A stretch of DNA of 64,000 nt. Origin: Octopus vulgaris. Lineage: Eukaryota. This document shows positions 1 through 64,000 of the stretch, piece by piece; the first letter of the stretch is position 1; each line of letters starts with the position of its first letter. Location of the stretch: positions 156,736,001-156,800,000 of the forward strand of contig OX597816.1 of NCBI GenBank assembly GCA_951406725.2, given 5' to 3'. The position numbers and the translations under genes are program-made. The notes beneath the pieces are model-generated. The model worked only from the letters and a program-made list of their open reading frames with translations, was not told where the DNA came from and ran no database searches.

Positions 1-1718
1 TGAAATTCGGTTATCCGGAGTAAAATCATTGGTAACAAATTGAATACAAACTAACCAAGGAGGGTTACTTTTGCAGCTCCACTCGATCATTGCTCCCATG
101 GGGCGAGAACAACGGGAGAACAACAAAGTGAATATCATAAAAGATAATCTTTACTCTTTTACGTAAACAGACCCATCTTTACAATGTAATTCCATTCACT
201 CATGAAATCAATACAGCATCAATTACAAAATACTTTAGACTTTTCTACCATTATATACTTATTTCGCAGCACTCTTTGATGTATGACAAAATTGTTTTCG
301 TTCATATCAATTTCTTCATATTTATTTAGATGAATAACAATAGAGTACATGAGTTAAACACTTCGTATATTTAGTTTCATACATGTAAATCACGGGTTCA
401 AGTCTTGATGCGTCTAATTTTGTCTTTCATCCTTTCATCCTTTCAGAGTGGATAAGTATCAAAATAAAGCGTATTACTTGCACAATTCCCTCCACCCTGA
501 ACGTTTCCTAAATATTCATGAAGGAGGTGGCAGATATACGCAGACACGTGAAATTATTAAGAGGGAGGCAGGTATATGTAGAGATATAAAAATAAATAGA
601 TAGTTAGGTTCTTTGACAAATGAATAGAAGCAAAAATAAAGAACAAAAGAAAGAATGGAAGAAAGAATAAATGAAATTGATACAGAAGGAGACTAGGACA
701 CTGATGGACTGCAGATAGTAGAAAATGTTAGCTGGGTTTTTGGCAAAAAATAAATTAAAAAATAATAATTTGCGAGAATATGGTGGGTGGATGAGAGGAA
801 GTCTTTCCGAAAATAGTAGCTGTAAAACAGGAAAAACACCCTAAAAGCAGTAGAAATGCACGAACGATTATAGTGGTGCCGTGAAGTAAACGTGCTTCAG
901 ATACACTTATTTATTCATACGAACGTAACTGAGATGAAATATGTCATAAATAACAGTGACAAACGAAATATACACCGCCGATAGTTGTTGCTGACAAACA
1001 ACAGCAGTACCTTTATTCAGCTCAATAGACGTCATTGATTATTTGAAATTACCCGAATACGACAATGTGAACACGAAATATTTTCGAAAATACAAACTTT
1101 TTTCAACAATGCTAAGAGTAAAAGATGTTCTATATGAAACATTCTACCAGTATCCGAAGTTTGAAAGTGTTTAATTTAAAACATTTATTTATCGACCTGC
1201 CGATCAAAAGGAAAAGATCCCAACATTCTTCAAACTTTATCACAGAGAATACATAAGAAGCCTCGAATTACACTCTGACTCAGAGGGAAAAACCCAATTG
1301 TTTTATCTGTAAATTATATCCGTATCGTGCAGCTTAGTGAAGCCTGACCTAAAACGAGAATATTAACACGTGTATTATCTTTTACCATTTGTATTAAACA
1401 TATCTCCAACCTAGATTTATACAAGCGTTCATTATATATGGAATAGATTTAAAATATAGTCACATATAAATGTGAATATTTTATTAACACTGCATAAATC
1501 TTAAATTTAGAACTATTTAAATCATGATATATTTTGTAGAGATGTGACTGCTATTTGAAACAGAAACCTCAGAAATAAAACAAATTTTCATAAAACAAAG
1601 CGAAAAAGAAATACTAGTTGTTGAAATCGTACCCAACTGAGCGTACATTACACTGCCTTATAGGCCAACAGCTTCGACATCCATTCAGAGGGACTTTAAA
1701 AGCCAGGTACTACACTCT

Positions 1719-1947
1719 TAAGGCGGCGAGCTGGCAGAAACGTTAGCACGCAAGGTGAAATGCTTTGCAGTATTTCATCTGCCGCTACGTTCTGAGTTCA
1801 AATTCCGCCGAGGTCGACTTTGCCTTTCATCTTTTCGGGGTCGATAAAATAAGTACCAGTTACGCACTGGAGTCGATATAATCGACTTAATCCGTCTGTC
1901 TGTCTTTGTCTCCTCTGCGTTTAGCCTCTTGTGGGTAGAAAAGAAAT
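1719..1947 (+). mobile_element. tRNA-derived SINE, family A (MetaSINE-like central domain)
   Basis: tRNA-like head (GGCGGCGAGCTGGCAGAA...GAGTTCAAATTCC), central GACTTTGCCTTTCATCTTTTCGGGGTCGATAAAATAAGTACC, target-site duplication TACTACACTCT at 1708-1718 and 1951-1961; several other copies in the window. Confidence 0.85.
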
Positions 1948-4033
1948 AGCTACTACACTCTGTTCACAGCCAGTATATACTAGTAATTGCTGCATCACCA
2001 GCTCGAACATTTTTAATTTCATCTTTCGGCAGACCAGCAAATTAAACGGTCACGTTATAATAGAGCAATTCAAATGATTGTATACAGACGGTAACAATTC
2101 AGCTACAATACAATAGCTTTCTATAGCTTTACTGTTCACTTATCAGCTATAATACAATACCTTTCTCCATGTATGCAGTTCATTTATCGACCACGATTCA
2201 ACAGCCGGAATATAATTTGTCTCCTTCTATGCAGCTCATATGCCTGGATCAACAGGAACGAATATGATAGCTTCTTTGTATGTAACTTTTCAATCAGTTA
2301 ATCTTAAATATTTGTTTAATATTTTCTATAATTACAATTACAAAGAAATTATTCGCTCTAAACTTTGTGTCGCCCGAAAAGAATATGCAATTTCACATAT
2401 GTGAAATTCTTTGGTTGCAGCATTTGAATTAGCAGAAAAGACTTTATGCAAACATTGAAATACATCCCTTTCGTGACGTTTGTAATTTTAAACTATGTTA
2501 ATTTTTCTGATTGAACACCTGTTAATTCTCTATCAATCTGTATTCGCAATCTTTGGTAAGAACACGTGCTGTTTACTATTTGTAGCAACTTTATTACAAG
2601 GCCTGTGGTGTTTTTCAAGGTTCTTGAATAATTCTGAAAAAATAAAAGCGTCATATCAAATTGCCGAAAACGATTATATAATTTTAGAAAGCAATGAAGA
2701 AAAATGGAAACGTTTCCTCGCGAACATTAAAAGATTTTTTGATGGATCAAATGTTCGTTTCGTTCATGACTGATAATACAAACTGAGTTTTAAACATGAT
2801 AAAATCCTACACTGGGGAATCGAATTCCCCCTCTGTCACACATAAGATACATTGTATGTCGACCCGTAGGTATACTCAGCTAGTAAAAATAAATTAGAAT
2901 TACAGCATTCTTCCTAACATAAGACGAATACAGTATTATTTAAAATTCTGGCACACTCTGCCGAAAATATATTGTAAATATGTGACAATTACGATGCATG
3001 AAATAGAATTAAACTAACGTTTTTAGCTGAAGCATAAATTTCATATACGTGTTGCCTGTCCCCGTTAAAATTTGTCCTCGTTCTTCTTATTATACAAATA
3101 CACATTTACTACAAGCGAGAATTTTTTCTTTTACCATATGAATTGAAATCCAAAGGTCATTCCTCCAGTTATGGAAACTCATTTGTGTCTACTGTTAAAA
3201 AGCAAGTCCTAAAGAGACATCGGCATTCTACAATCTCTACAACCCCATTACAATCAGAGTGTAAACTGAATAACAGTTTTATATCGCATCATATAAAGTT
3301 AATACATAAAACTGCACATTTTTAATGTAATCTCTGTGGCCGGATACTCTACTGCACAGGCTTTAAGATTTGTAAGATCATACAAAATCGCTTCTCATTT
3401 TCTGGATAACTGTTCCTCATTCAGAATATTTTAATCATTTTTTAAAATCTGTTGTATTATATCTCCATTATCTACACTTTCAAAATTGGAATCGCTACTG
3501 GAAAGCACGTTAATTGTAGATTCTAGTTAGAATAAAAATCGCACTTGGTTTCTTATTCAAGACACGTTCACTACAAGAAAGATGTAACTCAAAGAGGGCA
3601 ACTATAATATTAAACTACACAAGCTAACGCTGATCACCAGCTGTCGAAATTGAAGTGAAGATCGGCCACAGGGTTTCAATATCTCAATTTGAACAACGTA
3701 ACTCCTAATGACAAGAACTCTTCATAAATCAGATATCATTAAAGCTATTTGGGAGAATCCCGAATATCTAACTCTTCATGGACCAACATGAATTTGTAAC
3801 CGAGTTATATGTCTAAATTTGTAACACTCATTATCAATATTAAATTTAACATTTCTTATATCAGAAAGAGAAGGGAAAGGAAATACTAAAACTGCTGCTT
3901 ATACATCAAGGTCGTAGCATAAAAGGTATTTTATTGTGGGAGAATGAGGAGTGCTTTATATATTGAAGTTGAATGAGATAGTATGTTGATGGCGTTTAGT
4001 TAATGTAAAAGAGTTATTAACTATGAACTATCT

Positions 4034-4268
4034 TATTTCTTTATTGCCCACAAGGGGCTACACACAGATGGGGACAAACAAGGACAGGAAAACGGATAAA
4101 GTCAATCTGATCGACGTCAGTGCGTAACTGATACTTATTTAATCGACCCCGAAAAGATGAAAGGCAAAGTCAACCTCGGCGGAATTTGAACTCAGAACGT
4201 AGCGGCAGACGAAATACTGCTAAGTATTTCGTCCGGCGTGCTAACGATTCTGCCAGCGCATCGCCTTT
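4034..4268 (-). mobile_element. SINE family A copy
   Basis: Reverse complement of the 1719-1947 element; TSD TATGAACTATCT at 4022-4033 and 4273-4284. Confidence 0.85.
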
Positions 4269-4929
4269 TAATTATGAACTATCTGCAATGGCTTTACAGC
4301 GAACTAGGAAATAAGAAGGGTGGAGAAAATGTGGATTATGGTGGAAACTGAAGACATATATGGAGAAATAGATGGTAAATCCAAAATTATCAAACAATAC
4401 ACTTCAAGATGTAGCAAACAATTACATGTCTGTATGTATGTGTGAATGTGTGTGTACATATGTATGTATGTGTGCTTGTATGTACGTGTGCTTGTATGTA
4501 TGTGTGTGTGTGTGGAGTCTATGTGTCTTTCAAAACTTGTTCGTTTCCATCTCATAGATCATAACGCTGAAATCCATTAATCCTCTCCGACATATCTCAT
4601 TGGTCACTTCAGACATTTTCAAAAGTATATATAACTTGACATATAAACTGCTCACTCTGAGAAGATTTGTGTCCTCTGTAGATTTATTAATTTATGGCCA
4701 TATACTGAGATGATATACTGCGGTAGATACCATGAGAGAAAACCTTACATTGGCTTTTGGAGCAAAATACACACTTGTTTATATCGTTAGCGGCGAAGCA
4801 GTTCCCCGCCACCTCCAGCACCGAGACCAATAACAAAAGATCCCATTTCAAACAAACATTGCTCGAGATAGAAAATGAAGTCAAACACGCCAATGAAGTG
4901 GAAAGAGCAGAAAAGGAAGCCGGAGTATC

Positions 4930-5880
4930 AAAAATATTGTGACAAACCCTAATGCCTTTTAATCTGCTTCAGTACGGTACAAAATTGGGCCACTATTCTA
5001 CGAAAATGGCGCACCGACTGTAGATCTCCAGTGGATTAGTGAAAGAAATGCAACGGGACTCTAGCAAGATTGCATTAGATTCTCTTTCGAAGCTTCTTCG
5101 CAACTGGGAGACTTCTCGAAAAGGTAAAGGAAGGTATGATATGCCCTACCCATAAGGGAGGTAGCAGAGCAGATGGTACAAATTATAGACCTGTATCTCT
5201 ACTTTATTCACATGTCAGCAAAGTCATGGAACAGATTTTTCAGGAAGAAACTACTTGCGTTCCTTGAAGATAATGACATGGTTCCTGACACCCAGCATGG
5301 CTTTCGCTCAGTAAGAAAGTGCCTGACACAGATTTTTCAGCATAATTACTGGATATTGAAACAATTAATGAATCGCTTAAATATGGATGTTATATATCTG
5401 GTCTTTCCAAAGTCCTTTCATAAGGTTGAGCATTGGATGATATGTCACAAACTACGGAGACTTAGAAAAACATGGAATATCTGAGAGTGGTTGCATGAAT
5501 TCTTAAAAGACAGAAGTCAGGATGTAGCAGCCAACGGACCACTCCCAAAGGAGACAGTAATAGAAAGTGGTGTACCTCAGAGAACTGTATTGGGACCACT
5601 GCTGTTCAAGATGGCTCTTTCAGACATGCCACCAGTTCCACAGACAGCCACACTTAGTAGCTATGCCGATGACACAAAAGTAGTATAAACAGTCAAAGAA
5701 CATTCTAATGCTAATCTTCTACAGAAAGACTTAGATGCCATATATAAATGGGCTGAGCACAACTGCATGCAATTTAATGCAGGTAAATTCCAAGCCCTCC
5801 ACTACCAGTGAATTGGTGCTCAGGACTCACAGCAATGATAGTTTGGACCAAAAGTAGCAGCAATCCCAGAAGCACATACG
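4930..5880 (+). pseudogene. Decayed non-LTR retrotransposon RT fragment (CR1/L2/Jockey-group)
   Basis: Broken frames give QHGFRSVRKCLTQ, DVIYLVFPKSFHKVEH, SGVPQRTVLGPLLF, SYADDTKV; stops and frameshifts; boundaries approximate. Confidence 0.8.
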
Positions 5881-7504
5881 GTGACAAAATCACTAGATTT
5901 ACACCGTAATTCACATACTTTTAACGACGACTTCAAATAATACATAACACACCATTTTATATAGGCATACATATACATATATAAAGGTGATATTCTATTG
6001 TTTTTGCGTCCAAGATATATTAAACGTTTAAACAATTACATATTTTGCGATGTATATACGAAACAAAATTTAATCATTAGATATATATTATAGTCTATTT
6101 ATTCACTCGCCAACCTCGCATTGTTTTGTAGAATAATTTTGTTGTATATGAAGTCTACTTAACACACAATTATTATTTTATCCAATCGTATTGACATAAT
6201 GTCGTGTTGTCCTCAATCTAAGAGCAACATGTTGTAAATCAGAGTATCTGAGTGAATGAAATTTGTGGTAAAATCGGATTAGCGACATAGTACACCATCA
6301 ACGTAGAATACGTATATATGTTGTACCTTCCTAATTCTGTTTATTTGTCTCCATTTAATTCAGTCGCATTTCTTCTTGTCTTTATTGAATCATTTGTACA
6401 GAAACTTTCACTGATATTGTTTTCTTTATATATTCTATACCTTCCCTCCGCGTTTTAATTCTCTAATGCAAAACAAATATTTCTGGTTATATATTATTTT
6501 CTTCGTGATATTCTTTACATTAATTCAATCTATGTCTCCTATATATGACTTGATGTAATATTTTCAGTAGTGATCGATCTCATCTGTATTTTAAGACATA
6601 TAACCCAGGTGCTTACTTCTATACAATACACTCTTCTTATTTGAATAAATAACCTCTTCTTATTTGAATAAATCGTTGTTATATTTCCTGGAAAATGATG
6701 GCTCACTAAAGACTTAGTTTAAACACAGAGGCCAAATACAGGCATTTTTATAGTATATTATATAATTATTTCTATCAAGCAACGTTATTAGCCATTTTCC
6801 CCATTAACGGCAGGGTTCCTCGTGCGTTTGCCTAACGGTATTCACATTTCTTGTTTGGATGCCTTTTATTTACAACGCTTAATATCTGAGATGGATCACC
6901 CATGAAGCAATCTCTTGCAATTTTTCTAAGTATATTGTAGAAGAATGATATGAGCGTTTTTCCAGTTATATGAACTCTTTCTCTTTCAGTTTCTAATACG
7001 ATTGCTGCTTACCAAAGAACATAAACTTCATGACGGAATGAAACATTTTTATTTGGTTTAAATCTCTCCCTGCAAAAATTATGTGACACCAAAGAAACCT
7101 TCAACTTTTCATTGAGTTTCAAATACTTTATTGTCATATAGTCTGAAGCTGGTTACATGGTGTGAGTGGGATTTTAATGCAGAAGTGTTAGATTTCATTA
7201 TTACTGATATCCCTGTGAGAGTGATAAAAGACAGGGAACGTGGAGTCTAAAGTAAATGCAATCATTTCCTTCAGGCTGACGATGGAGCAGAGGTTGTCCT
7301 TATAAACATAGTGGTTGAGCAATTTCAATCGCATAGTGAATAATTGTGGGGCTTATATGTAAGATATGGCAAGTTGCATCAAGATTAGCACAAAGTCTAT
7401 TGATATTGAAGAGAAACGATAATGTTCTAGAGGTTTTAAGTCTGTATTTGAGGTTTTAAGGAAGGGACGAAGGACAACGCAGTTCAATTAAAAGTCATGA
7501 TATC

Positions 7505-7563
7505 CACAGTCACAATTTTGTTTCCTATGGTTACAGGGCTTTTACGCTCCTCATCAGACTGTG
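7505..7563 (-). ncRNA. Degenerate type-I hammerhead ribozyme motif
   Basis: Minus strand CACAGT-CTGATGA-...-GAAA-CAAAATTG-TG-ACTGTG: 6-bp stem I and both core boxes present, but G at position 17 and stem II does not close. Confidence 0.5.
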
Positions 7564-8352
7564 TATGAGTGTCGGTTTTTATGTGGTTGCCGCAGCTAAG
7601 ATACAGGGTTCGCTTCTTTACCTGTTAGCAGTATCGGCTTTGACAAGAAACAAAATTGTATGTTTCTTTCTTTCTTTTTCTTTTCTCATAGTCATTATTT
7701 ATGTATACCAAAGTCCAGGGATACCAATCACAGGTCTTTATTTTTTTTATATACGTAGAAGAAAACCAATAAGTCGACCTGAAGGACAACATTACCCCAC
7801 GCACCATCAGGTGGCGCATGGTAGAACGATCCACGACATACGTTAATGGATCAAAGTGGTAAGAGCTTTTTTTATAACCGGTATAATTTATATCCTTTCT
7901 AAATCTAACAACTCCACTAACCTAGGGAATTCTAGACTATAGATTTTCACTAAATGCAATCATCTCAATATGATTGTATTATCGAAGGGGAAAATACCAC
8001 TCTCTCCAGAGTAAGAATGGAGTCTCGCACACTTTAACCTTTCGCTGCTGAATAAACAACACCAAGAATCGTTAATTCTAACGGGCGAAAGGGGCACCTC
8101 TTCTCGACTTTCATTCCATATTTTTACTCTCGTTCTTTTGTTTATTTACATTTTCCCTCTTGTTCTTTCTTATTCCTCTTCACATTTTATCAGAGAAGAA
8201 GCGTGTTTTATTTTGAATCTCACTGAGTGACGCATACACATGGGTACACTATACAAACTCGTCCGATCATTATGCTATCAGATCTATGAACTTATAGTTG
8301 CTCATATTTGTATCTTGTGTATGTTAAGTGATATTTGTCTCTCACTTGATGT

Positions 8353-8673
8353 AGGTGCGTAGCTTAGTCATTAAGGTATTGCGCTCACGCCGACCTTGCG
8401 GTCGTGAGTTCTATTCTCGGTGATACATTGTGTCCTTGAGCAAGACGTTTATTTCCCGTTGTTTCCGGTCCACTCAGCTGGCAAAAATGAGTTGTACGTG
8501 TAATTCAAAGGGCCAGCATTGTCACATTATGTCTCACGCTGAATCTCAATGAGAACTTTGTTAATGGTCCTCATGTCTGGAGTTCTTGGCGACTTGCACA
8601 TTAATTTAACAAGCAAGTTGTTCCGTTCATAGGATCAACTTGAATATGCATATTGTAGTAACCGATGCAGTGC
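8353..8673 (+). mobile_element. tRNA-derived SINE, family C-related (decayed)
   Basis: tRNA-like head, then TTGTGTCCTTGAGCAAG...CACTCAGCTG shared with 32205-32549; 3' half homologous to 10722-11040. Confidence 0.7.
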
Positions 8674-8679
8674 AAGGTT

Positions 8680-8733
<54 letters not shown>

Positions 8734-8828
8734 TCGCCATACTAATATTAATTTCCAGTAACGCTGTCGTAATCTCCTTTAGAGAGACTTAGTAATGTTA
8801 ATATTTCTATATATATATATATAATATT

Positions 8829-9005
8829 TTACTCTTTACTCCTTTACTTGTTTCAGTCATTTGACTGCGGATATGCTGGAGCACCGCCTTTAGTCGAGGA
8901 AATCGACCCCAGGACTTAGTAGAAGTCACTTGCCCAAGGTGCCACGCAATAGGACTGAACCCGGCTGGTAAGCAAGCTACTTACCATACAACCACTCCTG
9001 CGCCT
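8829..9005 (-). mobile_element. SINE family B copy with internal deletion
   Basis: 5' and 3' ends match the full-length 42351-42760 copy; the middle is missing. Confidence 0.8.
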
Positions 9006-10043
9006 ATATATATGCGCATACACACATACTCATATGTATATATATTTGGTACATTGTTAATGGCTTCAGCTTCGCATTCACTTGAAATATGCAGTATCGT
9101 GACACACAAATAAACACACTATCGCAACCTGCCAGTACAATGAGAAAAATAAATTTGATTTCACAGGTTACCAGTGAAACCGAGACATACTATAAATGAA
9201 TTATCCTACTGCTAGTAGGATAATCACTTCTTCATTTTTGACAAATTACTAGTACTGATAAACTATGCGTAAAGCACTAAACGTTGTCGATTTGTACTTT
9301 TCCTTTTATTTCTCATCAACATTTAGTGTTGTGATATGCAGTGACATATGGAGTGGAGCTTAGTTACATTTCTGTTATTGTCACGCAATCAACTCTGGCC
9401 AAAAACGGATTTCAAACTTAATGCAATGCTTTATTCTCATCTGTTTTATCATGTCTAAGATTTGACACGTAATATAATGTTACAGTGAAATAAATGTCTC
9501 ACATTGTGAAAGATTCATTTTTACCATTCAAGGACACGCAAAATCTCTTATATTTAGTTGTCGCCTGTTTCCTAAGAGTGCACTCTATTATAAATGTCGG
9601 AAATACAGTCAAAGTTCTGCGACGTGGTCGCTGTCAAACACAAAGAACGACAAAGAATAAAATGAATGGACTGTTTTGGTGGTCAACGGCCCTGGAGATG
9701 TGATTGCTTTGATTAAGGTTGTAAAAATGCAAATATTTACAAGTAATAAAGTTTTTCGAAATGTCAAAGCTCCCTATGTCGGTTATGCATTATCATCTCT
9801 TGTTATCATAACCGTGCTGAGTTATGTATAAAGAAATTATGAAAAACGCCTGGAAATAATGAGGTACTTTTAAGAGAAAACATAATAAAAGATTGTAGTT
9901 AAAATATCCTGAAACCTATTGGAAGATATTTTTTTTGTTTTCACAGGATAATCTATCGACGAGTCCTGGACCGAGAGACAAAATTTCACATATGGTCGCA
10001 AGGTTTTTGAAACACAAATATAAGATAACACATGTATCCCTGT

Positions 10044-10095
<52 letters not shown>

Positions 10096-10721
10096 CACGA
10101 GATTCTTTCTCTTTTAATATTTTACTTGATGCATTCATTAGTGTGCAGCAATGCTGACACGCTGGTTTAAAATACTTAGCCGATAAAGTCGCGTGCAGTA
10201 CTAATTGCGTGCCAGGTGGTTACTTTAACTGTCAATTCATGCCGCAGCGATATGATACGTGAGCGTAAACAAAAAAGACCGGTTTTTAATCGGTGAGAAA
10301 CAAACACACGCACATTTCTGTATAAATACACAAACACATATGTACGTATGTATATATGTCTGTAGACGAAAAGGTTCCGCATAATTTTCATCCACCAAAT
10401 TCACTCACAATGCATTGATTACATGGGGCTTAATACAAGTCGCTACTGCGAATTACTGCACAGCGGAAGTCAACCCAGCACCAAACTATGTGGCCACATT
10501 CTTAGTCACACACTGATACCTACGCCCAAATAAAAGAATATCTTACAATGACTGAAATGAACACATTTCATCACTGACATACAGTTGCTTAAAATTGTCT
10601 TGACTCAAATGATGAACCCTAGTTGGTTTGTTTATGACCGGCTGGAATTTTGAAAATTATAACATATCTTACATAAAACAGGTTTACACATATACATATA
10701 TACATATATACAACTAAAGGA

Positions 10722-11040
10722 GAACTCCGTCGGTTACGACGACGAGGGTCTCAGCTGAAACGATCAACAGAACAGCCTGCTCGTGAACTAATGTGCAAGT
10801 GGTTCAGTATTCCACAGAAACGTGTACCCTAAACGTAGTTCTCAGAGCGATTCAGCGTGACATAGAGTGTGACAAGACTGGCCCTTTAAAATACTGTTAC
10901 CACTCATATTTCCCAGCTGGACGGTAGTAACGTGAAAATAAAGTGTCTTGCACAAGAACACAACACGTCGTCGGGAATTCAAATCACGACCTTGCGATCT
11001 TGAGCCAACTGTCCTAACCACAAAGCCACGCGCGTTTCCT
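10722..11040 (-). mobile_element. tRNA-derived SINE, family C-related
   Basis: Reverse complement homologous to 8353-8673 (AAAGGGCCAG...TGTCACA...CACGCTGAATC...GAGAAC). Confidence 0.7.
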
Positions 11041-12184
11041 ATATGCAACTATATAACAAAAAGTACATACATATGGCAATGCATTCACTTGTAGATAAGG
11101 TAGTTTCACAAGAAGAGCTAATTATGTTTCGATGTCTGAATTTTATATCTCTGACATGTGTCTAAGTCTCACTGGCTAGACTTGTTGATTTCAAATATAC
11201 ATATATTGAAATACATATAATCGTATCTATGAGGTTATGATGACGATCACTATGGCTGTGAACTTATACAGATACACTATGATGTAAATCAACAGACAGC
11301 ATTGAGGAATATGTTGATTTATTCCTATGCAGAGTTTGTTTATATTTAGGTATGTATGGAAGTATATGTACAGAGATTGTATGACAATGGTATTTGTTAT
11401 CTTCACACGCACAGGCGCATGCACTCACATACAGACGCGTGTACTCATCCACATATATATATATATATGTATATATGTATGTGTGTTCATATTTAGACTT
11501 CAATTGAATATATGCGATGTTATTTGTAAGGTGCAATCCATAGTTCACAGGTCGATAGAGATCATTTTTCTACTGTCTTCAGTAGTGTATATAACATCAG
11601 GATATATATGCTATTTCCGCCATTTGAATAACCTCAGATTATTTGATTTTTATCTTATCAGTATACATATGTATATATACATACATACGTACACACACAC
11701 ACACACACACACACACATATTTATCAATGTTTATATCTGTGTGACTGAGTGAATAAATGTGAGTGTGCGAATATCTTAGAGTTCATGTTTGTTTGTGTGT
11801 GTATACTTCTTTTTTATCTATTCGTAAGATGTTCACCTTTTACTTTTTAACATTTTATTTTGGTTTTGGCCTTATATTTTCACTGCTTCATTCCTTTTTT
11901 ATTTATTTTTTTTTTTTTTGGCTGTTGATTATTATAGCATTCACATAAATGTCATATCCTTTGGAATATCAACGTACATTTCTTTAAAAAGAAAAAAACA
12001 AGAGAAACGGCCATTTTGTTAAATAACACGCTACCTAAAATACTCACTACTTTTCCTATCGCCATTTTGTTTCGTTGGACTGATTAAAATCTAAAATATG
12101 TATGGAAAATGCAGCTGTTTATCTGGAAAGACTGGGATAGAAATAGAGAAATATGTTACAATATCTTAGCAATGATTAAATATC

Positions 12185-12641
12185 TGAAAAATATAAGCCA
12201 AAACTTAACCATTTCTAGCAATTTAAAATAAGGAAACTTACTGTGCTGAAAAAATATAAAGCAAAAATTAACCACTTCTAACAATCTATTATTTCTTACC
12301 AAATCATGTTAAATTAATGAAACCTTTTTCAATTTTTTCCCTTATACCAAAAAATTCCTGATTACCTTCCCCTGTCTGGAACTCTCATACTTCACATCAT
12401 ATAGAAGGGAAGACACAATATCGGTAAAGAAATTTGAGAAATTTGAAAAGAAAACCGGTTACTTCTCCAAAGACAATGCTACTTTACACAAAAGTTTACA
12501 AAATTGTATAACATTTTCCTAACAAAACGATTTGAATATATTCTTTAACCTTATAACACAAGTTTTCTGTAGTTTTTTTCACTTTATTTTTGTCTTTTAT
12601 ACAACCAACCACGTGCTTTCACATACCAACTCTCTCACCTA
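12185..12641 (+). mobile_element. 5'-truncated Penelope-like element 3' remnant
   Basis: Encodes EKYKPKLNHF* (a second degenerate copy KKYKAKINHF* follows), matching the PLE C-terminus KYKPLLN; collapsed HHR at 12436-12467 (GAGAAAT-TTGAAAA-GAAAA-CCGG-TT-ACTTCTC); terminus homologous to 43549-43657; ends at a TA tract. Confidence 0.65.
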
Positions 12642-12668
12642 TGTATATATATATACATATATAGATAA

Positions 12669-12756
<88 letters not shown>

Positions 12757-12784
12757 GTATATGTATTTATATGTATATCTTTCT

Positions 12785-12979
12785 TTGTCTGTGTTTGTCG
12801 CCAACATCGCTTGACAGCCGATGCTGGTGTGTTTTCGTCCTCGTAATCTACCCGTTCAGCAAAAGAAACCCATAGAATAAGTACGAGGCTTAGAAAGAAT
12901 AAGTTCTGGGGTTGATTTGGTCGACTAAAGGCTGTGCTCCAGAGTGGCCGCACTCAAATTACTGAAAATAATGAAAGAA
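12785..12979 (+). mobile_element. SINE family B 3' half
   Basis: Matches 42560-42760. Confidence 0.75.
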
Positions 12980-13011
12980 TATATATATATATATATATGC
13001 TTTTAAGTGAT

Positions 13012-13140
13012 AAAACTTTCAGGTTCAAACCAGAGGTGGAATTAGCTTTCAAAGATTTCTTACCATGAAAGCCAATAAGTTTTTATCAACGAGACATAAA
13101 TAATCTCGTTGATCAATGGCAAAGATGCATAGAAGTTCGC
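13012..13140 (+). pseudogene. Mariner transposase C-terminal fragment
   Basis: Translates KTFRFKPEVELAFKDFLP*KPISFYQRDINNLVDQWQRCIEV, resembling the mariner C-terminal motif FY..GI..L..RW..C. Confidence 0.7.
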
Positions 13141-13654
13141 AGACTAATTTAAACATTTCTATTGTTCTTTTTCGGCCATTGTCCGTGCAACATCTATATT
13201 CCTCCGTGTGCTCGTGAAATCCTGTATCCCTGCCGTAAGGCTTTATTTCCACACACGTCAGCTTAATTTAATTCGTCCTTAGTCGAAAGCCACCTGTTGT
13301 TATATCCTGTTATATGTATTTGTGTAACTTTCTCCGTTATTTTTTCTGTCCTTGTTTTCGTATACATTTGCTACTCTCTTCCAAGGAATCTAATGCACTT
13401 ATTTTAGTTTTCCCTTGGGGCTGGCTAGATTTGGAGCAATCTCGAGTAAAACCAACCGAAATTGCATAGTTAATCTGGAACTTGACTGAGGAAAGAAAAC
13501 TCCGAATGCCCCGTCCTTGTTTTGTTTGTATCGTCTATCTGAATGTTTTTGTTGTCCTTTTTTTGTATCACCTAACTGCCTAGATGTTTTGCGTTCTTGT
13601 CCCATTTTGCATTATATATATATTATATATATATAGCGAGAGAGAGAGAGAGAC

Positions 13655-13940
13655 ATGTGGTGTGGTAAGACGCTTGTTTCCCAACCACATGTTTCAGGGT
13701 TCAGCTCTACTGCAACGTCTACTATAGCCTCAGGTCGGACAAATCTTTGTCAGTGGATTTGGAAGACGGAAACTGAAAGAATCTCATCGTATACATATAT
13801 GTGTCTGTGTTTATATGTGTGTCTCTGTTTGTCCCACTTCCACTGCTTGTCAATCGATGTTGGCTTGTTTATGTCCCAAGCCGTTCCGCAAAAGAGACCG
13901 ATATAATAAATATTAGGCTTACAAAAAATAAGTCTCCTGG
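13655..13940 (+). mobile_element. SINE family B copy (decayed)
   Basis: GTGGTAAG...GTGGATTTGG.AGACGGAAACTGAAAGAA...AAAAGAGACCGAT as in 42351-42760. Confidence 0.7.
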
Positions 13941-15622
13941 AAGCGATATTTATAAATATTGATTTGTATTTCACGTTCAAATCTTCCGTATATATGCCAC
14001 TTAAGCCTATCAATACATATGTGATGCGAAAACTACATTAACCACAACCTATAAGTAAGCAGTATTATTATAACGTTTTTTACAAGTGAGGATACGGATT
14101 TATAGAGGAATAAATTCAGTTCTCGGAAGCGACTTCCTAAGCCAGTAATTACGGATCAAGGTCATGTTGAAAGTAAGATTAGGTACTATTGGTGGCGCAG
14201 GCATGGCTGTGCAATTCAAAAGCCTGCTTTGATGTTATTCATATGTTAGTCACTATCCCAGTTATATCCCTTGGGACATTTAATTTTATTTGTGCATCAT
14301 GTCCGTTGAAATTTTGTCAACCCTTTAAAAAAAAAAAAAAACTTCTGTCAAACGATAAAATAATTAAAAAAATATAAAGTATACACTGCTCACAAGATGC
14401 AATTGAATCACAATAGATCGAAATGAACATCCTTTTCTTTTGCTTCCAAACAAAAATCAGAATTTCCCGAAGCATGTCAATGAATTTATTGCTATTAATT
14501 TTTTTATACTTTCGAATTAGGCTCTCTATTTTTCTAAGTGGAAATTACTGAAAAGCTCTCGTTATATTTCTCAACGAGAAATATTTCTATTGATTCAGTA
14601 ATTTTGAGAAACATCATTTACGGTATCCTCTTTCAGCTATGTTCGTAGTTCATCTAGTTCATCAAACAGTCAAATTTCAATTCTGATACAAGTTATGGAA
14701 GTAGCTTATCCTCTCTCTGTGTGTGTGTGTATGTGTATGTGTGTGAACATGTGTGCGTCTCTGTACGAGTATATGCATGTGTATGTGTGCTTTATGAAAT
14801 CCCAGGCAGACAATATTTATCACCGATTAAGACAATAAAAATAGTATTCAAGTTCTGGATAAAATTCTCGTAGGTTATTATCAGTGAAAGATCAAGTAGC
14901 CAGTAGTCAAGGACAAGATACAGGAAAGGTAGGCTTTAATATGCGAGCGTAAATATGCCTGTTCTTACTCTCTCATGTGCACCTAATAGTGTAGCGATGT
15001 GTAGGTCTATGCTTATATACGTGAAAGCAGTGTATGTATATCATGAGATGACGTTGATTGAACGATATAATTGTTGCAATTAGCGACCAAATTGTAGTCT
15101 AGTGCACACATCAATTTGTATTTAAAAATAAACTTACAAAATTCTACTTCGAAAAATCACTGGGTGAAGAGTAATTCATGATGTAACAAAGTAATTTATG
15201 AAGCAGGTAGAATAATGTTTGAATTGTATGGATTTGTAGTTTTCCATTCGAACTTTAATTGCTATGATAAAACGTATGCAATACTATCTTCTAATTAATA
15301 AATCAAAAGCGGATTGTATCAGAAATGTATTCCCAAATGATCAAATGATGAAAGGCTTTGGGGCTGAAAAGATGAAAATGCTAAAAACTTGTGGGGCTTT
15401 AGAATGTGAGTTTTTACATTTTCATGTGCGCCTATTTGTATAGATATATGTAAGTATATCTGTATGTACGTGAAAACACCGTATGCATACAACTCACCTC
15501 AAATTAACGAGATAACCAATACATATTTCAATGTAGAAACTTCCACCTGGAGATTTGGTGTCCAGTAAATGCATATCATATACAGACCTGAACTTTATTC
15601 AGATACTGACATATTAAAAAAC

Positions 15623-15715
<93 letters not shown>

Positions 15716-16623
15716 TGTATGTATGTATGTATGTAGGTGTGCATAACATTAATACATATATACACGCCAACACACATCTGTCTCTTAAATATATATTCAA
15801 TAAGAGAGAGCTTTAGGTTATCATGAAGACTAATGAATAAACGCTACATTAAATGTTTTCCTTTCTTAAAAGTCGGAACTTGTGTTTTGAAAAAATTATC
15901 TAAACATAACATTCTTTACATAATAGATACATTTTCCATTTTGGAAGAGCATATCTTTTACTCCTTTTCTTTTTAGAATCGCATCTTTCAAAACGCTTCT
16001 TCCCGATAATTTATTCCGATGGTTTATTCTTGTATCCAGAGGGCATATTTTCATATGTTGATCACCACAATTTTAGATATTATTCAACGAAGAAAAGTAA
16101 GTATATCAGATTTCTTTGAGCAGCGACTCAGTCATATCTCTGTATCTATTAAATAACACCTCGTAATTTTACTTTCGTAGAGATAACCACACTTACGTAT
16201 ACGATTTTTTTTATCGAAACAAAAATGTTTCAATCAATTTGAGTATATTTCCACACTTGATATCAAATAGATCAAGCCTTAATTTTTCGCTTGGTTTTAT
16301 TTCTACAAGTTTATATTAATTTGTAATTATAAAAAGTATATTGGCAAATCATATTGCTAACAAATTTTCTAACTATAAAAATCAATGTTAACGAAAAAGA
16401 ACCTCCAGGCGACGATACAAGGGATAAGAAGTCGAAAAGGACCGACATATGTTTATAAATGTCATTTTGGCAGCAGCAAACAAATAACATATTTCATATG
16501 GAACAAATAAATTAATCTGGTGAAATGAATTTTTGATTTTTAAAAATTTATAAATTATTTCAAATAATTATATCTTTCCACCTAAGAGAAAAGTTTCAAT
16601 TATACATGTATAAATATGTGTGT

Positions 16624-16680
<57 letters not shown>

Positions 16681-17536
16681 AAATGCCTTACTCATTCTGT
16701 CAGGTAATAACTTCATATTATTTTATCTAATATTTAATTAAATTGAAAACTATTTTCATTGAATTTATGAGAGTAAAAGAAAGAAAATTTATCTCTGATT
16801 AAGATTAAAAAAAAAGAAAAGGGTGTAAAGTTTTGAAGTAAAGTTCATCGCTTAGTATCATTAAAACATCAGATAGCCAGAAGCTAGCATAGATTTGAAG
16901 TAAGTTGAGCATATGTGTAATCTTAAATGCTTTTGTAAATAAGCATGTGAGTCTACTCGTTCACATGTGTGTTTAAGTGTGCATCGATGTTGTGTTTCTT
17001 TTTATATATTTGTGTGAGTATAGACAGAGAGTGTAAATAAATATGTTGTACTGATGAATGATAATAGTGTTTTAATTACTACAGAATCCTGTCTGCATTC
17101 ACCTAATTATAATTTCTTTTTTCAAAAATAAATAGCACACACCACTTTAGAGACTTGGCTGTATTGTGAATGAAATAGCTTTAACAAACGAAGTAGTTCA
17201 TAAACAAATTGGAATAATATGAAATTATATGGATTCATAGTTTAGACACAGGTTTCGAATAGGAAAAGTGATGCATATGTAATTTTCTAATATCAAAGAG
17301 ACTTGAAATTTATCAAAAAATGAGCCTGGGCTTGTGAACAAACCAATTAAATCTATAATACGCAAACTGAAAATGTGGAAAATTCTAGCAAACTATTGGC
17401 TACCAATTATCGAAATAATCTATGCAAAGCCGTTGCTTCCTTTCTTTCTTCCCTTCCACAATAGCTTTCTATAGACCACAATTTTATCTTCTCACAATTT
17501 CACTTCAATTGGACATCTTGCACCTGCGATAAAGAT

Positions 17537-17605
<69 letters not shown>

Positions 17606-17606
<1 letters not shown>

Positions 17607-18803
17607 GAAATACTGAAAGAACTCAAGAAAATCAACACAAATTTGTCAACTTTTTTGAACAAATTCGACTCGACACTTCAACCCAATCGAGAGAACAATG
17701 AAGAAACAGATACGAAAAATACAACCTCCGAAATTGTCGAAAACCTTGGAAACTTATGCGAAACAATTAGAACATGTTTCTCTAACAACGCTAACCAAGG
17801 ACCTCCAAACGCGTCAATATATGGGATCAATACTCTAACAACATACCAAATGAAACACCACATAATACCACAATGGAACAAATCACTCAGAGATAGAAAG
17901 TTCGCCTTTTGGAAGATGATCCAAAACAACAACAACGCGGATATATACGAAAAATGGCTCAACCGGACCCCGTTAATCCTCCCACGTAAATTCCAGTTCA
18001 AAGCTATTACAGAAGAACCTGAAACACAAAGACACCTCAGGGAGAGAATGGCACTGGAAAAAATGAAAATGGAAATAGAACTTCTGAAATTGAGGGCCCA
18101 AACGAATGAGGATAAAATAAAATCCACCGATGAAGATATCAACGAAGAAATTCGCAAAATGACCCAAGGCCCAGATCAAGAGAAGTTCTCCAAACTATGG
18201 AAAGAGGACTGTGAAAAAGAAGAACTAAAATCCCTCCAACGCTGGGAGAAAAGCGCCACTTGGTTCTCAGACTATGAAGCCGTCTTTCAAACAGAGCACG
18301 CCTCCAACAACCCTTTCCAGAAAATAAGAAAACCAAAACAACACCCAAACACCGATACACACCTGTCTAAAAATCGGAACCTTCACTACTATCAAAAAAA
18401 GAATACAGGACCTAACCCTAACTCTGTAAGCAGCCAGCGATACAATATCAGGAATACCCCCACTTCAAGCAGAGAAAGGATAAATCAACACCCACAGCAT
18501 AGACACTGCAACCTCATCCCCACCCAAAGGAGTTACCAACGAAATCTTCGTCCCATTAACCGGTTAAACAACCATGCACAACAAACCCACACCACTTGCA
18601 ATGATTACCAACGAAGGCCTCCTAGAACACCACACCCGAATATGGGATATCGGGATGCTCTCCTCAATACTGCTCCAAGAACACACACCATAAATCACAA
18701 CAGGAGACCCCTAATCAACAAAGAACAACTATATACTAGCTACCGTCCCAACCACCGCATTCATTTTTTAGACCCAATACGCAAACACAGAGACACAAGA
18801 TAG
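17606..18803 (+). CDS. PLE ORF1 (predicted coiled-coil, then low-complexity N/R/H/P-rich region); 5' end lost in microsatellite
   Basis: About 400 open codons running out of the TA/TG tract; heptad-like ERMALEKMKMEIELLKLRAQTNEDKIK; A/C-rich strand bias continuous with the RT ORF; ends ...HFLDPIRKHRDTR*. Confidence 0.7.
18764..18770 (+). promoter_or_regulatory. Candidate -1 ribosomal frameshift slippery heptamer T TTT TTA
   Basis: Correctly phased X XXY YYZ in ORF1 (cat ttt tta), inside the 18740-18803 overlap with the -1 frame RT ORF. Confidence 0.6.
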
Positions 18804-21094
18804 CACCAAACAAGCAGGAGGAACCAAAAGTAATAAAAATTATTAATCTAACTCACAAGGAACTAACAGCAAACCAAATAAACATACTTTCCAAAGGACT
18901 CAAGTTTACACCCACCCCACAACACCCCAACTACAATGAAATGAAAGAAGACATCGCAGAATTCTGCAGAAAATTAAGACTTACTGAGGAGCTATACGAT
19001 AAATACAACGAGGACGAATCGTTAGCCAGAAATAGGAGTAACTACACCCCCTCGAAAGGTAAGAATAAAACACTTGATGATTTCTGTGACCACATATCAA
19101 ATTATCCATATCAACATATGCACAAACAAAAACACAAACCAAACTTCAGCAAAAAAGAATGGGCTGAGTTGAACAAATTAAAACTAGATAAAACAATAAC
19201 AATCAAAGAGGCCGATAAAGGGAGTGCTGTTGTCTTAATGGATACGACATTTTACATAACTTTGGTACTTTCTATGCTGGAAGACACAACATACTATGAA
19301 AAGGCACAAAACTACAGTCAACAAAAAATAATGAGGGAACTAAAATCCATATTAAACCCATACAAAGCAGGGCTCACCGACAAAGAATATGATTATATGA
19401 CCAATTTCACAAGTAAAACTAGCCAATTCTACGGTATACCTAAGATCCACAAAAGTGAAAAAATAAGCAACGCATGCAAGATAGCTACAGACAAAATAAT
19501 TAAAGTCCCTAATCCTAATGACCTCAAATTGAGACCCATAATAGCAGGTCCCGCATGCGAAACCCACCGCCTCAGTAACTTTTTAGACACCCTGTTAAAA
19601 CCACTCCTCAAACATGTCAAAAGCTATATAAGGGACGACTTAGATATGCTCAATCACCTACCGAATACTATAAACAAAAACACCATACTGGTATCCTTCG
19701 ATGTAGTCAACCTCTACTCCAATATCCCCCACAACCTAGGACTAGAGGCAATCCAATTCTGGCTAGAGAATCACGCCAACGAACTACCACACCGCATCAA
19801 AAAAGAATTTGTGATAGAAGGGGTTAAATTCATCCTGGAAAATAACTTCTTCGCCTTCAATGACAACTTCTACCGACAAAAATCGGGGACTGCCATGGGT
19901 ACACGAATGGCCCCCTCCTTTGCCAACCTAGTCATAGGATACCTAGAGATCAGTCTGTATCGTAAGGTTCTAGAAAGATATGGCAGCCCTTTCTCTATCT
20001 ACATAGAAAACAACTGGAAGAGATATCTAGATGACTGTTTCATCCTTTGGCATAAAAATATAGAAAAACTCATAGAATTCCAGAAAATTTTAAACGGACT
20101 GGACGTAAACATCCAATTCACGATGGAATATAGCCAACAACAACTCCCCTTCCTCGATATCCTCATTAAGAAAGCTAATAATATAATAGAAACAGACATA
20201 TACTATAAGCCTACAGACTCTAAGCAATATCTTCCATTCAATTCATGCCACCCCAGACACACCAGGATGAATATCCCCTTCAATCTAGCAAAGAGGATAT
20301 GCACTATAGTCTCTAACGCAAACACCAGAGACACACGACTACAAGAACTAAAAGACACCCTAATCACCAGGAACTATCCACCTTCACTTATTGACAAGTG
20401 CATTCAACGTGCCCTTCAACTTAACATCAAGGAACTGAGACATCCCAAATCCAAGAAAAACTTACAACCAAAAGCCTTACCATACATCTCCACACACAAC
20501 CCTCTCAATAACGAAGCCTTCGACACCATCCTCCACAACATACCCCTCCTAAAAAAAGACCACAGAATGAACACAATCCTCCAAACACACACGATCATAA
20601 AAAGCAAAAGACAGCCTAGATCCATGAAAAGTCTCCTTACACAAGCCCGAATTCACTCTTCAACACAGAAGCCGACAGTAAAAAAATGTGGAAGACCCAA
20701 TTGCGGGATATGCGACTATCTTATTGAGGGATCAGAGTTCTCCTTCAAACAGGGACAACGGTTTACAGTGAAAAGCAACTTCACATGTGCTTCGGAGAAC
20801 CTAATATACTCACTAACCTGCTCCGGGTGTCAAGAGCAGTACATAGGCCAAACAAAAAATGGTTTGCGTAAACGAATGGCCCTGCACAGATCCCAGATAA
20901 AAATTCCCCAAAACAGAAAAATAGCTTTTAGCCAACACATAGATACTTGCGCCAACAAAAAAACACCAAACTTCAGAATTTTCCCCCTCTACCAATTTAG
21001 GGACGATACAACCTCGAGACAACGAATAAGTAAAGAAAATCTCTTTATTACAAAATACAAGCCACTTCTTAACGGGTCTACGACAAACAATTAA
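18770..21094 (+). CDS. PLE reverse transcriptase + GIY-YIG endonuclease (first ATG 18941; conserved coding starts upstream of it)
   Basis: IINLT..LSKGLKFTPTP (before the ATG), KEADKG, FYGIPKIHK, LRPII, SFDVVNLYSNIP, GTAMG, RYLDD, LPFLDI, YYKPTD..YL...SCHP, Zn-knuckle CGRPNCGIC, NLIY-SLTCSGC-QEQYIGQT, R..LH...QH, KE...I..YKP.LN. Confidence 0.95.
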   Translation, partial: RPNTQTQRHKIAPNKQEEPKVIKIINLTHKELTANQINILSKGLKFTPTPQHPNYNEMKEDIAEFCRKLRLTEELYDKYNEDESLARNRSNYTPSKGKNKTLDDFCDHISNYPYQHMHKQKHKPNFSKKEWAELNKLKLDKTITIKEADKGSAVVLMDTTFYITLVLSMLEDTTYYEKAQNYSQQKIMRELKSILNPYKAGLTDKEYDYMTNFTSKTSQFYGIPKIHKSEKISNACKIATDKIIKVPNPNDLKLRPIIAGPACETHRLSNFLDTLLKPLLKHVKSYIRDDLDMLNHLPNTINKNTILVSFDVVNLYSNIPHNLGLEAIQFWLENHANELPHRIKKEFVIEGVKFILENNFFAFNDNFYRQKSGTAMGTRMAPSFANLVIGYLEISLYRKVLERYGSPFSIYIENNWKRYLDDCFILWHKNIEKLIEFQKILNGLDVNIQFTMEYSQQQLPFLDILIKKANNIIETDIYYKPTDSKQYLPFNSCHPRHTRMNIPFNLAKRICTIVSNANTRDTRLQELKDTLITRNYPPSLIDKCIQRALQLNIKELRHPKSKKNLQPKALPYISTHNPLNNEAFDTILHNIPLLKKDHRMNTILQTHTIIKSKRQPRSMKSLLTQARIHSSTQKPTVKKCGRPNCGICDYLIEGSEFSFKQGQRFTVKSNFTCASENLIYSLTCSGCQEQYIGQTKNGLRKRMALHRSQIKIPQNRKIAFSQHIDTCANKKTPNFRIFPLYQFRDDTTSRQRISKENLFITKYKPLLNGSTTNN

Positions 21095-21224
21095 TATACC
21101 TCAACTTTAGAATAAAAGAAAAATATATATACACACACAAATATTACACTCCATAGAATCCATTACTAATCAGCCCCTTCATAGCTATATTTACACCCAT
21201 TCATATTCTCCCTTCTCTGTTTTT

Positions 21225-21261
<37 letters not shown>

Positions 21262-21873
21262 TCTTCTTCATCATCATTATCATCATCATCGTCGTCATCA
21301 TCATCACCACCATCATCACCACCATCTTCTCCTTCTCCTCCTCCTTCTTCTTCTTCTTCTTCTTCTTCTTCTTCATCATCATCGTTATCATCATCATCGT
21401 CGTCATAATCATCACCACCACCACCATCATCGTCATCTTCTCCTTCTCCTTCTCCTTCTCCTTCTTCTTCTTCTTCTTCTTCTTCTTCTTCTTCTTCTTC
21501 TTCTTCTTCTTCTACTTCTCCACCCCCTACCCCTTAACTTTGTCACTAATGTTTTTTAGTATAACACCTACGCTAATTCTATAAACAAGCCTGTCAATAT
21601 AAATATTCTCCTGAATTGAACTGAGACTGCCAGCCGCCACTGACCATTCAAAATACGACCATCAGGGCACTCCCAGATTCTCCCACCCCCTTTCCTCACC
21701 AGCCCTCTTCCTCTACTACCCTACCAAGAACTCACAACGACCTCGAACACACAAGTGCAAACAAGGGAGTCAGAGAAAGGCAGAATGCCACTTATATCTG
21801 AACACTACTATAGAAATATTCCTTTAAAAAAACTTTTCTTCTAATTTTTCTAAATTTAATTATTTAATCGTTA

Positions 21874-21911
21874 CAGTTGAAAGGGTCTCAAAATGACCGA
21901 AACCGGTACTG
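21874..21911 (+). ncRNA. Minimal type-I hammerhead ribozyme in the PLE 3' terminal region (U3-A8 variant)
   Basis: CAG-TTGAAAG-GGTC-tcaaaat-GACC-GAAA-CCGG-TA-CTG; palindromic stem III ACCGGT; position 9 is G rather than A. Confidence 0.7.
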
Positions 21912-21960
21912 AAATGTTCACTATAAAATTATTTTAGCATTTTCTATTTTTGACTTGTTT

Positions 21961-21999
<39 letters not shown>

Positions 22000-22003
<4 letters not shown>

Positions 22004-22348
22004 AAATTATTAGGATAGGAAATTTAGAAACATTTTCATACCGGTGGCTAGCATGCTTAATAAAAGTCAATAGACAATATATATTCATATACAAGAGTAT
22101 ATAAGTATTTATACACACATAGGTAACACTTGACAGGACGCCTTAAATGCTACAAAGGGCAGCCGAACTCAAACCACGAAAGGAAGTAATTCCAAAGAGA
22201 ATGACAACAAAAATTATTCATAGCTAACCGCAAATCCGAGTTTCTGTATTAATGAACACATAAAGTATTGTTGTCTATTGACTTTTATTACGCATGCGAG
22301 CCACCGCTATTAGAATTTTTCTAAATTTACTACTCTTATAATATTCAC
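22000..22348. repeat. Fold-back element, ~78-bp imperfect inverted repeats
   Basis: 22000-22077 is the reverse complement of 22271-22348 (e.g. TAATAAAAGTCAATAGACAA / TTGTCTATTGACTTTTATTA); starts at a (TA)n tract. Confidence 0.75.
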
Positions 22349-22447
22349 AGTAAAATTTTCATGATTTCAAGGCCTTTTGGTACGCACTTTTAATTTATTA
22401 TTTGCTGCTGAGTTTGAGGCTGCGATTGCGCAGTTGATTTGAAGATA

Positions 22448-22957
22448 TCTATATATATAAAACTGTAGTTGTGTGAGTGTCTGTCCCCTTCGATTTAGAT
22501 TCCTAACTACTCCCACATTTTGCGGTGCAGTTTAACCAAATTCGGGTATCTTATAGTCGTGATTCATATCGAGCCCGTCTGAGTATTAGCGCGCGTCTAC
22601 GATGAGTCTACGATTTTAAAAATAATTTAACATCATTTTTTAGTCTATTTTAATGCATAATTTTTCGTGTGTCGATGGCGGCGGAGTTGGCGTCCATGGT
22701 CACATCTGCACCTGTTTGCTTCTCCCCCTTCTTCCCTCCCTTGTGAAGCTGTGGGGAAGGGAGTGTAAGGAAATCAACGTCGTAAAGCGTTGTCAAGGAG
22801 ACCAGCGTTCTTTTAGAACGACTTCATGGCTTGAAGACACCAAAACAGAAATGGCTAAGAAAGCCCGAATTGGCATCTATAAGGGAAGTAACTCTCTAAA
22901 AATGCTTATATAGTTATTTCCCTTACAAACCCGAGCAACGCCGGGCGATACTGCTAG
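22448..22957 (+). mobile_element. Non-autonomous Helitron
   Basis: 5' TCTATATATATAAAA, 3' GC-rich hairpin CCCGAGC-AAC-GCCGGG (22930-22945) then CTAG; sits between host A and T with no TSD. Confidence 0.85.
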
Positions 22958-23064
22958 TAGTGTATAAGTATGAGACACACACATGTGATTTCGGTACGTA
23001 TTAAACTACGTAATTATGCATTGTCTCAGTGATCCCACTGACGAAGTACGGTTGATATATATAT

Positions 23065-23135
<71 letters not shown>

Positions 23136-23152
23136 TATGGTGGAGTAAATTG

Positions 23153-23447
23153 ATCAAAATAAAAATATGATGCCAAGGATTCAGCGGGACATATGTTTCG
23201 GGCCTTTATTAGACAGATTTATAACAATGCATAATGTATGTCTGTGGCCTTCTTCAGCCGCGCACAACTTCCACAAGGACATGTGTTACATCAAAAAGTC
23301 TTGGTTGGGGATGCAAATCCTCTCATTCGCGTACGACATAATGCGGCAACAGCATAGAATTGAAGCGTCCATCTCTTTCTTCTCTCAATGTAGAATGAGG
23401 AAATTTGGATGTTGAAGTAATCCTTGGCATCATGTTTTTATTTTGAT
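23153..23447 (-). mobile_element. HHR-bearing mini-element with 29-bp terminal inverted repeats beside (TA)n
   Basis: ATCAAAATAAAAATATGATGCCAAGGATT (23153-23181) vs AATCCTTGGCATCATGTTTTTATTTTGAT (23419-23447). Confidence 0.7.
23184..23261 (-). ncRNA. Type-I hammerhead ribozyme, canonical core
   Basis: GCGG-CTGAAGA-a-GGCC...GGCC-c-GAAA-CATATG-TC-CCGC: 4-bp GC stem I, GUC triplet, palindromic ACATATGT. Confidence 0.85.
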
Positions 23448-23721
23448 ATATATTATCTAAAATATATTATCTAAAAGTTAATGTACCACTTCTTGATACC
23501 CTCCATTTTCTTATTGCTATATAAATTAATGGTAAAATATCTCTTTATCTTCACCCATTTACTACACTAGGTAATGTAATTTCAATGCAATAAAAACACT
23601 TGTATGTTATTAATGTTTGACATTAGTGTTTTGTCTCTTAAACAGTAATGTTCTTTGTATGTATGTATGTATGTTTTTGTATGCATACTCATGCATATAG
23701 GTGCATACTCGTATATATTTA

Positions 23722-24805
23722 AATGATAAACCTCTGGAAAGTTTTAACATTCTTTACAGTTCTAGTGACGGATTAGTTCTGTAGTCTTTGAATTTGCTTT
23801 CTACTTCCTGGTTTTGAGAGGCTTAATTTCTCAAGATTTGTATTTAGGCAGAGTCTGTTACATATCTTAGAACTCCATAAAGTCTGCATCGGTTGTCACA
23901 TTTTACGGCTTTTTCCGCATCTCTATCCCTTTGTTGCATCAGATACTTGGTTCATATTTCCTGTTCCTTGATTGCAAACGCATACCCTTCAAAGTGGGAG
24001 GAAGTAATTTGGGTATTCGTCCATGGTAAACTGCTTTGATGATCGATGTTACTATCGTCACAGAGCTTTCTACTAACATATCCATGCATAGTCTTCTGCT
24101 AATATAGTCTCATCCTCTCATCTGATGCTACGTTGCAGTAGAGTCGTGCAACATTTTTGCGCATGTATTCCAGGTTATGAGACAAATACTGTCGCTCAAG
24201 GAGCTGCCTTCCAAGTCTTATGATGTTATCAGCCTCATGTATGCAAACTTGGTCAAAGGTTGCATTTCGAAGCTTGGTGGTTAAAAGATGTTGCTGAATG
24301 GGTATGATGCGACATTCAAAAGCATTTTGGATCGATGGTAAGCCTCTGCAGCCTTGTATGAATTTTAAGTTGATGCGGTCTACATTACTGTTTATGTGGA
24401 AATTATGTGTACTTGTTAGTATTTTTCGGGTTTTCACATCAATTGCTCAGATATCATCAAGCGTCCAATCAAACAACCCAAATACTAGCACTGCAAAGGC
24501 ATTTCGCGCCACTATTTTATTGAATGCAGAGAGTTCTAAGGTCCAACTTCTCTCTATTCGGCTGTAATATTCTTTAGTGACACGCATTTTTTTACAGGTG
24601 CCATTGTAAAATATATATTTATCCACATCTAGTTACCTGTAACATACTTCGTCATATACAGGGGAAACTGTCAAATCATTGATGGAGATGTTACTAATCT
24701 GGTTTCACAACCATATAGCATTTATCCTGACCCTACATCCTTTAAAAAATGTTGTAACTATTTCAAGGCTCTTTTTCATCTTATGTATATTCTTTGCATA
24801 AAGTT
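23722..24805 (-). pseudogene. Decayed R4/Dong-like (RLE-type) non-LTR retrotransposon
   Basis: KTRKILT...FHINSNVDRI...GCRGL (cf. HPKS..DRLY..R..GGRGL), FEGYAFAIKEQEI, C-terminal IQRLQ...TVKNVKTF; many disruptions. Confidence 0.7.
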
Positions 24806-24888
24806 AACAATTGCAGCGTGGAAGGTGTTTGTAAGCCATTTAAGAAACACACAAAAGCCGTTCGATTCACTTCAACATTTAAGTTTAA

Positions 24889-24938
24889 TTTGTCAAAATA
24901 TTTTCGTCGCTAAAATCCGCGACCTGTTCACTGACAAA
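24889..24938 (-). ncRNA. Type-I hammerhead ribozyme with G3-C8 core variant
   Basis: TTTGTCA-GTGAACA-g-GTCGC-ggatttta-GCGAC-GAAA-ATAT-TT-TGACAAA: perfect 7-bp stem I, 5-bp stem II, palindromic AATATT. Confidence 0.75.
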
Positions 24939-25078
24939 AATCCGTACTGCATCTGAGAAAGTAACATTTAGTTCGTCATATATATGTACGTATGTATGTG
25001 TGTATGTATGTATAAACGCATGTATGCATACATGTATGTATGTATATATGTACGTACATACGCCTGTGTGTATGTATG

Positions 25079-25112
<34 letters not shown>

Positions 25113-25676
25113 CGTAGATGTACCGGTGGAAACATAACTGAAACTTTGTAAAAATATATAAATTAACACATTATGTCAATTATAATTATGATTATTCCAG
25201 CAACGTCGCTGAATTACATCTCTTTTGGTGGATCTATATAATGAATTTGCTGAATCATACTGACGTTCCTCTGAATATATACTTTCGGACTATACTATCT
25301 TCTGTAATTTAGAGGAACACAAAGAAAGGAAAAACCAAAATACTACAACCATTTCAGCACAATCGTAAATTTAGCGTCACGTGACAGGAATTTCAGGCAA
25401 AAGAATAAAAATATAAGTAAAAAATACATGAATATCTAGTATAACATACATAAAAGAATTAAACGGATAAAAACTAATCTTTTAACGCCTTTGATGTCGG
25501 CAGATATATTCTTTTGAGACAACCAGTAGTCGCCTTTTATATAACATCACAGTATGTTCGCTAAATCCTGTTTTCTTGCTGACTTAATTTATGGCACACA
25601 TACCATATCAGTAGCATAATTAATCAAACTGTTTTATATATTCCCAGACGAAAAGATGTAATTCAGCGGTGCTGCT

Positions 25677-26343
<667 letters not shown>

Positions 26344-26897
26344 GCCCTGATGCAGTACCAGGCAGTGGCTCTCATGGCTTCTGATCTTAACTGATTGGAA
26401 GTGTTATCATGTACATTGTTTTGTCTTGGTATAAAAGATGGGCTACAGCAAATATTCTGCTCAATACCACAGATTTGCTTGTCAGTTGCTTGACCTTAAC
26501 CAGTTGAGCATGTCCCTTAGTGACTGACGATATGTGCATCTCTGATCACGAGCAGAAGTAGTGGGGGAGCATCATAGCCATGTGTTGAGAGGGATTCTTT
26601 GGGGTTTGAATAATTCACCTCTGGAAACATGGGTGGTTTTTTCAACATCCTTAAACAACCCTTATTCAGGGACCGTTTGAGCGGGATGGGCTACTCAACC
26701 TGAAGAAGATTCTAACTGGGCCCCACCTGCAAGGTCATGTGCTGTTTTTCTTGATATGAGATCACCATGTCGCGCACATATGGTTGTGATGCATGTGCCT
26801 GGTGTACCTTTATCAGACGGGTAGTCATGATGGGTATATTGGGCTTCGTATATTTTACCCCAGTGTCACGTTGATGGCATGAACTGCTCTCTCACAC
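26344..26897. mobile_element. ~555-bp non-coding interspersed repeat flanked by (AAT)n (copy 1)
   Basis: GCCCTGATGCAGTACCAGGCAGTGG...GCATGAACTGCTCTCTCACAC; homologous copies at 28893, 51361 and 55004. Confidence 0.85.
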
Positions 26898-26983
<86 letters not shown>

Positions 26984-27053
26984 TAACAATAACAATAACA
27001 ATAACAATAACAATAATAATAATAATAACAATAACAATAACAATAACAATAAC

Positions 27054-27092
<39 letters not shown>

Positions 27093-27439
27093 CAGTGTTA
27101 TGGGTTTCGAGTTATAAATGCAATAAGAAAGCTAAAGACGTAAACAAAAGACTGAACAACGAACGACTTAAATCAAACCCTTGATGTAATACAATATTCA
27201 CCCGAAAAAAAAATTAAGTTAACAGAAAAAAGGAAGCAGAAACACCCCACTAGCACAAAGAAACACCCCACTAGCGCAAGTAATGCAACAGAAAGTTACT
27301 TGAAACTATGAAAAGTCGAAAAGTAATTGAGGTGATGGCGATGGTGACGAAAGTCACCTTCGCTCAATTTATGAGAGACAGGATTTTGTGAAGAAACTAT
27401 GATTGCAACAGCGAAAATTAACCTGGACCTTTAATGGAA

Positions 27440-28745
27440 AGCCTCACGCCTGGTAGTGGTTCAGTAAAGATGCAGACTGACCATAGCTGTTATCCTAAGA
27501 TAGCATCAGCAGATAATAGAGTAAGGAGGAGGAAGTGGACCAGCGAAGAAAACAAGATATTGACGTAGTGCTATTTAGAAAGTGAACCTAACACAAGGGG
27601 CTTTAAAAACGGATGTCAACACTTTGAGGAGGGAAGAGTGTGCTTAAACTGGCTGAGCAGAGACAAGTTGAAGAAGGTTATGCTATTAGAAGTGGATGAG
27701 AGAATTGGAAGTGATATATATCACAAGTGAACTATTAAAGAAAGACTAGGCAGTGGGAAAGACAAATAACAACATAAGAGATACAGCTCAAACCAAAGGA
27801 ACATAAAGGAAAAAATAATAGCACTATCAATAAGGTCAACTGGCACAAACGATTTAAGTGATTTAAGTGAGGAAGGTCAGAATATTTTAGATGAGTTGTT
27901 GAATGTAATGAGTAAAAATGTTACAAAAAAGATGCCAGCATTAAAATGTACTTACAGAGAGGAGGTGCAAAATATGATTAGGAAAGTAGATACTGTTATC
28001 AGTAGGATAGATGCTAAAATATAGGAGAGACTAAATTATTGATCAATGCAGGAGAGGTAGTAGTTACTAGAAGATTAGATATTCCACAAGGAAGGATTAG
28101 AAAAGAGCAAATGTGGAAAAGGAGATAACAAAATAAATTAATGGTTTTAATACAATATCTAAGTAGAATATAATCCTGGAAACTGAACAAGTTGAAAAAC
28201 ACAAGGCTTATATCTTCTCTTGAGGAAAGATACTTAGTCAAAGAGATAGGATTCTGAACAATCATAGAGGTGTTGAAACAGCGTGTCATAGCAGGGAAGA
28301 TATGCTTTCCAGATATCAGAGACGAATCAATATCAACACAATAGATTATTTGAGAGAGACCAGATGGGATTTTATAACAAAATAAATATTGGTAGACATT
28401 ACTGAAGCTGGGATACCTAATGCAGAAGAAGCTAGAAAATTCATAAGTAATATTTGCGAGGAGAGTGTCTGCCATTCTAGTAGTTGTAGGGGCACTCAAA
28501 ACACTGTCAAACAAGTTCGAGAAATATGTCAGAGAAATCCGAATGGACATGAGACCAGAGCAAGCCCAAGAATTAGGATTTTCAGATTGGTACTTGGATG
28601 CTCAATATCTCCTACAATATTACACAACCAAATATCAAAGCTTATGGGGTGCGGAATGAGACCCTGTGAAACCTGTGACAGCAGGCTGCTGTCCGCTCTA
28701 ACAGAATCTACAAGAACAAACAAGACTGAACGTTCTGAGATCTAA
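27440..28745 (+). pseudogene. Internally deleted R4/Dong-like LINE remnant
   Basis: N-terminal RRRKWTSEENKILT*CYLESEPNTRGF (~27520-27605) and C-terminal ILVVVGALKTLSNKFEKYV (~28470-28530); ends in a (CAA)/(AAT)n tail; boundaries approximate. Confidence 0.6.
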
Positions 28746-28790
28746 ACCAACAAAAACAACAAAAACAACGACAAAAACAACAACGACAAC

Positions 28791-29409
<619 letters not shown>

Positions 29410-29567
29410 AATAATTATAAGAGGAAGAAGGAACGAAGAAGAAGAAAAAGAAGAAGAAGAAGAAGAAGAAGAAGAAGGAGGAGGAAGAGGAGGAGGAGGA
29501 GAAGAAGAAGAAGAAGAAGAAGAAGAAGAAGAAGAAGAAGAAGAAGAAGAAGAAGAAGAAGATAGAC

Positions 29568-29700
29568 ATGGTACCAATAGTAACTGGTGCATTTGGAAGT
29601 ATCAGCTCTCAACTTCCAACATGGCTGAAAAAGAGTGGTGCAAGTATTAAGCCACAAAAATCAGCATTGCTTCGAACTGCAAGTATTCTTCGCATATGAT
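29568..29700 (+). pseudogene. RLE-type LINE C-terminal fragment
   Basis: MVPIVTGAFGSISSQLPTWL...QKSALLRTASILR, typical of the end of R4-like ORFs. Confidence 0.6.
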
Positions 29701-30020
29701 CGAAGATCATAGACAAAATTCTTATTATCCAATATCAGCTGATCGAAAAATTTCAATCACGGAATTCGATAAGTTAGGATACAAAGGCCTAGAGATAGAA
29801 ATCAGCAGAATGTTGAAACAAAAACAAAAAAAAACAGTAACTCTACCGTTGTATATATATTTGTGTGTGTGTATGTGTGTGTGTGCGTGTGGTGTGTGTG
29901 TGGGGGGGGATAATTTTATTACTTCGCCGAACCGGAAAACAATTTCGTTAAACCAAAGAACAAATAAAAATAGGACTGCAGCACGAAGTACTCATATGAC
30001 ACCGCGGTGAAAGGAGACAT

Positions 30021-30460
30021 AAATTGAAAGGTATAATAAATAAACGGTCTAATCAGTCAAAACAACTTTATATCATTCCCAAACTATATATATATTAAAA
30101 CAGTAACGCACCCAATGGCAAAACCTAACAGTAAAAAATATACGCATATACACGAATAAAAGGTTATAAAACCTTAAAGGGTGTTGCGAGTGAAACAAAT
30201 ATACAGAATAAATTAATTAGTCACCTTTATTATGCATTAATTTATTCCATATATTTTTCTTCATTTGAATTCACACGTATTACCCTGTTAGGTTTTATGA
30301 TCTTTTATTCGTTTATATGTGTATATCTTATACGGTTGAGTTTTACCATTCGGTGCCCCAACTGTTTTGATATATATTTATATTCGAGTTTTGATAATTT
30401 GGGAATGATATATATTGGTTTTGGCGGACTGGAGCGTTTATTCATTATGCCTTTCAATTT
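30021..30460. repeat. Decayed fold-back element, ~150-bp inverted arms, abutting (TA)n
   Basis: 30021-30174 vs 30290-30460 (AAATTGAAAGGTATAAT / ATTATGCCTTTCAATTT; TATCATTCCCAAA / TTTGGGAATGATA). Confidence 0.7.
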
Positions 30461-30461
30461 G

Positions 30462-30547
<86 letters not shown>

Positions 30548-30554
30548 GATAGAC

Positions 30555-30619
<65 letters not shown>

Positions 30620-30631
30620 TTGATATAGATA

Positions 30632-31900
30632 TAGGGGTTGAACAAAATAATGGAAACACCTCGCATCATAGCATCACAACTTGGAAACACCTGTAAAACC
30701 GTCAAAAGCTTGTTTATTTTTTGTTTGTTTTTATCTATTATTAGTGTTACGTAATATTGTTTTTCTAAAATTCTGTTTCTTTTCAGATATCATCAGAAAA
30801 AGGTAATTAAAATTCATTAAAATGACAGATCTATCGGACTTTTAATGAGATCAAATTGCTGGTGCTTGTTTGCCAGGTGCTAGCGTATAGAAAACAGTCG
30901 CAATGTTTGGTGTATCAAGAAGTACTGTCTCGAAAGTAATGAACTACTTTGAGAAAGAGGGAAAACCTATTCATCGAAACAAAACACCGGAAGAAAGCCA
31001 AAACTTTCAGACCATCGGACTCTTTTACGCGAATTGTTAGAAAGGATCACAAAAATGCAGCTCCCAAAATTTCTGCAGAGCTTAATGACTGCCTCGAGAA
31101 CCCAGTTTCCACAAAAACTGTTCGCCAGAAGCTGCACAAAGATGGATTTCATGGGAGCGCTGCAATCAGAAAACCACAACTTTAAAAATAAACCTTGCAA
31201 AGCATTTAGAGTTGAGTAAAAATTCACAGAATTGGTCCCCAGAGCAGTAGAAGAATGTTATTTTCTCGGAGGAGTCATCCTTTACCTTATTTCCGACCAG
31301 CAACTGATTATACGTGTAGAGACAGCCAAAAGAAGCATTTCACCCAGACTGCCTACTTCCAACTTTTAAATATGGTGGAAGTTCTGTAATGATCCGGGGG
31401 GAAATGTCTTGGAAATCCGCCGGCCCAATGGTTTCATTCATGGCAGAGTTAATAGTCAAGTTTATTTAAGCATTTTATCTGATCAAATCGATCCTATGGT
31501 TGCGGAACTGCTTCCGGAGGGAAACGCAATCATTCAGGATAATAATGCACCAATTCACACAGTTAAATTTGTTTCTGAATAGCACGAAGATCATTTTAGT
31601 GACGTCGAACATCTTATCTGGCCAGCAGAGTCCCCGGATCTTAATATTATTGAACATTTATGGTGCATTTTAGAAAAACAAGTAAGAAGCCGATATCTTC
31701 CACCATCACCGCCACAAAAACTGGAGACTGTTTTAGCTGAAGAATGGATAAAAATTCCTTTGGAAACAGTTGAAACTGTGTACAAGTCCATACACCGTAG
31801 AATTGAAGCTGTGATTACTGCGAAAGGTGGTCCTACCCCATATTAAAATAAATTTGTTTCAAATTTTAAGATGATTTCATCATCATGATTTTGTCCAACC

Positions 31901-31904
<4 letters not shown>
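30632..31904 (+). mobile_element. Tc1-family (DD34E) DNA transposon, full length, inactivated
   Basis: TIRs (T/C)AGGGGTTGAACAAAATAATG / CATGATTTTGTCCAACCTCTG with TA flanks; broken transposase from ATG 30822: MTDLSDF, AAIRKP, VIFSEESSF, QDNNAPIH, WPAESPDLNIIEHLW, KGGPTPY*. Confidence 0.92.
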
Positions 31905-31997
<93 letters not shown>

Positions 31998-32204
31998 TTT
32001 TAATTACTGGGTACGTACACACTCAATGATGCACACAACTACACACATATACACATACACACACACTCATAAACACTAATGAAGTGCACGCACTTATGTA
32101 ATAAAGTGCTTGTACATACACATCCATTTTTACAGCATGAATGCAAGTTTATCGACATGTGCATCATTTGTATATATACATACACACGCTAATTTATTCA
32201 CATA

Positions 32205-32549
32205 AGGTGCATGGCTCAGTGGTTAGAGCGTCGAGCTTACGATCGTGAGGTTGTGAGCTCGAATCCCGGACCGGGCTGCGTGTTGTGTTCTTGAGCAAGG
32301 CACTTTATTTCACGTTGCTCCAGTTCACTCAGCTGTAGAAATGAGTTGCGACGTCACTGGTGCCAAGCTGTATCGACCTTTGTCTTTCCCTTGGATAACA
32401 CTGGTGGCGTGGAGAGGGGAGGCTGGTATGCATGGGCGACTGCTGGTCTTCCATAAACAACCTTGCCCGGACTTGTGTCTATGAGGGTAACTTTCTAGGT
32501 GCAATCCCATGGTCATTCATGACCGAAGGGGGTCTTTACCCTTTACCCT
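32205..32549 (+). mobile_element. tRNA-derived SINE, family C, full length
   Basis: A box TGGCTCAGTGG, B box GAGCTCGAATCC, central GTTCTTGAGCAAGGCACTTTA...CACTCAGCTGTA, (CTTTACC)n tail. Confidence 0.85.
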
Positions 32550-32658
32550 CTAAATCCAAGAGCTGGCTTGACTGAACCAAAACACTATCCTGTCGTTAGT
32601 AAATGAATTGAGTTTGTAAGGGTACGAAACTCTGAAACAAATCTCAAAGAAAACAATT

Positions 32659-32690
<32 letters not shown>

Positions 32691-34849
32691 CATATTTATA
32701 CATAAATACATAAAGGTCGGCATGCTTGTACGCATCCAATGCATATTAAAACATCGTTGTGAAGACACAGATCAATAAAACAATGAGAGGGCTATGAATT
32801 ATATCGAATGGATAATTGTAACATTAACTATTCATTTTCCACATTCTAGTCGAAATTAAACATCAGTTGCTCTAGTTCTGTATAGAATACTTGTGTGAGT
32901 TTAATTAGTAGTGTATTACTTACATGTTCTACATAATCATTGACCATCTCTTCAACACGTTATTATTATTCCCTTCAAATCCTTTCAGCCCACATTTTAG
33001 ATCAATGATAACCTCACCTTAAGTCATGGGCATTTTCCCAATGATATCGCTTCCCTTCTCCCTACTCATTTCTAGATGAATTCCCAGGAAAGTAGGCATT
33101 GTTTCTTTCTACATGACTGATATATATATTACTCTTTGAAGCTAACATATGTCCAGCGATTCTTTTTCATCTACAACACCAGCAGAACTCTTGCTTCAAA
33201 CACTGATAAAAATTGAGTGCAAAAGTATTTATAGTATCGCCATTTGCTGTGCATTTACATATATAAATTATTTTATCTGTTCCTCCAGTTGCGACTTTTC
33301 GATTTAAAACTTTTAGTCATCTTTATATTAAGGATTTTTTTTCTGTTGCTAACAAATTTCTTGGATTTCTATCAACTGCGAACGTTCTGATCGAAGTGCA
33401 CAGAAATATAATGGAAATTATCTGACACTAAAATATGACCTTTTTTCAATAATAATAGAATTTGTCATCCAAGCAACGGTGAAACAAAAGACAATCATCT
33501 TCATCTCAGTGTGAAATGCATTCTCAAGATAGAAAGAAAAAACAACATTGAAAGAAATCACGTAATTTTTCAAACATGATTGCATAAGAAGAAAATATGT
33601 TACTGCTAAGTCCAAATAACACCGAACACAGCAGCAAAAATAGCATAAATAATAATTATAAAATAGTAATAGCAACAACAACAAAAATGGTGATGATTAT
33701 GATGATGACGACGGTGAAAATCAAGAAGTAACGAGAACAATAGAAGAAAGTAAGATTTATCATGCACAAGCATGAAATTAGGTAATAAATATAGTGCGAC
33801 GTAATTTATTAACGCCATATTTTATATATATATATATATATTATATGCACAGAGACGTATATATATATACACACACACACATATATACATACATACGTAT
33901 TTACATATGTATGTTTATTTATATATATGTATATGTGTGCATGTATATAAATATATATACATGCATATACATATGCACATATAAACACACACATACACAC
34001 ATACACACACACACACACATATATATATATGTTTATGTTTGTATATGATTATTGTTATACGGGTGAATGTATTATGAGAATGAAAAAATACGAAAACACC
34101 AAAATAGATCTTCTATACACAGCCACAATATTCATATTATTCAATAATACTGGAATATTTTTCTAGTACCAAGAATAGATTTGCATTTGTATTTTGAAAA
34201 CAAATGCAATTTTGGCATTGTATATGAAAACTACATGCAAAACAACAAAAATATATATATATAGATTTCGGTACAAAAGCACACATGCACACATGTATTG
34301 AGACATACATACACGAACACGCATACACCCACATGAATATGCATGTCTGTGTGTGGGTGTTTCTGTGTGCGCGTGTGTGTGTGTGTTATTATAGGCATGT
34401 AACTATTTAATTTTGATCGGTGTGTATGTGTATGTGTGCGTGTGCCTGGTGTGTGAATTACTATATTTGATTTGTGGTTGTCGCTATGTTTGCCTTCGTA
34501 TAAATATGTACAGGCACATATATATATGCCTCTATGAGTATGCTGTGCGTGTGCGCAAGATGGACAGAGTGAGAGAGAGAGAGAGAGACCATTTTTGAGT
34601 GATTGTGTGGGTATATGTGCATCTGGATTACCATATAGAAATTGAAGAATCTTTTTACAGCATCAACTCAATATATGCACGCATATATGTAAGTGTGTTT
34701 GTTGTTACGTGTGTTTGTATGTAGATTTTTAGAAGACTGCGTATTCGCACCACATCGGTGTCACCATTATGATGTATGTTACTTATTTTTATGATATTAA
34801 ATAAAAGACAAATTATGTACAGTGTTGAAACATTCTGTGTAAGGAATAT

Positions 34850-35195
34850 TGGCTTTCTAATTTTGAAATAAGGCCAGCAATTTTGGAATGGAAGGGTTTG
34901 TCGATTACATTGACCGGAGTACTCAACTGCTATATATTTAATCGGCCCTAAAAGGATAAAATGCAAAGACTACTTCGGCGAAATTTGAACTCAGAATGTA
35001 AAGACAGACGAAATGCCGCTAAGCGTTTGGTTCTGCGAGCTGACCGTCTTTCATAAAAGAATTCTGGCATCCAAATTTTAGTACGCGGCCAGCAATTCCG
35101 AAGCAGCGGTGAGTCGATTACTTTGATTCTGGTACTCAACTGGTACTTATTTTATCGACCCTGAAAGGATAGAAGGATAAGTTGACTTCGCAGCT
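34850..35195 (-). mobile_element. Two decayed SINE family A-related fragments
   Basis: AATTTGAACTCAGAA, TACTTATTTTATCGACCCTGAAAGGAT as in 4034-4268. Confidence 0.6.
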
Positions 35196-35346
35196 TTCAT
35201 GAAAAAAATCTGTAAATATAAAACCATTCAGATTTCTGGATACCTTATTTCTTCTAATATAAAATACCTGTACATCGTCTCCAAACCTACTAACACACAC
35301 ACACATACACACACACACACACACACGCACACACACACACACATAC

Positions 35347-35450
<104 letters not shown>

Positions 35451-35505
35451 AGTGAATTGAAGAAATGGAGTTGAACGAAGATTGAACAGAATTCCTTTTA
35501 TTGCA

Positions 35506-35585
35506 TTCTACACATGTTTCAAAAGCCACAATTTTCCAAATTCTGATTGAATAAGGATACCATATTGTGGCTTTCTCTTCAGGAA
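35506..35585 (-). ncRNA. Type-I hammerhead ribozyme, canonical core, 12-bp stem II
   Basis: TTC-CTGAAGA-GAAAGCCACAAT...ATTGTGGCTTTT-GAAA-CATGTG-TA-GAA; in a ~230-bp segment bounded by (TA)n on both sides. Confidence 0.8.
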
Positions 35586-35827
35586 AAAAATAGGAATTCC
35601 GTTGGCAGAACAAAACAGAACAGAGGCGCAGCAAAGCAATTTGAACGAGGCGGCTCTTTAAGAGCCCATGGCTGATATATATATATATAAGTACATGTAT
35701 ATATATATTGCAAATTAAAGACGATAAATGTAATGTAAACCATTCGTTATATTTTCCCTTACATATTTATATATATATATATATAGGGAGAGTTTACGAA
35801 AAAACAACAAAATACGAAGACAGGTGG

Positions 35828-35990
35828 TGTACAACAAAACCATTACACATTCGTATTAAAGAACATCTAAATACGCGAGCCTCCTCCTTCAGAAAACATC
35901 TGGACATATGCCGGAACTCCGACAAAAATATAACAGTTGCAACTGAGGCCAATGACAGAAATTTAGGAAAATTAAGAAGTAAGACTGACC
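35828..35990 (+). pseudogene. PLE-type GIY-YIG endonuclease fragment
   Basis: CTTKPLHIRIKEHLNTRASSFRKHLDIC resembles the GxT.R.L..R..EH...S....H helix of PLE endonucleases; begins just after a (TA)n tract. Confidence 0.6.
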
Positions 35991-36369
35991 AAATTACCAA
36001 GATGGAAATTAACAATCACTATATGATTTAAAAACATCAACATTCTGCCCGCATGATTGTAACATGCTCATGAAACAAAACATTATATAAGAAAAGAAAA
36101 CAAAATGACGTACAATACACACGATCTTGAGACATGACCACTCTCGCCCACTTCTGGAAGGGGTTTCGAGACCACTGCAGACACGCTTCCAACAGATTTC
36201 AGTAACCGTTGGAAAACCGACTATAACAGTGACTCCATTACTTCCTAGCAATATCTGAAGAAGGAATTTTGATATTCTGGAATATTATATTGGACTAAGA
36301 ATAGCTAAATTATTTATAACAGTTATTATAATCCACTCTACCTTGTTGTGTCATTCTAGAAACATTACA

Positions 36370-36435
<66 letters not shown>

Positions 36436-36473
36436 GTATGCATGTAGGTATATATATATATATATATATATAA

Positions 36474-36626
36474 AGGCGAAGCGTGGCTGTGTGGTAAGAC
36501 CCAACTACATGGTTCCGGGTTCGATTCCACTGCCTGGCGCCTTAGGCAGGTGTCTTGTACTATAGGCTCTGGAGGACCAAGTCCTTGTGAGAGGATTTGG
36601 TAGACGGAAACTGAAAGAAGCCCATC

Positions 36627-36630
<4 letters not shown>
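36474..36630 (+). mobile_element. SINE family B 5' half
   Basis: Matches 42351-42515. Confidence 0.75.
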
Positions 36631-36667
<37 letters not shown>

Positions 36668-36692
36668 TGTGTGTGTGTGTATTATATATATG

Positions 36693-36723
<31 letters not shown>

Positions 36724-36812
36724 ATATGTGTGTAGAGTGTTAGGTGTAGTGTACAGAAATTGAATATTGAGAGAAAATGTCAAAATTTGGGAAAAAGATC
36801 TTTTTATTTCAT

Positions 36813-36856
36813 TATTAATAGCGCTTTCGTTCGTTTCTCGAACTTGTCAAGTAATA
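36813..36856 (-). ncRNA. Type-I hammerhead ribozyme, U3-A8 variant, in one arm of a fold-back (36807-36882 / 37171-37245)
   Basis: TATTAC-TTGACAA-GTTC-gagaaac-GAAC-GAAA-GCGC-TA-TTAATA; palindromic AGCGCT; one mismatch at the base of stem I. Confidence 0.75.
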
Positions 36857-37269
36857 TATTTTATGAATGTATAAACAGCTTCTTCATTAATATAAGACAG
36901 ATGCTTTGGGGCGGGTTGTTTAGAAGAAGAGAATGCTGTTTTTGCTTTTCTTTTTTGGTGAAGTTCAATGATATTGGAGATACATAGATAGAAATATAGG
37001 TATGTAGATAGGCTGATAGTTTGATAAATAGATATCAGTCTATGTATCAGCCTATCTACCTACCTAAATTTTCTATCTATGTATTTCCATTCTCATGGAA
37101 CCTCACGCAAAAGAAAACAAAAATATATCAATGTTCTCTTCTAAACGTAACCCGCAAAAACATGTTTAACAAGCTGTTTGTACATTCACAAACATTTTTT
37201 TTACAATTTCGAGAAAGTAACAAAAGCGCTAATATTAATGAAGAAATTAAAAAAATTGTTTGTCATGTG

Positions 37270-38200
37270 GGTGGTTCTGCATTGATCAATTTTGTTTCTA
37301 CCAGAGCTAGGCAGTGTGGTTTGCTACTGTTCTCAATGAAAGCTTGCTGGTACAGATTGATAATGTATGATTGGTAGAATGTTAGCTTCTTGTACCAATA
37401 TCCAACAACCAAGTCTTTTCCAGATTCTTTTCCACTCTGGAGTTTCCGGATTACAGTTGCAAGAGTTTTACCATCAATGTTGTATGTCTTGGATGTAATT
37501 CAGAAGCAATAACATTGTTGGATTTCTTCCAGTCCCAAAGCATTTTGGTTAAATTCCTTCTCTTCGCTCCGGATTTTCCTCCAAAAGGAGTCTGTCTTCT
37601 CGAGAAGGAGCTCCGTAATATTTATTACTACTCCTCTTCTCCTGTCTCTGTATACTGCTGCCTGGTTGCAGTTAATTTTTCTGTTTATTGTTCTCTCGGT
37701 TATACTCTTTTGATGCCGGAGTTTTTCACTGAAAGCTTTTAGCCCCTGCATTAGGGTAATCAGTTTGCAAATGAGTGTCCGCTTTTTGCTGTCTACAAAC
37801 ATCATTTCTATCTCCTTCTTTATTTTCTATAGTGGAACGTATAGTGACTTTCTTGTTTGCATGCAATAAACATCATTACATAATTGATAGTCTTCCGTAA
37901 ACCAGATATCTTTTCCTCTGACTTCAAAACCCATGATTGTACTTTCTTTATTATTTCGGTTGTTTCCCTTTTGAATATAATTCATGTACTGTTTTACAGT
38001 AGTAGCCAGCGCATATAGGCAGGTGTAAATCTGCCAGTACTCATCCCCAACTTCCTTAACAGCTTTTAATACCGTATCTGTGGGGTTTTTTTCTACTTAC
38101 TTTGGTAGAAAATACTCTCTCATCGAGAGTCCTTCAAAGCCAAAGCAATTTTTCCTTGGAAAATTTCAGTAAGGCACATTTCATCGGCGTGTAATCCTGA
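37270..38200 (-). pseudogene. Decayed R4/Dong-like LINE 5' coding remnant
   Basis: KLITLMQGLKAFSEKLR...INRKINCNQAAVYR...TDSFWRKI resembles the pre-RT region of R4-type ORFs; weak, boundaries approximate. Confidence 0.45.
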
Positions 38201-38224
38201 CTTCTGCTGCTGCTGCTGCTGCTG

Positions 38225-38287
<63 letters not shown>

Positions 38288-39092
38288 CAGTAATGTAGTT
38301 TTGCTGACAACCACTATAGAATCTGTTGGAATGTCGCTAACTGCAAAGCCACGTTGTGGCTTTATATCATTCAAGTTTTCGTTTTTGTTTATTACACAGT
38401 TGGGAAGAAGGTTAATTTTCGATTTTTTAAATAAAGTTACAGTTACCAACCTTCTTTCTATGTTCTACAAATGTTGTTTATTGGCGTAGTTGCTTCGCGG
38501 TAAAATGATTTAATTCTGGATGCAGATCGTCCCAATATGATTTCAATCGATTCGTATAACCAACAGCGGGGCTTTGTTTCGCTTTTTCGTAGCAGTTAAA
38601 TAGATCATTATTCAATTCCTAACTCCAAGAGAAATGAGTGTTGTATTTATGGTTTCCTCTTTAACTACAAGTAGAAAGAATTTGTTTACCTAATGAGTTC
38701 TCATTTTCGTTTTGTTCCTTGGTTGTGTTGTTATTGACGTTGTGTCCAGCCATGTTGTTTGTAGTAACTCTCTGCATTCTGAATTCAAGTTTCAGTCGAG
38801 AATCACTACGATCGTGAATAAAAGGCTCCATCAGTTAATCCATCTAAAGATTAACCAGTTATTTAACAAGACTGATAATTATGGCTCCATAGTTGGAGAG
38901 AGTATTCATCGCATTTTCAATAAATAGTCTCTCACGCCAAATATGCGACTTGTCGCTTTAAATGGTATGTATGTATGTATGTATGTATACATGTACATAC
39001 ATGGTATGTATGTATGTATGTATGTATGTATGTATGTATGTATGTATGTATGTATGTATGTATAGAGTGTTTTGAGTGGTATATAGATATTG

Positions 39093-39292
39093 TATATGGA
39101 GAAAAATGAGGCAGTCAGAATTTTGGATAATTCTTTATTAGCGCCTTCGTTCCTTTAACCGAACTCTTGAAGAAAAAAAAATTTATAATTAATTTGGTGT
39201 TAAAAATATCCTTGAAGAATTCCGTTAAGCGAACGAAAGCGCTAATAAAGAATTATTCAAAATTCTGACTGCCTCCCTTTTCTCAGTATATA
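39093..39292. repeat. Fold-back mini-element (~80-bp arms) with a degenerate HHR in each arm
   Basis: GAGGCAGTCAGAATTTTGGATAATTCTTTATTAGCGC / GCGCTAATAAAGAATTATTCAAAATTCTGACTGCCTC; right arm TTGAAGA-aTTC-cgttaagc-GAAc-GAAA-GCGC-TA; same family as 36813. Confidence 0.75.
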
Positions 39293-39364
39293 TATGGCCG
39301 CAGTCAAATCACTGGCACAAATAAAAGAATAAAAGAATAGAAAAAAATGCACACACACACACGT

Positions 39365-39433
<69 letters not shown>

Positions 39434-39522
39434 TATATATATTACATATACATATGGTAGATTGATAGGCAGACAGACATACAGACAGATAGACAGGCAG
39501 AAAGACAGACAGGCAGACAAAC

Positions 39523-39567
<45 letters not shown>

Positions 39568-39568
39568 T

Positions 39569-39671
<103 letters not shown>

Positions 39672-41110
39672 TGCGTGACTTGAAAATCAAACACTGAACG
39701 GAACGTTCAATATCATACAAGAAAAGAAACTATTTAAAATAGTCAATCGGAAGGACTTCTTCGTGAGTTTAAAAGAAAGATAAAATAATGACCTTCTGGG
39801 CACCGTTGTTACCATGTTTATTGAAATTGGCAATCTGAAGTTTCCATTTCCTATTGAAAGCCACAAACTGTTTAGTTCACAAATTGGCTCGTTTGAAATT
39901 CTTAGCATTTGACATTTTTTGGTGTTTCTTGTGATTGTTTATTCAAAGAATGAACAGAGCATTTAACATTTTCATTCTTCGTCAAACTGGGGCGATCAAT
40001 GATTTTAATACCTAGTTTGAATACCTCTCAGTTAATGGTGTCTGTAAGAAAATCATGATCATGGAGTGACTTGAAGTCTATACTGCAAAGAATAAGCAGA
40101 ATATTTAGTGCAGGCTTTGATGTAGAAAATGCAAGAAAGATGTGAAGAGCGTTTATCTATCAGAGAGGCCATAACAAAGGTGATATGTGGCATGAGTTTT
40201 CAAAAGAGGAACTGCTGTAGTAGCAGTATTAGGTTCAGAGTATGCTTTTGAGCAATAGGTTGTTATATGTTCTTCAGTGAAACTTTACCAATAAACCAAA
40301 GAATCTTTTTATTTGTATGTTCATCATTATTTTGGATGTTTACAGAAAGTGTATATAGGTGTATATAGAGCTTTTCTGCATGTTAAGAATTATTTGAAGT
40401 TGAAATATATACGGTCGGAAGAATGAACTTTGTTTAAGATACAGTTTAGCAGTGCCTTGGATGTCTATTTCTTCTATTTCTTAGCTCTGCAACAACAGGA
40501 TTCAGCTATTGTTTTGCAGGCACTCCGGTATATTTGATATACTTGAAATTATAATTTCCTTTTATATGCTATGTAAAAATGATTGATTGTCTGACCTACC
40601 TCATTTTTCATCCATATATGCTTGAAAATGACATTGAGACTAGGGTAAATGAACTTCTCAATATTACTCATAGATAGCCAAAGGAATTATATCAAAATAA
40701 TTAGAAACTTGTTAATCATAATTCTTTTTCTTGTTTTTGTCATGAGAATAATTTTATGTTTATCATCACGATGATGACAACCTTTACGCTGTCGTATTTC
40801 TTGGCTGTTTTAATACTGTTACTGTATTCGAGTGCAATATCATGTATATTAAAATACGTTAAGTACGATAATGCAAGCCAGACCAAGTGGTTAGAAAATA
40901 GAGATCAACTTAAATATTTTGCATATATTCGTTATGCACACCACCGAAGCGCTTGATCTTTCTAATGCCACATAGCTACAGATTATACTGAAAACTGTGA
41001 TTGTGCGCCTCTGTGTATGTGTGCGTTTCTGTGTCTCTGTGTGTGCATATATACATGTGTGTATGTGTGTGTGTGCATGTATACTCATATATATATATAT
41101 ATATATATAT

Positions 41111-41618
41111 ATAACCAAAATGTAAGAAACAAGAATGGATCCGGTAATTTAGTACAATTTTTTCATACTATAACAATTTATTAAAGCTGCAAATATTACA
41201 ACAAATATAATATGTCAAGTAATCTTCAGCTAATTCCATATACGTTTTCCAATAATGTAAAGTTCTCAAATCAATTAGTAACATCTTAGAGAGTGTAAAT
41301 ATACCGATAAAGTTGTAGATGTTTCAGGAACTTGAAGTAAGATGCCAGGCAAACCAAGATTGAGTTCATATATGCCTGGCATCTTACTTCAAATTTCTGA
41401 AACTCACATCTACAACTTTATCGGTATATTTACACTCTCTAAGATGTTACTAATTGATTTGAGAACTTTACATTATTGGAAAACCGATATGAAATTAGCT
41501 GAAGATTACTTGACATATTATATTTGCTGTAATATTTGCAGCTTTAATAAATTGTTATAGTACGAAACAATTGTACTAAATTACCGGATCCATTCTTGTT
41601 GCTTATTTTTTTGGTTAT
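41111..41618. repeat. Long inverted repeat: ~240-bp arms (41111-41351 / 41373-41618), 21-nt spacer, between (TA)n tracts
   Basis: Arms are near-perfect reverse complements over their whole length. Confidence 0.93.
41495..41579 (+). ncRNA. Type-I hammerhead ribozyme in the right arm of the inverted repeat (mutated mirror copy on minus strand in the left arm)
   Basis: TTAG-CTGAAGA-tTACT...AGTAc-GAAA-CAATTG-TA-CTAA; palindromic ACAATTGT; GUA triplet. Confidence 0.75.
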
Positions 41619-41716
41619 AATCACCCCACGTAATTTTATGGGTAATACCATAAAATATTCTGGTGCATCTAAATTAAATACCATATTCATTTGAATCTAA
41701 ATTGTTTTGCTGAACT

Positions 41717-41747
<31 letters not shown>

Positions 41748-42197
41748 TTTGTGTGCATGTATATTTATATATGGGTTTGTATTTTTGTGAGTACGTAAAC
41801 ATAAACGCATTTACTGTATCCATTGTTTTCAAAATGTTTTAAAACACCACAGTGCGTAGTCGCTATTTTTGTATCAACAATCATCGAACAGAGAAGGTAT
41901 ATCCCTACTGGTAAGTTTCCAGATTGGCTGGCAAAATATGAGAATAAAATTTTGGAAATAGGAATATTTCAGATAATTAAAAATTGGTACTGTGCTTTTG
42001 GAAAAGTCGGTGTTTCAATGAAAATGTCTTTACAAACAAATTGCATTTGTTTTGGAATGTGCGTACTCAAATACATATAAGCATACTCCCATCCACGTGG
42101 TCGCGTGCCGCCGGCTAGCAGGTCTGATGAGTCGTGTTTATTGCTGGAAACAACAAGAGGCATAAAGCCTATGACTGACCAGGCATATAACGACTAC

Positions 42198-42282
<85 letters not shown>

Positions 42283-42283
42283 T

Positions 42284-42350
<67 letters not shown>

Positions 42351-42353
<3 letters not shown>

Positions 42354-42760
42354 CGCAGGAGTGGCTGTGTGTTAAGTAGCTTGCTTACGAACAACATGGT
42401 TCCGGGTTCAGTCACACTGCGTGGCACCTTGGGTAAGTGTCTTCTACTATAGCCTCGGGCCGACCAAAGCCTTGTGAGTGGATTTGGTAGACGGAAACTG
42501 AAAGAAGCCCGTCGTATATATGTATATATATATGTGTGTATGTGCGTGTTTGTGTGTCTGTGTTTGTCCCCTTCAACATCGCTTGACAACCGATGCTGGT
42601 GTGTATATGCTCTCGTAACCTAGCGGTTCGGCAAAAAGAGACCGATAAAATAATTACTAGGCTTACAAAGAATAAGTCCTGGAGTAGATTTGATCGACTA
42701 AAGGCGGTGCTCCATCATGGCCACAGTCACATGACTGAAACAAGTAAAAGAGTAAAAGAG
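42351..42760 (+). mobile_element. tRNA-derived SINE, family B, full length
   Basis: A box TGGCTGTGTG, B box GGTTCAGTC, CACCTTGGGTAAGT, internal TA/TG tract, (GTAAAAGA)n tail; many copies in the window. Confidence 0.88.
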
Positions 42761-43226
42761 TATATATATATATATACTGAGCTGTCGACTCACAAGGCTC
42801 TTTATTCTCAATAAAAGTCTTCTAGCCTTAGATCTGTTGTTGATGATAAGAAGGTAGGTAAAAAAGTAAGAAATGAATTACACACCAATGACCTCCAACC
42901 GTGTTCCATGTCACTCCAGAATTGTAGTTATTCTTCTCTTAGCAAATTCTCGCTGCAATAGTGGTATCATGAAATTCTTTCATTCTCTAACTCTGATAAA
43001 ATATTTGAGAAAAATTATATTAATATATCTTTGATGAAAATCCATATTTCTCGCAACTGAAGATGGCATTTTATTTAAATTGATGTAATTCTTGCATTGT
43101 TCAATTAAATGGAGCTGCTTGAAACTGTCGTATTGCACTAACACTTGGCATCAGGTTACGTTTTTGATTATATATATATATATATGTGTGTGTGAATGTG
43201 TGTGTATATATATATATATATATATA

Positions 43227-43657
43227 GAAAATAGTAAAAAGTGAAAAAACTACAGAAGGCTTGTTTTAAAAGGTTAAAAAATATATATTTGAGTCAATAT
43301 GTCTGAAGAATGTTATAAATATTTTTCATACAATGACATAGTTTTAGAAGAAATGACCGGTTTCGCGTTCAGCTTTTCAAATTTCTTACATCGTTATGTT
43401 TACGTTGAGTAGAGATCCAGATAAAGGGAGGTAATAAGTGATTTCTTCCGGTTTAAGGGAGATATTCGCTTAAAATTTCTTGCCTTTCTTTTGGACTGAG
43501 TTTCTCTGTATAAGTATGTTGAAATGGTTAAGTTTGGGCTTGTATTTTTCAAATATATATTTTTTAACCTTTTAAAACAAGCCTTCTGTAGTTTTTTCAC
43601 TTTTTACTATTTTCTATATATTCAACCACGTGCTTTCACACACCAACTTTCTCACCT
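43227..43657 (-). mobile_element. PLE-derived mini-element with inverted terminal copy
   Basis: 66-bp perfect inverted repeats 43227-43292 / 43549-43614; minus strand encodes IFEKYKPKLNH, then 3' UTR and HHR; (TA)n on both sides; homologous to 12185-12641. Confidence 0.8.
43348..43387 (-). ncRNA. Minimal type-I hammerhead ribozyme, U3-A8 variant
   Basis: AAGAAAT-TTGAAAA-GC-tgaac-GC-GAAA-CCGG-TC-ATTTCTT: perfect 7-bp stem I, GUC triplet, palindromic ACCGGT. Confidence 0.85.
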
Positions 43658-44081
43658 ATATATATATATATATATACGTATACATACACACACACACACA
43701 CACATATGTATGAGAGTGAGTATGGAGGGATGATCTATCCGGGCGGATACCGTATTTGCCCTCAGTTAAGTTCCAGTTAACGGCTAACAACAACGATCCT
43801 TACCTAACGTCTATATATTTATTCTTCCGAAGGGTAATTCTATGTACTGTTCGCTGGACAGTAAAACTTGTCTGTAATATATAATACGATCAGACCTTCA
43901 AGAGATATATACATAATTCAAGATAGGCAACGCTCCAGCAATATTTGAGCTTGATATAACGAATAGATAAAATAACCTAAACATAAAAATATTTAATAAC
44001 ATCATTAATAAAAACAAAACAAATACTTTACCCAATATATAACACAATTCATGATCAGCCCAGGCAAAAAATGAATTTATA

Positions 44082-44305
44082 CAGGTGTTGGACAAAATAA
44101 TGGTTACACCTAGGATATTAGCATCATAATTTTGAAATATCTATAAAACCGTCAAAACATGTTTATTATTTTGTTTGTTTTTTTTAATTTATTATTAGTG
44201 TTGATTAATATGTTACGTTAAAATTGCTGTTTCCTTTCAGATATCATCAGAAAAAGGTAGTTAAAATTCATTAAAATGACATATCTATCGGACTTTCAAC
44301 GAGTG
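44082..44305 (+). mobile_element. 5' fragment of the same Tc1 family as 30632-31904
   Basis: TA-CAGGTGTTGGACAAAATAATGG, shared leader and first transposase codons (ATGACATATCTATCGGACTTTCAACGA). Confidence 0.85.
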
Positions 44306-44324
44306 TTATTTCTTATGTATACAT

Positions 44325-44737
44325 CTCTTTTACTCTTTTACTCTTTTACTTGTTTCAGTCATTTGACTGCGGCCATGCTGGAGCACCGCCTTTAGTCGAG
44401 CAAGTCGACCCCGGAACTTATTCTTTGTAAGCCCAGTACTTATTCTATCGGTCTCTTTTGCCGAACCGCTAATGGCGGGGACGTAAACACACCAGCATCG
44501 GTTGTCAAGCAATGCTAGAGGGACAAACACAGACACACAAACACACACACGCATATATATATATACATAAATACGACAGGCTTCTTTCAGTTTCTGTCTA
44601 CCAAATCCACTCACAAGGCATTGGTCGACCCGGGGCTATAGCAGAAGACACTTGCCCAAGTTGCCACGCAGTGGGACTGAACCCGGAACCATGTGGTTGG
44701 TTAGCAAGCTACTTACCACACAGCCACTCCTGCGCCT
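44325..44737 (-). mobile_element. SINE family B, full length
   Basis: Reverse complement of 42351-42760; flanking direct repeat TATGTATACATCT. Confidence 0.88.
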
Positions 44738-47016
44738 GTATATGTATACATCTGCATGTATACATATACATATATCTTGTATTTTGTACCCAAACTATTA
44801 TATACAATATATTTAATATATTTGCTATTTTTAATGAACCTAGTTCGTTTATCCGCACAATTGCCTCCCGTACCCGCTCAAATTAATCTCTCTTACAGCC
44901 TTTCTTTACCTGGTGGAATTGATCCCCTGTAAGTTTGAACATTTTTTGAGAACTACAGTCTTCTATACTGAGAATTTCTTGATCACATCTGCAGGCTTTA
45001 TATATGTGTGTAGGGGGTGTTTGTGTGTGTGAGTGTCCGTCAGTCCTTCAGTAACAACAAACTTTGATAAACTGAGTGGTTACTACTGAATTCATGCCAC
45101 GACACACAGAGAAGATGTTCTTGGAGCCGATACTTTGAACTTAAGAAGACATTATCTCTCGATGAAATACAACTAGAACTCATAATGCAGGGTAACGATT
45201 GCATGATCAAGTATCTGTACTACGTTGCGTAGAAACAATTGTAGTGATTGAAAAAATACATATAGAATCACACTTACACGCCTTTTGATTACTTGTACGC
45301 ATAGTTACTAATATATATATATATATATATAGGTACGCCGAAAGGTTACTATTCTAAGTGCAGAAAGCAGAAAAGATTTGAAGGACGTACAATTCCAGTT
45401 CCAATATCATGCTTGGAACATAGTCTTGTGTTTGTGATAGTATTATAATTGCGTTTGAAGGTATTACACGGCATGCGAAGTGGAACCTTCTGAGTATCAA
45501 GCTTAGTGAGTCAAGAAGGAACATTTTTTTAAATTTACTCAAATGGGCCCCAAAGAAATTAAACAGTCTTTTATATTGTGCAAAGGGTACGAATATTGGA
45601 ATAACTTTGGAAGCATATGTAAAACCCAATACTTGGATAGAGAGCTGATCTACATCAAAGAACCTTAATACAGAGATATTTGACGCTTCGATGTGCTCTT
45701 GTAACAGTATTGAAAGATATGATCTGGTCAGCATTTGTAAACTAGATCGAATAAAACAGAGGCACAGATAAAGGATTTGGAGGTGAGAACGAGATCAAGT
45801 GTCTTTGGCGGATCGACCGTTCTAGTAGTTATTACTTAGGCACAGTTATCTAGAATTTTGAATCCTAATGAATTTTTAGTCTTAGATTGAGCAACATCAA
45901 GTGGTATGTGAGCGATAGCGAGGAGAAATTCCCGTGATCACTTCTGACCAGATTATGTGAAATCCCTTTCCTTGATGTAGAAAAAAGATTATCAAGCCAC
46001 AACTTTGAACATTCAAGTGTTTATCCAGTTTATATTAATCATGCTGGAGTGGAGACAAACATATTTGTATTTCATAAATGATATTTTGAAAATATTAATT
46101 AATTAATTGAAAAGTCTGAATTAATCAAAGAATAAATTGCTATATTTATTCATTTTTATATTTAAATATAGACAAACAGAACGTATAGAGAAAAAATGTA
46201 TTGTGAAATAGAAGCTATATAATCTACGAGCATATTTCACTTCTAGGAATGAAATCAATATTTATAACTAAACCATTTCTGTCCCCATGTCGATTTATCC
46301 CCAAATTCTCACAAGATGTAGCGAGTATGTAAACGAAAATGCATTCTATAATTAGTCACTGTGTGTCGTGTGCTTCTTATGGAAACTGTTTTATCGGAAT
46401 TAATGTTTATTTCGGAAGCTCTCTATGTAAAAGACATAGTGGGGATGAAGAAGTTGGCTGTCATTAGATTATTATCCAGTTCAACTGAAGAGACAGATGT
46501 CATAGAAATTCAGCTTATTTTAAAGAATTCTTGCATTATTAGAACATAGGATTTGACAGCTACATTATATTCAAGAATTGTATGTTTGTTGCACTTCTTT
46601 TATATTTTTGAAAATTAAGCATTAGAAAACAGGACTCAAACTGAGTTGTTCGGCACGTATAACTAAATGTATAAAGGCGTGTTTCTTTGTATTAATATAT
46701 CTTTGAATAAACACATATTAATTCACATATATCTATCTATCAATCAATATGTTTATGGAAATGAAAAGTATGAATATTTATACACACTACAGCAGGTATT
46801 TACGAAAAATTGTGCTGTCAGTTGTGGACTTATGTATCCATCAGTTGGTGATTAACTCAATTGACTCGAGATAGAAAGCTGAATAGGTATTTTGGTCTCC
46901 ATGACTACCTTTAACCTATATTCATGCTTCAAAATGAAGCATCTACTGAAATGAATAATGTCCGACATCCCTCAATACAAATCCCTATTGGATGGATTCT
47001 GAGTCGTACTTAGCAC

Positions 47017-47062
<46 letters not shown>

Positions 47063-47289
47063 GCACGCACGCACACACACACACAAATATATATATGTAT
47101 ACATATATATATATGTATATTAAATATATATATTTGCACACATGTATATATATATTTGCACACACACGCGCACACATGTATATATATACGGAAGTATGTG
47201 TGTCTATTTCTGAATCTATGTGTGCGTGTTTTTGTATCTGTGTGTGTTTATACGTATACATATATTATGTATATATATATTCCTTGTTT

Positions 47290-47745
47290 CTTGTATTCTT
47301 TTACACGTTTTAGTCATTTGATTGCGGCCATACTGGAGAATTGCTTTGAAGGGTTTTAGACGAAGAAATCTACCCTAGGACTTACCTTTTGAAAACTAGT
47401 ACTTATTGTATCGGTCTCTTCTGCCGAACTGCCATGTTCCAGGGACGTAAAAAATACCGGTTGTAAAGTGATGATGGGTGGGGGACAAACACAGACGCAG
47501 GCACACAAACAAATACACGTGTGTGTGTGTGTGTGTGTGTACATATGTATATATTCTTTTATTCTTGTATTCTTTTACACGTCTCATTGGACTGTAGCCA
47601 AATTGGAGCATAGCGTTGAAGGGTTTTAGTCGAAGAAATTAAACCCAGGACTTATTCTATCGACGTCTTTTGCCGAACCCCTAAGTTACGGGGACGTAAA
47701 CACACGAGCATCAGTTGTCAAGCGATGGTGAGGGGACAAGCACAG
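47290..47745 (-). mobile_element. Two tandem 3' fragments of SINE family B
   Basis: Repeated GAAGGGTTTTAG.CGAAGAAAT...TGCCGAAC...GGGACGTAAA...GGGGACAA. Confidence 0.7.
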
Positions 47746-47761
47746 GCATATACACATGCAT

Positions 47762-47812
<51 letters not shown>

Positions 47813-47814
47813 AC

Positions 47815-47977
47815 TACAGCGAAAGAGTACAGCAGGGATCGCCACCATCCCCTGCCGGAGCTTCGTGGAGTTTTAAGTGTTTTCGCTCAATAAACACCTA
47901 CAATAACCGGTCTGAGAATCAAAACCGCCATCCTACAACCGCGCGTCCGCTGCCCTAACCACTAGTCCATTGCGCCT

Positions 47978-47979
<2 letters not shown>
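47815..47979 (-). mobile_element. tRNA-derived SINE, family D (partial)
   Basis: Minus strand GGAGGCGCAATGGACTAGTGGTTAGGGCAGCGGAC...GGTTTTGATTC tRNA-like head followed by a non-tRNA body. Confidence 0.6.
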
Positions 47980-48040
<61 letters not shown>

Positions 48041-48166
48041 CATACATACATACATACATTCATACATACATTCATACATACATACATACATACGTACATA
48101 CATACATTCATACATACATACGTACATACATACATGCATGCATGCATGCATACATACATACATACA

Positions 48167-48199
<33 letters not shown>

Positions 48200-48733
48200 G
48201 CGTTGTGTGTATATATATATATCTGTGTGTAAATATATACACACACACGTGGCGGCAGTCAAATGACTGAAACAAATAAAAGGGTGCTCATTTTCATGCG
48301 ACACAAGAATATTTTGTGGTTTTTGTTATTTGTTGCACTTTCGTAAGTCAAATTTCTCTGTCATCCTGTTTTCTTGTGTATATCGATAAATGAAATATAA
48401 TATCAAAACATCGCAGCATTTCATATTATGAGAAGAGGTGCCTTGTAGTATCTATTTCGGTTTGTTTTGTCCTTTATTGAAATGCTGCTTGGAGTCACAG
48501 GCAAAATTGTTTCGGCGAACCGATTAAAATTGTAATCGGTTTGGCATATCCTTAAGCAAGTGCTAATCTATATTTAGTTGGTTATTTGCCATACCAGCAC
48601 ACCCACTAGCGAGAAGAAGCCAAGTGATTTCCAACTGTCGTGATATTACTCAAGAAATATCACGTACAAACGTACACATACGCAGGAATACACACACAGA
48701 CACATACAAAGACATACACACACACAAATAGAC

Positions 48734-48779
<46 letters not shown>

Positions 48780-51145
48780 TGGCAACCAGTTCTAATGGGA
48801 AGTAAGTTCGTTTCAACGAATCTAGTGGTAATCAAATTTATTTCATGAGGATCAAATTGCTTGCGTATATTTTAATTAAGCAAAGCCTACTTGATCAAAC
48901 CCGCCCCCTACATCTCCGGTAACACACATATAATTAGTGTTGGTGCTTGTGTATTCGTGCAATTTCAACATCGATATGTATGACGTCATTGTATCGAAAC
49001 TATAATACTAGTGATTATGAATGCAACGCACTAACGACTGAGGCCCTGAAACTCCACGCAAACATACATACAAGCATACATACATACATACATACATACA
49101 TACATACATACATACATACATACATACGTACGTACATACATGCATACATACATACATACATACATACATACATACATACATACATACATACATACATACA
49201 TACATACATACATACATACATACATACATACGTGTTCTTCCACTTTTGATTGTCCTGTCGGTATGAAATGTACTGTTGTTGGATAACGCATTATATTTAT
49301 GTGCGAATTGTTTGGGTGTGGCAGAAAAGGTAGTTGTTGTGGTAGGAGAACAGACACGACGAAAGCCTGCTCAAGTTGATCAATGGTGATAGTTTCCTGC
49401 ATACGCTGAATGCTCAAAGCCATAGAAATTGGTTCAGCTTTTAAAACATGGTATGGGCCACAATAAACATCTATCAAGTGTTCGTACAAATACGTGAGTC
49501 AAGTTACTGATAGTGGGTTGAATAAAAGTTATTCGACTGAGGTTTTGTTCTTAATGCCGGTATCTCCGTCATGTACTTTCGCAGCTGATGAATATTGTTG
49601 GTTAGGACTAATAATTTGTAGGTAAGTGGTATTTCGTTATGCAACAATAATATACAATAAAGTATATTAACTGCGTTTATAAGTAAATACCACGTTCTAC
49701 TACGTTAGCATATGCTTTTTACATTATTTTGTTAAGGTTATTTGTAAAGATATTTCATAACAATTATAGCTAGCACTGATTGTTTTCTACAAAGTTTTGT
49801 AGTTGTAAACAATGTGATCGTTGACAAAAATAGGTAATGAGTGTGTGCGCCTTTCATCAGTACTCATCTAACCCATTCTCGACTCGAAAACATTTCTTAT
49901 ATAGCCACCGCATACGACGGTGTTAAGTTATTGGATATACCAATCTACATATTAAACACATTCCAGGAGCTGGTACGTAAAGACTAATGATTTGTAGGAA
50001 CGTATTTTGCTATGCTAACAATATATAATAAAGTATATTAAATGCTTTTATGAGTTAATACCACGTTCTTGGTAACTTGTAGCCATTTTTATTTGACCAG
50101 TCATTTTATGTGACGAACCATACAGTAATTCTACCAAAGAGTAACCTAGGTCTTCCTTAACAGTGGCACATCATCTCAAGAACACAATCCTCAGGGCATG
50201 TAAACTGCTATTGGAATCGAAATATGATAGTAAAGCTGCTTTCAACAGTCGATAAACGACATTCAATCATTCCGTTAGACTTGAAGTGGTAAGCAAAGTT
50301 AAATAGGTCGGCAAAAAGACTGGATTCGAACGGACGACTCATGTCAGTCAATATTTTCATAATAATGCACCAGATGACATTTATTCAAAATGTAAACAGG
50401 GCGATTTATAACTGCAACAAAAACAGAAAACAAAGCAGCAACATCTTTGAACAAAGTAGAAACATTTACTTTGAATTCTTTGTGAATATGTCAATAACAC
50501 AACATAACACTAAGAATTCAAAAGTTGTATCACCACCGATATAGTTCAAGTTTTTCTTAGAAACCGACATAACACGAAAAAGAAATAATGATATACATAG
50601 AAATGTTCGAGTGAAAGAAAGATTTATTTTTTTTAAATAAGACATTGATGCGACGCTTATAAATGACAGTTTTTTAAACATACATTTATCTTTTCGCTAT
50701 TCCATCTCTATTTTCGGTAACACAAAACGAACAATGGTGTTAAGAAAAAGACAAAACTGAACGTTTGAACATGTATTGTTGTAGCAAATTTATCAATCTC
50801 TCCCTTTCCCTACCAATCAATCTAGCTAGCTACTTAGCTACATACATACCTAACTACTTATGTATCACAATTTCTAATAATATAGACATTCTCTTTTTTT
50901 CCTCTTTCCCTCTCTTTCTCCCTTTTCTCATGTGTTTTCCCTTTCTAGTTTTCACTGATTCCATTATCCATGTTTCATTTCTATATTTGCTTCCCTTTGT
51001 CACCTTCCATCCTCTTTCTATATATATTTTTCTACATTAGAGCTATAACTTTTCTTAAATGGCGTAGGCCTGACACACAACGAAAACAGACAAAAACAGG
51101 AAGAATGTAATAATAATAATAATAATTATCATTATTATTATTATT

Positions 51146-51209
<64 letters not shown>

Positions 51210-51214
51210 CCACC

Positions 51215-51287
<73 letters not shown>

Positions 51288-51291
51288 ACAA

Positions 51292-51351
<60 letters not shown>

Positions 51352-51360
51352 AATAATAAT

Positions 51361-51775
51361 TCCCTAATGCAGTACCAGGCAGTGGCTCTCGTGGCTTCTC
51401 ATCTTAACCGATTGGAAGTGTTATCATGTACATTGTTTTGTCTTGGTATAAAAGATGGGCTACTGTAAATATTCTGTTCAACATCACATATTTGCTTGTC
51501 GGTTGTTTCACCTTTACCAGTTGAGCATGTCCCTTAGTGGCTGATGATATGTGCATCTCTGATCACGAGCAGAAGTAGTGGCGGAGCATTATAGCCATGT
51601 ATTGAGAAGAATTCTATGGGGTTTGGATAATTCACCTCTGGAAACATGGTTGTTTAGTTCAACATACTTAAATAACCCTTATTCAAGGACATTTTCATTG
51701 TGATGGACTACCTTACACGAAGAAAAATTTTAACTATCCTTCACCTGCAAGTTCATGCGCTGTTAATCTTGATAT
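51361..51775. mobile_element. ~555-bp (AAT)n-associated repeat (copy 3, cut by the gap)
   Basis: Collinear with 26344-26757. Confidence 0.85.
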
Positions 51776-51875
51776 NNNNNNNNNNNNNNNNNNNNNNNNN
51801 NNNNNNNNNNNNNNNNNNNNNNNNNNNNNNNNNNNNNNNNNNNNNNNNNNNNNNNNNNNNNNNNNNNNNNNNNNN
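51776..51875. other. Assembly gap (100 N)
   Basis: Run of 100 n. Confidence 1.
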
Positions 51876-54806
51876 TGTAAATATATACACACACACGTGG
51901 CGGCAGTCAAATGACTGAAACAAATAAAAGGGTGCTCATTTTCATGCGACACAAGAATATTTTGTGGTTTTTGTTATTTGTTGCACTTTCGTAAGTCAAA
52001 TTTCTCTGTCATCCTGTTTTCTTGTGTATATCGATAAATGAAATATAATATCAAAACATCGCAGCATTTCATATTATGAGAAGAGGTGCCTTGTAGTATC
52101 TATTTCGGTTTGTTTTGTCCTTTATTGAAATGCTGCTTGGAGTCACAGGCAAAATTGTTTCGGCGAACCGATTAAAATTGTAATCGGTTTGGCATATCCT
52201 TAAGCAAGTGCTAATCTATATTTAGTTGGTTATTTGCCATACCAGCACACCCACTAGCGAGAAGAAGCCAAGTGATTTCCAACTGTCGTGATATTACTCA
52301 AGAAATATCACGTACAAACGTACACATACGCAGGAATACACACACAGACACATACAAAGACATACACACACACAAATAGACGCAAACACACACACACACA
52401 CACACACACATACTGGCAACCAGTTCTAATGGGAAGTAAGTTCGTTTCAACGAATCTAGTGGTAATCAAATTTATTTCATGAGGATCAAATTGCTTGCGT
52501 ATATTTTAATTAAGCAAAGCCTACTTGATCAAACCCGCCCCCTACATCTCCGGTAACACACATATAATTAGTGTTGGTGCTTGTGTATTCGTGCAATTTC
52601 AACATCGATATGTATGACGTCATTGTATCGAAACTATAATACTAGTGATTATGAATGCAACGCACTAACGACTGAGGCCCTGAACCTCCACGCAAACGTA
52701 CATACAAGCATACATACATACATACATACATACATACATACATACATACATACATACATACATACATACATACATACGTACGTACGTACGTACATACATG
52801 CATACATACATACATACATACATACATACATACATACATACATACATACATACATACATACATACATACATACATACATACATACATACGTGTTCTTCCA
52901 CTTTTGATTGTCCTGTCGGTATGAAATGTACTGTTGTTGGATAACGCATTATATTTATGTGCGAATTGTTTGGGTGTGGCAGAAAAGGTAGTTGTTGTGG
53001 TAGGAGAACAGACACGACGAAAGCCTGCTCAAGTTGATCAATGGTGATAGTTTCCTGCATACGCTGAATGCTCAAAGCCATAGAAATTGGTTCAGCTTTT
53101 AAAACATGGTATGGGCCACAATAAACATCTATCAAGTGTTCGTACAAATACGTGAGTCAAGTTACTGATAGTGGGTTGAATAAAAGTTATTCGACTGAGG
53201 TTTTGTTCTTAATGCCGGTATCTCCGTCATGTACTTTCGCAGCTGATGAATATTGTTGGTTAGGACTAATAATTTGTAGGTAAGTGGTATTTCGTTATGC
53301 AACAATAATATACAATAAAGTATATTAACTGCGTTTATAAGTAAATACCACGTTCTACTACGTTAGCATATGCTTTTTACATTATTTTGTTAAGGTTATT
53401 TGTAAAGATATTTCATAACAATTATAGCTAGCACTGATTGTTTTCTACAAAGTTTTGTAGTTGTAAACAATGTGATCGTTGACAAAAATAGGTAATGAGT
53501 GTGTGCGCCTTTCATCAGTACTCATCTAACCCATTCTCGACTCGAAAACATTTCTTATATAGCCACCGCATACGACGGTGTTAAGTTATTGGATATACCA
53601 ATCTACATATTAAACACATTCCAGGAGCTGGTACGTAAAGACTAATGATTTGTAGGAACGTATTTTGCTATGCTAACAATATATAATAAAGTATATTAAA
53701 TGCTTTTATGAGTTAATACCACGTTCTTGGTAACTTGTAGCCATTTTTATTTGACCAGTCATTTTATGTGACGAACCATACAGTAATTCTACCAAAGAGT
53801 AACCTAGGTCTTCCTTAACAGTGGCACATCATCTCAAGAACACAATCCTCAGGGCATGTAAACTGCTATTGGAATCGAAATATGATAGTAAAGCTGCTTT
53901 CAACAGTCGATAAACGACATTCAATCATTCCGTTAGACTTGAAGTGGTAAGCAAAGTTAAATAGGTCGGCAAAAAGACTGGATTCGAACGGACGACTCAT
54001 GTCAGTCAATATTTTCATAATAATGCACCAGATGACATTTATTCAAAATGTAAACAGGGCGATTTATAACTGCAACAAAAACAGAAAACAAAGCAGCAAC
54101 ATCTTTGAACAAAGTAGAAACATTTACTTTGAATTCTTTGTGAATATGTCAATAACACAACATAACACTAAGAATTCAAAAGTTGTATCACCACCGATAT
54201 AGTTCAAGTTTTTCTTAGAAACCGACATAACACGAAAAAGAAATAATGATATACATAGAAATGTTCGAGTGAAAGAAAGATTTATTTTTTTTAAATAAGA
54301 CATTGATGCGACGCTTATAAATGACAGTTTTTTAAACATACATTTATCTTTTCGCTATTCCATCTCTATTTTCGGTAACACAAAACGAACAATGGTGTTA
54401 AGAAAAAGACAAAACTGAACGTTTGAACATGTATTGTTGTAGCAAATTTATCAATCTCTCCCTTTCCCTACCAATCAATCTAGCTAGCTACTTAGCTACA
54501 TACATACCTAACTACTTATGTATCACAATTTCTAATAATATAGACATTCTCTTTTTTTCCTCTTTCCCTCTCTTTCTCCCTTTTCTCATGTGTTTTCCCT
54601 TTCTAGTTTTCACTGATTCCATTATCCATGTTTCATTTCTATATTTGCTTCCCTTTGTCACCTTCCATCCTCTTTCTATATATATTTTTCTACATTAGAG
54701 CTATAACTTTTCTTAAATGGCGTAGGCCTGACACACAACGAAAACAGACAAAAACAGGAAGAATGTAATAATAATAATAATAATTATCATTATTATTATT
54801 ATTTTT

Positions 54807-54861
<55 letters not shown>

Positions 54862-54866
54862 CCACC

Positions 54867-54942
<76 letters not shown>

Positions 54943-54949
54943 ACAACAA

Positions 54950-54994
<45 letters not shown>

Positions 54995-55003
54995 AATAAT
55001 AAT

Positions 55004-55558
55004 TCCCTAATGCAGTACCAGGCAGTGGCTCTCGTGGCTTCTCATCTTAACCGATTGGAAGTGTTATCATGTACATTGTTTTGTCTTGGTATAAAAGATG
55101 GGCTACTGTAAATATTCTGTTCAACATCACATATTTGCTTGTCGGTTGTTTCACCTTTACCAGTTGAGCATGTCCCTTAGTGGCTGATGATATGTGCATC
55201 TCTGATCACGAGCAGAAGTAGTGGCGGAGCATTATAGCCATGTATTGAGAAGAATTCTATGGGGTTTGGATAATTCACCTCTGGAAACATGGTTGTTTAG
55301 TTCAACATACTTAAATAACCCTTATTCAAGGACATTTTCAGTGTGATGGACTACCTTACACGAAGAAAAATTTTAACTATCCTTCACCTGCAAGTTCATG
55401 CGCTGTTAATCTTGATATGAGATCACCATGTCGCGCACATATGGTTGTGATGTATGTGCCTAGTGTTCACTGATCAGACGGGGAGTCATGCTGAATATAT
55501 TGCGCTTCGTATGCTTTATCCCAGTGTCATTTTGATGGCATGCACTGCTCTTATACTC
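55004..55558. mobile_element. ~555-bp (AAT)n-associated repeat (complete version of copy 3)
   Basis: Collinear with 26344-26897; followed by (CAA)/(AAT)n. Confidence 0.85.
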
Positions 55559-55634
55559 AACAACAACAACAACAACTACAATAATAATAATGATAATGAT
55601 AATGATAATAATGATAATGATGATGATGATGATG

Positions 55635-55679
<45 letters not shown>

Positions 55680-55837
55680 TATATATGTATGTATGTATGT
55701 ATGCATGAATATACATATAGTAAGATAAGATATATAATATCCAAGCAGATACCAAATTTCTCTATGTAAGATGTCAAAGCATGTTTCTTCAGATAGTACG
55801 TTTAATAGTAAACTCCCATCCGATGTTACAGATATAT

Positions 55838-55873
<36 letters not shown>

Positions 55874-55892
55874 CATATACATATACACATAC

Positions 55893-55924
<32 letters not shown>

Positions 55925-55989
55925 TTGTGTATGTATGTCTATATGCATACATGTATGTAGAATGGTGAAACGTAGCACACTAATTGATA

Positions 55990-56868
55990 TGTACCAGAAA
56001 AATAAGATAAGATAGAAAATGCTAAAATGAACATTTTAGTACCGGTTTTAGACTTTTAGACTTTTCCAATTTGGAACAAAGCAAAAAATAAACAATCAAA
56101 TAGTGAAAAAATTTTAATGAAATCGTTTTTTAAAAATATATTCGCCGAGGAAGTAGTCGGTGAAGAAGAAGAAGAAGAAGAAGAAGAAGAAGAAGAAGAA
56201 AAAGAAGAAGAAGAAGAAGAAGAAGAAGAAGAAGAAGAAGAAGAAGAAGAAGAACAAGAAGAAGAAGAACAAGAAGAAGAACAAGAAGAAGAACAAGAAG
56301 AACAAGAAGAAGAAGAAGAAGAAGACGGGCGTAGTATTATACTAGTAGACTGTTCGTGGGATCTTCTTTAATGGTCAGTGATCTAAAAGTGACCCCTTGT
56401 GGTTGTAGCAGTAGTGAGTGGAATTCTTCTGAATAAATTCAAAAGTAGTCACTTTTCTGAATATATAGTTTTCAATATTTGCGTGGGTTTCAAGGCGACA
56501 TGCAGGCAGAAACGTTAGCACACCGAGTACAATGCTTAGCGGTATTTCCTCTGTTTTTATGTTATAAGTTCAAATTCTGGCGAGGTCGACTTTGCTTTTC
56601 GGGATCGATGAATTAAGTACTGGTTGCGTACTGGGGTCGATCTAATTGACTGACGCCCACCCCAAAAATTTCGGGCCTTTTGCCTAGAGTAGAAAAGAAC
56701 ATTTGCGTCGGTTTTATTCAAAGATCCTTGTAGTAATGTCATCTGTAGTGGAAGCATTCAAAATGTGGTTTATAGTTTGCGATAAAATATGATTCTTTGC
56801 TTATGCGCTGAATATAGGTTGCATTGCTTCTGAATTTATAGCGGGGGATGTGGAATTCTGAAGTTCGG
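55990..56868 (-). mobile_element. Decayed 3' end of a PLE related to the 17.6-kb element
   Basis: Minus strand PNFRI/ /YKFRSNATYIQRISKESYFIANYKPH (cf. PNFRIFPLYQFRDDTTSRQRISKENLFITKYKPL), (TTC)n UTR tract, eroded HHR and terminus CCGGTACTAAAATGTTCA...TTTTAGCATTTTCTAT as at 21903-21947. Confidence 0.8.
56491..56697 (+). mobile_element. SINE family A variant inserted in the PLE remnant
   Basis: GGCAGAAACGTTAGCAC...GAGGTCGACTTTGC; imperfect TSD AATATTTGCGTGGGTTT / AACATTTGCGTCGGTTT. Confidence 0.8.
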
Positions 56869-57220
56869 TTGAAGATTGCAGTGATGAGAAAAGTTTATTA
56901 GACAGGATGCATTCTAAGACTGAAATGTTGGTATACACAACATATGAATCGCATAATCGATTCACTGTGGGAGAAAATTGCCTTGAATATTAGGGCGGAA
57001 GAGTTTAAATAGGAGATTTAAAAAATAGGCTGGCTGCTAGTAGGAGATTTTCAGCTTGATAGCTAGTTTGAACCAAATCATTGTTCTCTATACCTTCTAT
57101 TTTGAAATACTTCAGGAAAAAGCTGTTTATCATTGAATATTTATGCACTGTGACTAAAGAAATTTAATGAAATGTGTTCATCTAGGATTGTGATTATATT
57201 TCGTTATGGTTGATGTCCGA

Positions 57221-57276
<56 letters not shown>

Positions 57277-57349
57277 AGAGAGAGAGAGAGAGATTGAGAG
57301 AGAGAGAGAAGTACAGAAAATGAAGTATTCTCAGACTATATATATATAT

Positions 57350-57770
57350 CTTTCTCTCTCTTTTTTCTTTTTCTACTTGTTTCAGTCATTTTTGACTGCT
57401 GCCATGCTGGTGCACCGCCTTTAATCGAGCAACTCGACTCCGGGACTTATTCTTTGTAAGCCCAGTATTTATTCTAACGGCCTCTTTTGCCGAACCGCTA
57501 AGTAACGGGGACATAAACATACCAGCATCGGTTGTCAAGCAATGCTAGCGGGACAAACACAGACACACAAACATACACGCACATACATATATATATACAT
57601 ATATACGACGGGCTTCTTTCAGTTTCCGTCTACCAAAATCCACTCACAAGGCTTTGGTCGGCCCGAGGCTATAGTAAAAGACACTTGCCCAAGGTGCCAC
57701 GCAGTGGGACTGAACCCGGAACCATATGGTTGGTAAACAAGCTACTTACCACACAGCCACTCCTGCGCCT
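57350..57770 (-). mobile_element. SINE family B, full length
   Basis: Reverse complement of 42351-42760. Confidence 0.88.
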
Positions 57771-58149
57771 ATAAAAACGAAAATGTAGAATCTACCTCCG
57801 AATTACCTATATAATCTGAGAATACTACATTTTCTGTAGTTTATCTTCATATATAGGAAGGCGAGTGTTGATTCATATTACTGTTGATAATTTTCTGGTA
57901 TATAAGGAGGATTCGTATCTTAAAATTTAAATTTTAACATTTAAGATGTTTTAAATTTTAATTTTGATACTCTTAAAAATGTAGCTTAATCTTATACATA
58001 GACCATGCTCTGATATCCTTTGTTGAAAATAATTTAGAAACTCATTTGTGATCCTCTCATTGTGAGTTTAGATAGTGCGGATTTCGACTCAGTCTTGTAA
58101 ACTACTGGTGTAAAAAGAAATGCCACGTAGTTGTGCCCAGCATTCGTTG

Positions 58150-58460
58150 CCTGGTGAGAAATTGCGAGCCACGTGATTCCGGGTTCCATTCCCATTGCAT
58201 GGCATTTAGGATAATATGTGTGTGTGAGTGTGTCTGTGTGTGTGAGAGTGTATGTCTGTTTGTGTTTGCGTTGGTCCCCCACCACCGCTTGACAACCAGC
58301 ATTGGTTTCTTTAAGTCCCGTAACCTAGCTGCTCAGCAAAAGGGTGCGATAGAATAAGTACCTGGCTTTAAAAAAAAAACTACTGGGGTTCGAATCATTC
58401 GATCCTTCAAGGCGTTTCCCCCAGCATGGCAGCACTGATATGATGGAAATAAGTCAAAAT
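58150..58460 (+). mobile_element. SINE family B (decayed)
   Basis: CCGCTTGACAACCAGC...CCCGTAACCTAGC...GATAGAATAAGTAC. Confidence 0.6.
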
Positions 58461-59904
58461 GTCAAACAGATACTGCGCAGCAATTTCCTCAACTGGTTGC
58501 TCTTCCAGTTTATGTGGCTTTGTGATCAGGTTAATACGTATTGCATTATTTATTATTTGTAAGATTTGATAGTATTCCTAGATTAGGAATAAATCCATTG
58601 AAACTTCTACCTGCTTGATGTCGGCCTTGTTTCAGATTTAGAGATCATGACAGAACGAAATCCCAACATTCCACATCAATAAATGCATTGCGTTTAGTCG
58701 AAGTGATTGATAAAGGAAGATGGTGGAAAAGTTAACATTTAATCTGACGTATTCGACCTTTGTTTAAAGAAAATTTTTTTTACATACATATTTACCCCTT
58801 AAAAGAATGTAATGTATTGTTTCTGTCAAAATATTAGATAAATTAGTCTTCTTATGAATTAAAATTAGTTTTAGGATACAGTGTTCGTTACAGCCAAAAG
58901 TATTTCTATAATACTGTTTTGTTTTCTGTGTTAAATTTTTTCCTCATCAATAATATCGTTGTATAACATGTATTAAACAAGAGATTATCAATAGCTGTAT
59001 AAATTAATATAACCAATAGAAAATTTCATACAATAGTCCAGTACACAGAAACACACTGAGACACACACAGAGCCACACACGCAGACAAACACGTACAGAC
59101 ACACACACACATACATACACACACAAACGCACGCACACACACATACATATATAAATATATCCTTGGCAGGACCAATAAAATAGTATGTGAGCATGCGAAT
59201 AATTTCGCACACAGAAACAAAATACATATTCAATGTGTGTGTGTGTGTGTGTGCAATGTAGAGATGTATTGCCAAAAACGATTAAAGATTCAGGATAACT
59301 TGCGGCCTTTGTTCTGATACTGTCCCTGCTTAGTTCGAATACAGCCGAAGTTTTTAACGTCGTCATTTACATTACCTCAATCTTTATATCTTACACAGAG
59401 ATAGTTTTTTATGTTTTCACATAAACTTTTGAAGTCTAACCTGTGTGCTTTTGGAGCAATGAATAATTGAAGGAGTTTGCGTATCTCTACTTTAGTCATA
59501 TATCAGCGACTTTCTTCCTTTTCTTTACTGTTTCCGCTCTTTTCTTAATGGCTACTTAGTATTGTAATCTTCATAAACGAAATAAAAGAAATTACATTTC
59601 GAGCTTTTGTTACAGGCGAATTCTGTTAAGCTAACTTTAAACAATCTCTTGTAGTTAACGTTCAAGCAGTATGGATTGTCTTTGCCTTTTAATCATCTTC
59701 ATTCTCTTCCTTCAGTAAGAAGATACTAAATTAGTTTTCAGTAAGATGACAACATATGAAAGAGTTTCCTGTATTGTCCTCAATGATCAATCGAAATTTT
59801 CATTTGTAAAATTCAAAACATTTTATATAACAAAGAAACGACTTCATAAATAAAGTGAATATTTAAATTAAGTAATTTTTATTGAAATAGGTGACTCCAT
59901 TAAG

Positions 59905-60108
59905 ATTGTTGCTAAAGTTTGTTTCAAATTTTGCTACAAGGCCTGCAGTTTCGATGGAAGAGGCACGTCGATTACATATCAACCTCTTGACATGATGTAA
60001 GGCAAAGTTGACCTCGGCGGGATATGAACTCAAGAAAGTAAAGACGGACGAAATACCGCTAAGCATCATGCCCGGCGCGATAACAATTCTACCTTCTAAT
60101 CGCCTTAA
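59905..60108 (-). mobile_element. SINE family A variant
   Basis: AAGGCAAAGTTGACCTCGGCGG...GAACTCA...GACGAAATACCGCTAAGCAT. Confidence 0.7.
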
Positions 60109-60177
60109 CTGTTTACGAATATTGAATGCTGGTTACTTGATGAAACAAATATTTTGCATGAATATACACTCATTGAT

Positions 60178-60238
<61 letters not shown>

Positions 60239-60263
60239 TTAGATAGATATGCAGACAGACATC

Positions 60264-60345
<82 letters not shown>

Positions 60346-62592
60346 TGTTTCTTTATTAGCCACACAGGGCTGCACACAGATAGAACAAATTACAAGGTAG
60401 AGCTTTTCTTTTGAAGGTTAAAAAAAAAAAAGGAAGGGGGAGTTTCGATCAAAAGGGATCGTAAAAGGAGAGAAAGAGGACAAAAAAAGGGGGAGAGGAA
60501 AAAAAATTGATCAATAGGGATCGTTATCACAGAAATGTCAATATGAAGTGTAAAGGGGAGGACAGGTGAGGTTTACCCGTGGAAAGAAAAGCCTACGGAA
60601 AAGACCACGGTAACCTCGGTCAATGAAGTCACATGTTATAATTCTTTTTTTTTTTTTTGCAAATAAGCAACTCTCTGTTTTCAATTTCTGGGTTCATAGG
60701 ATTCGTCATTCATACGTGTCATTCTTGCTACATTCACCCATCTTTTTTTAAAACATTCGCTAGACAAAACTTGCCTCTCTACTCTCACTTTCCTTTTCAA
60801 GTGGTACTTGAAGAAGTTGATGAGAGATTGACCAGACTGCAGTTCGGTCATGGAGACGAGCTGCGGGAAAGCGTGCCTCACAAACGGCGACCACACCTGT
60901 TCACCGCCGTCTACATAGAGCCAGAGATATCGCAGTCTCAGCGCGTGTCTGCGCATCATCAACCACGGCATGCCCAGCCCTCCATTTAACGGGTGTTGAC
61001 AGCAAATGGATCGCCTGACCATCGGGACGCATCCTCTCCACAAGAAGCGAAAGAGAATACGTTGTCCATAGGTCCCGGGCCGAAAGTCGTTTGAAACAGG
61101 CGGGTCAGGTATTCCTCGTCGACGCCCAGGTTTGCCCCGAGCTCGTCGTCGTACCTCCCCTCCACTAATCCCCTATAGAATGCTTTGGTTGTGTTGAAGT
61201 CACTCAAGGTCGACCCGGGACGGCAGAGTTGCTTGAGAGCAACGCGACACTCGCGGTGCTATTCGCCCTTCCTCGGCCTCTTTTTGATCCACGACTGTAG
61301 TTCGGTCATGGAGACGAGTTGCGGGTGTTGACAGCAAATGGATCGCCTGACCATCGGGACGCATCCTTTCCACAAGAAGCGGAAGAGGATGCGTTCTAGT
61401 TTGGTGATGGTAGGGTCGGGACAAGGTACGACGGTCAGGCGGTAGTAGATGATGGACGCGATGTACGCGTTCACCACCTCCGCCCGACCTTTTAGGGACA
61501 GTTTCCTCTCGGCCCATTGCTGGGCGAGAGTGACCACCCTACTCGTTATCTCGTTCCAGTTCTTCTCCATTTGGAGGTCCGGACCGAACCAGACCCCGAG
61601 CAACTCAACCGGGCCGTCTGTCCAGCGTCCCACGACGGAGGTACTGGTGGACGGCATGGGCTTGCTTCTCCAGGTGCCGAGCCGCAAGCCCACTGACTTT
61701 TCCCGGTTGATTTTTGCTCCTGTCACCGCTTCGTAGTCTTTCAGTGTCTCGCCGACCCGCTCGATGTGCTCGTGGCTTGACACTATGACGGTGACGTCGT
61801 CCGCGTATGCAGACACGCTCGTCCCGCATCCCAATTCTCGCGGGATGCCCCTTAGAGTCGCCAGCTTCCGCAGTAGTGGCTCAAGAGTCAATACGTATAG
61901 AAGCGCCGAGAGGGGGCATCCCTGACGGACCGAACGTGCAATGTCGAAAGGTCTCGATAGATGTCCATTTACGCGAATTACCGAACGGATGCCTCTGTAC
62001 AAGGCAGCTATCCAGCCGCGGAAGACGGGACCGAAACCAGCCGCTCTCAGGACTGCCTCCAAGTATCGATGGTCTACCCTATCAAAGGCTTTCGATTGAT
62101 CCAAGGTGATCAGGGCCCCACCCATGCCAGGTTCGTTAACTACCCTGTCTATGATGTAGCGCATCAGATGGAGGTTGTCATGGATGCTCCGGCCCGGCAC
62201 GGCACACGTTTGTGCGTTGTCGACCAGTTTCTCGATGACAAGCGCCAACCTCTTGGCTAACACCTTTGTCAAAATTTTCAGGTCTGCATTGAGCAGCGTG
62301 ATTGGTCTAAAGTTATCTATAATGTTTCCCTTGTTTGGATCTTTCTTCAGCAGAGTTACAGCTCCTCGACTCACAAAACCGGGTATGCTCCCGTTTTGCT
62401 GCCAGTTGCAGTATACCGCTGCCAAGACGTCTCCAAACAAGTCTGGCATACAATTGTAAAACTCGTAGGGTAGACCATCCAAACCCGGTGATTCGTCCCT
62501 CGAGCATTCTGCTATCGCTTCCTGCACTTCCGCCGCCGTGATGGCACCTTCGCAGCACCCTGCCTTTCTTGTCGAGAGTCGTGGCAGGCTAT
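60346..62592 (-). mobile_element. 5'-truncated Tx1/L1-clade LINE embedded in (GATA)n/(GACA)n
   Basis: GC-rich island; RT coding region, 3' UTR and AATAAAGAAACA end; tetranucleotide arrays at 60178-60345 and 62593-62747. Confidence 0.88.
61259..62592 (-). pseudogene. L1/Tx1-type reverse transcriptase domain (truncated ORF2)
   Basis: SPGLDGLPYEFY, FRPITLLNADLKIL, LDQSKAFDRVDH, VRQGCPLS, AYADD, GAKINREKS, LSLKGR; the ORF-track N-terminus (62593-62896) is microsatellite read-through. Confidence 0.9.
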
Positions 62593-62632
62593 GTAGACAG
62601 GCAGACAGGGAGGCAAACAGACATACATACAT

Positions 62633-62747
<115 letters not shown>

Positions 62748-62804
62748 CATCGTATGTGTGTGTTTGTGCGTGTGTGTGTTTTCGTATGTACCAATGTAAT
62801 ATTA

Positions 62805-62990
62805 GTTTCAAATTTTGACACAAGGCCATCCATTATGGGGGAGTAAGTGAGGTGATTACATCGACTCAAATGCTGAAATGGTACTTGTTTTATCAACCCC
62901 GAAAGGCAAATTCAACCTCGGCGGAACGAAATGACAGATGAAATACAACTGATTCTTTTTGCCTGGCGTGTTTATTATTGTGCCAATTCT
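62805..62990 (-). mobile_element. SINE family A variant (decayed)
   Basis: GGTACTTGTTTTATCAACCCCGAAAGGCAAATTCAACCTCGGCGGAA. Confidence 0.6.
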
Positions 62991-64000
62991 CAGCCATATG
63001 TGTCAAAGTAATATTGACAGGATCGCTCTACACTGAGCTACATATGCCTGGCGCTGTTCGGCGACAAACGAAGAAAAAATAACTGTTTTCGAACGACTCC
63101 AATGCGCGGAAGGACTCCGACACTCTACTTGGAAATCCGTAATCGGTTACCTGATATAAGAGCCTGCAGCTCGGACAACATGTTTTATACAACTGCAACT
63201 CTACAAGAGTTACATCCTCACATTACTAATGGTGTCTTTTAATTTGCAGGTATATGCGTGATTAACTGGAAGATTTTATGAAATAACCTTTGAACAATCC
63301 CATTATAAAGCTGACAAATGTATATTTGAACTCTAAGACAGATCTCTTCTCATTCCAAAATCTCTGACACGATTTTACAGGTTAAATAGAGATGCCGTGG
63401 AGAATAATTAAATAATTACGCCTATAGTTCACACTCACACCTTTGTTATATCTTATGCTATGTTTAATTCGGGCTGTGAAATGACATTACGTTTGCACGC
63501 GTCTCTGAGGGTAATTACCGATACGATAGTACAGTCAATCGAACTACTGCATGCTCGCACTCGAAAGCGACGGAGGATTTATTAACCTTGGCCGTACAAC
63601 TGCAAAGTTAGAACTCTCTTTGGGGGTATTGTACAGTTATTGTAAGCAAAAATGTCAGTCGGTTACACTCCACTCATACGTAATAAAGCAGACCTATTAT
63701 GGTGAACACCATGTCATTTTAATTTATATTGGTAAACAATATCCTTTTGTTCATGCTGAGTCTAAGATTGAAAGGTGTGGTTTTAGCGATATTTGCTGCT
63801 ATTTCTAACAGAGTGATTAAACTCATAGAGACTCTTTTGTTATCACTAGTAATAAATGTCATTAGTTTTTGGTCCTGCATCATACAATTAAGACCAGTGC
63901 AGAGTAAGTCGCTTTTAATATCCGTTCGTCTGAATTATGGGATATGAATAACAAAAGCGTGAACAGTCGCCACCAATCAGTTATGTCTTTATATTGTACA

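What the first reader, a model, noticed from the sequence alone, without database searches (positions are those of the whole stretch)
24812..24951. 140-nt self-contained element carrying a rare G3-C8 hammerhead
Seen: minus strand TTTGTCA-GTGAACA-g-GTCGC-loop-GCGAC-GAAA-ATAT-UU-TGACAAA, with perfect 7-bp and 5-bp stems. The segment ends (TGCAGTACGGA ... TCCACGCTGCA) are imperfectly complementary, so the whole unit could close on itself. Known: the C3G/G8C double swap partly restores HHR activity in mutagenesis, and metazoan non-LTR retrozymes are small HHR-bearing non-autonomous units thought to be mobilised by PLEs. Inference: a retrozyme-like or pLTR-derived monomer with a naturally swapped core and a UUU cleavage triplet, which is uncommon to my knowledge.
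Basis: partly seen in the sequence, partly recalled or inferred. Interest (0 to 1): 0.8.

Follow-up and report, generated by a model that had tools for sequence, protein, structure and literature searches.

The report
Swapped-core hammerhead in octopus Penelope element
This stretch is the end of a truncated copy of a Penelope-type jumping gene present in thousands of copies in a genome that is likely an octopus, and the family carries a hammerhead-shaped RNA with two paired core letters swapped (G3-C8), which likely cuts itself only slowly and with help, though cutting is untested.

Summary
The motif is real and parsed correctly, but it is not a self-contained 140-nt element or a retrozyme. 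[quoted passage not shown] Longer copies read pLTR-ORF-pLTR (RT plus GIY-YIG), and the ORF's ATG lies inside the 140 nt (24839). G3-C8 is the family standard: 6,459 exact hits, 0 in the control. An older lineage has it too, while sister families carry C3-G8 or U3-A8 at the same place, so the 3-8 pair covaries through three Watson-Crick states. The UUU site and palindromic helix III are shared with canonical-core sisters. Most copies start at one base (24954), usually after an extra G (1,277 of 2,047 non-C cases), which suggests a capped transcription start 59 nt before the cut site. Copy ends do not pile up at the cut site, so uncut RNA is likely the usual template. Best reading: a selected but slow, dimer- or protein-dependent PLE hammerhead. 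Ten literature searches found no natural G3-C8, but key papers were unavailable and earlier scan notes report it in phages. Cleavage is untested.

The parts
24806..25116 (-). Whole insertion: 5'-truncated PLE copy (end of the TACA-rich 3' UTR plus pLTR, without the tail); upstream limit approximate because it lies in a microsatellite
   Evidence: 89-92% identity over ~310 bp to ORF-bearing copies L104, L151, L152, L267; no target-site duplication seen for this copy
24954..24954 (-). Inferred capped transcription start (+1 A, TC-AGAT context)
   Evidence: 17 of 100 unselected arms start at this base and 39 at reference positions 23-31 around it; extra G before it in 1,277 of 2,047 non-C cases; inference
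24932..24938 (-). Hammerhead stem I, 5' strand
24924..24931 (-). Core G3-U4-G5-A6-A7-C8-A9 plus the extra G between 9 and 10.1 (G3 = 24931, C8 = 24926)
   Evidence: the extra base is typical of PLE minimal hammerheads (PMC4209133)
24906..24923 (-). Stem II (5 bp, G10.1-C11.1) and loop II; the loop differs between subfamilies
24896..24905 (-). G12-A13-A14-A15.1, palindromic helix III (A15.1-AUAU-U16.1; forms only as a dimer) and U17; predicted cut between 24896 and 24895, triplet UUU
   Evidence: sequence; self-duplex only -0.2 kcal/mol; cut site predicted, not shown
24889..24895 (-). Hammerhead stem I, 3' strand
24806..24839 (-). Start codon and first 11 codons (MAYKHLPRCNC) of the element's RT-endonuclease ORF; the copy ends at the shorter of the family's two preferred 3' ends
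   Evidence: the same ATG opens the frame in L267 and L268; N-terminus homologous to the sister family's; 3' ends 42 of 100 at ref 160-180 and 52 at 221-231

Best explanation
The stretch is the pseudo-LTR end of a 5'-truncated Penelope-like retroelement whose family carries a minimal type I hammerhead with a G3-C8 core pair, likely kept by selection and predicted to cut slowly, only as a dimer or with help from the element's protein. Shown: family, copy structure, ORF link, and the swap with its covariation across sister families. Inferred: RNA starts, capped, at 24954; the hammerhead fills nt ~17-66 of that RNA, ahead of the ORF's ATG (+116). Reverse transcription likely starts at two internal sites about 55 nt apart in the start of the ORF (as shown in vitro for the anole element PAc) and runs to the cap, giving the abundant 145- and 200-nt copies; priming at the downstream pLTR gives longer 5'-truncated copies such as this one. 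Cutting at the 5' pLTR would remove the cap and cutting at the 3' pLTR would remove the priming sites, so most templates are likely uncut and a slow core is tolerated. Occasional cutting of both pLTRs, which also supply the dimer partner, would give a unit-length RNA that could circularise or be silenced.
For: Family: 6,459 exact core hits; 10,880 hits for a downstream 20-mer. ORF with YVDD, CX3CxxC linker and GIY-YIG (PF01541 above cut-off) ending about 1 kb upstream of the motif; pLTR-ORF-pLTR in L267 and L268. Of 100 arms, 66 have an inverted partner and 94 end at one of two 3' zones; (TA)n flanks at 27 of 40 loci and clear 9-14 bp target duplications at about 10 of 40 by eye. Covariation: a pattern free (C/G) at positions 3 and 8 gave 13,076 hits against 6 control; the first 100, tallied by hand, were G3-C8 51, C3-G8 46, G3-G8 3, C3-C8 0. 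Seven family representatives all pair 3-8 (CG 3, GC 2, UA 2) and stem II has changes on both sides at 3 of 5 pairs. Protein tree: the G3-C8 family is sister to C3-G8 plus U3-A8 families (99/99); metagenome relatives with a recognisable motif have C3-G8 or U3-A8. An older G3-C8 lineage (117 hits) keeps 18 of 18 unselected hammerhead positions against 38 of 47 spacer positions (Fisher p 0.053), and helix III stays palindromic across a 2-nt indel. No variant at 3% or more at G3 or C8 in four runs of four coded organisms. The engineered swap partly rescues cleavage (PMC11167929; PMC9901934; PMC8495972).
Against: No cleavage data. No peak of copy 5' ends at the cut site (2 of 100 arms start at ref 81-90; about 6-7 of 100 listed junctions at the site against 2-5 at each neighbour, by eye). 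UUU triplet and an all-AU helix III (-0.2 kcal/mol) predict weak activity, and the two-strand MFE is not the dimer hammerhead. G3-G8 copies are in excess (242, against 196 for A8 plus T8), partly explained by duplication. PAc transposes in vitro without cleavage and Naiad PLEs thrive without a canonical hammerhead. The covariation counts rest on a handful of related families, not independent events, and the conservation test is borderline. The cap reading is indirect; 13 of the 100 arms belong to one re-amplified composite.
Confidence: 0.65

Rival explanations
1. The hammerhead fold is kept as a non-cutting structure (protein-binding, translation or packaging signal in the 5' UTR), and the swap was tolerated because catalysis no longer matters.
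For: Templates look capped and uncut; no peak at the cut site; a sister family has C9 instead of A9; cleavage dispensable for PAc in vitro.
Against: The 3-8 pair belongs to the catalytic conformation, and it, G5, A6, G12-A14, A15.1-U16.1, NUH and the helix III palindrome are all retained.
Confidence: 0.22
2. A dead relic: two core mutations drifted to fixation in one master copy and were amplified passively.
For: All G3-C8 copies could descend from one event; G3-G8 copies are more common than other transversions predict.
Against: The two changes are exactly compensatory; the swap predates the split from a lineage whose individual copies are 68-74% identical over long matches and the rest of the motif stayed intact while loop II and the spacer changed.
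Confidence: 0.07
3. One reading: a non-autonomous retrozyme-like monomer that self-cleaves, circularises through its complementary ends and is mobilised as a unit.
For: Most copies are short with defined ends; the ends can pair; one head-to-tail array of at least 7 units exists (L217).
Against: 0 of 100 arms tandem; units begin about 58 nt before the cut site, not at it; the sequence is contiguous with the PLE ORF on both sides; this copy is about 310 bp; the L217 unit includes non-element flank, as in a DNA-level duplication.
Confidence: 0.05

Closest known systems
Minimal type I hammerheads in pLTRs of metazoan PLEs (Cervera & de la Pena 2014, PMC4209133)
   Same: In the pLTR; extra base between 9 and 10.1; G10.1-C11.1; palindromic helix III needing a dimer; thousands of solo or inverted copies; U3-A8 variant known (also seen here in family 3).
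   Different: G3-C8 instead of C3-G8 or U3-A8; longer stem I (7-8 bp against 4-5); not matched by CUGANGA descriptors or Rfam.
PAc (Poseidon, Anolis carolinensis) and its protein-assisted hammerhead (PMC11167929)
   Same: Hammerhead next to the ORF start; two preferred 3' ends defining a tail; AT-rich targets; uncut RNA as apparent template; the engineered C3G/G8C double mutant is the state seen here naturally.
   Different: Neptune-type linker; ATG lies 56 nt after the cut site, not before it; tail about 55 nt, not 30-40; swap is wild type.
Neptune-clade PLEs (features as summarised in Craig et al. 2021, PMC8557442)
   Same: RT, CX2-5CxxC linker, C-terminal GIY-YIG; (TA)n bias; tandem and inverted pLTRs; tail.
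   Different: Clade not tested against reference Neptune or Nematis sequences; non-canonical core.
Non-LTR retrozymes (PMC7229834; bioRxiv 10.64898/2026.07.22.740005)
   Same: Small repeat with a type I hammerhead, related to pLTRs.
   Different: Not tandem, minimal rather than canonical hammerhead, part of an autonomous element, ends not at cut sites.

Membership tests
EN+ Penelope-like element | Single ORF with RT and C-terminal GIY-YIG endonuclease | tested here: met
   Met for the family, not the window copy: PF01541 above cut-off; YVDD motif by eye and profile hit to an RT structure at E 1e-5; Pfam RVT_1 did not hit. No fully intact family-1 ORF was seen (longest stop-free frame 1,025 aa, L151).
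EN+ Penelope-like element | pLTR-ORF-pLTR partial tandem with the pLTR running into the ORF | tested here: met
   L267 and L268
EN+ Penelope-like element | Adjacent inverted 5'-truncated copies and an optional 3' tail | tested here: met
   66 of 100 arms with inverted partner; 3' ends 42 at ref 160-180 and 52 at 221-231
Neptune clade | CX2-5CxxC linker and (TA)n target bias | tested here: met
   CX3CxxC in L151; TA flank at 27 of 40 loci
Neptune clade | Phylogenetic placement with reference Neptune rather than Nematis RTs | not tested
   No reference sequences at hand; the tree has unnamed relatives only
Minimal type I hammerhead of PLEs | U4-G5-A6, A9, G12-A13-A14, A15.1-U16.1, NUH site, stems I and II, palindromic helix III | tested here: met
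Minimal type I hammerhead of PLEs | C3-G8 (or U3-A8) identity | tested here: not met
   G3-C8; the Watson-Crick pair itself is kept
Minimal type I hammerhead of PLEs | Self-cleavage after N17 | not testable with these tools
   Needs an assay; genomic proxy (copy ends at the cut site) showed no peak
Non-LTR retrozyme | Head-to-tail tandem units each with a hammerhead | tested here: not met
   0 of 100 arms tandem; one array seen elsewhere (L217)
Non-LTR retrozyme | Non-autonomous unit separate from a coding element | tested here: not met
   Contiguous with the ORF
Non-LTR retrozyme | Expressed as circular RNA | not testable with these tools
   Only contigs of runs not on record as RNA were available

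The most novel reading that the evidence does not exclude
A recently active PLE lineage has long kept a working G3-C8 hammerhead, the first such natural eukaryotic ribozyme fixed at thousands of copies. Its deliberately slow, dimer- and protein-gated cut just behind the cap acts as a switch between translation/short-copy synthesis (uncut RNA) and unit-length or silenced RNA (cut). A hidden class of swapped-core hammerheads is then missed by all standard descriptors.
Probability: 0.35. Interest if true: 0.72.

Novelty: new variant of a known kind. Interest (0 to 1): 0.52.

Why it matters
The C3-G8 pair is a textbook tertiary contact; the papers I could read report only U3-A8 as a natural alternative and G3-C8 as a laboratory rescue. 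Here one genome holds sister elements with C-G, U-A and G-C at this pair, which gives a natural comparison set for measuring how much cleavage a PLE needs, an open question. It also shows that CUGANGA descriptors and Rfam miss over 6,000 motifs in one genome. The sharp 5' end with an extra G places the likely transcription start and suggests that uncut capped RNA is the usual template in vivo, extending an in vitro result to a second PLE type.

Tried and rejected
Rfam: no hammerhead hit. Overall fold stability: not significant. Co-adaptation of U17 to G3 (to avoid a G3-C17 mispair, suggested by a 'data not shown' remark in PMC3884650): rejected as an origin because U17 is shared by C3-G8 and U3-A8 sisters; it may be permissive. 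Stem II covariation in the old G3-C8 lineage: first noted, then withdrawn as likely CpG decay. 3' splice site at CTAAC...TTTCTCAG: possible, but ends peak two bases before the junction and carry an extra G, which fits a start site better; no spliced joint to it appeared in four contig sets, which proves nothing. G3-G8 as an intermediate subfamily: not supported, G8 is scattered over many haplotypes (24 of 204 arms, a sample enriched on purpose) and one inverted pair differs between arms. Peak of copy ends at the cut site: none. Expression: no RNA holder listed. Covariation of the terminal helix in the old lineage: suggestive by eye in column counts, per-copy test uninformative. alignment misaligned two rows, so one search used 7 of 9 sequences. 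Family 4's stems I and III could not be parsed convincingly. Of 20 metagenome loci, the script found a motif in 3 and I read a fourth by eye; the other 16 gave none, many being too short. Literature: searches gave no natural G3-C8; Lunse et al. 2017 (PMC5785218) is not held, supplement file 1 of PMC4209133 was not searchable, and Perreault's Dataset S1 was not read.

Full report
OBSERVATION. A strict descriptor finds 1 motif in the window and 0 in 60 shuffles. The fold of the whole 140 nt is unremarkable (z -1.46), and Rfam gives no hammerhead.

HOST AND COPY NUMBER. The genome has 2.8 Gb in 227 contigs. A sister element's protein is 99% identical to one that the database labels Octopus vulgaris, so the host is likely that octopus. 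A 19-mer across the core has 6,459 exact hits, 0 control; a 20-mer just downstream has 10,880. Variants: G3-G8 242, G3-A8 plus G3-T8 196, non-G at position 3 251. G3-C8 is therefore the family state and not this copy's mutation. Contigs from four runs of four coded organisms show no variant at 3% or more at either position (one run had only 22 contigs).

WHAT THE ELEMENT IS. Copies with upstream sequence (532 hits) share more than 1.5 kb and lead to an ORF with RT motifs, a CX3CxxC linker and a GIY-YIG domain. L267 and L268 read pLTR-ORF-pLTR, and L267 also has an inverted arm. No fully intact family-1 ORF was seen, but many copies are 97-99% identical to each other in the endonuclease, so activity was recent. 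Of the first 100 hits, 66 arms have an inverted partner, 0 a tandem partner, 42 end at reference 160-180 and 52 at 221-231. 27 of 40 loci have (TA)n flanks and about 10 of 40 clear target duplications by eye (the script flagged 18, including TA-rich strings). These are the PLE hallmarks listed in PMC8557442 (passages). The window copy spans 24806-~25116 and lacks the tail.

THE SWAP IN CONTEXT. Sister families in the same genome have the motif at the same place: family 2 C3-G8 with C9 (L157), family 3 U3-A8 (L169), families 4 and 5 C3-G8 (333 and 16 hits); family 5 shares stem I and most of stem II. A pattern free (C/G) at 3 and 8 gave 13,076 hits against 6 control; I tallied the first 100 by hand as G3-C8 51, C3-G8 46, G3-G8 3, C3-C8 0. 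On seven representatives (7 of 9; two misaligned rows dropped) the 3-8 pair always pairs and stem II changes on both sides at 3 of 5 pairs; relatives are not independent, so the shuffle counts are not probabilities. In a 17-row protein tree the G3-C8 family is sister to families 2 and 3 (99/99), and metagenome relatives show U3-A8 (L287, L290) or C3-G8 (L292; L291 by eye), so G3-C8 is likely derived once on the family-1 stem. An older decayed lineage with G3-C8 exists (117 hits; long matches 68-74% identical). It was selected by a pattern containing G3 and C8, so only unselected positions count: 18 of 18 identical in the hammerhead's 3' half against 38 of 47 in the spacer (p 0.053), with helix III palindromic in both (AAUU against AAUAUU). 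U17 occurs in families 2, 3 and 5 too.

TRANSCRIPT START. 5' ends are not random: 39 of 100 arms start at reference 23-31, 17 at one A (window 24954), and only 8 extend further up (13 arms belong to one re-amplified composite starting elsewhere). The genomic base before that A is C or T (42 and 5 of 47 extended arms), yet G stands there in 1,277 of 2,047 non-C cases, 62% against about 20% expected, with a mixed base at -2. An extra G is the known footprint of reverse transcription over a cap (recalled, no call), and D. virilis Penelope has an internal promoter in this region (PMC2377424, passages). The cut site would be at +59 and the ATG at +116.

AGAINST ACTIVITY. Copy ends show no peak at the cut site: 2 of 100 arms start at 81-90, and of 521 arms mismatched just upstream, the 100 listed show about 6-7 junctions at the site against 2-5 at each neighbour, by eye. 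Helix III is worth -0.2 kcal/mol and the co-folded MFE is not the dimer hammerhead. G3-G8 copies exceed other transversions; they are scattered over haplotypes, and part of the excess is likely segmental duplication (L022, L023, L026 are 94-98% identical over 3 kb), but a residue is unexplained. PAc inserts without cleavage and cleaves only with its protein (PMC11167929).

MECHANISM. Shown: element, position, swap, covariation, end distributions. Inferred: capped start; internal priming at two sites as in PAc; short copies from priming at the 5' pLTR and long ones from the 3' pLTR; slow cleavage that needs two pLTRs or the protein. Because cutting would remove either the cap or the priming sites, a slow core costs little and may be favoured. 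Confidence 0.65 for a conditional active ribozyme, 0.22 for a non-cutting structure, 0.07 relic, 0.05 retrozyme; that it is a PLE pLTR is near certain.

LITERATURE SEEN. PMC4209133: parts 1-2 of 4 and a term search of 2 of 3 supplements; reports U3-A8, low in vitro activity. PMC3088659: abstract, sections 8, 9, 17; natural U3-A8 only in those sections. PMC11167929: passages and second part of main text. bioRxiv 10.64898/2026.07.22.740005: part 1 of 5. Passages only: PMC8557442, PMC8495972, PMC3884650, PMC6765202, PMC6155905, PMC7229834, PMC2377424, PMC9901934, PMC12192606. Ten searches found no natural G3-C8. Lunse et al. 2017 was not held, and unseen supplements may contain one. Unchecked notes of this scan report G3-C8 in phages and, with an extra core base, in protist PLEs, so the swap is probably not unique to this family; look-ups by sequence and place gave nothing.

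VERDICT. A new core variant of a known ribozyme in a known kind of element; interest 0.52.

Noticed in passing
window 18740-21091 (+) and ~21870-21915 (+): A second, unrelated PLE (784-aa frame with RVT_1 and a sub-threshold GIY-YIG hit) whose 3' end carries a hammerhead-like motif with U3-A8 and G9, read by eye.
   Followed up: partly
window 61262-62911 (-): 550-aa frame with a strong RVT_1 hit, another retroelement.
   Followed up: no
L157 7339 (-), ORF 7213-3278 (-): Sister family 2: very young, intact 1,312-aa frame, hammerhead with C9 in place of A9 and a weak stem I.
   Followed up: partly
L217 1700-3068: Head-to-tail array of at least 7 pLTR units (about 180 bp) each with the G3-C8 motif, separated by (TA)n plus a short flank; adjacent hammerheads could dimerise and it would meet a tandem definition of retrozyme.
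   Followed up: partly
L404, L408, L465, L466, L470, L471, L473: Seven loci share an identical inverted-pair junction, so that composite was re-amplified as a unit, probably inside another repeat.
   Followed up: no
L291 ~4970-5020: Metagenome PLE relative with a C3-G8 core and apparent U15.1-A16.1 inversion, read by eye.
   Followed up: no
L004 1188, L009 2529, L048 206, L106 541 and 3996, L125 2880, L159 8345: Several further minimal hammerhead families (C3-G8 and U3-A8) turn up by chance in fetched flanks; this genome is rich in them.
   Followed up: no
   Followed up: partly
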